This document shows, piece by piece, positions 1-64,000 of a stretch of 64,000 nucleotides of DNA. The translations under genes and the position numbers were made by a program. The DNA is from Octopus vulgaris. Its lineage: Eukaryota. Where the stretch lies: the NCBI GenBank assembly GCA_951406725.2, contig OX597814.1, positions 62,806,001 through 62,870,000 of the forward strand, read 5' to 3'. Under the pieces are notes generated by a model, which saw nothing but the letters and a program-made list of their open reading frames with translations, ran no database searches and had not been told where the DNA came from. Every line of letters begins with the position of its first letter. Position 1 is the first letter of the stretch.

Positions 1-160
1 AACGCCATGCATCCATTTCCAACTCACTTGGACCACACTTTTATTTTAACCATTTCCATGCAACTCCACTATATACTGTTTTTTCCCCCATCTTTTTCTC
101 CTCTTGACTGTTTTCTATCTATTTGTCTATCTGTTTGTCTGTCTGTCTCTGTCTGTCTGT

Positions 161-191
<31 letters not shown>

Positions 192-685
192 AACCTCTTT
201 CTCTTTTTCCCTCTCTCGTTGCTCACATGTGACCATCATCCAACTTTTTTCCTCACGTGATCATCTTTCCTTTCCTTCAGAACTGCCCGAAGGAATGAAC
301 GTATTCTGTCTCTCTTTTCTATCTTTTCTCTTTTCAAAGGAAAAATTTCTCCAGCGTTCGCTATTTTACCCTGGTCCTGGACTAACGACCCTCCATGTTT
401 GTTTTGTTCGCTTTCCTTGTATGTCTCCACTGTCCTGGATTTGTTCCCAACTTCGACCCTCCATAAATCCCAAATTTGATTTTGTTACTTATGTGAGCAA
501 CTGTCTTCGAAGACTCATATTTTTGTTCGATGCTCGAAATGAGGAGTAGATAGTCAGCCGACAACTGATGAAGTTTTGTTCTTTGTGTTACTTGTCCTGT
601 TTTCCATTTGTTTCTCTCGTTGTTTGCGTATTGAACTCATTTGTTTTCGTATTTCATGTTGTTTACTGTTGGTGACATCCTGTAC

Positions 686-688
<3 letters not shown>
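1..688 (+). repeat. Interspersed repeat fragment, probably a PLE 3' region; related inverted copy at about 4690-4970
   Basis: Shares GGAGTAGAT...GACAACTGATGAAG...TTCTTTG with the reverse complement of 4800-4850. Both copies end at (TA)n. Confidence 0.45.
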
Positions 689-769
<81 letters not shown>

Positions 770-1139
770 CAGAGTAATTTCCGATCTCAGCGCGCCAAAG
801 TGAAGGCATTTGAACGATACACAAATATAATTTGTGGAGCTTTATACATGTTGGATTTCGGTCGAGCGCTCTGTATCTAGTTCTAGAAATTGTATTTCGT
901 AAACGACAGAATACGCTGACGATCTTGCAGATGTTTACGTAAATATTAACAAGTGAAACTAATTAGTACGTAGGTAATAGTTTTTTATTTCGTATATTTT
1001 CATTTGTCTTACTTATTTTTAAACTTTGGTTTTTTGCTGAATTTTTTCTTGAGAAGACATTCTTCGTGGTAAATGATGAGTTTGACGTCTATTTCTAGCA
1101 TACAGGCTGTCCACTATTAGTTGCCATTCCTCTAAATTT

Positions 1140-1197
<58 letters not shown>

Positions 1198-1224
1198 ACT
1201 ATTTTTTTTACTGTGATAAAATTG

Positions 1225-4200
1225 ATAGCGTGGTTTCGATCCTCAATAGTCAAATTTAACTTCAATATCAATTTTATCACAGTAAAACAATAGTTTTACT
1301 GTGACAAAAGAGTGACAGCAGTTACATTTGCCAGATGCCTTCGTCACTTGACACTTCTAATCTCTTCTATTTCACCAAAAGCTCGAATAGAGATAACAGG
1401 TACAACCAACGAAATCTATTGTTCTCAACAATATGTCTCTCCTTCTGACTAGTTTTGGATAGTTATAAAAACAAGAACTCTGTAAGCCAAAGTCCCCTCT
1501 GTGTCATGGCCTGTATGCCGAATAAAAGAAATTAGTGAGATCGACCATCCGTGTGTGTGAATGGACAACTAGGGTCATGGCCACAAGCAGGCAGTCACTA
1601 GAGACCAAACGGCCCGAGGAAAAAAAAGTTACAATCACCGACTATGCAAGACAACTTCCCTCGATTCTCTCACTTTCACTAACTCACTTTCTTTTCTTTG
1701 TAACATTACGATCTCTCTCTATATATATACTACTATGAGATCGTGTACACACCTCAGCCGAAATTAACACTTTTTAATTCGCATGCTTTTCCATTTACTA
1801 ATTATACATACCAACCCGTCGTGGTTTTGGATTTATATAAAGTAACGGTAAATAAAAATTTCTTTACAACTTCAATTATTGTTCATCTTTCATGTCTTAC
1901 TACATACCGTTCCAATAAATCTTTGCTGTTACAAACTGGTGACCCTCGACTTCAACTAAAAGCATTACCATTACCAACTGTTGAGCCTGAGTTAAAGAAT
2001 TCCAGCCTTCACCTTCGCATGAACAATTGTCACATCCATCGATTACACTGGTGACCCCGTCTAAAAGAATTTCTACTTCGTTCTAATGCTACATGCCGCT
2101 GAATTTTGCTGACTTCAAACTAAAAAACTACAGTCGTCATACCAACAGAGGAAAAGAATGATAACCTTTGTCACCACGGAGATGCGCCTTCGTTCCACTT
2201 GTTTCAGTTCGCGTAACAGAAAGCACTATACTGCAATGCAATCTACGATGTACTTCACTACAATGCAACCCAGCTGACACACAAAGAATTCGCTGACCAT
2301 GGAACCCCAATTTAACTGGAAGAAAATACGGAAGCCCGCACATCTAACCTCTTCGGCACACACATGCATTTCGTCTCGTTCCAACGTACAGACCCTGCTT
2401 TGTCCTCGAACTTTTGCACGTATATATGACTCTCAGCAACTCTTCTTCTTTGCATGCACATCTTTTCACTTTCAACTATTTTCAGCTAAATTTGTCATTT
2501 TTGCTTATTTTATTCTGTTCTATTTGCACTGTACACTTTCATTTGTTTGCAAGTTACAAATATTCTACGATGCACAGATTCTGCGACGACTCGTTTCACT
2601 AAAACAACTAAACTAATGTGCGTATCTTTTTGAATGTTCTATATTATTATTCATACTTTGCATGTACTTTTTTTTTCTTCGTTTACCTTGAAAATGTTTG
2701 TATTGTTACATACACACACGCATGCACCTTTCCTCAGCGCCTGGCCTTGCGCACGCATTTGCACACATTGTTCACACACACATATATGCTGACGCTGTCA
2801 CATTCATGCACCACACTATGCCTTTCTCACTTGTTTTTCATACTCCCTGCGCCCTTATAGACACAACTCGCCTCTGTAAGACCATAGGTCGGTCACGCAT
2901 ACATAGAGAAAACGCGCCAGCATGCCACACTTTTGCTCTTGCACGTTCAAGGCATTTAATACCGCAAGCATCGGCTGGCATATTCAGCACTGCCTTAATC
3001 ACTGGCATATTCAGCACTGTTTTGTTATCGCTGCACTAACATACTACCGCAGCCATAAGCCCTTTTGCACACACGCGCACGCGCACCTTTGTTATGCCTC
3101 TACAGCCTTGTTTTTCAACACGTCTGTGGCAGCTCAACTCTTTTCCCGACTCAATGCACGTCGAATGTTCACATGCTCTGCGCTCATTTTTAGAATAATT
3201 TCCCTCTGTTAGATCCCTGTTTAATCACGTAATGAATGGAGAAAATTACCTGACTCGCGCATCACTCCAGCATGCTACACTGTCGTTCTTGTTAACTTCA
3301 GAAATTAACCACGACAAAAGCGCCAGATGCATTTCTGAAAAATCTTCAAGGCATTTCACACATTGCAATCCTGCAGGAAAATCTTCGATATCATAGATTG
3401 AGAATACACTCACTCGCTCACCTGAGCTTATTTTACAGTGAATTTTGATACGTGCACCTGCACTCGTGTATACGCCCTCTCGTGCACTAACGCGCTAACT
3501 CATTTTCCCTACTGCCCAGTCACTGACTGCACATCCTGGAACGCAAAATGACACCGGTATTCAGACTCACTTGAATAAATATCTATCCCGTACACACTTC
3601 AATGATCCTCTCTCGTGATATGCAAATTTTTTCCTTAACCATGTATTTCTTTCTCTTCCTCTCTCGTTCGTTTCCTTTTCTCGGAACTTCTCTGGGCGGG
3701 GGTGGGGTGATGTCGTGGCTTCATGCAGGCATAGCGTGGATCCAATCCTCGATAGCGAAATTTCACTTAACATTTCAACAGCACTATTCTCCCTGTAAAA
3801 TAATAGTTTTTCTGTGAGTGACAGCAGTTACATTTGCCAAATGTAAGAAGCAATAGCAACACTTCGCTAAGCAGAATAATGTCCACTTGACACTTCTAAC
3901 TTCTTCTATTTCACCAAAAGTTAGAATAGAGATAACATGTACGACTAACGAAATCTATTGTTCTCAACAGTATGTCTCTGCTTTTGACTAGTTTTGGATA
4001 GTTATAAAAACAAGAACTCAGTAAGCCAAAGTCAGTTAGTGAGTCCCCTCTGTGTCATTGGCCTGTATGCCGAATAAAAGAAATTAGTTCGTGAGAGCGA
4101 CCATCAGTGAGTGTGAACGGGCAACTAAGGTCATGGCCACAAACAGGCAGCCACTAGAGACCAAACGGCCTGAGGAAAAGAGAAAGTTTCTCTGTAACAT

Positions 4201-4422
4201 TACCATATCACTCTCTATATACTACTATGATATTGTTTACAGACCCCAGTTGAAATTAACTCTTTTTACTTCGCATGCTTTTCCATTTACTAACTATGCA
4301 TACCAATCAGTCGTTGTTTTGGAGTTATATAAAGTAAAGTTATATAAAAATATCTTTACAACTTCAATTACTGTTCATCTTTCACATCTTACAACATACA
4401 GGTGCAATAAATCTTTGCCATT

Positions 4423-4425
<3 letters not shown>
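1225..4425 (+). mobile_element. Non-autonomous LTR retroelement (diverged LTRs about 1225-1933 and 3711-4425, PBS, PPT, no gag/pol ORF)
   Basis: Long direct repeats, e.g. AGTGACAGCAGTTACATTTGCCA, CACTAGAGACCAAACGGCC and AATAAATCTTTGC..TTACA. The 3' LTR runs TG...CA. PBS TGGTGACCCTCGAC at 1937; purine-rich tract GGGCGGGGGTGGGGTGA at 3694-3710. Confidence 0.85.
1937..1950 (+). promoter_or_regulatory. Primer-binding site complementary to tRNA-Trp 3' end (second copy at about 2048)
   Basis: TGGTGACCCTCGAC lies 3 nt after the LTR end TTACA. The eukaryotic tRNA-Trp 3' end predicts TGGTGACCCCGAC. Confidence 0.7.
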
Positions 4426-4487
<62 letters not shown>

Positions 4488-4582
4488 AACCTTACTTGGA
4501 AAAGGATGCGTGGCGTTCGATCATATAATAATTTAAATAATATATAAATATATGCATATATACATAAATATATGTACATACC

Positions 4583-4673
<91 letters not shown>

Positions 4674-5018
4674 CCATATATGGGTACAGGACATAAAAAA
4701 AAACGTTGAACACAATGAGAAACGAAAACATAAAAACAAAACGTAGAAACGAACATCTTTTCGAACAACGAAAAAAAAAAACCCCAGAGAAACGAGACAT
4801 GCAACAAAGAATATTCCTCTTCATCAGTTGTCCCTGTTTCATCTACTCCACGTTTTGGAGGCAAGAACAAGACGCGACTGAATTGAAACAGTTCTTCCCG
4901 CAAAGCAAATTAGATAAAATTTGGAATTTTTTGCGGAGGGTGAAAGTGGTAACAAGAACAGGACAGTGAGAACAAAACAGTATATGTATATGTATGTATG
5001 CATCGATCTATCTCTCTG

Positions 5019-5131
<113 letters not shown>

Positions 5132-5312
5132 GTATTGTATTTTGAGTTTCAGCCAGAGGCTGTGGTCAAGCTGGGCTACCGCTGAAACCAAGTGATTGGG
5201 AAACTAACTCGTTACATATATACGTATATGTGCTACAGTGTGCATGTGAGTGTATGTACGAATACACATGTGTGTATGTGTGTGTTTATATATATATATA
5301 TATATATATATA

Positions 5313-5763
5313 CCGTAAATCTTTGAGTATAGTCCGCCCTTGTGTATAATACACACCCCTTCTCTAACTTGAGTCAAAGAGGTCTATATAACGTCCTTGG
5401 TTTGTAAAAATGTATACGGTAACGTCCTTTATTATTATTATATATATAACATAATGCAAACGTGTAGCATTTTTGTGCATTTTGTTTGCAGAAAATAAAG
5501 AAATAACAGTAATAACGTTTAATAAATGTTGCTTACTGCAAGTTATGGATGATTCTTTTATGACTTCATTGCTTTCAGGCCTAGCTTAAGGTATTTTCGC
5601 GCCCGACATCACGAAATGCGTCTGAATAAACATTGCCGGACAGCAAGTAGAGACTCGGACATTGCTTAGAAAATAATTTTCATTTTTAACCTCGTGTATA
5701 ATACGCACTAGGGATTTTGACCTTTAAATTTTCGGAAAAAATGCGGATTATACTCGAGGATTT

Positions 5764-5764
<1 letters not shown>
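5313..5764. mobile_element. Non-autonomous pogo/Tigger-like DNA transposon (MITE) in (TA)n
   Basis: Terminal inverted repeats (TIRs): (TA)CCGTAAATCTTTGAGTATAGTCCGC versus GCGGATTATACTCGAGGATTTA, 19/22 matching. Confidence 0.7.
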
Positions 5765-5804
<40 letters not shown>

Positions 5805-5836
5805 TTTATTTAAAGCAGCAGAAAATTCAACAAAAT

Positions 5837-5874
5837 CTGTTACTCTGAGTTTCTCGTTGCCGTTCATCAGACAG
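5837..5874 (-). ncRNA. Minimal type I hammerhead ribozyme motif (PLE terminus)
   Basis: Minus strand reads CTGT-CTGATGA-ACG(GCAA)CGA-GAAACTCAGAGTA-ACAG: intact core, 4-bp stem I, near-palindromic stem III, GUA site. Confidence 0.7.
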
Positions 5875-6379
5875 TTTTTGCTAGAATGGAACCAATATAT
5901 CAATTCAATCCAGACTCTTACAAACGCGACACCTTTAAAAAAATGGACGGTCAATCTTCAAGCGATAAACAAAAAATGAGCTCAAAAATATATGTATATA
6001 TATATAAAATAAATTATAAAAATTATAAAATTCGAGGAAAACCTTACATTGAATAAAATACATATTGACGTTAATGAAGAAAAAAATCTAATTAATGCAT
6101 GGAAATTAAAACTTATTATAAATATTACACTGCAATACATATTCATATTAAAGTGTACATATATATATCAACATACACAGAAGAATGCGTGCAAACTCCA
6201 TACATATACAGACGTATAAATATAAATCTAAAATATACACACAAATGCATGCATACATATATGTACGCAATCTATCTTGCACACAAGTTAAAATCATCGA
6301 TGTAGCGTTTTTTTATTTACGGAGTAAAGCTTAAGTAAGGGAGACGTAAAGTTGTATCAGTATCAGTTATAGAAGAACC

Positions 6380-6631
6380 TTGAAGGTTAGCTATTCTTGT
6401 TGCAGAAATTTCGCCTCTTACATTAGCCAGCATAATAGGAATCTGATTGAGATTAGACATGGTGCCGAGCCCATTAAGAAATGGAATTTCAAAAACGAAA
6501 ACTCCTGTCCGTTAGAAGGGAAATGTCTAGTGAAAGGAGTAGTTTATAGAGCCAAGGTGCAAATAGAAGGCTCATCGGAATACAAGACATATACAGGGGC
6601 TTCAGAAAATTCATTTAAAACACGATGTTAA
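6380..6631 (+). pseudogene. Penelope-like RT-linker/GIY-YIG fragment
   Basis: KVSYSC..NF...ISQHN...SCPLEGKCL.KGVVYRAKV......KTYTGASEN.FKTR is the typical PLE endonuclease N-terminal motif. Truncated. Confidence 0.8.
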
Positions 6632-6703
6632 CATGGTGTTAAATTGATGGTATTATTAAATTAATAGCAAATTTTTCACCCTCATTTATATATATATATA
6701 TAT

Positions 6704-7115
6704 ACTCTTTTACTCTTTTACTTGTTTCAGTTATTTTGACTGCGGCCATGCTGGAGCACCGCCTTCTTTTTTTTTAATCGAGCAACTCGACCCCGGGACT
6801 TATTCTTTTGTAAGCCCAGTACTTATTCTATCGGTCTCTTTTGCCGAACCGCTAAGTAACGAGGACATAAACACACCAGCATTGGTTGTCAAGCAATGCT
6901 AGGGGGACAAACACAGATACACAAACACACACATGCATATATATACATATATACGACGGGGTTCTTTCAGTTTCCGCCTACCAAATCCACTCACAAGGCT
7001 TTGGTCGGCCCAAGGCTATAGTAGAAGACACTTGCCCAAGGTGTCACGCAGTGGTACTGAACCCGGAACCATGTGGTTGGTAAACAAGCTACTTACCGCA
7101 CAGCCACTCCTGCGC
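6704..7115 (-). mobile_element. tRNA-derived SINE family A, full length
   Basis: Head GCGCAGGAGTGGCTGTGCGGTAAG...GGTTCCGGGTTCAGT, central CCTTGGGCAAGTGTCTT, tail ...CAGCATGGCCGCAGTCAAAATAACTGAAACAAGTAAAAGAG. Near-identical to 27306-27712. Confidence 0.9.
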
Positions 7116-7118
7116 ATG

Positions 7119-7189
<71 letters not shown>

Positions 7190-7326
7190 CTGTAAACTTA
7201 TATACAATATATATACTGAACTTTACAGAAGTTCCTGCCGGTAATCGGCTATATTTACATACCGAATTCTACTAGTAAATAATTGGGTTTTTTTTAAAAG
7301 CCTTTATAGAAATTATTTACTCTTAT

Positions 7327-7368
<42 letters not shown>

Positions 7369-7864
7369 GCGGGTATATGCATATATGTATGTATACACAT
7401 CTCATCCAAACACTTACACATACATATGTCCATTTAGCTTATAGAGAAGAGGAAGTACTCAAGGGAATAAATAATCTGAGATATTCTTGGCTATCGCTTA
7501 TCTCCCTCATTATCTCTTCCTCCCTCCCTCACTCCCTCCCACATACACTCACTTACTCACTCACTCACTCACTCACTCTCTCTCGCTTTCTCTCCCACAC
7601 TCGCGCGTGCGTATACACGCACGCACACATACATGCATACACATACCCCCACCGTCCATGTAAGAAATGCGTGTGTGTGTGTGTGTGCGTTCAATATATG
7701 AGGGTGTATTACGCATTCATCTCTGATGTGTATGTTTGAGGTTCCACCTTGCCCACGATGCAAAGTCGATATTAAAAGAGGATGCAGGCCGATGCTGTTG
7801 TGCGAAACGATGATGTTGCCGGTGAGCTCTACTATACGCACATACGCACTCGAACGAACACACA

Positions 7865-7925
<61 letters not shown>

Positions 7926-7992
7926 TCTCACACAAATGCACACACACACAGACACTCACATACATGCTCACATGTTTATATTTATACGCATA

Positions 7993-8174
7993 TACGAAGG
8001 CGTGCTGAAAAGTCCCTGGTTTTGGTTTAAAGAAAATACAGGAGGGTTGCTTTATTATGATTTTATTCAACATCTTCACCTCTCAGATTCACTCATTTAT
8101 TGCAGCTGTCCTTCAGTTTTTCTAAGACCTGTAAAAGAACTTTGAAGGTTGGGCTTCCAGCCAGGCCTTTCGCG

Positions 8175-8175
<1 letters not shown>
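7993..8175 (+). mobile_element. Mariner-like terminal remnant
   Basis: Starts TACGAAGGCGTGCTGAAAAGT, resembling mariner TIRs, and sits inside CA/TA repeats. No partner TIR seen. Confidence 0.4.
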
Positions 8176-8226
<51 letters not shown>

Positions 8227-8474
8227 CCACACACACATACACACACACACACATACATACATACAGACTGACATACATACATATACATGATATACGCGCG
8301 CTAAAATATATACATATATTTGACAGAAGTTACGGAACGACTCAATGGATGAGTCTCGTACATTTGCATACACACACACACACACACGCACACACACACA
8401 TACACATATATATATATATATTTACGTACAAACACACTCAAACTTACACAAACATATATATATATATAAACATG

Positions 8475-8530
<56 letters not shown>

Positions 8531-8532
8531 CA

Positions 8533-8562
<30 letters not shown>

Positions 8563-8566
<4 letters not shown>

Positions 8567-8782
8567 TAAACAGTAAAAATAATTACAGACATGGACAAGA
8601 ACATGAAACACCACAGAGACGACACAAGAACCACAGGACGGGACATTCGAAGCCCTCAGTCATCAGTCAAGAACCAGATCATCTTAGCAATTTCGGCTGA
8701 TTAATCTTGAGATTGCTCCGATATGGCCAGCCAGCCAAGGGAAATCTAAGCCAAGCGCATTAGATCCCCTGGAAGAAAGCTT
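8563..8782 (-). repeat. Short interspersed insertion between (TA)n tracts, possibly a PLE terminus
   Basis: Complex sequence island with minus-strand CTGATGACTGAGGGCTTCGAA, flanked by duplicated sequence. Confidence 0.35.
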
Positions 8783-8804
8783 ATATATATATATACATGC
8801 ATAC

Positions 8805-8865
<61 letters not shown>

Positions 8866-8965
8866 CGTACAAACACACTCAAACTTACACAAACATATAT
8901 ATATATAAACATGCATACATATATATATATATATATTATATATATATATATACATACATGCATAC

Positions 8966-9057
<92 letters not shown>

Positions 9058-9311
9058 GTCTGTGTGTGTTTGTACGTAAATATATATTGTATGTATAGCT
9101 ATGTATAATGGAAGATGAAAGTGTAAGGCTATGATAGGAAAAGAAAAAAAATCGGTAAAAAGGAAAGGAACAATAAGCAAGAGCGAAAAATAATGAAATA
9201 ATGAAAAATGTAAGAAGCAATAGCCACCATAGCAGTTAGAGGAACAATAGCTACATTAGTAATAGCTATGGCAGTACTGGCAGCAGTAGCAGCAGCAGCA
9301 GTCGCGGTCGC

Positions 9312-9351
<40 letters not shown>

Positions 9352-10271
9352 ATGGTGGTGGTGTTGGATGTGGTTGTGGTGGTTGTGGTGGTGGTGGTGG
9401 TAGTAGTAGTTGTAACGTCCTACTCTTTTCTCGCTACTGTTTTGTTGCACTTTCACATCAATTACGTTTGTGGCCGCTGATGCCCTTGAAGTAGGAAAGA
9501 AAAGGCATTAACGTCACTCATTCACGTACCCCGTCTCCTCCTTCTTCTCTTTTCCCTTCCCACCTCTTTCTTTCTCTCTCTCTTTCTCTCTCTCTCTTTT
9601 CTGTAAATAAATATTGTTGTGCCTTGCACCATGTTCTGCCTAAGAACTCGCATCCATCATCATAGTCATCATCGTTTATCGTCGTCGTCATCATGATCAT
9701 GATCATTATCATCATCATCATCATCACCACCACCACCACCATCACCATCATTATCACCATCGTCATCATCATAGACTACCCCTCTTCCACCTCCTTCTCA
9801 TCGTCGTCGTCGTCGTCGTCGTCATCACCGTCATTATCAGCGGCTGTAGTGAAAAGTGGCAGGGGTGGACGAGGGTGTAAGAGGAGCAGGGAGAGTAAAG
9901 AGGGGGGAAAAAAGAAAGAAAAAAGAGCGAAGATAGATTAAGAATGTAAGAGAAAGAATGGAGAGTGTGAAAGAGAGACAGAGTGAGGGGGAACACCGAG
10001 AGAAAACAAGAGAGAATGAGAGAGAGTGAGAGAGAGTGAGAGAAAGAGAGGATGCCTAACGTTGGTGGTGTTGCGTGAGTACAAAACGGCAGAGATAGTC
10101 GGTTTTCTTTATAAGGCGTGGATTAAGACATTATGTGGTCGTCTAAGAGTAGAAACAAGACCAGCGTTAGACCCAAATGGAAGGACATTAAACTATATGA
10201 GGTTTGTCTTCGTCTTTGCAACACTATTTTAAACAGAAATCGTCATCGTTATCATCATTAACATCATTAAC

Positions 10272-10330
<59 letters not shown>

Positions 10331-10463
10331 CTTATTATTATTATTATTATCATCATCTATATTTTTTATCATTACTATTATTCCTATTGCTTGTTTTATT
10401 TTTATAAAATGGAATGGACATTTGGTTGTCCTGGTGGTGATACACAACGAAGATGAGAAAGAC

Positions 10464-10524
<61 letters not shown>

Positions 10525-10647
10525 ATAATAATAATAATACTAAAAAAACAATGGGTTGCTTATAATTCTGTGACATCGCTCACGCGCATGAAAGAAAAGA
10601 GCTTGTTTATTTTTATGTCTGGCTCTTCCTCTCGTTGTGATTCTGAA

Positions 10648-10688
<41 letters not shown>

Positions 10689-10788
10689 GAGTATATCCCT
10701 GTATCTCTCCATCTTTTATTGTCCCTGTATTCGTTTCTCTTTGTCTATCTGTCAGTTTCTGTTTGCTTATGTGTATGTATATATGTAT

Positions 10789-10896
<108 letters not shown>

Positions 10897-11026
10897 ACTG
10901 TATATGTGTTTGTGTGTATATATACCTCTTACTCTTTCTAAATTGTTCACTATTTGTCTATATTTATATCTGCTGGTTGGTATGTATGCATGCCTCTGTC
11001 TGTTTGTCTGTGTCTGTATCTTTCTG

Positions 11027-11061
<35 letters not shown>

Positions 11062-11691
11062 ATCTATCTATCTATCTCTCTGTTTTCTCTCTCACTCTCT
11101 CAATTTCACTCTATTTTCTATCAGTCTCTGTCTTTGTCTGTCTGTCTGTCAGTCTCTCTCTCTCTCTTTCTCTCTCCTCCAGTCTTAGCCTTTCTTTCCG
11201 TCGGTCCGCTGTCTCACAGTTAGTCCGCCGGTATCTCTATCACTCTGTCGGTGTCTCTCTCCCTCTCTCTCCTTCTCATCCACTCACTGACTTTCTATCT
11301 CTATTTTTCGCATCAAATACAAACTAAACATACGTTACTGAAACAGTATAGGATGGATTTATAGAAAGATACGCAAATGATGTATGTGTGTATGTATGTA
11401 CGCTTGTGTATGTATGTATCTGTGTGTATGTATGTATGAATGTTTGTATGTATTTTGTGTATGTATGTATGTGCGTATGCATGTATGTATGTGTGTATGT
11501 ATCTGTGTATGTATGTATGAGTGCATGTATGTGTGTATGAATGTATGCACGCATGCATGCATGTATGTATGTATGTATGTATGTATGTATTCATGTGTGT
11601 GTCTGTCTGTCTGTATGTATGTATATGTGTATATATGTATTACGCTCATATATATGCATGTGCATTTGTATGAATGCACGTATGTATATAC

Positions 11692-11962
11692 GCCTGTGCT
11701 TATCAAACGGGGACCATATGACCCTTTCGGGACCCATACAAGAGTTTGTTATTGAAATTTATGTGCAATTGATTAGTTGTACTTCAACAATACAAAAAAA
11801 TATTTTAACTAGTTCTTTTTTTTTTATAGAATTCATAATAATATCTAAATTCTAAAAATATAGTAAGATTTTTTTAAAACATCAAATGTCCATGAATGTA
11901 CAATCAAATAAAATAGGAATCGCAGGGGTACACAGACTAAAAAAAAACATTGGGAACCGCTG
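11692..11962. mobile_element. Degraded hAT-like MITE (related copies at about 29053-29230 and 54332-54458)
   Basis: Ends in GGGAACCGCTG. Internal GGGGACCATATGACCC and ATT.GTT..AC...ACAA.A..AAATATTT are shared with the 29053 copy, which starts CAGTAGTTCTGAACC. Confidence 0.5.
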
Positions 11963-12216
11963 ATGCGCATGTTTAACTACATACATGTTTATCTATTTAA
12001 GTGTATACGAATACATGTTTGAAAGGATGGACGTGTTGCATGAATGTATGCTTGTATGGGTGTGTGTGTATCTGTATGCACATATGCATATACGTATGTG
12101 TGTAGCTATGTAGCTCTGTCTGTATGTCTATCCGTCTGTCTGTCTTTCTGTCTAAATAACTACCTACATAGAAAGATAGATACACACACATACACACATA
12201 CATACATACATACAAT

Positions 12217-12309
<93 letters not shown>

Positions 12310-12875
12310 GTATTAACATCGAAATTTATTTGTATGTAAATGAGCACAATTATACATATACACTCGCATATAAACCAATTACTAGATGTTTTAACACGTG
12401 TGTGTCCGTGTTTGCATGCATGCGTGTGTGTGTGTATGTGTGTGTGTGTGTGTGTTTGTGTGTCTGTGTGTCTGTGGTTGTGTGTATGCCTGTGTGTTTG
12501 ATTGGTTTATTATGTATAAATATTTACAGAGAAACAGCGTGTGAGATAGATGGACAGTGTTTGGCAGATAGACTAACAGAATTCTCGAAATGCTGGTCAC
12601 ACACACTTCACACGACTAACATGAATACAAAGATGACAAAGACTCAGAAAATATACATCTCTTATTTTATGCTGCATTCACATGTACTTCATATACACTT
12701 GTTCATCATCCGCTTCGTTCTTCTCTCGCTCTCTCTTTCCCTGTCTATCTGTCTTTCTGTCTTCTTCCTCACTTTCTGCGTATACATACATACCTAAATG
12801 TGTGTGTTCTTGCAAAACATGCCCATATACAAACATACAAACATGCACCTGTATACGCACGTAAATTACATATTT

Positions 12876-12920
<45 letters not shown>

Positions 12921-13080
12921 ATGTGTGTGTGCGCGCGCGTGTTTGTGTGTGTATGTGTGTGTGTGTGTTTGTGTATGTGTGTGTATGTGTTTGTGTATGT
13001 GTGTGTGTGTGTGCTGGGGTTCTGTATATGGTGTCTCTAAAAGGCCACAGTCCTGTGACTGAAACAACTAAAAGATATAG

Positions 13081-13135
<55 letters not shown>

Positions 13136-13177
13136 TACTCACATATATATGTTTATATATATATATGTATATATACA

Positions 13178-13227
<50 letters not shown>

Positions 13228-13389
13228 ACATATATGTACACACACACACACATATATGAGAGAGAGTCAGTTTGTGCAAGCAGCGGGTGTACATATTTAC
13301 GTACATGCATGCGCACACACACAAGTTTACATACATATGTAGGTACAAACATACATAAATGCATACATATATGTGTATGTATATATATA

Positions 13390-13544
<155 letters not shown>

Positions 13545-13556
13545 AGCATATATATG

Positions 13557-13602
<46 letters not shown>

Positions 13603-15027
13603 CATACATGATCTAAAAAGAAACTGAACTGAATAACCGATTTTGAGTTACTGTTGTTTACGTCATGTGGACCCTGATAGAGCAGATCTAAAATAAAAGC
13701 TATCCCGCCGTGACTATCCCGTCTTTTCGAATACAGTTTATATCAACTTATCCAATCCAATTAGTTTACTTAAAAATGATTGTTAGGTAGTTGAACGGTG
13801 ATTGTCTTAGTAGTTATAGGGACTGTTCGTCCGTAAATACAAAGAAGCATGTCAAACGACAAAACAAGGTCCAGAGTACTTTAAAGACTGCCAAATGTGA
13901 TTACACACGCACTCACACACATACACACATGCACACACATACACACTCACATACACATTCACATACACGCATACGCACACATAAACACATGGACATGTAT
14001 ACACACACATACACATCACACACTTGAACACACACACACACACACACACACACTCATACGCTCGCAAATCTCAGTGTATCAGTTGTTTTAAAAATATTGA
14101 TATTGACAGTACGTCTATATATTGGCAAATATATACATGTATATATGCTTGTATGTATGCATATTTAAACACACGCACACACACACACACACACACACAT
14201 ACACACATGCACGCACACGTACCTCAGTATTTGTTATACTTTTTATTGTTTGTTGCCGTTTCCTGTCATACAAATTGGCATTCAGAGTATAAACATACAT
14301 ACATACATACATACATACATACATACATACAGATTCCTTCACGCTTATTAATGCATGTGTATATATATGTTCATTGCAAATATTACATCGAAAGAAATCG
14401 CTTTAATTTTAGTAGGCAACTGTAAAAGACAAGGGTTTGACTGACCTTTGTTGTTGTTTAACTACTAACCAACCCCACCTGATGTATCAAACCTATTTTA
14501 TTTTTAATATCTCACACTTTTTCGGGCGCAGTCTATTTTTGAAGTGTCGTTTCGAAAGCAGTGAGTATGATCTAATGTAGAATTTTGCAGCTATATCTAG
14601 CAGGTTATGCGACAGCGTAGCTGCGTCTTCCGTCATCACTGGGTAGTTTGACGTTTGCGTTGTTTAGAAAACGCTTTTGTATATTAGAATGGAGACTATA
14701 TATTCAAATGTATAGTATTCATACGAAATCTTTTAGAAACAAAATGAAAAACAGTGACGGTCATTCGTTCACCAAATATATTTCTCCCTTCTCTCCTTCT
14801 GTATTTCAGTTCTGGGTTATACTGTACATTCATTCATTCTTATACGGTTCCTATAGCATATTCGTGTTATTTTTTCCTATATGGAGAGGTTGCTAGTTTC
14901 TTCTTGCCCAGCACTTTTCAATTTCTGGAGAGGGGCAGTACGAGTGGTCTCCCCACAGTTGAACATAGCCGATTCATATCGGTCTGTCTGGCTGTCTGGG
15001 TGGATGGATGGATGGCAGACTTGCAGG

Positions 15028-15136
<109 letters not shown>

Positions 15137-15152
15137 AACTTATGTGTGCGTA

Positions 15153-15930
15153 CAGGGTGTTCGGGCTAAATTTGACAATTTTTTTATGTCTGCTTTTTTC
15201 AGGAACAGCTTAATGTATTGGTGAATAGTCAACAGCGTTGGAGAGCATAAATATTAAAGTTGTAGTCAGGAAAAAGTTAGCTGACATGGAGAAATGGAAG
15301 TCATTTGAATATTGGAAAAGAGTAACCTGTATCATGATGATTCGCGCCGGGTATTAAAATGCCGACATCATGACTGCTGCTCACTGCTCTGTGAACACTG
15401 TAAAGGCTGTAACACAGACAGCTGCAACGGAGACTACGAAGTCGTGGCTAGCAGGAAAGGACACAGCAAGCGTTCTGACTGCGTCTACACGCCACGATTT
15501 ATCCAACAATATGTGAAGAAGGCCTCAAATGGCCATATAAAGCTGCTGGAGGCTGTGGTCACTCCCTTGCCGGAGAGAACCGCTGCTGGAAGGTCATGTT
15601 TGACAGCAGGATTGGGGTCCTTTCTTACCTACTGAGAGAATCAGAAATAGTTGTTGGAGAATTTCAACAACTTCATTAGCCCCAATTTCTGGCCTCTTAA
15701 TTTTTCTGATTGTGATCCCATGTGTGGAGCGCAACTGGGACAGATACCAACCGTTCTGCCTGCAACACTAAGGCCGAGTTGGTGACCAAGATCAAGATGG
15801 TGTTCGGAGAGCTTTCCGCAAACACAGTGACGAATTCATGCGTTAGGTTCCGTAACCATTTCGCGGCTGTGATGGAAGCTCAGGTCGGCTATAATCTAGT
15901 TGATATTTTTGTTGATTTTTGAAAATATTT
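15153..15930 (+). mobile_element. Degraded Tc1/mariner (maT/DD37D-like) transposon
   Basis: TA-CAGGGTG terminus, plus relic coding segments QQD..., PNFWP.N..DCDP and NTKAELV.KIK.VF.EL...TV.NSC.RFR.....V.EA..GY. Confidence 0.65.
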
Positions 15931-15934
15931 TTGG

Positions 15935-15993
<59 letters not shown>

Positions 15994-16205
15994 CCTTTCT
16001 ACTAAAGGCACAATGCCTGAAATTTTTGGAGAGGGGACTAGTCGATTACATTGACTCCAGTGCACGACTGGTACTTAATTTATCGGCCCAGAAAGGATGA
16101 AAGGGAAGTCGATCTCGGTGGAATTAGAACTCAGAACGTAGAGACAAACGAAATACCGCTAAGCACTTCGCCCGGCGTGCTAACGTTTCTGCTAGCTCAC
16201 TGCCT
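15994..16205 (-). mobile_element. tRNA-like SINE family B
   Basis: GGCAGTGAGCTAGCAGAAACGTTAGCACGCCGGGCGAA...GTTCTGAGTTC...CTTTCATCCTTTC...GATAAATTAAGTACCAG. Many copies in the window. Confidence 0.85.
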
Positions 16206-16222
16206 TAATAATAATAATAATG

Positions 16223-16281
<59 letters not shown>

Positions 16282-16330
16282 CTTTTCTACTCTAGGTACA
16301 ATGCCCGAAGTTTGGCGGGAGGGGTCAGTC

Positions 16331-16682
16331 GTAACAAAACGAAAGATACTGGAATTGAAACTCGCATTGTTAGCATGCAGAAAAGTACTATCCTATATTC
16401 TGCAAGAAAAAGGGGATATCAGAAACATTTAGATAATATCCCAGGAGAACCATGTCTCAGAGAAATCCAAAAGATTGTGCTGATAAGTACTACCCACATC
16501 CTTAGAAAACCCTATTAATTTAAATGTATGTGTTGTATTACATGAAGATATTTCGCTACTTACCTTGTCGTTTCCTCTCCCTAAGCTCTCAGCCATACTG
16601 TAATATCTCTTATCCTTCACTCGCCCTAGGACGCTGGGTGTGTCTCGGCGAGTGATTGTAACAGACATGCAGATTATAAGTA

Positions 16683-16683
<1 letters not shown>
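16331..16683 (+). mobile_element. 3' ends of R4/Dong-like non-LTR retrotransposons, ending in (TAA)n
   Basis: ETRIVSMQKSTILYSAR followed by KGYQKHLDNIPGEPCLREIQKIVLISTTHILRK resembles REL-domain C-termini (compare 17627-17980). A UTR follows, then (TAA)n. Confidence 0.65.
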
Positions 16684-16723
<40 letters not shown>

Positions 16724-16725
<2 letters not shown>

Positions 16726-17280
16726 TGCCCTGATGCAGTACCAGGCAGTGGCTCTCATGGCTTCTGATCTTAACTGATTGGAAGTGTTATCATGTACATT
16801 GTTTTGTCTTGGTATAAAAGATGGGCTACAGCAAATATTCTGCTCAATACCGCAGATTTGCTTGTCAGTTGTTTGACCTTAACCAGTTGAGCATGTCCCT
16901 TAGTGGCTGACGATATGTGCATCTCTGATCACGAGCAGAAGTAGTGGGGGAGCATCATAGCCATGTGTTGAGAAGGATTCTTTGGGGTTTGAATAATTCA
17001 CCTCTGGAAACATGGGTGTTTCGTTCAACGTCCTTAAACAACCCTTATTCAAGGACCTTTTGAGCGGGATGCGTTACTCGATCTGAAGAAAATTCTAACT
17101 GGGCTCCACCTGCAAGGTCATGTGCTGTTTATCTTGATATGAGATCACCATGTCGCGCACATATGGTTGTGATTTATGTGCCTGGTGTACCCTTATCAGA
17201 CGGGTAGTCATGATGGGTATACTGGGCTTCGTATATTTTACCCCAGTGTCACTTTGATGGCATGCTCTGCTCGCTCACTC
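16724..17280. repeat. Unclassified ~555-bp element embedded between (TAA)n tracts
   Basis: Complex, higher-GC island with sharp (TAA)n boundaries on both sides and no ORF. Confidence 0.45.
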
Positions 17281-17319
17281 AATAATAATAATAACAATAA
17301 TAATAATAATAATCCTATA

Positions 17320-17498
17320 TAATATAGGCACAAGGCCTGACATTTTGGGGGAGGGAACTAGTCGATTACATCGACCCCAATGATTCACTGGTATTTAATT
17401 TATCGACCCCGAAAGGATGAAAGGCGGAATTTGAACTCAGAAAGTAAAGACGGACGAAATGCCGTTAAGTATTTTGCCCGAGTGCTAACGATTCTGCA
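17320..17498 (-). mobile_element. SINE family B
   Basis: Contains TATCGACCCCGAAAGGATGAAAGGC...GAATTTGAACTCAG, as in the other family B copies. Confidence 0.8.
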
Positions 17499-17507
17499 AT
17501 AATGATA

Positions 17508-17580
<73 letters not shown>

Positions 17581-17581
<1 letters not shown>

Positions 17582-18060
17582 CCTGAAACTGTGACCGGAA
17601 AAGATGATGTAACAGTACTCTAGGACATGCCAATCAATACCGATAAAGAAATCAAGGCAAACAGGCCGGACATATTCATCAAAGATAGGAAGATTAAGAA
17701 ATGCTTAATGATAGATGTGACAGTACCATCAGAGGGAAATGTGTCCATTAAAGACGTTGAGAAGTTATTTAGGTACAAAGACCTAGAAATAGAAGTGACC
17801 AAGATGTGGGGAATGAAAAGCAGCACAGTACCAGTAGTGATTGGAGCGTTAGGGCTAATTAAAAAGAGCCTTGATAAGCAGCTCAACAAACTCCCTTGTA
17901 GTATTAACGTGGGAGAACTTCAGAAAATAGTGTTGCTAGGTCCCGCACACATTTTACGCTGTGTACTCCTCATGAGATGAGGACCTGCTGTGACCCTAGG
18001 GTCAAGGGATTACCCCGGTTCAGCAGAAATCAACGGACCATATTTTATTTAAAAAGGAAA
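17581..18060 (+). mobile_element. 5'-truncated R4/Dong-clade non-LTR retrotransposon (restriction-like endonuclease domain) in (TAA)n
   Basis: D.PI.TDK.IKANRPDI.IKD.....C..IDV.VP...NV..K..EK..RYKDL..E..KMW......VPVVIGALG...LQK.VLLG.AHILR matches the PD-(D/E)xK REL domain. Flanked by TAA repeats. Confidence 0.85.
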
Positions 18061-18786
18061 TAATAACAATTGAATCCAGCACTTCAGCGGAACTTTATTT
18101 TATCAATCCTGGAAAATAAGTTTACCTCAGCGAGATTTGAGCTTAGAACATAGAGCTGGAATTAATACCGATAGGGATTTCGTTCGACTTACGAAAGGTT
18201 TGATAATATTTGTTTATAACATAAGTACGCAGCATGCAGTTTGGAGTGTTTTGTTGATTAGTTTTTGACGGTTACCATATTTTATAGACCCAGGAGGGAA
18301 GACCTTGGTGGGATATGAATTCAGAACTTAAAGATTAGTGACTAAATACTATAAGCATTTTGTCCGTGCCTGTCATGCTACCTAACGATTCTACCAGTCC
18401 AGTTTATGATAAGTTCTTAAATTGGCACGAGGTCTCGAATTTGGAGTAAGGGTAAGTCGATTAAATATGACCCACTACTTGACTAGCGTTTAATTTTATC
18501 GATCTCAGACCTTGTCAATATTTGAGCTCAGAGCATAGGGAGCTGGGATAAATGAAGCGAGGCATCCTATCGCCTTTATCAATTCGCCACTACTGAGTTA
18601 TATTTACAACGCAAATAATGTGCCCTACTGAGAGCCTTTATATAGTGTCTCAATCTATTAAAAATAACAGTAAAATTTCTCTCTAATCATGCTTTGTCGT
18701 CACAGAGAAGAATGATTCAGTTGGTAAATATAGTCCGAGACATACATACATACATACATACATACATACATAAATACATACATACA

Positions 18787-18818
<32 letters not shown>

Positions 18819-19262
18819 AACAAGATGCTCATAGGCGTAGCCCTTTTATCATAGGTCAACTCGACTAGGGCTGAGGTGTGGTTAAAGAAACTCAACAACG
18901 GCAATGACAACAACAACAACAACAACAACAACAGTGTTTCAAAGCAAAGCCTTTCTCAATCTGCTAGTAACAGTAGCCAAATCTTCCTCAAGAAAATGTT
19001 AGATAACGTGATTTTACATACATCGTAAAGGACAGGATGTTCATGGCTGGAATACCTTTTAAAATAGGGCGATATACAACGGCATATCACCGTTACATAA
19101 ACGGAAATAAGAAAGCAAGAAGACGAGAGTAGCTTTGATGATACATCTACTCGATGATAACTGACCGAGGGCGAAACACCTCATCTAGAAGAACGCAAAT
19201 ATAATGAAATGATTCCAGACAGGTTTTAGAAACGCGTGGCGCACCCATAAATATTGGAATGG

Positions 19263-19466
19263 TGCGGCTTTTTTTCAACAAATTTTATTCAACAAAAACA
19301 ATATTTAACAAAAGCATCTTTAAATGACGGTCTGACTGTCTGCCAAGCAAATGGGAAGCAGTAATTGAAGTAGATGGTGAATATGCTCCGGAATAATCAT
19401 TTAAAGATGTTTTTGTTACATGTTATTGTTTTTATTGAATAAAATTTGTTGAAAAAAAAAGCCGCA
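19263..19466 (+). mobile_element. Mariner-derived fold-back MITE
   Basis: Arms of about 65-70 bp (19263-19327 versus 19397-19466) enclose LPSKWEAVIEVDGEYAPE*, a mariner transposase C-terminus. Confidence 0.7.
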
Positions 19467-19582
19467 ATAATTACGCACACATCTAATAGTTTGAGGTAAA
19501 CATATTCAAATACGCACACATACATATTTACATTCATTCACATACCTGCATACGCTCACACATATCAATACATACATACATG

Positions 19583-19800
19583 AAGGCGGCGAACTGGTAA
19601 AATGGTTAGCAGGCCAGGAAAAATGCTTAACGGCACTTCGTGTGTCTTTACATTCGGAGTTCAAATTCCGCCGAGGTCGACTATGCCTTTCATCCTTTTG
19701 GGGTCTATAAAATAAGTACCAACTGTATCCTGGGGTCGTTGTAATCGACTTATCCTATCCCCTAAAATTTCTGGCCTTGTGCTAAAATTTGAAATCAATA
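19583..19800 (+). mobile_element. SINE family B
   Basis: AAGGCGGCGAACTGG...GAGTTCAAATTCCGCCGAGGTCGAC...CCTTTCATCC...GGCCTTGTGC. Confidence 0.85.
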
Positions 19801-20068
19801 TATACTTACATATTCATATGCATACGTTTTTCATATAAACATACACATACAAACCTTCAAGAAAAAAAAGTGAAACAGAGCTAGAAATACTTTTAAAAAA
19901 TTGAAGGACAAAAATGAGTACAACATATTTGATCATAGGTTTTCTCAACCGGAATTCATCTGTTGCTCAGTAACAATAGCAGCTATCCTACATACGAACT
20001 CACGAAAAAAACACTATGTCGTCGTTCGAATTGCTAGAAATAGTAGCCAGACCATTAAAATTAGAAGA

Positions 20069-20127
<59 letters not shown>

Positions 20128-20149
20128 ACATATATATATATATATACAC

Positions 20150-20700
20150 AAATTGAGATAGGGGTTGCAAATTCAACCCTCCATGGGATAATATATATCC
20201 AATATACTGCTAGTGAATTACCCAACAAAGTTAATACATAAATGTTAAGAATTGCGATGCAATTAATTCATTTACTGTATTACATGGGCAAAGGTAAAAT
20301 TATTTTTATCATAAATTAATAATACAAAATCAGAAAATGGAGAAATACATCCAAATCATTAATCAACTATCAGATAATACCCAATCACATACTTTATTAA
20401 ACCACTACATAATAACATTAAGGTTAAACAAAACAGCGTACATGAATGAGTAATACAATACAATAGGTGCAATCATTACAAGAGGATATAAATAAATAAA
20501 TATAAATAGATATAAATATAAATATACACTATATCTTACAGCTGTTTCGGCCATGCAGATAAATATGCCTTATTTTACCCATATTAGCCATGTACAGTAT
20601 GCCAATATGGAGTTAAGAATGAGACATTTACAAATATATATATCTTAAAGCCTCTTCGGAGATTCTAAAGTATAAACTAAATTACATATATACTCATATA
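20150..20700 (-). mobile_element. PLE terminal region with split hammerhead (20533-20663); same family as 54047-54265 in the opposite orientation
   Basis: Minus strand reads ATCT-CCGAAGA-GGC...(about 95 nt)...GCC-GAAACAGCTGTA-AGAT. 20150-20345 aligns by eye to the reverse complement of 54065-54260. Confidence 0.65.
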
Positions 20701-20899
20701 TTAGTGTGGGTACATACCCATAAAAAATCATTTACACATATATATATGAGTGCATATACCCATACTCTTATATATATATGGGGAGGGATAGAGAAAGAAA
20801 GAGAGATAAATAGATAGCTAGCTTGATACATATTCAACTACTTAAATAAAATAAATATCAGTTCGATTCTATCCTTAGTAATAAGTCATTTTTACAGTA

Positions 20900-21228
20900 A
20901 GGCGCATGGCACAGTGGTTAGACCGCCAAGCCCACAATCGTGAGATTGTGAGTTCGATTCCAGGATTGGGCAGTGTTGTGTTCTTGACCAAAGTACTTTA
21001 TATCACGTTGCTCCAGTACACTCACCTGTAGAAATGAGTTGCAGTGTCACTATTGCCAAGCTGTATCCACCTTTGCCCTCCCTCAGACAAAATCCATAGC
21101 GTGAAGAGAGGAGACTAGTATGCATGGATGACTGCTGGTTTTCCACAATAACTTTGCCCGGACTTGTTCCGAGGAAGGAAACTTTCTAGGTGCAATCCCA
21201 TGGTCATTCGTGACCGAAGGAGTTCTTT
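20900..21228 (+). mobile_element. tRNA-derived SINE family C variant (second copy at about 43180-43500)
   Basis: A/B-box-like head (TGGCACAGTGG...GAGTTCGATTCC) and central ACTTTAT.TCACGTTGCTCCAGT.CACTCA.CTG. The tail is shared with 43300-43495. Confidence 0.8.
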
Positions 21229-21264
21229 ATTTGAACTTTTGCTATTTAACAATCAAATATTCTT

Positions 21265-21440
21265 TTCTGCTCGAAGCACAATGCCCGAAAATTTTGGAGG
21301 AGGGGCCAGTCGATTAGATCGACTCAGTGTGCAATTGGTACCTAATTTTTCGACCTCGAAAGGATGAAAGGCTAAGTCAACCTCGGCGGAATTTTGAGCT
21401 CAGAATGTAAAGACATACGAAAACAGCTAAGCATCACTTA
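21265..21440 (-). mobile_element. SINE family B (partial)
   Basis: TCGACCTCGAAAGGATGAAAGGCTAAGTCAACCTCGGCGGAATT. Confidence 0.75.
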
Positions 21441-22355
21441 ACGATCAAATCTTCTTTCATAAATCGGTGTGTGTGTATGTGTGTATTTGTGTGAGTGTGA
21501 TCACAATAATTAGAACGATATGCTTTAAACAAAGAAAATACAATTCAGTTGATCTACATATACACGGGTGAGACACAGTTGCAAATTTGGATCTGAGCAC
21601 AAGACCTATCAGTCTTGTATTGAAACCGAATGTACCCAAAGGCACCCATAAGGAGTTTCCGTGTTGGCTATAATGAAAATCATCCAGTGTTCTCTGGATA
21701 TTACTGACTTATATTGTGAGAGATAATTCACTTATACGCTATCTTTTGCTTATGTCTTAGATTGTTTGTAATAACCTCCACGACTACCTTGACACCCCAC
21801 CCGTTGCGCAAAAAGGGTGACAACGAACCAGAGACCAAAGTTGCTGGTAATGCCTTTGGATAAAACTCTTGTTTTGTACTGCGATGCAAACTTATGAGTT
21901 GTGCTTAACCTCAACTCATAAGCGTGCTATTGTTGCTTGACATCACGCCTCGATTTCGAGCTTAAAGATCAAACAAATGCTCCTGTATATCATGCTGTCT
22001 TCTTCAATAATTCCTCTAGGCTTAGTTAAAACCCCACTCCTTCGTTAGCGACGAAGAAGTGGGCTATTTCCCTCCTAAATGCTCCTGGATAAGAATCATA
22101 GGTAAAATCAAGCTCATGATTTGGTTACACATTTGTACAACATCATCATTTATTCCGCTAATTGTAACGTGTTGATTATTCCTTGTTGATGACAACGAAA
22201 GATAAAAGAAATAGACTTGTTGCTGTTCGAATTTTGACAGACACTATTTGTGTTTGTTTTGGTGCAAGATCTATTTGCCAGTGAAAATTTTATTTCTTCT
22301 GTACTTTTAAAGCACACATACCCTTAACATTTACTCTTTTGTTGTTGTTGTAATC

Positions 22356-23103
22356 TTGGAAGCAGATGCTGCTTTAGGTGAATTCAAAATCAAACTTCCC
22401 AATGACCTTTGCCTCGAAAGTAGTACTCTTTCAGATCTATGTAATTTTGAATATGCTAACCTCAAAAATAACTTCACAAACCCTGCGTGGCTTGCAAATA
22501 GAACCATTGTTACTCCAACAAATGAAACAGCACAATTTGTGAATGATTTTCTTTTGACCAAGATCCCTGGTGAGCTAAAAATATACAGAGGCGCAGATAT
22601 AGTTAATAATGAAACTCTGTACCCAATCGAGTTCATCAACAAACTAACACCATCAGGGTTTCCACCACACATTCTCAAACTGAAGAAAAAATGTATAATT
22701 TTTCTGAGAAATTTAAATGCTACTAATGGACATTGCAATGGCACACGCTACATCATTGTCAGTTTACATGATTATGTTATTGAGGCTGAGATTGCTTCTG
22801 GTCCTTATAGAGGATCAACTCTGTTAATCCCCAAAATACCACATGTATCTCAAGAAATGAAATTTCTATTCACATTTACACGCAATTTCCTGTCAAGCCA
22901 GCTTTTGCTTTGACGTGCAACAAGGCACAGGGACAGACTTTTGAACAAATTGGAATATATCTTCCGACACAATTCTTCTCATATGGTCAGCTGTATGCTG
23001 CATTATCTAGAGTTCGAAAGAAGGCTAATGTAAAAATTACTGGCTGAGAGAAATGTAAACAGTATGATTACTGACAATTGTGTCTACAAGGAGATAACTT
23101 TAA
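22356..23103 (+). pseudogene. Helitron RepHel PIF1-like helicase C-terminal pseudogene
   Basis: YPIEFIN.LTPSGFPPH.LKLK...LRNL....G.CNGTR..I...LIP.I. After a frameshift: QFPVKPAFALTCNKAQGQTF..IGIYLP..FFSYGQLY.ALSRV, then T.NCVYKEI. Confidence 0.9.
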
Positions 23104-23321
23104 AGCAAAATGTTTTCTTAGCAAGTGTCAGTGAATAGAATTAACACATAAATTATATGTAAAGTAACATATATTTCTGTGAAATTAAATTGTTTTGGCA
23201 TATTTCAACACATGCCGAATGAATAGTGTCATTTTAAATTTGGGTATATTTGAAAAAGTAAATAAGCACCATTCCCATGTGTTCTCACAGCACTAGACTT
23301 TTGTGTATGTGCGTGTGCGTG

Positions 23322-23412
<91 letters not shown>

Positions 23413-24029
23413 GCACACCTATGTAAGGTCTACAAATTATTAATGATAAATATATATAACAAATTGACTCTTTAAAAAAGAGAGATTATGACTGTGATAA
23501 AATAATGAAAGCAATATTTACTAAGCAAGTGAGCACTATTATATAAAGAAATAATTAGACGTAAAATATAAAATTATTAGAATTGGGAATCAAATGTGGA
23601 AATATTATCGAGTGGCTTCTGCTAGTGCATATAATAAATGTAAATACATTAAAAAAACCTGCCGAAACATTTGTTCGAGTTGATCGCCTCCATATGTGAA
23701 AGTGCAATAAAAAGTCAGAAATTGATTTTTTACAGGGGAAGTAAACGCATTGAGTATCTCTTATTGGTTCAACATGTGTTACTGGAACATCTGGTACACT
23801 CTTGCTGAAGTTTTGATATAGACAAGACGTTAGATTTAGAGGAAACGAAGTACGATTTGTGATTATGAAACGTTCATGATTTCCTGAAGGGTGTTAAAAA
23901 GTTATGTTTATGTACGGAAATAACGTCATCTGGAAGCTGAAGATATTTTGTAAATTTCACTTCCTAAAAATAAAAAAAAATGTGATGAAAAAAATGTTCG
24001 TGGCGTTTCAGTGCTACCGTATTGTTGTT

Positions 24030-26166
24030 ATTGTTTAATTCCAAGTCATTCCTCATTTAGTTGATTTATGGTCAAAGGCGTTCCAACCGCGAGCGTCCTG
24101 CCACACTTTAACACAATGTATCTAGAACTGCGTTATCCTTTTTTCAATTCAGAAAAGAGTAGTTATAATTTACGAAAGATTTGGCTGCTATTTCTTGTAA
24201 GTTGAGCGATCAAGGAAAGGCTCCCTTGTTTACTAACGAGCATGTGATTTGAACTGGTAGAGCATAGGTCTGTTATCAGAGAAGTTGAGAGTTTGTATTC
24301 CCCCACGTGCTCTTTATTTATTTACTCAAATGTTCATTTTTAACTCGGGCAAGACTCATTATTTTATGGAGTTGTGACGTTTCATGTCTTCCCATTCTTA
24401 GAGTATGTAAACTAAGCTGGATTTAACTGAGAACTGATTGTGCACACTTATTGTTGATGCTGTTGCATGACCAGGATAGACATGGTCAGTTAAGTTTACA
24501 ATGAATGGCATTCCAGCTGTGACCATGCCCCGTCATGTTTGAAACACCGTCTATATTAGTCAATGCGTAGTTCTTCTAAGACGGTATGATGTGATTTGAG
24601 TGAGATCTGGCTGCTTTAGAAGCTGGTCAAAAGTCACTCAGAGGCACTTTCGTTGATTCAATATACTAGAACTGTTTTGTTTTAGCAGTCGTCTCTCTTA
24701 CTTAATGTGCCCTTCCTTTTCTGAGATATTAAGGTGAAATTAAAATGGTATTTAACTGCTAATTTGTAGCAACTCGTGCAACTACGTATGAACTCCTCTC
24801 GGAGTACTTTGGACAAATTAACACGGAAAGAAAATTTTCTCCATGCTATTCCTACAATCGAAGCTTTTTTTTGTATCAGAAGAATAGTTAATACTCATGA
24901 CATTTTACAGTGCCTCCAAGATGCGTAGAGCATACGCACAAACTGTAGAATACGTGCAACATAGTGGACTCTATAGCTCCTTGCCCGCCAACCAGTTGGA
25001 GGTGCTAAACTGGGTAACAGGTTAAACCCGCGAACCAAGAACCGGGTAGGAATATTAAACTGGGCGAGCGATTTAGTCTACAGCCCAAACTCAGCGCCGC
25101 AAACTTTTAAAACTCTCATGTATTTCAGTGAACAGCCGCTGCCGCCACCGACGACGTCGTCAATAGTCAGTTGTTTGTAATTGGTGGTATTTAATTTATC
25201 ATGAACACAAAAGCAATATGGTGTGAATGAGTGCGCGCTCACACAAACAAGTGTACCTCCTTCTCATTCACTTCTATACTCTAATATAAAAAATATACAC
25301 GCCTTATCTTCTTCAATAAGCACGTTAGATTATCTGTTTCTACATACCACTATACAAACGGGATGTACTCAGCTGGAATACTATTGATCATGGGTCTAGT
25401 TTAATCTAAGGCCAAAGAACAACATGTCCACAAATGTCACTTAATCTCTGCCTAAACGTGATACTTGTGTACTGAAAGCTATGTAAGCTATTTTAAAGAA
25501 AACCTGTTCAGCCAACACCCTGCATACAACCCCACATACATACATGAACGCACATGAGCCTGCACATACATACACATACTTACACACTCACACATTCACA
25601 CGCGTACACGGATGCTTACTTCTGCACACAACAATCATGATCCCTATAAAAATCAATAATTCGGTCGTCCTTCTAACAGGTTTGCCCGGCATGATTCATC
25701 GCAGCCGAGCCTTTTTCTTATATTCAAATATATACATATGCAAAGGCAGCAAGCTGGCTACGTTCTGAGTTCAAATTCCGCCGAGGTCGACTTTACCTTT
25801 CATCCTTTCGGGGTCGATAAATTAAGTACCAGTTACGCACTGGGCTCGATATAATCGACTTAATCCGTTTGTCTGTCCTTGTTTGTCCTCTCTGTGTTTA
25901 GTCCCTTGTGTGTAATAAAGAAATAGGTATTTCGTCCGTCTTTACGTTCTGAGTTCCACCGAGGTCGACTTTGCCTTTCGGGCTCGATAAATTAATTCCC
26001 AGTTATGTATTGGGGTTGATCTAATCGACTGGACACCTCCCCCAAAATTTCAGGCCTTGTGCCAAGAGTAGAAAAGAATATATACATATACACATGTTTG
26101 ACAAATGCACATATAGAAAAATCTCGGTGCATGAGTCACAATAAAAAAGTAAATATACGTACATAC

Positions 26167-26227
<61 letters not shown>

Positions 26228-26357
26228 AGATCCCTTATATAAATATAGTACTAGCACTAGGCTAACAAAGTATGAGTTCTGGGGTCGATTTGTTCGACTA
26301 AAGGCAGTGCTCTAGCATGGTCTCGGTCAAATGACCGAAACAAATAAAAGGGTAAAA

Positions 26358-26425
<68 letters not shown>

Positions 26426-27300
26426 GTATTTATGTATGTATGTACACACACGCGCGTTGTGTGTGCATGCCTTTGCCTCCTGTTCAGCTCTGGTTGACCA
26501 GACCGATGATCAAATGAGGTATAACCATGGACAGCTTGTCCTTCCTATATCAACGGCCATAGGCTGAGGTTTTAGGAATACCTGGTTGCTATTTCTACCT
26601 GCTCGAGGCACAAGAAGTCGTTGCTTTTGTCGTTATTTAGCCTAGTGTCAGCCTATATACGTCATGCCAATAATTCAAAGCACTTCTTGTTTGACTGTTC
26701 CATCTTTTATGTCCACAAGTACATTATGCAATGCGTTCTCTCTTTTATGAGACTGTAGAGTGTGATTTAAGGGAGGACCAGCTGTTTTTTCTAGCATGCC
26801 GAGTGACTACTTTTCACCCCATCCGTCTTTGGCTCTCAAGTTCTATTATTTATCACATGGGAAGTAGTATGGCTGTTTGGGTATCTTGGCTCTTGTTATT
26901 GTTTAACCCCAGGTATATCCCAATCAAGTACACAAATGATCAAATGCATTCCAGTCGTAACCATCCCGCCTCCATTCAGGCACGGTGAATATAGGACAAC
27001 ATTATCCTATATAAACATTTCCCGTGTTTTTTGTTTTGTTTTAATAAACAGTACGATTTAACATGATGTATATTTAGCTGCTATTTCTAGTAGGTCCGGC
27101 AAACGAGTAGATTTTCCCGTTTGTTATTTTTGCTGGTGGTTATTGTGTAGCTTCAGGTCAGCCCTAATCGCGTAGAATATCTTTAAAACTTGCTCAGGTG
27201 TGAACATCCCATCTTATCTTTTCTTTTCAGGCACAGTATATCTTGGAGTATACTATTTAATGAGTATCTCTTTTCCTTTTTATTTTTTAAAAACAATAGT
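24030..27300 (+). repeat. Cluster of old diverged copies of an unclassified ~200-bp repeat
   Basis: Recurrent ...CAAAGGC.TTCCA.C.GTGACCAT.CC... and GATTTGGCTGCTATTTCTAG motifs at about 24070/24180, 24505/24605, 26580, 26770, 26945/27075 and 27730. Also present near 13.7 and 14.6 kb, and inverted near 18.96 and 44.57 kb. Confidence 0.55.
25743..26078 (+). mobile_element. SINE family B, dimeric or rearranged copy
   Basis: Two successive ACGTTCTGAGTTC...CCGAGGTCGACTTT.CCTTTC blocks. Confidence 0.8.
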
Positions 27301-27305
27301 CCACA

Positions 27306-27712
27306 GGCGCAGGAGTGGCTGTGTGGTAAGTAGCTTGCTAACCAACCACATGGTTCTGGGTTCAGTCCCACTGCGTGGCATCTTGGGCAAGTGTCTTCTG
27401 CTATAGCCCCAGGCCGACCAATGCCTTGTGAGTGGATTTGGTAGACGGAAACTCAAAGAAGCCCGTCATATATATGTATACATATATGTCTGTGTTTGTG
27501 TGTTTGTGTTTGTCCGATGCTTGGTGTGTTTACGTCCGATGCTGGTGTGTTTACGTTTCCGTCACTTAGCGGTTCGGCAAAAGAGACCGATAGAATAAGT
27601 ACTGGGCTTACAAAGAATAAGTCCCGGGGTTGATTTGCTCGACTAAAGGCGGTGCTCCAGCATGGCCGCAGTCAAATGACTGAAACAAGTAAAAGAGTAA
27701 GAGTAAAGAGAG
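27306..27712 (+). mobile_element. SINE family A, full length, with possible AGTCCA target-site duplication (TSD)
   Basis: Reverse-complement match to 6704-7115. AGTCCA occurs at 27298 and 27711. Confidence 0.9.
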
Positions 27713-29419
27713 TCCATAAACTGAGAGAGATTTGGCTGCTGTTTCTCACACATCAACATACCAGATAGAGGCTCTAATTAGCGTTCGGTATTTATTTGTA
27801 TAATAATAGCCTCAAGATGTCGGGCGATATGGATTATTTATCTGATCGGAGTTTGACAGTATCTTGTTCTCAGTATTGTTGTATGTGTATCCCAACATAC
27901 TGTTTAGTTATTGATGTCGCTGCTATTTGTCTGTTAGTCGAATCTGAGCGGAAAGGATAGCAGTATTCATAAGATACCGTTGTACAAAGTTACGATGTGC
28001 TGTTGTTGAGGCATCTGGGTGATGGGAGGTGAATGTAGATGAATGCAGTGGTAGAGACAGAACATTGTGGGACGAAGCTTTATTTATTTACTACGGTAGT
28101 GCACTAAACATAGACATTTTATTTTTGTTTCTCTGTGTTGGTAGGTGGTCTGTTTGTTAGGTCTTTCTGTGTAGCTGATTGAGCCTATCTATCAGCGATA
28201 GCTTTGCTAAGTATAATTAGCAGTAAGCCTCTCAAACTAACTAATCTCTACCGTCTTAATAAGAACAGAATGACTACTACAACACTATCGTAAAAATTAA
28301 CGTGATTTGTAAATAGTAAACAATCGACAGAAAACGATATACATCATGTATATACAGTTCCAGTACAACCGTAGAAGAAACAGAGGCACGATAATCCATG
28401 CATAAGCTTAATACATTTTCCCCTTCATTTCTTTTGTTCGAACTCTTAGATAATCAGATATTCAGTCCCTCGACCGTTCCTACCCTCTCTCTCTCCGCTT
28501 ATCTCAGTTACTGTTACGGTATACAATGCTCTACATTTGTAGATAGGAAACATTCTCATTCCAGCTCGCTTACAGACTCTAATACACTTACAAACACAAA
28601 CACAAACTTACTCGCACATATACATACACATGTTAACAAGTGTATGCTCATGCGTATTCTGTTGTCCAATAATATTTTCGTAGTTTTTTTTCATATTCTA
28701 TGTTCATTTCTACTTTTTTTTTGATTTTTGAAATGGTTTCATCATACAAAGAAAGGCAGAGTCTATCTCCAATATCGGGGACCCTTAATGAGAATATTAA
28801 GGGTCTCCTAAAAATGAAAATATTTACGATAGAAGGGAGAACGTTATTCTTTCACGAAAGACCTGCAATAAAATTGATTCTGCTATAAAACCCAAACGAT
28901 TCGTTGGTGGTATTAAAATGGGCAACAGATTAAATCTGCCACTAAAAATTAGGGTCAGCAGTCCCCATGACGGATTTCCACAGAGTTTATGTGTACCCAT
29001 TTTTTAACTACACGTCTGTGACTGCGACCAGTCGTTGTTGGAACAGATTAGATCAGTAGTTCTGAACCGGGGTCCACATGATCCTTGGGCGTCCACATAA
29101 GATTTTACTGTTAACATTTAGATGCAATATATTGGTTACAAAACACAAAATATTTCAACAAGTTTTTTTATACAATTCCTAATCATATTTTAATTATAAA
29201 AATATAATGGGATATTTTTATACATCGAAGGTTACAAATATTCGGACCAAGTTCCGGGTAGGGGATTATCATGACTTAATTACATTCCGACACCCCTTGA
29301 ACGCTCTCAGCCGCCAAAACACATCTTAATTAGCTGTATAATTACCACCCGTTTCTGTAATATCAGTAGAATCCAATCTAAGTTAGACACCCAAGTATCA
29401 CTTCATAATAATATGAATA

Positions 29420-29600
29420 ATCTTTTCTATTAAAGACATGAGATCTGATTGGGGGGGGGGGGGGGTAAGTTGATTACATCGGCCCCAGTGCACAACTGGT
29501 ACTTATTTTTATCGACACCGAAAGGATGAAAGGAAAAGTCAACCTTGGCGGAATTTGTACTCAGAACGTAAAGACAGAAATGTCGCTAAGTGTTTTGCTC
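29420..29600 (-). mobile_element. SINE family B (partial)
   Basis: GGTACTTATTTTTATCGACACCGAAAGGATGAAAGG...CTCAGAACGTAAAGAC. Confidence 0.75.
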
Positions 29601-29961
29601 ACGAACACAACGCATCGCCCGGTCCAGGAATCGAAACTGCACCCTTGTGATCATGTGTCCAATACTCTAACCACTTGACCTCGCGCTTCCATTTTTAATG
29701 ATATAAAAATAACAACACATTCTTTTACTTTTCGAAACGGTTTCTATCCAAAAGAATCTCTGCCAACTTAGTAGAACCCTCTACTGCTTGAACTGCAAGA
29801 GTTCGATAAGCAACACTCGAGCAGGAAAAGCATCCGCATTCGCTGTTCGCCTTTCTTTCAATTCCACACTGCATACATGATGTAAATGTTCCCCCAAACT
29901 ATTCCTTTTAACCATCATACACACATACACACCAAATTTGAAAGTATCTCTTATCGCTTAA

Positions 29962-30180
29962 CCCTCTAGCGTTTAAACCGACCATATCCGGCATAAATAT
30001 TCTACTTGTTTTGTGTTCAAACATGCCAGATCTGGCTTCTCACACCTAACCCACAATATCATTGTAAAAATAAATAAGTCACAGTGTCAAAATTTCAAAG
30101 CTATGAGATAATGCACAATTAATTCGAAGCAATGTGAATAAACAAGTAATACATTCGTCTGAGTAATGTGAATGCTAAAC
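29962..30180 (+). mobile_element. piggyBac-like MITE (second copy 42776-42983, opposite orientation)
   Basis: Starts TTAA-CCCTCTAGCGTTT and ends ...GAATGCTAAA. The internal sequence matches the reverse complement of 42776-42983. Confidence 0.6.
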
Positions 30181-30782
30181 CAGCAAGACAACAGGATCTA
30201 AGGATGTGGGGGTTTTTTGCCGCCCAAAAATGCATATTGTATAGCTACACACAGAATAGAATACAATCACACACACTTGTGTACTACACACCATTACATG
30301 AAAACAAGTTTATCCAACATACGTTCACAAATACATCCACACTAATTCATATTCACAAATCTATGGAATTGTCGTAACGTAAACAAAAATGTCTTTTCAC
30401 ATTGTGATCAGCTTCAATTCTTTGACGAATTTGAATAAAACCAACATAGTTATTGCAGCATTTTGTCAGATGAAGGTCGTCTTAGCATAAACCACTTTCT
30501 GAGTATCAATTGTTAAGTATTCAGTGATAAGAGGAATAAGTTGACAGTTTCATTGCTCAGACAAAGCTAAAAATACATTTTAAGATAATGAGGTACGTAT
30601 CCTCCATTAGAAACCAACCTGGTATTTATCTCTTTAGCATACATATGCCATGCGTACGTACATGCATGCATGGATGTATGTATACCTATCGACTTTCAGC
30701 ATCCATCCATCCATCCATTATACACATAAATACACACACACACACACACACACATACATACATACATACATACATACATACA

Positions 30783-30813
<31 letters not shown>

Positions 30814-31184
30814 TAGGCTTTCGGTTTTCGTCTGCTAAATTCTCATAAAGTAATGGTCAACATTGAGACTATCGCAAAAGACCAACCCAGAACGATATGC
30901 TTACGAAACGAAATTATTAACCACATAGTTTACAACCTGCGTCTATACACTTACTCTAATCTCAACGGTCAAGTTCAGTTAGATTTAAATAATTAGTGTT
31001 GAGTGGTACACTTCTCTCATTGCTTGCTGTCATAGTCAAGTGACTTGTTCCGTTTTTCCAATTGTAGTTGCTTTGTTTTGCAGCTTGCCAAACATTTAGT
31101 TTCAGAAACAGATTCATATTACGAAAAAAAAAAAAAAAAAGAAAACAAAAAAAAGAAGAGAAAGAGTAGCGTATGAGTGGAGAC

Positions 31185-31254
<70 letters not shown>

Positions 31255-31257
31255 GAT

Positions 31258-31410
31258 CTATTATAGGCCTGAAATTTGCGGGGAGGATGAAAATCGATTA
31301 CATCGACCCCAATGCGCAACTGGCTTATTTAATCGACTCCGAAAGGATGAAAAGCCAAGTCAACCTCAGCGGAATTTGAAGTCAGAACGTAGCGACGGGT
31401 GAAATACCGC

Positions 31411-31412
<2 letters not shown>
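31258..31412 (-). mobile_element. SINE family B (partial) between (AAT)n tracts
   Basis: ATCGACTCCGAAAGGATGAAAAGCCAAGTCAACCTCAGCGGAATTTGAA. Confidence 0.8.
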
Positions 31413-31455
<43 letters not shown>

Positions 31456-33688
31456 TAATAATAATAATAATAGTATCAACAACAGCAACAATGTTTCTAA
31501 TATAAATACAAGAAAACAAATTTGAGGTGCAGAGTTTAGTCGATTAAATTGACTCCGTACTTGACTGTTTACTTTACTTTATGACCCTGAAGGGATTTAA
31601 ATTCAGTACGAAAAGAATCGGAATAAATACTGTAAACAGTTATTTCCGGCGCTCGAATAATTGCGTCAATCCACTGACAGTAATATTATTGTTTCTTTTA
31701 ATGGCCATAAGTGCCCAAACACACGTGTAAAACATGACATTCGAATTGGGTTACAACATGAGCGGATGTACATATAAATGCATATGCACCCCCAACCCCA
31801 CACACACATACACACTAAACACATATATTAACGAGTTTGGGCCAAAATGTAGAACAATATATTAAAAACAAATTAAAAATTAGGTGCGCGTACCCACGCA
31901 CATATACACAAAAAGGGCAACCTACTCGCCAAGAGTCCCGTAGCAGTATCCTGTATATGACTAAATTGCTTTTGGTAGTGGGTAGGGGAGTCTCTAATTC
32001 AGGAGTTCCAGGGTTTTCAGGAATGTGGAACCATCTCTCATTTACTGACTTTTACTGGTCTTTTCTGACCCGAGGTAGCAACATTTGTGAAGGTCCCAGC
32101 TATGAGTTAAATAGCGTATATCCACCCGAGCCAGGGTGTGTTGAATTATTTTGGCAATGGATTTATTAAATCAATGGCGAATGTCATTGTAAGCTGATCG
32201 AATGAACAGACAACAAACTGCAACGGCCAAGTTCAACCATTTCAGTATGTGAACTGCTATCATCTGTAGTTGTGGCGTGCACAGTTGAGATATTTCAGCT
32301 AGCGAAAAACCAAGGTGACGTTCATAACACATTGCACGATCAAGATATCTGATGTGGAAAAGTTGCATTGGTCCGGGCAAGTCGCACAATCGAATGATGG
32401 TGATGTGGTAGGCGCAGCTTTAAACGTGAATTGAGAGGTGAGTTTATTTGGCCAAAACACGAAGTCTACCACAACTTCTGAGAAATATCCCAGTAACTCT
32501 ATGTAGGCTGGTGGTGTGGTTTCCTCCTACAGTTTTTCTCACTTTAGGGTTTTTTCTATTCGTCTCCTATTTTCTTTTCAATCAATACATCATCTTTCTC
32601 TTCTCACTCCAGTCTCGCAGCAGTTCATTACGCTCTTTTCTTTTAGATGACCGTGGGTCTTATATATTTCATGGTCTGGGACGTCTTTCTTCAAAGGATC
32701 TTTCAACCTCTTACATGCTTTACATTATTTTTTGTTTTATTGTTATGTTTCTCTTGACTTCAGCAGTTTCTCCAGCATTCATTGGCTCTCTATCACCACG
32801 AGATGATGGGGTGAGACTATTGCTCGTAGCCTCTCTAGCCTTTGATGGAGAAGAACACTTAATTTCTTGGTGTCTTACCGCGTCGGTTCTGGTGCTGGTG
32901 GTTGGTGGTATTATGATTAAAGCGATTTCTTTTCGCTCGGCTCAAGTCATCCTTGGAGGTTTCGATTACCATCTCCTGGATAGAGAACCCTACAGAGGTC
33001 TTTGCTAACTGACGTGAAGCAACTGAATCCTCTACCGTGCAGCACAAATCTTACTGACTATTCTCCGCTCTCACAATAGTGTACAACTTCGAGATAGCCC
33101 TGTGGTCATCGAAGGTCATCAAAATCTGGAGCTCACCGTATCTGAACCACACCATATCTTTCACCACATGGTCGTACTGCTGCACAAAGGTGATGGCAAA
33201 GGCTAATGTTTGTGTCAGTATCTCTATCGATCTATCTCGTATTCTTGAGACCGATGTACTGCAAACGTGATTATAAAACCTGACGCTCTGCCTTTTTGAC
33301 TTCTTAGTCGTCGTTTCAAAATGATTTGAAAATAATTATTTTATTGTTTTGAGGCAACTGTTATCACAGCTATCGCGAACACCTTTTCGTGCTACTTCTG
33401 AGGAACTTTTGGATACGAGCAACAACACAAATGACTGTATGTCAATTACATACAGGTGGGTTAAAATATTTAAAAAGAAACATGGATTCTAAAATAAGGA
33501 GATGGACACTCAAACAATTCGAAAGCATTTTGTGAGTGTAAATTTGTTACAAATAATATTTGGTGTTTAGGACATGATAGTAACAAAGAATAAAATCATA
33601 AACATTATATCCGGGTTCACAAATCTACATACATCCTACAAAAGATTGCTATATACTATATAACAAGCACCACCACCATCACCACCAG

Positions 33689-33807
<119 letters not shown>

Positions 33808-34210
33808 CGCCATGTAACCTGACTAGACACAATACATGTCGCACATAACCGTCTTAATACATTTAAAGAACTTATACAGTAGCATATATTACTCAATTAC
33901 ATCATCTCACAGAATAATAAAAGCGTCTATGTACGCACGCACATACATATATGTTTGTGTGTATGTGTGTGTATACACACACAAGCATATATGTATGCGT
34001 GTGTGTGTGTATATACACACACATACACACACACACACACACGCTCACGCACTAGCATATACATGACTTGGTGTGTTTAGACCTTTCTGTCTACAGCGAG
34101 AAATTTTCTTCATGACAGAATACAGCAAATGGCTTTTTAATGCGTTTGAATTTGCCTGAAACATATTTGAAATGGTAACAAGTTTGTATGTGTATATATA
34201 CATATACATC

Positions 34211-34248
<38 letters not shown>

Positions 34249-34464
34249 CTTGTGCGCTCACACACACACACACACATATATATATATTAATAGTAATGGT
34301 ATGACAACAAAAGAATGATTGAGACTTTGATATTATGTAGATAGAGGAATGTATCTGTAATATTATATGTGACAATTATTCGGTTGCCATTATAATTTCC
34401 GCCCTGACATCCGAAACTCGGAGTTTTATTATGGCAAACGAATAATTGTCACATATTATTATAT

Positions 34465-34525
<61 letters not shown>

Positions 34526-34730
34526 ACTGGAAAATGTATGAAATCCTTGGTACAGTTAGGTATACTTGAAAGACGAAAAGAACGACTTCACTGGTAGTTC
34601 TAATCAATATATTTTTTTGATAATATAATTTAATTTTACAGTTTGGTTTCAAACTGTAAAATCATATTAGAAATTAAATCGATTAGAACTACCAGTGAAG
34701 TCATTCTTTTATATATATATATATATATAT

Positions 34731-34881
34731 CACTATTACATGATCTCCCCTTGTTTCTGTCTGTGTTCCTTTCTGTGGAAGAGCGTAGGCTCGAAACGCT
34801 AAAGACTTTTTCAATTCCCAAGCGTTATACTAATACATATGTTTGTTTTCTACAGCACCTGTCTTCGTCGTTTTTTTTTTT

Positions 34882-34890
<9 letters not shown>
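34731..34890 (+). mobile_element. PLE terminal fragment of the GAGCGTAGGCTC family
   Basis: GAAGAGCGTAGGCTCGAAACG at 34778-34798 and downstream AGCGTTATACTAATACA...CACCTGTCTTCGTC match 60812-60980. Confidence 0.7.
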
Positions 34891-34956
<66 letters not shown>

Positions 34957-36051
34957 TATATATCAGAGAAGTTTGAAAACGCCACTATATAAGATAAATA
35001 TTAATTTTCTTACAGATTTTACGTTTCGGTTCTTCTTGAAAAAATATTTCAAAAATATTTTTAAAAGTTAAGTAAAATAAAAAAGTTCATAATTGTTTCT
35101 TACTAGTCTCATCAGAGTCCACGTAGTGGTGCTTTGTGTGGTGGGGGAGGATAATGGCTGTCTTGTGCGTTGACTAGATTCGTTGGCTGTAATTGTGGAA
35201 ACAACCAGCGGCCGAAATAGCAGTAGTAGCAGTGACTGTTGGTCGTAGTAGTAGTGACCGTGGTGGTGGTGGTGGTGGTGGTTGAAGTTGTAGCAGCAGT
35301 TCATTGGCTGTAGTAGTACACACACACACACACACACACACGTATATATAATCAAAGTAACTTAAGGGTTCTAGAAAAGAAAACCGATAGAGTACGTTCC
35401 AGGCTTAAAAGAAAAAAAAATATTAGTACTGGAGTTGATTCATTCGACTAAAGACCTCTCAGTGTGGGGATCCTAGCATGGCTGCAGTCCAATGACTGAA
35501 ACAAGTGAAAGACCAAAGAATGATAATGGTGTTTTAATGATGATAGTTTTAATGTCATAAACTTTAGGCGAGAGCGCAGTTAATTACATCGTCCCAGTAG
35601 TTCACTTATGCCTATTTCAATAACGGAAGGGTGGATGTCGAAGATGATTTCGGTGAAATTTAATCTCTGAGCATAAAAGAATGTAACTAAATATGTTGTA
35701 AAACTCCACCATCCCTGCTTATAACTGTCGTTTCGCATAGGGACATACATGTCGCTGTGTCAATTAGTTTGCCATTATGGCAAGCGGGAATGATAATCAA
35801 AACTAGCAGTTCATTGTTATTTAAAATTCTTAGGGCTTCATTTACATGTCAAACCGCTAATTTACTAAATTATTACATATTAGTTTCCATACAGACATAC
35901 AAACAAAAGCTAATAGAGCAAGTACATAAACCAAATGACAATCAGATTGTAACTATTACACAATTATATAAACACGAACATCGTCCTTGCTCACATACAT
36001 ACACACACTTAGACATATTTGTTTCGATATGTCTTTCTTATTACTACTAAG

Positions 36052-37180
36052 ACAGGGTGGAGCGGAGAGGACGAACGTTTTTGAAAAATTCACAAAATCA
36101 TTTATTTTAGCTGCAAACAACTTTTATTGACATCAATGTGTTTGTATTGAATTAGCACTTCAAAATCAAATGTTGGAAACAACGTCCATCATGTGGTGTC
36201 CGTTTTCATTGATGCATTTCTGAAGGCGTTCTTGGAAGTTAGCTTCCACACTCTCCAGCATTGCTCTGTCAATTTGGGCAACTTCCACGTGAATAGTTTC
36301 CTTCATATTGGCCGATGTACGGGGCTTATGCGCATACACACATGACTTAAGGTTTCCCCACAAGAAATAATCACAGATGGGCAAATCAGGGGACCAAAGG
36401 GGCCAAGGAATGTCAGCAAACCTGGGAACGAGGTGGTCACCGAAGTAAGGGCAAAGAACGTCCATTACTACTCTGGCTGTATGGCCGTCGCCCCATCCTG
36501 CTGAAACCACATACGTCGAATAGGCATACGTTTTCGTCGTAATTCAGGCACAAAGAAATTATCATCTCGATGTAAATCTCGGAGTTCACAGTAACAGCAT
36601 TTCCAATATTGTCTTTAAAAAATTGAAGATCAATGACGGCAGCTTTTCCAACAGCACACCAGACCATCCCTTTTGGGTTGTGCAGTGGTCTTCCGCGTAG
36701 TTCACTCGGATTTTTGGGAGCCCAATAACGACGGTTCTGTTGATTCACCGTGCCATTGTGATGAAAATGAGCTTCATTACTCGTTAACAAAATGAGGTTA
36801 TCATTTGACACAAAAATTGCTTCCATCTGACGTGCAAAGTTAAGCTGCTGTGCATAGTCCCATGGTTTCAATTTTGCCCAATGGACAATTTGTACGGGTG
36901 GAAATTCCAGTCTTCATGCAAAATATGCCATACCGATCGATTACCGATGCCAAGTTCAGTGGAAAGCCTCCGAGCAGAGCGATTCGGACTCCGTATCAAA
37001 GCTTATCTGACGCGTTCCTCATTTTCCGTAATGTTCGTGACGCTGCCACCAGTCTCCTATTCATTTGCGTGCCTCGTGTACGAAGTGCATTCACCCAACG
37101 TAAGATTGTATTACGGGTGGAAACAGCCTGATTTCAGTAAATGTTGAAGTGACGCCTAGACTCACGATGTGAGACTCACT
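36052..37180 (-). mobile_element. Tc1/mariner rosa-type (DD41D) transposon with pseudogenised transposase (about 36166-37147)
   Basis: SNEAHF..NG.VN.QN.RYW...NP......LH.PK..VWC, then WFQQDGAT(A)HTAR...WPLWSPDLPICDYFLWG. After repairing one frameshift there are 41 residues between the second and third D. CAGGGTG terminus at 36053. Confidence 0.9.
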
Positions 37181-37440
37181 GTGACAAACTCGTTATTCTT
37201 CACTTAACAGTTGTAGGCAAACACAGCGCCATGGCTTCCTCTGAAAAGAAAAAGAAAATCGAAATAAAAGACGTATAAAAAAACTGCATATATGTGTTTG
37301 TGTGTTTGTGTGTGTGTATATATATATACATACACACACATACATATATATATATGTATACATATATAAACACATATAAATATACATATATACATATATA
37401 GTATATATACATATATACTATATATATGTATGTATGCATG

Positions 37441-37470
<30 letters not shown>

Positions 37471-37471
<1 letters not shown>

Positions 37472-37623
37472 GGCTGTGTAATAAGTAGCTTGCTTTCCAA
37501 CCACATGGTTCCGGGTCCAGTCTCACTGCGTGGCACTTTGGTCAAGTGTCCTCTACTATAGCTTCGGCCTGACCAAAGGCTTGTGACTGTATTTAGTAGA
37601 CGGAAACCGAAAGAAGCCCGTCG

Positions 37624-37670
<47 letters not shown>

Positions 37671-37820
37671 TTGTCACCCCAACATCGCTTGACAACTGAT
37701 GCTGGTGTGTTCACGTCCCCGTAGCGTAGCGGTTCGACAAAAGGGGATCCGACAGAATAGGGACTAGGCTTACAAAGAATAAGTCCTGAGGTCGATTTGC
37801 TCGACTAAAGGCGGTGCCCC
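37471..37820 (+). mobile_element. SINE family A, 3' tail interrupted by the hammerhead-bearing insertion
   Basis: Matches the 27306 copy up to CTAAAGGCGGTGCCCCAG, where similarity stops. Confidence 0.85.
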
Positions 37821-38076
37821 AGGAAGACATCTCCTCGAGCTGGCTATTGACACACTGTCTTTTCGTCACTGGAAAAAGTATATGTATTTGCATTCAGAAT
37901 CACTTCTCATCGCCAGCCGGTGGTTGTCATACGCTGATGACGGGTTAATACCCAGAAACTCGGGTCCGTGTGTATCACGTCAGGCTGGAGATGGGAACGA
38001 TGATTTCCCTTTGCAAATACTGATAGGGCACAGACAGTGTGTCAATAGCCAACTGGAGGAGATGTCTTCCTGGGGC
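37816..38076 (+). mobile_element. 261-bp non-coding element with 45-bp terminal inverted repeats and an internal hammerhead
   Basis: 37816-37860 and 38032-38076 are inverted, and the ORF track shows RQCVNSQLEEMSSWG on both strands. Confidence 0.75.
37929..37971 (+). ncRNA. Minimal type I hammerhead ribozyme motif
   Basis: ATACG-CTGATGA-CGGGT(TAAT)ACCCA-GAAACTCGGGTC-CGTGT: intact CUGAUGA/GAAA core, stems I and II, GUC cleavage triplet. Confidence 0.75.
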
Positions 38077-38373
38077 TATAAACTACAGTAGCAGCGTCAT
38101 TAATGGGTCAACCTTTTTATGTGGCAAATATACATCACGATGTCGTGCTGCAAATGTTTAAATCTCGCTCAGAGATTTATTATTGCTACACACGCATATA
38201 TATAAAGTTCAATCTGACGACTCCACTAGAGTGGACGCAAGCGCTAATATATGATATATATGATTTATAAAAACATGTGACATATTAATAAATATCGGTA
38301 AATATAAAACCAACCGGATTTCTGAGTACCTCATTTCTTCTAATATATAATACATGTACATCATCTCTAAACC

Positions 38374-38445
<72 letters not shown>

Positions 38446-39407
38446 AGTGTGCGTATGTATATATATATATATATATATATACAAATGCATATATATATGT
38501 ATGTATGTGAGTGTGTGTGTGTGTACAAAAATAACAACGTGTATTTATTGTTTATATATTTGAGATTGTTATATATTTGTTCTGATGAATCAGTCATTCT
38601 AACTCTAATCCAAATTTCTTCTCTTTCTCTGTGTTTCTTTCTCTCCTTTTTTCTCCATGTGAATACACATTACCTTCGAACAACTTCAGATTATAGGTCT
38701 TCAGCTTGCTTTATTCGTCATTACTAAGGTCATGTTGGAGTATCATCTTCCATTAGATATATTAAATATATACGACTGATGACAGATCACAGCGTGCACG
38801 TGTGTATGTGGTGTGGTGTGTGTGTGTGTGTGTGTGTATGTGTGTGTGTGTGTGTGAAATCTGACTGCGTGTGCGTGTTTGTCTGATCCGTGTGCTGTGT
38901 GCTGCGTGTGCACGAGTGAACGTTTTCAGTATAAATCATCGTAGTGAATATGTGTTGAAGAGAAAGCTATCTTTTGTTGATATCTGTTTCCCGTTATGCT
39001 TGCTACTGACAAGAAATATATCAAAATACTTTAAATGCTTGCTGCTAGAGCTGTTTATAGACAGACGATAAAGACAGAGAGGCAAATAAGCGTGACAAGA
39101 CGCAAACAAGCAACAAGCACGCAATCTCGAAACGACGTGATCGTCACTGTGTAAAAATTGAATGTTATTCGATTGCAGTAATCAATTCACTTGTTTCTTC
39201 CGTCATTTGAATACATGTGAAAATAATCTGACATAACCAGACATGTAAAGAAATAAATATGAACTGAAAAACAAAAACGGGCGTGTATGAAGATACTCAT
39301 ATAAACATAGATATATATACGCACGTAAATATACATATGTACTCAGCCAAAGATACACACACAAAAGAATACATATGCACACACATCTCAAAAGTAAATA
39401 GACAGCC

Positions 39408-39695
39408 TCATTTTTGAAAGATATATTTCTCCTTTCTTCTTTGGGTATCTGCAGGTCGAGAAATAGATTTCCTTTTAGTTGTTCTGGCAAGTTGATGAAA
39501 ATACTGCTCAGATGTACTCCGACCTATCTGGAGTTGGTCTGCAGCGCCAGCTGCCTTATAGCGGGGATTATTTTCAGCAATCCGCTTAACAGGTTTAAGA
39601 CACCTATCAGAGACCACATGTCGACCTGAGCGGGTTGCAGTTGATTCCCTTCCTTTGCAGGTGAATTGTACAATTACTCTGTTATCTGTGATCAT
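39408..39695 (-). pseudogene. Tc1-like transposase N-terminal (HTH) relic
   Basis: G..STA.RSGR..VVSDR..K.VKRI.E.NPR.KA...A..L.IGRST...Y.H resembles the Tc1 GRPR/HTH region. Confidence 0.5.
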
Positions 39696-39968
39696 AGGAG
39701 TACCAAGGTTTTGTGCAATATTACACTGGCTAAGTCCACTTCCAGATCGATCAACAATACATCTTTTAAAAATCAGAAATGTCTTTTACTTCTGGTGTTC
39801 GCGGCATGGCTAATTGCTACAAGCAATTAATGTACTATAACGCGAATCGAAATAATACATTAACAAGTCTGAAGCGTCAAATAGTGTCCACATAGATAAT
39901 AAACGGTGTAATGAGAGACATCTAATAACTTATGAGGCGTCTATTAACTTTTGAGATGTGTGTGTGTA

Positions 39969-40000
<32 letters not shown>

Positions 40001-41064
40001 TTTGTATATATATATATATATATACATATACACACGCACATACACACGCGCATAAATATACGCAGATAGATAAATGGTTCCCACACATTTTGTCTTCATA
40101 GGGCAGTGAGATAAAAAAATAAAATTTATTTGTGCATTTCACATTGAAATATAATAAAAAAATTATTTAACGCTAAAATTAAATAGAAAACCCACAAAGA
40201 CATAGAAAACTATACCGATCTTGCTTTATTAGTTTTCAACAAGTCCAGACATTATTATGGGTTTTCTAAAGCCTTAAGTCATATAGGTAAAAATTTCATG
40301 ACGTACTGAGCTGATCTTTGTGTAGTTTGAGAACTGCTGAAGCAAATAAACGATTATTTTCATATTTAAGTAAGGGAACTGACAAGATTCTAATATTTTA
40401 ATTGTTCTCGTGTCAGCTAAGGTCAAAATTTAATGCTGCAAAGCAATGAGTTTCAATTGGGTTGTTGTGGTACCCCAAGTAGCAGTTGTGGTGCCGCCAT
40501 GTCTTAAATTTAAAAACCACAAACAGACAAAATATATAAAGCAAAAACATCAATAAAGTGGTTGAGAGTCTTAAATATTTCGAGACAGGAGAATAATGAG
40601 GTCAAAGAAATGTAGGATAATTAATTGAATCGATAAATAAGTTATCATTTAGCCTTGGATGAACAGCTCTATGCTAAACAGCGCACTAACCTTAAACATC
40701 GATCTTAAATTCAGACGTAGGATGATTGTAGCATGAAATCAGTGGTTTGTGATTTGTGGTCGGTGGACTCTTGGTATTCCGGTAAAATACTAGTGGGAGG
40801 ATCAATGAGTAATACCATCTTGAGGCATGAGCACACTGAACAGTTGTCCGGGGCTCCCCCATGATCTAGAGACTCAATGCTAATCTATGTATACTGCAGT
40901 TATGTATGATAAACCCAGTACATTGTTTTACCTGGATACCTATAAAGCTAACCCAACGTTTCTACGTGTGAGCGGTGTTCGAGGTTTCAAGGTGATGCTT
41001 TGCGCTATGTAATATTTATAAGTACTAACGATAAGACAGTCAGAGATAAAATTTCCAAATATCG

Positions 41065-41605
41065 ATTTCGAATTTTGGCACAAGATTAGCAATTTCGGGG
41101 TAGGGTTCTAGTCGATTACATCGGTGCTTAACTAGTACTTATTTTATCGACTTCCGAAAGGATGAAAGGTAAAGTTGACCACGGTAGAATTTGAACTCAG
41201 AACGTAAAGACGAACGAAATGCCGCTAAGCAATTGGCCCGGCGCGCTAACGATTCTGCCAGCTCCCAGCCTTTAATAAAAAATTTTCCTAATAATAAGGT
41301 TGTTTCCAAATCTGCAGAGTTAATCTAATTTGTTTTAGATGCTATTTAAAACAACATTTCCATTAAAATTGTCTACCACCGAAGCTGAAATTCAGAATAT
41401 TCTTTTCTTCCCTAGGCACAAGGACCGAAATTTTTGGGAGGGGGGCCAGTCGATTAGATCGACCCCAGTAAGTAACTGGTACTTAATTTATCGACCTTAA
41501 AAGGAGGAAAGGCAAAGTCGATCTCGGTGGAATTTGAACGTAAGGACAACCGAAATATAGCTAAGCATTTGCCCCGTGCTAACGTTTCTGCAAGCTCGCC
41601 GCCTT
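41065..41605 (-). mobile_element. Two SINE family B copies (41065-41272 and 41410-41605)
   Basis: Each has GAAAGGA.GAAAGG.AAAGT.GA..C.G..GAATTTGAAC and a CTGC.AGCTC..CGCC-like head. Confidence 0.8.
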
Positions 41606-41745
41606 TGAAATTCAGCATATTGTTGATGCTACCGTGTTCGTCCCTGTGGGAAAATTCATTAAATTTTTTATTTAAATGAATTTTTCACGGACAGCCGGCT
41701 TGTATTTTGTCTGTCTACTCAACAAGCTATTGCTATTAACTAGCA

Positions 41746-42073
41746 GTGAGGGCGCGTGGCTTAGTGGTTAGGGCATTCGGCTCATGATCGTAAGGTTGTG
41801 AGTTCGATTCCCGGTGACGCGTTGTGTCCTTGAGCAAGACACTTTATTTCACGTTGCTCCAGTCCACTCAGCTGGCAAAAATGAGTTGTACTTGTATTTC
41901 AAAGGGTCAGCCTTGTCACTCTCTGTGTCACGCTGATTATCCCCGAGAACTACGTTAAGGGTACACGTGTCTGTGGAATGCTCAGCCATTTGCACGTTAA
42001 TTTCACGAGCAAGCTGTTCCGTTGATCGTATCAGCTGGGACCCTCGTCGTCGTAACCGGCGGAGTCTTTAGTA
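41746..42073 (+). mobile_element. tRNA-derived SINE family C, full length with 11-bp TSD
   Basis: A box TGGCTTAGTGG and B box GAGTTCGATTCC. TSD ATTAACTAGCA at 41735-41745 and 42074-42084. Second copy at 51530-51845. Confidence 0.9.
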
Positions 42074-42775
42074 ATTAACTAGCAACAAACTTATTTTCTC
42101 AGTTCCATTTCTCAGTTACAACTTATATGTAACTTTCTTTCTTACTTATTTCTGTCTACTTTGATAAAGCCTTCACCCGAAACATCAACCCACTTCTTTT
42201 CGTTTTCGTTTTTTTTTCATTTGGCATACAATTCACTGTGCCCACTTTTTTTGGCATTTACATTTTGTCCATCACCTTTTGAACTTTGTAACCTCTTATC
42301 TCACGTTGTTCAACTGTCCGTCTCTTATTCCCCTCGTTCCATTTATACTATGTAATTGAATATAAACTTATATAACAGCATTAGTAAAAATCTCTTGTTT
42401 CATGAAATATTGTTAACAAGTCCTTGGTTATAAAAAATGTAAGAAGCTACAGCTCGAAATGCACTATGTTTCCATCCTTTTTAAAGATGGTTGGGTACTG
42501 TTTGAGGAAGACTTGAGTGTTATTTCTTGTAACTCAAGTAACCTTAAACAGGCGCCATAATTTTAGTGACACTGTTTTTCTTTTCAATTCACTATCGGTC
42601 TCATGGAAAGATTTGGTAAAGATCAACCCAGATGGCATTGAACTCAAAATAATCTGTAGGAATTATTTACTCTTTCAGTAAATCTTCTTTAAACCAGGCT
42701 TTGAAGTCAGCTCTACTTTCTGAAGACAAAGCATTATAAAGCGAAGTCAAAGAGCTGACGTATTTGTGTATTTAA

Positions 42776-42983
42776 TTCTTTAGCATTCAGATTATTCTGT
42801 CAAACGTGATGCTTATTTACTCACATTGTTTTGAGTTAATCACGCATCTAATATTTCGATGATGTGATTGTTTATTTTTACAATGACATTGTAGGATGGG
42901 TGTGAGAGGAACGATCTGGTCAGTTTGACCATAAAACAGGTAGAATATTTTAGCCAAATATAGCCTATTTAAATGCTAAAGGG
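42776..42983 (-). mobile_element. piggyBac-like MITE
   Basis: TTAA-TTCTTTAGCATT ... AATGCTAAAGGG-TTAA. Confidence 0.65.
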
Positions 42984-45283
42984 TTAAGATGTTCGCTTCG
43001 CATCCTCGTTGTACGGCATCATTATAAGAGGCTACCGTACACGATTTTTATTTAAGGTGAACACTGAATCACATCGTTACGAAGCAGTCTTGCCCACCAA
43101 GGTAACTGTATGTTGATGTTTAGACCCATGTCATCTCAAATTGAGCAGACTGGGACACATCCTTACCAACGTTATGGCATATAACTCAGTCGGACTCACA
43201 ATCATGAGTTATTGAATTCGATTCCCAGAACCGGCTGTGTGCTGTGTTTTTGCGCAAGACACTTTATTTCACGTTGCTTCATTTCACTCAGCTGTAGAAA
43301 TGAGTTGCAATGTCACTGGTGCCAAGCTCTATCGGCCTTTGCCTTTCCTTTGGATAACATCGGTGACTGGAGAGAGGAAGGTGGTATGTATGGCGACTAC
43401 TGGTCTTCCATAAACAACCTTGCCCGAACTTGTGCCGCATAGGGGAACTTTCTAAGTTCAATCCCATGATGATTTATCACCGAAGGGGCCTTTACCGTTT
43501 TTACAAGTTATGCACTAGGTAGTTTTATCTGTATTGTAATCTAGTATAAGAACAAGTTCTCTTAGGAATATTTATTTGACACACTTACGTCCTATATAGA
43601 GGACATTCATAATTTATCTACATACTTTGAAACTGTCACAGGCATGGTTGTGTGGTTAGAAAGTTCGCTTGTAAATAGGATATTTCCTTATTCGATACCC
43701 CCGAATGGTACCTTAGACAAGTGTTTCATATATTCTTATATCAACCAATTCGTTGAGAACGTAATTTGGTAAAAGGTGTCTGTGTTGGCGCCCGTCGCAC
43801 ATATTCCCATATACACATATACACACATATATGCATACATACATACGTACATACATACATACGTACATACATACATACATACATACATACATACATACAT
43901 ACATACAAGTATATGTATACGTGTGTGTATGTATACACACACAGATATATTTGTTTGCAAAATTTATACGCATCATCTAGAGAGATATAATTGTTGACGT
44001 GAAACAAAAAGTACCTTGTAACGTTTATTTAGTAAGAGTTAAGTAAGCACTTCCTTGTTATTACTGCGATATCAAACTGCAATGAACCAGTAAGTAGTCA
44101 TTCAGAAACGTATAAACGACCGTAATGTTTACAGAATCTTTCATGTCATACACAAAAAAAAACCCCTATAATTAACCGATTTGTTTAACAATACTTAGAT
44201 TTGTTCATTTATTCTTTAAAAATTTTGACATGTAGGATGATATAACTGGGTAGGTGTTATATTTGGAAAGGAGTGTATTTTTTCATGAGTGTATTTTTTC
44301 ATTGTCGAATTCGGGTTGAATTGAACAATAGAAAAAACCCAAAGCAAAGAACAAACAAACAGAAAAACAACAGTAAAAAATGCCTTTGGTTCTCTTTATC
44401 AGAACTGACCAAAGCTAAAGAAGAAGAAGAAGTAGAAGAGGTAGAGGAGGAGGAGGAGAAGGAGGAGGTGCAGCAACACAACAAACAACAACTCTTCCGA
44501 TTAAGCTTTTCATGTGGTTAAACAATAACACCTTCAGGAACTACCAAAAATCTTTTATAAGGCTAGACATACTAGAAATATCAATCAAATCTTTCTGAAA
44601 TAACTATCTACCGGCTCGAAAGGACACATCGGGTAGAGTAGTCCAATCTACACTATTTCTGAAATAAAATAGGGATAGCAATAGCTGGATTGCTTTTGAT
44701 TATTTGTCTTCTGAACCAAGGCTGATTTGAGTTTTAAAAAACAACAAAAAAACCCAACAGCAGTAGCAAAGGCGGCAGCAGCAGCAACAACAACAACATA
44801 TCCAGATTATCACACAGCATACCATACAATTCATCATTGTATGTGGGAATGTAAAGAATGGGCGTAAGCGACGGTAGCATGAACAATAGATCAGGTGGGG
44901 TGGGCACCAAATCATTTTGTCGAGTTCCTACGTGTCACAGGACTGCTCAATGAAGGCTGAGCTAAAACAGTGACAACAACAAAAGAGTAGTAACTGATTG
45001 ATGGAATGTCTTGACATTTGCTACGTATTTGTTTCTTGCCGGTGGGTACACAGTTTTTGTTTTTTTCTTTTCTTTTCTTTGCTTTTTGGAAAATAGTTTC
45101 ACATCCACCCACTCTCCATACAATACCGACCAGAGAGGGTTACCGGGGGACGAACCTTTTTTATTTAAAAAAAAAATACCCAATAACAGGGAATTATTCT
45201 GTACGATCAACAATACGGCTGAAATTACCTCAAGAAAGCATTCTATATATTAAATTGAAATTAAATAGGGCTTCGCGCGCACA

Positions 45284-45330
<47 letters not shown>

Positions 45331-47193
45331 ACACACTCAAAGGCACACACAGACACGCGCGGCATGCACACACATAATCTATCTATCTATCTAGTTATTT
45401 GTCCGTCTCTTTCTCTATACGTGTGTATGTGTGCGTGTGTGCACGCGCACGTATACGTGTGTCTTTATCTGAATATAGATCCAACACTGCATGTTATAAC
45501 TTTCTTAAACCAACGCGTCTATGTTAACACAGTGATTAAAGATTGAAGAAAATAGGCAATAGGAGTATATGCATATTTCAAGCGTTATTGCTTTTTCGTC
45601 AGCACCATATCCAAACCATTAACTCTCCATGATCACGTTGCTTAAATGGCCATTAAGTGTAACGGTGTAAAACTAATGGATAGACTAATTTAGCGATTAA
45701 CGACATTCATGGCAACTGGTACGTGCATATTAATGGACGAAATATGCATATACGACCATTACCTATTTTCTCTACATTCGATATCGTTGTTTATATAGAC
45801 GTGTTCGTATACGAAACGTCGTAACTTTCAGTGCTGGCTCTGAATTCTATAGGAAATGTATGGCAATAAACTTAAAAGTGGATACATCGCACTACCACCA
45901 CAAGGTAAGGCGCTATATTGACTAGTAAACTTCGAATATAATTGGAAATATATATGCGCGCGCGCGCGTATTTCCAAATGTGGATGTTATTTGGCCTAAT
46001 CTAGAAAGATATGCAGCAAAGTTGTCCTCCACTTTGCACTTTGCAACGCAGGAAATTTGCGGAACGCATGTAGTCGATTGAAACAATCTAGTACTTGACT
46101 GGTGCTTAATTTATCGATTTGGAGAAAGGAGAAGGATAAATGGTTTGAATTTAGTGTATAAAGGGCTATAACTAAATGAAATAAGGCATTTTTGTCCAAC
46201 ATTTTACTTATTCTAACGCATTGCTGTTCAGTCCTGTGCCTGTCCTGTGCATCATATGTAATACACAGGGCATTTCCCTAGCATCAATATGTCATGTCTG
46301 ATACACATTCCCAATTGTTTCCAACTTCAAGAGTAAATTTGGACTTATTAAAAACAAAAACAAAAACCTTATGTTATTCAGAATGTATCAAACAAGGGCT
46401 AATTAAATGTTTGAAAACGAGTAAGGATATTTAGGATACTTACAAAACTGCTTTGGACAGGCAAACGGTTAATCATTAACAATGTCTAACATGGGCACAG
46501 GGACACAAAATTTTAGGGAAAGATAACGTCGAACTCCAGCAAGGGATGAAATTAAATACCACAAGGCATTTTGTACAACTTTCTATTATTTGTGACACCA
46601 TTCTTCATATCAATGATAATTTCTTATATAGGCTAATAACTAGAAATAAAAATTGTCCTTGTCATTAGGTATACGACCATAAATTTAGTGGGCAGAGTGA
46701 CAGTCGATACGTCTATTCTTTTATTTAAGTGGAGGTTTATTTTGATTTATTTGAGTATATCAATTCCAGTGCGTAGGCTAAACACCTCTTTTACTCGTAA
46801 GGGTTTATAGATTAAGTCGGCAGCGCATAAAACGAGACGACAATCAGAACGAGATATAACACGTTACTTCGACTAAGGGATGAAAATATCCGTGTTTACT
46901 ATCGGTATCAGTTACCTGTGCTCTCCCTGGGCGTGGGTATGCATGCACACTATGCTCGTAGGGGAACAACAGAGTAAACAAAACGTTTTCAGGAAATAAA
47001 TTTAAATAATCAAAAACTGGAGAAAACTTTTGATCCACAAACACAAATTGGACCACATCTGTAGATTACTTTTTAATACAAAACATGACATTTCTATGTC
47101 AGAGAAATTAAGAATATTGTGTTCTACCAGCTGGTTATTGGTATCGCTATTGCATTGCGCTGTTATAAAATAATATCAATATATACATAGAAT

Positions 47194-47606
47194 AAGGCGG
47201 TGAGCTGTTAGAATGGTTAGTAGGCCGGGCAAAATTCTTAGCGGCATTTCGACCGCCGTTACGTTCTAGGGTCAAATTCCACCGAGGTCGTCTTTACCTT
47301 TCATCCTTTCGGGCTCGATAAAATAAGTACCAGTTGATCACTGGGTTGATGTAAATGGACTTACTCCTCCCCTAAAGCCAAAATTTGAAACCAGTATATA
47401 CACAGAATAAGGCGGCAAGCTGGCAGAATAGTTAGCACGCAGGTCAGAATGCATTTCACCATTTCGTCCAGATCTACGTTACAAGTTCAAATTCTGCCTT
47501 TCATCCTTTTGGGGTCGATAAATAAATACCAGTTGAGTGCTGGGGATCGATGCAATCGACTTACCCCCTCCCCCGAAATTGCTGGCTTTGTGCCGAAATT
47601 TGAAAC
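47194..47606 (+). mobile_element. Tandem pair of SINE family B copies
   Basis: Both begin AGAATAAGGCGG..AGCTG and end CC.AAATTTGAAAC. Confidence 0.85.
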
Positions 47607-49233
47607 AGAAAGATGAATCACGAAGTTGACGTTGGTGGTTTTTGAACTCAAAATCCCAAAAACAAATACTGCAAAGTAGACTGTTCGACGATCAAGTCAC
47701 GACAATCTGCCAATTCACTAACCTTGATATCCTATTTTTTTCTTTTTTGCATATTATTAATCTCCGACATCAAAAACGTAGGGATCCGAAAAAATTTTTT
47801 CAAAAAAATGCATTTTTTCAGGAGGGGTGCGATTCTACATTAGTCCCCAAAAGTATTCATTTTGTTGTTTTTAAACAATATAAAATTACTTAAATACTTA
47901 AAATTACTTAAAATTACTTAATAGATTTCAGGCTAATGCTTTAGCAATGTGATTTTTATATATTAATTACACCGACAAAGAAGGAACGTGGATCTTGTTA
48001 TAAGTGTATCAGATGTCAAAATAACGAAAGCAATATGTGTAAAATAAAGAAAGAACTCGCATTGTGTAGTTTTTACAAAAAAAATGCTGTTATGCACTTC
48101 AAGTACTAACGAAATACTTATACAAAAAAGAAAGTACCTTTTAGATTCGCTATGAACATGGGTATTAAAACATATCAAATAGCAGCTGTAAACCTTAATC
48201 AGTTCTTAATCAACAGGAAAACAATTAAAAAAAAATTCAGTTTGAGTTTCTTACGTTCAAAACCTAAAAATCTGAAAACCATCTTGGAATAAATGATAAA
48301 AGAGAGCAAACATCTACAGCGCTAGTTAAAAAAAACATCGTAAGTTGCCAGTTTGTTTCCGAAATGTGCACGTGTGTGTGTGGTAAATCTGTGTCTTACT
48401 GGTAAGATGTGTTGCAGGAATCTCTAAGCAGCACTCATTAACATACAGCGCACGCGCATACGCATACATGTTCTCGTGCACACCCCATTTTTTTTAGACT
48501 GAAACTGTGTAGTAACACATATTCCACGTGCTCCAAGCGTGGTGTTGATGCAAATTTATTCTTTCATCATCTTTGTTGTTTTTCTCCTTCAATCTTCTCA
48601 TTCACATGTATCCATTTTATTTTCAGTCACTGAATGCCTCCTCTCTCGCTCAAAACCTCCTTTCTCCCTCCCACATTCTTTCGCTCAAATACCTCCTCCT
48701 TCTCTCCTTCATTCTCAAAACCTTCCCTTCCTGTTTCCCTCACTCACATACTCATTCGCTCGATCTCCCCTCTTTATTTTACTCATTTACTTTTTGCCTA
48801 TCTTCAAATTCTCTTTTTCTTGCATTTTCCCCCCCGTCGTTCTTTCTCCCCCTTCCCTTACTTTACCGCCAATCCTCTTATTACCGATGTGTTTTTGTTT
48901 TTGGAAGAACGCTTTACGTTAGATACTTGCCCTGTCTGACTGACTAGCTCTCTTTCTCTGCTCTTCTCTCTCTCGAACTCTTCTTTCTTTCGGACTCTTC
49001 TCTCTTTCCAACTTTCTCTGTCTCACACTCACAGTAGGATCCGAAGAAACTAGTGCTGTTTGTGTGTCAGTAAAATATTCAGATAATTCAGGAAATGGAA
49101 TGTTTTTATGCTGTGAGGAAAAAAGTTTAGCGTTACGAGCAGAACATTTCGTCGAGAAAAGATGAAATGTCAACTTGGTTTTGAAGGATAAGTAAACGCA
49201 GATTAGTGGGCATAATTGAGTGCGTGTATAAGT

Positions 49234-49280
<47 letters not shown>

Positions 49281-50239
49281 GAAAGAGAGAGATTGAGAGA
49301 GAAAGAGAAGGATGAGATAGAAGAGGCGGAAGTTGCAATTGTCAGAAAGAGAAAAAATATAAAGCACGCCATCAGATTTAAAAACAACGAGAGTTGTAGG
49401 AGGTAAAGACAAGGGAATGCTATAAACATAGACAGACATATATAAACACACAGAAGTGTGTGCTTGTGTATTCGTATGCGTATCAGAAAAGTAATTAGGG
49501 GTATCGTGAATTTGAAATAGTGAAGTCACTTGGCATGCAAAAAGTAGTATCCATATCCTCTTTCGAATCAACAACGGGTTAAAAATGGAAGAAATTGGAC
49601 AGTGCAATCACTGATATACGGAGACGACGGAACTGTCATGATCGGAATGCCTCCCATACAAACACGTACACAGACACGCATACACACATACATACATACA
49701 CACACACGCACATACATACACACACACAAACACACGCCCAAACACACACTCACACACATGCACACATACACACACACACGTACATGAACACATGCATACA
49801 CACACTCACACACACACACTTACACAACCTCACACACTAACACACACATGCACACACACACACACACATGGTGGCTGTGAAGTCGTAGTTGAGGATGAGC
49901 CTCACTGACAACTATGTTATCTTTGATGTTTATGGCTATCAGCAATGCCTGCGCAGGGATTTAACATCGACATATTGCACGACATTGTTAAGACTCTCAC
50001 CTACAATGCTCTTGCTTGCTTCTGGATCAAGCGAGAGCAAGATCTCCAACTTGCAGTAAGGCAGGTGAGAAGCCTAATATTACTATCATCCCCCGTGAAT
50101 ACACTTTAAATTTTCATGCTTTTTATAAATACATTGACCTCACATTTCACACGTTGAAACACATTTACCCAGACACGCATTTTTACCTCCACATCCATGT
50201 ATCAATGTTATACTGTCATGGAATTTCCTTTCCCTAGAG

Positions 50240-50448
50240 CAAAGGTCGGGGAACCTCTTTAACCAATTACCTCCAAATATATCTATTTACGCCAAAATTA
50301 CCCCCTTGATTCGAAAGGAAGAAAATCATAGATAACAAGGAACATTTTTAAAAATATAATTTTACTTGTGTCTAATGAGTCCTCATTAACCCCCAAAATT
50401 TCATTTTTATTCTACTTGGGGTAATTTACCCCGGTTCGCCGACCCCTG
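50240..50448. mobile_element. hAT (Charlie-like) MITE with perfect 8-bp TSD
   Basis: TSD CCCTAGAG at 50232-50239 and 50449-50456. TIRs CAAAGGTCGGGGAACC / GGTTCGCCGACCCCTG. Confidence 0.85.
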
Positions 50449-51276
50449 CCCTAGAGGGATATCTAATAAAAGACTAAGAACCTCCTACTCACAGCTGTGG
50501 GATGGCCAGTGACTTTTCTGACTTCACAGGTTCCTTAACAGGTTTTTGTTATTCATTAAAAAAAAACTCCCCTCTCCTCCTTACCAAGCAGGCTTTGTAA
50601 GTTTTGCCGGTTTAGTCACACCATCATGCGAGAGACCCTATTGGATTACTTGTTACTAGTAACACTAAGACTGACCTGACTCACACACACACACAAACAA
50701 ACACACACGTGCAAATGTACATAAATACACTCGCGTACACACTCACATACACACATGAACTCAAATAAGTAGTAGTACAGAATAAATAAATGAAGTTGAA
50801 GATGTACAGAGAATATATGAAGATTTATTAAAATTTTAACACGCTCATACACACGCACACACACACATACACACACATATTAACACAAACATACAAACTT
50901 GACCGGTTTCATATTTAATTTTAAAAAGTGTATGGTAGGTGGATCAAATTTTTTTTGATAGCGACAATGTGGCTCAGATTACTATAAGTTAATGTTCAGA
51001 TTGAGTGGTTGAAGATTGTCACGTGGTCAGGTAAGGGATTTGGGGTCACTTTTCCTCTCCGTTTATGTATTAGGGTTATGTGATAGTCTTGCGAGAAGGC
51101 TGCATCAAATCTTTTAGAACAGTTGCTATGAAAGGTGAAAGTCACGACTGAATTTAGGAGTGTCAGTCTGGTGGTTGTGTCCATGCGTTAGATTAAAAGA
51201 CACTCCCACCCAAACAAACACACACACACATACACGCACGCGCACGCGCACACACACGCACGCACACACACACACA

Positions 51277-51317
<41 letters not shown>

Positions 51318-51529
51318 ACACACGCGCGGAAAGGTAAAGAGGTCTTAGTGAAAATGAAATGAAATAACTGAAATTTCCAATACCCAAAATTAAAGTTGAA
51401 TTAAGGAACTTTCATCAATAAGGGCTTTTTATACAGCCATCTCTCTCTATCTCTCTCTCCCCCTATATATATATGTGTGTATGTATGTATATGCATATAT
51501 ATATATGTATACATATATACATAATGAAT

Positions 51530-51845
51530 ACGCGTGGTTTAGCAGATAGTGTATTCAGCTCAAGATCGTAAGGTCGTGAATTCAATTCCGGGCGACGTGC
51601 TCTGCCCTTGAGCAAAATACATTAATTCACCTCGCTTCAGTACACTCAGCTGACAAAAACGAGTAGTACTTGTATTTTAAAGGGACAGCCTTGTCACATT
51701 TTGTATCACGCTGAATCTCCCTGAGAACTACGTTAAAGGTATACGTGTTTGTGGAGTGCTGAGCCACTTGCACGTTAATTTCACGAACAGGCTGTTCCGT
51801 TGATCGGATCAACTGGAACCCTCGTCGTCGGAACCAACGAGGTTC
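51530..51845 (+). mobile_element. SINE family C
   Basis: Co-linear with 41746-42073 (GAGAACTACGTTAA.GGTA.ACGTGT...CCCTCGTCGTCG). Confidence 0.85.
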
Positions 51846-52272
51846 CATGATATATATATGTGTGTGTGTGTGGAGTGGGTGGGTGGGTGTGCGTGTATTT
51901 ATACACACACAAACACATACATACTTGAAGAGGTCGTCGTAACGTTACAAGATGCTAATGCATGGCTGGATCTGAAAAATGAGATATAAATAGACTTGAA
52001 GAAAACTAGACATTCGTTTTACCTGCCGACAATGAAGAAAAACCTACAGTAAAATTGTTTTCTCTTCGTGTTTAGGGATGAAGTATGAGCCGTGTTGTAA
52101 ATTTATTTAACATACAGAGAGACTATTAAATGAAAGCTCGACTGAATTGCAATTCCTAGTTCGAGTTGGGGATTGCAGTCACATAAACCACGCCCATCTT
52201 ACTCACATAGCGAGATTAAATTTGTATATGGTAGGCACATTCATTATGCAAAAAAGTAGGCATTGTGTCAAA

Positions 52273-52358
52273 ACTTACGCAATAACTCGATAAATTACGC
52301 TATACTTACGCAATAACCCAATAAATTACGCAATACTTGCGCAATGACTCAATAACTC
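52273..52358 (+). repeat. Minisatellite, ~31-bp unit, about 2.7 copies
   Basis: ACTTACGCAATAACTCGATAAATTACGCTAT repeated. Confidence 0.7.
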
Positions 52359-52829
52359 AAGTAAATTTTACTGTGAATTTGTTCTTATAGATAGATTTTA
52401 CTGTAATATATAGCTATTTTTTGTATTATTCTATTTTTTGTACTAACTAATTATGTACTACTATTATTTTTTATAACTTATTTTCAAATTTCTAATTATC
52501 AATTAATAATTAAACAAATGAATTTTTTAAAGTGTAAAACTATTTTTAATTTTTAATAGAAGTAACAAGTAATAACAAATAAAGGTAATAACTTGTAATG
52601 AATTTTTTAGCTTTAATAAAAGCTAATATTATCTAAATCTAAATATTTTATTTGAAATTTTATCCTTAGCTGCAATATTTTAAGTAAAAATTTGTTTGTT
52701 CTGTACTTTACTAGACGTAGTAAGTTGTACTGAACTTTCCGTCTGTAATAACTTGTCCTGCAATTTTCCAGGTTTATAATGTTAAGAATATTATTTCTCT
52801 TGCTCGCATTTTCCCATGCAATATACATA

Positions 52830-53446
52830 TCTATATGCTACTAAAACTCTGTGATTGCTTGCGTGCGTGCTTGCGTGCTTGCATGCTTGCTTGTCTGTCA
52901 TTTAATACAGCCAAAGCGGCGCATAATGGGGAATTACTCTGACATTAAATTACCCCTGAAATGTGAATATAAACGAAATAAAACAAGTTTCGCGTAAATC
53001 AGACCACGGATTCCCGAGATACGCAGTTTTTTTGGTACCTACATAAATAACCAAAACGGCGCATAATGAGAAAATACTCCGAAAGTAACATAACCTTGAA
53101 ATACGAATATATAATACAATGAAAATTGTTTCCATTACTTTTACCTTGACGTTATATAACAATTCATTTTGCATTTTTGTAGAAGTATGCACATATGCCA
53201 TAATTAAATTCTGTTACTGGAGTTCAAGTTTATCCCAGAAATTCTATTTCTATTAGATTCTGTAAATAAGCAATACAACCTTAAACCTGAACTTGCAAAC
53301 CAGACCTATGATAGACGAACGAATTGAAATATTTAACTGGATCATCATAAAAATAACTTTTATTTCAATGCAATGCTAAAATCAGGTTCAATGTTTTATA
53401 ACTTGAACCGTCAGTGACCCAACAGGTCACGGGTTGCCTAGTCTAG
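52830..53446 (+). mobile_element. Complete non-autonomous Helitron
   Basis: 5' end A|TCTATATGCTACTAAAA, subterminal hairpin GTGACC-CAACA-GGTCAC, and 3' end CTAG|T. Internal (GCTT/GCGT)n and a ~55-bp direct repeat (52916/53057). Confidence 0.8.
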
Positions 53447-53499
53447 TATATATATATATATATATATATTCCAAAGCCTTTTCATTTTTATATAGTTTT

Positions 53500-53528
53500 C
53501 TGATCAAGGACTACTGTCCGAAACGTTA
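53500..53528 (+). ncRNA. Degenerate hammerhead motif in a PLE terminal fragment
   Basis: CTGATCAA-GGAC(TACT)GTCC-GAAACGTTA with a G8>C core change, followed by AGCGTTAAACTAATACA as in the other PLE termini. Confidence 0.5.
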
Positions 53529-53902
53529 TTGCTCTTTCTTTCTAAGCGTTAAACTAATACAACATTTTAAAAAACTTGACCCATCTGGGTTTTACCTTTT
53601 CTATTTTCGTTTTGTGCAATAGCTTCGCAATATATATCTTTTACTTCTTTAAATCATTAGACTCTGGTCATGCTGGGGCATCGCTTTGAAGGGATTAGAC
53701 AAACAAATCAAACCCCAGGACTTATTATTAAGTCTCGTACTCATTCTATCGGTTCACTTTTGCTAAACCTCTAAACTATGAAGATGTAAACAAACCAACA
53801 TAGATATTCAAGCTTTAGTGGTGGATATAGACATACGCATACACATGTACATTCATGCGTATATGTGTGTGTGTGTAATATACCTTTATGTATGCATGTA
53901 TG

Positions 53903-53961
<59 letters not shown>

Positions 53962-54309
53962 CACAAATAAGGAAATGGAGAAATAAATTTAGTTTGTTCA
54001 TCAACTTTCGGATATTATAATGTTGGATTATTTATTCAAACTAAATTTGATGAACAAACTAAATTTGTTTCTCCATTTTCTTATTTGTATTATAAATTTA
54101 CGGTAAAAATATTTCTTTACCTTCACCCGTTTAATACAATAAATGAATTAATTGCATTGCAATTAAAAACATTTATGTATTAAGAATCTGGGTACTTTAC
54201 CAACAGTATATTGGATAAATGCTATCCCATAGTGGGTTACATCCATAATCCCTATCTTACTTTGTACTATATATATATATATATATATATAAACACACAC
54301 ATGCGATGG

Positions 54310-54600
54310 GTTGCACACAGTTTCCGTCTATCAGTGGTTCTCAACCATTTTTTGTCTGTGTATTGTACAAGTCCAAGCAATTTATTGCACATAAAATTTA
54401 AAAAGAAAATGTTATATAGATCCCCATGGATCATATGGTCCTTGGTTGGGAACCTCTCACCTACCTGCTTCATTCACAAACCATTGTTTAACCTAGGGCT
54501 ATAGTAGAAGTCACTTGCTTAAGGCACCGCGCTGTAGGATTGAACTCCAAATTACGTGGTGCCAAAGAGAGCTTCTTAACTTCATAGCGATGCCTGCACC
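54310..54600 (-). mobile_element. SINE family A 5' half interrupted by a hAT-like MITE (54332-54458)
   Basis: CAGTTTCCGTCTA | CAGTGGTTCTCAACC...GGTTGGGAACCTCT | ...GGCTATAGTAGAAG.CACTTGC. Confidence 0.6.
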
Positions 54601-54686
54601 TATGTATATATAAATATACGAACAGACACATTCGTAATTATATATATAAGCAATAATACACACAATCACACATATGTACACACGCA

Positions 54687-54735
<49 letters not shown>

Positions 54736-56829
54736 ACACACACACACGTATATAAATATAAACATTGTTTCTCTTTCCTTCAATTTTACTTTGCTTTATT
54801 CTAAATTCTGCATTGATTTTAGACTCAAGTTATTTTTCATCTCTTTCTGTTCATGTCATATCTAAATCTTTTCTTCAGTGTCGTTAATTTCTATTTCGTA
54901 TCTTATTGTTCCCTCACACACAAACACGCATTCTTTATGTTTTCAACAGTTTTATGCGAATTTCTACTGCACCACCAGATGCCACCTAGCACTCCCGAGG
55001 CTCATGAAGCATGATCTTTCGATATATTTGCAGGCTGTATCTTTTGTTTTGTTTGTTGTATAGTTTTTATTGTTATTTCTCGTGATAATAGTGTTTTGTC
55101 AGGTTGTTCTGTAAACTGAAAGCTGTGCGTGTTGCTTTACTTCAAATGTTGATTGAGCAAAATATGAGGCTTGGGTGTTAATGATGGTATGTGGGATGTT
55201 TCATAGCGTCGGTTGTCCATTTTACAAGAGTAAGTACTGTGTTATTTGGGTGGTAATTTGTTTCCAGCTGTTGATTCTCAAACACTGTTCCATGGATTTC
55301 TAATGTTCCATGGCTTAGTAAATATAGAAAATGCCAGTCTAGAAAATTTAAAAAAATACTAATACGTTAGTATCTTGAAATGCGTGCTGTTTATATTTTG
55401 TTATACACAAGTGTGAAGTAAGATACTCAAACGTTTTCTATATTTTTTTCCAAATTTTTACATTTAAAGAAAAATATTTTTAAACTTTGCATGTGAGGTG
55501 CGTCTGCAATTCTTTTATTTAATCACCAATGCTCCAGTAACAAAAAAAAACCCCCAAAAAACTATAAGAAGCGCTATTGTTGGGTATTTATTCGTATGAG
55601 TTGTTTAATTATTGGGTGGAGATTAAGTAGAATATATGTTAATTGTCGTTTAGAGAGGGTACTGGGTGAATTGCTCTTTTGAATTGAAGGTGTTTTACGT
55701 AGAATGTGGGCTGTATCTAACAGGATTATTTATTTGTTTTTGAGTCGAGTGTTGAAAGCTAAGTTATGGTATGTTTTTTTTTTCTCAAGTTGATTCTCTG
55801 TTCAGGCCAGGAGTCGCTAGAGCTTCGTGCAAAATGTCATAGTATATTTAACTAAAAAAATTGCGTTCTGTGTTGAAACCTCATTGAAATGAGTTCATCT
55901 TCCCTTCTCTGGGTTCCGTAAAAATTAAGTTTTAGTCATATTTTGTGAGAAAAGTGTGGATGGCTGATAGGATATGTAGTAGAGACTCGACCGAACGTGA
56001 AGTCAATGCTTCGTATCTTGTCCTTGGCATTGTGTTTCATTCAAAAAGTTCAGTCCACCTAGTTGTAAATTAGTCCACAGGAATTCGGCAAGTGCGGTGA
56101 TGTGTGCCTCGCTAACCGAAAAGTGTTTATTGGAATAATTAATATAATTAAAAAGTTAATTGCGAATAATTATTCAACAAAATGATTATATTTGTATTTG
56201 ACTAAGAGTGACGTTTGTTCAGCACATAATTATTCATATTAACTTTTTAATGCTTACCTCACTGAATATGTTAATAAAAAAAACTTAACTAGTATTTTTC
56301 CAAGTAGATGTCTCTGAGTTACTCAACTCTGTATGATAATAACCCACCTTTTCAAACAGCGTCAATAAACACTGTTGAATCGGGGATTCACTTGCGCTTG
56401 TTAAAAAATTTGCTTCGATTGTATCTGAGTGTGATACTGGAAAAGATTTATCTCTTGCTCATTGAAGTCATGAAAACTGAAGATGCATACCAGGCTGTAT
56501 TGTTTGTTGGAAATAGAAAGAAAAAGGATTATTTTTAAGTATGTATTGAGGTCGAACGATTTGGTCCACTATACTCCATCTCTACTGCGTATTTAAGAGT
56601 GAACTCAGGAAACTCTACATGGTCACATATCCCACTGGAACAGCAGTTCCCAAATGTTTCACAATCTCAAATATTTTTGCCAAATAAATAATTCTCTATT
56701 GCTTAATAATGAAACAAAAACACTTTCACAGTGTTTTATTAAGGTTTAGTACTTCTGTTAATAGTCAATGTTCCGTAGTCCTAATGCCTGTCTACAATTA
56801 ATTTATAACATATTTAAAGGCCATTGACC

Positions 56830-57035
56830 TTTAGAATCGTTAGCATGCCGGACAAAATTCTTAGTGACATTTCTTCCGACTCTTTACGTACTAAGCTCAA
56901 ATCCCGCAGTGGTCGAATTTGCGTTTCATACTTTCGAGATAGATGAAATAAAGTAGCAGTTAAATATCGGGGTTGATGTAATCAACTAGCCTCTCCCACC
57001 AAATCTCAGGACTCGTGCCTATATTAGAAAGGATT
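56830..57035 (+). mobile_element. SINE family B (diverged)
   Basis: AGAATCGTTAGCATGCCGG...GGGGTTGATGTAATC...GTGCCTATATTAGAAAGG. Confidence 0.7.
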
Positions 57036-57369
57036 ATAATATACTAAAAAATCCATTTTTACATTTTATCAAAGATTCCAAATATATCATCTTTTTTCAT
57101 TTGCGACACTTTCAGATGAAAATCACCGCCAAATTTCGAGTGTGTGTCATAGGCGGGTAATCACTGTAATAGAAATATCAGATAAAATTTCCTCTGATTT
57201 CACACTGTTTACCTTCTACTCTTTTAAAGCTTACATAGCCAACAACCACAACAACAACAACAACAACAGCAGCAGCAGCAGCAGCAACAACAACAACAAC
57301 AACAACAACAGCAACAACAAAAATAACAATAACAACATATTTAAGCGAATTCAGTAGAACATGTTTCGT

Positions 57370-58134
57370 TTTTGTATTTGGTTTGCAAGATTCTTTATGT
57401 GAATTCGTGTGCTGAAGCATATTTTATTGTGTCTAGGGAGTGTCATTCTCTTTTAGTCCCTTATAATTTAATAAACTTACCGGACTGATTTCCTTTCATT
57501 TACTTCATTTTTACTAAAAGTTTTCGTTGCGTTTTGCAACCTTTTCAAAGTCATTGACTCTAAGAAATATACATAGAAGGTGTCATACCACAATACCTAA
57601 AGTTTATATGGGCACACAAACCCATACACAGACACATACAAACATATATACACAAGAAGACAGAAGTACACTCACAAATACACACACACATATACAGTCA
57701 CACATATACGTACACATACACACAAACACAAACATAAACACAGACACACACATGTACACAAAGACACACACAAACATGAACACATATGCTCATGGATATG
57801 CAGAATACATACCAAAATACAAGCGTGCACACATGCATACATATATATATATATGCATGCACACATACATGTTACACAGATACATGCCGGGTACATACAT
57901 ACAAGCGTGCACGCATGCATACATACACATATATATGCATACACACACGCATACATGCATACACACATTCATACATAGATATATACATGCATACATATAT
58001 GTATGCGCAGACAAAAAAGAACGCAACGAAAATTTTAGTAAAACTAATTAAATAAATGAGTGGAAATCAGACCGGTGAGTGACTTTAATTAATAAGGGAC
58101 TAAAAGAGAATGACTCTCCCCAGACACAATAAAA
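57370..58134. repeat. Two diverged inverted copies of a PLE-like terminus (57422-57533 versus 58020-58134)
   Basis: TTTTATTGTGTCT.GGGAG.GTCATTCTCTTTTAGTCCCTTAT ... TTTTCGTTGCGTT and its reverse complement. GCAAGATT.TTTATGTGAA.TCGTGTG.TGAA is also shared with 60700-60730 (minus strand). Confidence 0.65.
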
Positions 58135-58471
58135 GAGAACATATGTTCTTTTAAAATTGGACCGCTACAAAACTACAATAAAGTCTGTTTTACCATACGT
58201 TTTAATTTAAAAAAAGTAAAAAAGAAGCCAACTGGAAGATGAGTACAATTGAGAAATACAAAGATGCAAACAAATATTAAAAAAAGAGCAAGTATCATTC
58301 GTTTACATGTATAAAAACTGTTGCATATTATTCCTGTAATGAAAGAAAATAAATGACCTCGTGCTGGTGGATAAACATAAGGAACTATCGCAACACAAAC
58401 ATGCAAACACTCACGCATCTCTATCTATACATTGATCATATTAATGAATGAATGTATGGAAATACATATAC

Positions 58472-58519
<48 letters not shown>

Positions 58520-58562
58520 ATATATATATACATATATATATATATGTATATATATATGTATA

Positions 58563-58613
<51 letters not shown>

Positions 58614-59050
58614 AACTACATGACATACGTGAGGTTGGAAGAAAAACGCTTTATTAAAATGTTCAAACCTGTTCTCAAAGGAAATAACAACTATAATATA
58701 ACAACCAGTTAATGATGTGGATTAAAAGATATCTCTAGCATATAAATATAAACAAGTTACAGAATATCGGTACGCCTGTCAAACCGTTATGTTTAAGCTG
58801 CGTGCAGATTGGTAAAAATACAAAAAAAAAAAATTCTAAAAATTCAGTTTGTTGGAGCGTTCTAAGAGGTACCAAAGTTGACAAGAACTCAACTGTCGGT
58901 TAAACACATTTGAAATTTGATGATTAGACTATGTATGAAAGCGCTAATTTAACTTTATGAGCATTACAAAATATTTTTTAACGTTAAACTAGTATAATGA
59001 AAAACGTGAAAAGCACTCCATGTTTTAACTTTATTCAATCGATATATGTA

Positions 59051-59108
<58 letters not shown>

Positions 59109-59112
<4 letters not shown>

Positions 59113-60154
59113 ATATTTCGGAATGGTCATATTGCCAGTTTAGCCAATAAAAACACACGCACTATATATTTGGTGTTATTTTGCTTCAGTGATATTTATT
59201 TTTTACATTAATCTTAATCTTATTTCGGCCAAAGTTCTTTCGTCACACTCCTGTGACCGCATCAGTGGTCCTTTGTTTTCTTCTCACTTACTTGTGTCTC
59301 TCCTTACTAACCGTCAGCCATTTTGTATTTCTATTGTATGTCTTCATTTGCGCATGCTTATATCTCTATGTGCGTCTATGTTTATTTAGTGTGTGTGTGG
59401 GGGGGATGTCTGTAATATTTGTATCTTCTGGTTATATACATTCTTGTAATTTGTATTTTGTTTTTGTTGTTGTTGCTTTTGTTCTAATTTTGTTCATGTG
59501 TTTACATCCACCCATTATTATCATTACATATGCTTGTATGTATGTATAACAACAATATTAGTAATAATAATAATAAATCTAATCGAGAAAAAAAAAAAAA
59601 AAAGAATATACATATACATATATATATATATATACATACACATACATATACATATATATATATACATATATACACACATATATACACATATACATATACA
59701 TATATATACACATATACATACACATAGATATTCATTTCTATTTCTTTAATTACCTGTGTATTTATTATGTTTGCAGGATCCACTATTGTCATATGTTGTG
59801 GTGTGCGCTATTGCTCCATTCTAGTTTTCTATTCAGGCTAGGTTTATTTTCTATTATATGTGTAGCTTCTGTAATTTGTCTAATTGTTGCATCTGTTCTA
59901 TGTGTGGACAATATCTTAATCTCTATGTTATTGATTGATCCCCCGTGTTCTTGTTCGGCGTGTTGGTACAGAATCGATGAGCTTTTACCTTCCTTGAGTT
60001 GTCTCCAATGTTCATTCACCCGCTCACCAATGCTTCTTGCAGTTTCCCCTACGTATGTTACTGTCTTGTTACTGCATCGTCCCTCTATACATCTTATACT
60101 ATAGCCCACATTTCTGGCTTTACAGTTCGTTTGTGGGCTAAATCTACATACAGT
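59109..60154 (-). mobile_element. 5'-truncated Penelope-like element: GIY-YIG C-terminus, 3' UTR, hammerhead-like motif and terminus
   Basis: [19 protein letters not shown]...[16 protein letters not shown]...SILYQH..QEH...[18 protein letters not shown] matches the PLE GIY-YIG pattern. The terminus at 59109-59148 abuts (TA)n and has a perfect inverted copy at 60650-60689. Confidence 0.88.
59227..59271 (-). ncRNA. Variant minimal hammerhead ribozyme-like motif in PLE terminus
   Basis: Minus strand reads GGACCA-CTGATGCG-GTCACA(GGAG)TGTGAC-GAAAGAACTT-TGGCC. Stem II is clear, but the core deviates (CTGATGC rather than CTGANGA). Confidence 0.45.
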
Positions 60155-60649
60155 GCTGGATTTCTCTTTAGTCTTCAAGTTGAATGTCCATACAAATGTT
60201 GGGCCTCGTTGCTTAGTTTTGTACACAGGACACTGATAAATATTCTTTGTTTCTTGTCTATCTACTGGAATAGCTTTGAGGAAAACAATTGGCAACATAG
60301 GTGTGAGTTCTTTCAATAGAGACTCCCCAATCATCCCAGTTTGTGTGTCCCATCTGGCTCCTTCCATAAAAAGGCCATGTATAAATGCTCCTTCCCTAGG
60401 AGGTCCAGCCATGTCATCACGACATTTCTTAGTGACATCACATTGAATACACATTTTATCTAGAGGCCATTCATTTTTACGAGCCATCTGTTGCATAATT
60501 GCAGTAAGAAAAGATTGGGGGTTAAAGAATCCAGCCAACCAAACAGCAGCTGGTAGCTGAAAATCAGAAACCCAACCTTCTAGTTCTTTAACACGTTGGA
60601 TTAGATCTGCATACCAAGCAGTCAAAGTATATAAAGAAGGGTATGCACG
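59789..60649 (-). CDS. Chimeric open reading frame: axonemal dynein heavy chain C-terminal domain fused in frame to a Penelope-like GIY-YIG endonuclease (expression unknown)
   Basis: Part of ORF 59789..60787, with no stop across both segments. The ORF-track start is a GTG next to a (TA)n tract; the first in-frame ATG is at 60496 (MQQMARK..., 235 aa to the stop). Confidence 0.6.
60155..60649 (-). pseudogene. Processed fragment of an outer-arm (beta-type, DNAH9/11/17-like) dynein heavy chain C-terminal domain
   Basis: [50 protein letters not shown]...CDVTKK...[18 protein letters not shown]...LKEL.P..P...[32 protein letters not shown] is diagnostic of this family. The usual terminal W.LAGVALLL motif is missing, and no introns are present. 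Confidence 0.9.
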
Positions 60650-60746
60650 ATTGGCTAAACTGGCAATATGACCATTCCGAAATATAACAATATCTGTTTC
60701 AACACACGACTTCACATAAAAAATCTTGCACAACAAATATTTAAAC

Positions 60747-60786
<40 letters not shown>

Positions 60787-60811
60787 CATGCTGGACCGCT
60801 GAAATTTACAA

Positions 60812-60980
60812 GTTGTTTTCATTCTCTCTCTGTGTTTATTTTCCCTTATTACTTTCTGCTGAAGAGCGTAGGCTCAAAACGTATATGATATTTTCATTTT
60901 TCGCAAGGGTCAAACTAATACACTTACTTGTTGTTCATATATCTGTCTTCGACTTTTGTTTTTCCTATAGATTTCAACTA
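60812..60980 (+). mobile_element. PLE terminal fragment with degenerate hammerhead, inverted relative to 61055-61217
   Basis: CTGAAGAGCGTAGGCTCAAAACGTA at 60859-60883. The downstream ...AAACTAATACAC...TGTCTTCG.CTTTTGTTTTT is the reverse complement of 61060-61217 and ends at (TA)n. Confidence 0.7.
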
Positions 60981-61054
60981 TATATATATATACACAGATA
61001 GATAAACATATATCATATATGATATATGTGTGTGTGTATAGGTAGATAACTAGA

Positions 61055-62165
61055 TAGATGAAATTTACAGAAAAAAACAAAAGACGAAGACAGGTGTATA
61101 AATAACAAACAGGTGTATTAGTTTAACGCTCGGGAAGGTGAGAAAATCTTTTACGTCTCGAGCCTACGCTCTTTAACAGAAAGTACCACAAGGAAATAAA
61201 CAGAGAGAGAATAAAAGAAAAAAACTTTTGGCGCTAGAGGTCAATCATGGCGGCTGGCTGGACAAAGGTAGTTAGACAGGAGAGCTCGGAAGAAGGGGAG
61301 ATAATAAAGTATTGTTGTGTGCAGGGTAGTGTGATGTAGTGTGGGGGTGTGTGGTGTGGTTTGGCACGATGTGGAGTGGTGGTGTTTGGTGTGGTGTGGC
61401 GGTGTTGGGTTATGGGGATGCGAGAGTGGGGTGTGGGGATGTGACAGTAGGGTGTAGGTTTAGGTTAGGGGTGCGGATGTGGGGGTAGGAGTGGGATGTG
61501 TAAGGGTGGATGTGAATGGAGGGGGTATCGATGAAGGTAGAAAGTAGGTAAGAGTGAAGAGAGAAAGTAGGTGTCAGGGCAAGTGAGGAGAGGTGGGCAG
61601 GAGAGAAGAGAATCGTGTGATGAAGAGAGGAGAGGTGGGGAGTCAGATGAAGAGGAGAGGGGAGTTGAGCCCATGTGGCGCAAAGGAGCGGAGAGAGAGG
61701 AGATTAATTCCTATTCACGGCGAAGGTGGGAGTCGGGATGGCCCCTGTGCAAATACAATCCGAACACAGACAGGTGTTGTAATGAATGACCGGTAGATTC
61801 GAAATGGTGCGAGACCGGGGTGTCATTGCCAAGTCTAATGTCTCGGAGGTGCTTCCGCGAAACGGTCAGCCAAACGGCGTCTCGTTTGACCGATGTACAG
61901 AAGATAGAAGAGCAGGAGATGCAGTAAATGATGTTGCTGGAAGTGAAAGAAAAGAAGCCAGTGATATGATAGGGACGATGATGGGTTCCTGTGAGGATGG
62001 TGGTTTTGGAGAAGTTGCGGGTGTGTATTTTGGAGAGACCGGAGCGAATGGTAGCGCGTTTAAAGCAGTAGGAATTAGTACGGAGTATGGGTGGGATGGC
62101 TGAAGCAAAGTGGAGAGTGGGGCGGAAATGGAAAGTATTTGATACTTACTGGAAGGTATTTGACC
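61055..62165 (-). mobile_element. Degraded Penelope-like element 3' part (GIY-YIG pseudogene about 61660-61990, C/T-rich UTR, terminus)
   Basis: Minus-strand translation with frameshifts: HRPYHITGFFSFTSSNIIYCISCS / LYIGQTRRRLADRF / HLRDIRLGNDTPVSHHF.STGHS...APHGLN. The terminus contains AAGAGCGTAGGCTCGAGACGT. Confidence 0.85.
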
Positions 62166-62914
62166 TAAATGGCATTCGAACACCAGGTCATCTTAAAACA
62201 AGCCAAGAATTTTTCTCTTTGTTTAGATGATTCAGCAAGTCTTCAATCTATCTATGTTTTGTCGTTATACATAACTCCTTCCTCTCTACTAACATTTCAA
62301 AATCTAGTGGTAATTTGCGACACAGTGTATCTTGTTGTCTTCAACAAGCCTCAACAATACAGAAAGGTATCATACTTCATTTCATCAACAGATTTACAAT
62401 TCTTTGATGCTTACTGCTAGTACAGCTCTCCTTCCCTGTTGCCTGTGTAGTACTAGTCGGATACCAGCTTAAAAGTGTGACTTAGTTTGCAAATAATACA
62501 ATTTTTCTTAAACTCCTTCCTTTTTGCCTGTAGTTTATTGTGTCTATAAAGATCAAGGTGTGAGCCTGTTCTCTATTTTTTTCAGTTGATCGACTATGGC
62601 TCGATTGATTAAATGTGATTAAACTATGGAACTAGAACCTCCCAACATTTATCGGAAACATGTGTAACTCTTGAATGTATAAAATCAATTATCTGTGTGT
62701 ATATTGCATATGACCCTGTATCAACATACCAATTTCATTTCATAACCATACTCTGAATTTACAAGTTTGGCTGGTGACAGCATGTTGAGATCAGATTACC
62801 CGGACTCCTACATCTATCACTAGACATATTTCTTAGCCTGGTATATCTTCATCTACACAGTATTTATGAAGTGTTTTTCTCTTGAACTGTTAATCCCCTT
62901 TTATTTTGAAATGT

Positions 62915-62952
<38 letters not shown>

Positions 62953-62958
62953 TTATTT

Positions 62959-63125
62959 AGGCGCAGGCGTGGCTGTGTGGTAAGAAGCTTGCTTCCCAAC
63001 CATAAGATTCGGGATTCAGTCCCATTGCATGAAAACTTGGGCCAATTTCTTTTACTATAGCCTCGGGCCGACCAAAGCCTTGTGTGTGGATTTGGTAGAC
63101 GGAAACTGAAAGAAGTCCGTCGTAT
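62959..63125 (+). mobile_element. SINE family A 5' half
   Basis: GGCGCAGGCGTGGCTGTGTGGTAAG...GGATTTGGTAGACGGAAACTGAAAGAAG. Confidence 0.85.
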
Positions 63126-64000
63126 TTATGTAAGTATGCATGTATGTATGTATGTATTTATGTATGTATGTATGTATGTATGTATGTATGTATGTATGTA
63201 TGTATGTATGTATGTTTGTATGTTTGTATGTTTGTATGTTTGTATGTGTATGTATGTGTATGTATGTGTATGTGTGTGTCACTATGAAGTAAAATATGAA
63301 GTAAAATAAATCACAATACTTAGAAACACACATCAAATAAACTTCTGGTATTTGTAAAGCTTTTTCAACTAGAATTAACTAAATACAGTTAGTTGCACAA
63401 AGCAGTGTTCAATAATACAATGATATTTAACATATTCATGTACACTTGATCCTTACATATCACAGCTGTCGTTCTAATAGGAATTTATTAACTTGCTAAT
63501 AGCTATCCATGCTGCAAAAAACTATGCTTTATCCGTTAATCAGTATAATATGAGCCGGCTCGTCACATCTAAAGCATATAGTGACGGCCGTAAGTGCAAA
63601 TCAAAGCCACTAGTAACTGCCTACTTAATGGTTATTTCCTGATATAATAGTTGTTTATAGGGCAATAGTTGTTTATAGGCCCAGATCGAAAATAGCTGTA
63701 CATATAAAACTTAAATTGGATATACAGAAATCAGCTTCAAAATGAAATTTTATCTGCGCAAAAATTCTTTCAAATTTCTCGGAATTTAAATAACAAAACA
63801 TGTATAGCAGTTAGAAGAAATTGGTTCTATCCTTTTCAAATACCCAGTGGTCTCTTTTGGAAAAAAGAAGCCCAAAAAGGTATGGATCCTGTCAACATTC
63901 TATAAAATGCTTATTGCGCTTAAGAGAAAATACTTTATCCTGTTTCAAGTTAAATCTGCCTTGAACCGGAAATATGAACTATTCATAAGTATTCTTCTAA

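Follow-up and report, generated by a model that had tools for sequence, protein, structure and literature searches.

Endonuclease-bearing Penelope-like elements (EN+ PLEs) of the Neptune/Nematis type (Craig et al. 2021, PMC8557442) encode the reverse transcriptase (RT) together with a GIY-YIG endonuclease at the C-terminus in a single ORF, with a CX2-5CxxC linker and a CCHH motif; they form partial tandems, carry an inverted 5'-truncated copy and a short tail, and are found in (TA)n targets. How PLE tandem and inverted structures are formed is named as an open question in PMC8557442 and PMC3846280. The protein of an anole PLE (Poseidon clade) is reported to cut and extend both strands in vitro, and to initiate internally near the pLTR-ORF junction (PMC11167929). 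Host sequence has been found between the terminal repeats of an EN+ PLE in Adineta vaga, where an entire NRPS gene, introns included, is enclosed by the direct pLTRs of a Penelope element that shows a target-site duplication, and where the Penelope ORFs are 1,300-1,500 aa long with Asn-rich inserts (Arkhipova et al. 2013, PMC3846280). Capture of host genes by endonuclease-bearing PLEs, for which an earlier note on the DNA analysed here had called the formation of host-gene retrocopies little documented, is thus already in print.

Three other processes produce comparable structures. In L1 twin priming two RT-extended ends are joined by microhomology, of the kind seen in end joining, at the inversion junction, and in some insertions genomic DNA close by (PMC11702581) or another RNA (PMC11702581, PMC13174262) has served as template for additional sequence; L1 primes on poly(A) and its second priming site is variable. 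Insertions made at DNA breaks by MMBIR or alternative end joining, as described in yeast (PMC11724301), are copy-paste patches bounded by short microhomologies, whose local or distant donor stays intact. Processed pseudogenes and retrogenes are second, intron-free copies of coding sequence.

The window studied here is a stretch of 64,000 nucleotides of the Octopus vulgaris genome (G000:C1:62,806,001-62,870,000). Within (TA)n it holds, at 59,042-60,793, an insertion, recent and single-copy, of a Neptune-like Penelope element, composed of two head-to-head arms with a patch of dynein coding sequence between them. Read directly on the minus strand, a (TA)n run is followed by the inverted PLE arm, the dynein coding stretch, the coding sequence of the PLE endonuclease, the UTR, the terminus and a second (TA)n run (Table 1).

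Table 1. Features of the insertion, in positions of the window.
Feature	Position	Strand	Evidence
(TA)n target run, flank outside inverted arm	60751..60793	.	direct reading
Inverted PLE arm, 103 bp	60650..60752	+	100% identity to many copies
GCCAAT, 6-nt microhomology, inverted arm / dynein exon	60650..60655	-	three-way comparison
502-bp dynein copy, internal part of the terminal exon of a DNAH17/DNAH9-like outer-arm gene	60154..60655	-	502/502 identity, exon geometry, Pfam Dynein_C, PDB sequence matches
GCA, 3-nt microhomology, dynein / PLE	60154..60156	-	comparison; frame kept, likely by chance
End of PLE 3' ORF: second half of CX4CX2C linker, GIY-YIG with CCHH, stop	59789..60156	-	Pfam, copies at 100% identity
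PLE 3' UTR / pseudo-LTR, microsatellites inside	59131..59788	-	mapping onto full-length copy L068
Hammerhead-like motif, non-canonical, putative	59227..59272 (approx.)	-	fold
22-nt tail = first 22 nt of the ORF; commonest arm end of the family	59109..59130	-	mapping to L068
(TA)n target run, opposite side	59042..59108	.	direct reading

Much of this architecture had been recognised in the earlier note. The 40-bp inverted repeat (59109-59148 and 60650-60689) is indeed perfect and not extendable, and no stop or frameshift interrupts the fusion, the minus-strand frame 60805-59792 being open over 338 codons up to the stop at 59791-59789. The in-frame GIY-YIG domain reported upstream of that stop is matched by Pfam on 59792-60154 (E 0.0012, below the curated cut-off). 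An inverted copy of the element's end is present at 60650-60689 as described, but the arm is longer than that, and the 40 bp are only the stretch common to both arms: the whole inverted arm consists of the last 18 nt upstream of the ORF plus the ORF's first 85 nt (reference 4581-4683). The sequence called the PLE terminus is likewise present on both arms but is really the ORF start, both arms ending inside its first codons. The exact combination of (TA)3 and element end seen in the window is common to 232 genome sites. The PLE 3' part is 1,048 bp long, covers reference 3563-4620 and is 99.5% identical to the closest sisters that were fetched. As for the hammerhead-like motif, stems I and II fold but stem III is absent (z -1.45), and the core reads CUGAUGC, which departs from the canonical CUGAnGA; an Rfam scan of 59000-60900 found no hammerhead and gave only microsatellite-driven miRNA matches.

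The family was characterised from a full-length copy (L068), a unit of 4,598 nt whose RT and GIY-YIG, the latter at the C-terminus, share one ORF of 1,309 aa (L068:2013-5939, minus strand). Its linker is C-x4-C-x2-C, of which the window copy retains just the last Cys, and the CCHH motif, read from the translation, places two Cys between VYSI and YVGET and two His after them. Pfam on the whole open frame (1,312 aa) gave no match, while sub-regions matched RVT_1 (E 5.8e-4) and GIY-YIG (E 9.2e-4), both under the curated cut-offs. The family shows pseudo-LTRs from partial tandems, an inverted truncated copy and a short tail. By the features given for the Neptune/Nematis type in PMC8557442, the element is classed from its sequence as a Neptune-like EN+ PLE; from the elements described there it differs in its full-length ORF of 1,309 aa with an Asn-rich block and, in the window copy, in the host exon piece at the inversion point. 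The Asn-rich block (Asn 33% over residues 245-510) is like the inserts of rotifer Penelope ORFs, which are reported in PMC3846280 as unseen in other retrotransposons; the ORFs themselves are also similar in length to that of L068. This is a very young and abundant family: among 40 copies scored of 1554 candidates, 39 besides the window's are 100% identical over the endonuclease region, and besides the 232 sites with the exact end at ORF +85, 1,572 carry an end at +82, with more than 1,800 similar ends overall. A tiny two-arm insertion of the same family (L191, G000:C1:62,801,787) lies about 4 kb before the start of the window.

In the family, 157 insertion ends were surveyed in list order on contigs C1-C7 (90 from the set of 232 and 67 from that of 1,572), with 1.5-6 kb of DNA each. 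An exact-word script classed 96 of them as two-arm, head-to-head insertions, a form that is common in the family. The other 61 ends, outside the automatic classes, are too long for the stretch examined, single-arm or degenerate, and long captures could hide among them; the window's own locus and L154 belong to these 61, and both were scored by hand. At the centres of the 96 insertions, 47 have at least 2 nt of microhomology (about 18% would be expected by a rough formula), 15 are blunt or share 1 nt, 28 have 1-29 extra bases and 6 have at least 30, some of these bases being mere divergence from the reference set used. Many copies are fold-backs whose arms meet at one reference position, near-perfect at the centre, and in many others, including the window, the opposite arm extends far past the first; since it does so, a second cDNA would be needed. 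Throughout the family (L074-L235) the end of one arm falls at ORF +76 to +86 and that of its opposite at about +22/26; of 100 opposite arm ends identified, 87 aligned to +26, with the last 4 nt common to (TA)n. These ends suggest two fixed, strand-specific priming sites in the ORF start, and the arm structure fits the cutting and extension of both strands and the internal initiation reported in vitro (PMC11167929). It was proposed before that in the window the RT had switched onto the element's own terminus; the inverted arm is best explained as a second cDNA primed by the target, the form that is usual in the family.

Of the 97 two-arm insertions other than the window's (96 from the script and L154), three have foreign patches of at least 50 nt between the arms. 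The patch of L131 is an inverted copy of about 120 nt of a microsatellite-like flank 0.1-0.2 kb away; that of L212 (174 nt) comes from flank 0.2-0.4 kb away (95%), with 6 nt common at the left junction; and in L154 a single further site in the genome, at a distance of 6.8 kb, matches 71 of the 81 nt (96%). All three donors are thus local to their own insertion sites (0.1-6.8 kb), and none is recognisable as a known gene. Several other gaps were considered as captures and rejected. In L138 the gap is due to a later insertion, a 989-bp LINE-like 3' fragment that has a short tandem tail, lies inside one young arm at about 480-1467 counted from the oriented start and shows a short target duplication; L099, L134, L137 and L153 hold the UTR of a diverged subfamily; and L186, L188, L147, L202, L205 and L225 are single arms running into flank, with no second arm in the DNA examined. 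One family insertion (L095, G000:C2:3.36 Mb) lies about 200 bp from a putative bHLH-PAS (single-minded-like) exon.

The foreign piece in the window is the C-terminal part of an outer-arm dynein heavy chain, as previously stated, and Pfam finds Dynein_C on 60155-60649 (E 1.2e-60); its extent, however, is 502 bp, so that it overlaps the PLE by 6 and 3 nt. A parental locus had been predicted and it exists. Three places in the genome match the piece, namely the window, C1:69,170,259-69,170,760 (502/502) and a paralog of 78% identity at 207.9 Mb, and the donor lies 6.30 Mb from the insertion on the same contig. A random site would fall within 6.3 Mb of the donor with a chance of 0.45%, and on the same contig with a chance of 8%, an argument from distance that depends on correct scaffolding and on a single event. 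Further copies of the chimera, for which a search had been proposed, are absent from the genome: there are only these three dynein matches, and a 20-nt word at the GCCAAT (5') junction occurs once. The search for an empty site or an alternative haplotype found no second allele, and the right flank is a repeat whose other copies reach at most 86% over its length. The reading of the locus as a young PLE insertion carrying a captured host fragment is upheld by the identity of both parts to their relatives, from which the capture appears to be very recent.

The parent gene is spliced. Its terminal coding exon of 618 nt is preceded by a splice acceptor whose position agrees with that in the paralog; about 39 kb further upstream, beyond an intron of about 39 kb, comes an exon that matches the penultimate one of the paralog. 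Among solved (PDB) chains, the best matches of the exon product are DNAH17 and DNAH9 / outer-arm beta chains. The paralog itself (L003, G000:C1:207.93 Mb) is a second outer-arm beta-type dynein on the same contig, 78% identical and with the same terminal exon boundary. The copied piece starts 75 nt into the terminal exon and stops 41 nt short of the coding end. Because it lies wholly inside this single exon, its intron-free state says nothing about the template, and the earlier argument that it points to an mRNA does not hold, no intron having been lost. The argument from sense orientation was also set aside as uninformative, since the RT of either arm could have jumped. The fragment ends before the coding end and reaches neither the mRNA 3' end nor a poly(A); compared with a processed pseudogene, it has no spliced junction, no poly(A) and no 3' UTR, and is an internal fragment only. 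The capture resembles a twin-primed L1 insertion with a templated patch, set in an EN+ PLE insertion, and is not shown to be a retrocopy. Compared with L1, the PLE of the window seems to prime at two fixed internal sites, and there is a sequence overlap between its arms, for which two RNAs or a fold-back would be required; compared with MMBIR or alternative end joining, the break ends are here likely to be retrotransposon cDNAs. The capture of Adineta vaga differs from this one, which is a 0.5-kb internal exon piece, bounded by microhomology, placed at the centre of an inverted pair and traced to a donor in cis.

We consider it most likely, with a probability of roughly 0.55, that chromosomal DNA in cis served as template for the dynein patch during closure of the gap between the arms. 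The GIY-YIG endonuclease would cut both strands of the (TA)n run, and from each 3' end a cDNA would be primed internally at one of two fixed sites among the first ORF codons (+22/26 and +85), one cDNA reaching 103 nt and the other about 1,050 nt. A free end would then pair through microhomology with the dynein locus, which lies 6.3 Mb away and may have been opened by transcription, would be extended by about 500 nt by the RT or by a host repair polymerase, and would join the other arm via the second microhomology. The locus has the marks of a templated insertion, a donor intact elsewhere (502/502) and microhomology at both ends (6 and 3 nt), and these, together with the low chance of so close a donor (0.45%) and the local origin of the three other patches (3/3), support copying in cis. 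Against it count the comparison patches themselves, of which there are only three, all of them short, at 81-174 nt, with donors no more than 7 kb off and none with a megabase reach. A coding donor, too, is much more to be expected from RNA than from DNA taken at random, although the find owes its selection to being coding; that no junction-spanning contig is listed in four public runs is weak evidence against it. By a rough weighing on our own assumptions, the coding donor favours RNA by perhaps 15:1 and the proximity of 6.3 Mb favours a template in cis over a diffusible mRNA by perhaps 40-60:1, while the containment in one exon and the orientation of the patch are about neutral as to the type of template.

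An RNA template of any kind is on balance the less likely course. At GCA the PLE RT may have left its own RNA for a mature dynein mRNA in trans, of which it copied 502 nt, and GCCAAT may have served for the join to the second arm; this is the proposal of the earlier note, amended for that arm. The whole patch is exonic, lies near the mRNA 3' end and has the same sense as the 3' arm, and insertions made from two transcripts with microhomology are described for L1 in PMC11702581 and PMC13174262. Yet no splice junction is crossed, so that there is no positive mark of RNA, the proximity of the donor (0.45%) is unexpected for a diffusible mRNA, none of the three other patches comes from a distant transcript, and orientation would be uninformative if both ends were extended by the RT; we therefore regard this course as improbable. 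Both the proximity in cis and the exonic donor would be accounted for if the RT had copied nascent, chromatin-tethered dynein RNA or an R-loop near the insertion, but the nascent RNA of the parent gene is mostly intron (the last one of 39 kb) and the local patches show that DNA templates are enough in the family, which leaves it a decidedly small likelihood.

There is little probability in two further explanations, which place the patch outside retrotransposition or outside the genome. The palindromic centre of an ordinary two-arm insertion could have broken later and been repaired with an unrelated templated insertion; many copies are near-perfect fold-backs at the centre, and distant templated insertions with microhomology are known at DNA breaks (PMC11724301), but here arms and patch are equally young (99.5-100%), which leaves little time for a second event, and short inverted arms like the window's are common without any patch. 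The other possibility is a chimera of assembly or library. It is suggested by the 100% identity to the parent and by the contigs of four public runs, in each of which one contig covers 60154-60655 and continues on both sides into other sequence as the parent would, unbroken through both junction positions; no piece bridging a junction was found among the contig pieces listed, which cannot show its absence. Contigs drop rare variants, 7,470 pieces lie outside those listed, two of the four runs are covered to 76-80%, and none of the four is known to come from the assembled individual, so the lack of a listed bridging contig fits a private or rare allele as well as an artefact. A chimera would moreover need two joins, each with microhomology, inside an insertion with the family's usual outer ends in (TA)n; these ends and the double microhomology argue for a biological event.

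The fusion of dynein and nuclease is probably inert, an evolutionary dead end that yields no working protein, as judged from its sequence. The first in-frame ATG, at 60496, lies inside the dynein piece and leaves 235 aa to the stop; the fused Dynein_C has lost about the first 120 profile positions and the last 13 residues, the fused nuclease is without most of its zinc-finger linker, and the window copy is without the RT. The inverted arm supplies just 18 nt of upstream sequence, in antisense, and the fusion seems to have no start or promoter of its own. For this reason, and because it is single-copy and has a clipped zinc finger, it is probably dead on arrival. The in-frame join is likely due to chance (1 in 3), and patch and parent show zero divergence, hence no signal of selection.

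Around the insertion, a search for a host gene among the 113 open frames of at least 75 aa in the window gave only pieces of a Pif1/UvrD helicase and weak matches. The broken pieces of Pif1/UvrD-type helicase (22311-23044, plus strand) are presumably Helitron-derived. An open frame at 36440-36913 (minus strand) has no Pfam match and is, we assume, similar to a Tc1/mariner transposase. At 61650-62200 and 60800-61300, inspection by eye suggests the remains of an older GIY-YIG with frameshifts, from a different PLE-like family, together with an inverted pair of terminal segments that have diverged; one of its frames gave no match to Pfam GIY-YIG.

In the literature covered, which consisted of papers open without subscription, in their main text, we found neither host patches templated at the inversion centres of PLEs nor two fixed priming sites reported. 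A warning to be taken from the locus is that an intron-free host fragment in a retroelement is not by itself a retrocopy. With more than 1,800 near-identical ends and a few percent of mappable centre patches, twin priming against fold-back, and DNA against RNA template, are testable from one genome, and the fixed priming sites and the family-wide mechanism are more useful than the fusion itself. As a tentative generalisation, which we hold to be somewhat doubtful, EN+ PLEs would cut both target strands and prime two cDNAs at two fixed sites in the ORF start, and the gap left open would regularly take host sequence from anywhere contacted on the chromosome, up to megabases away. If this is true, about 50 such patches would be expected in the family (3/97 scaled to 1,800 ends), and EN+ PLEs would be a source of exon shuffling onto a GIY-YIG nuclease, of which the dynein fusion would be a fresh example.
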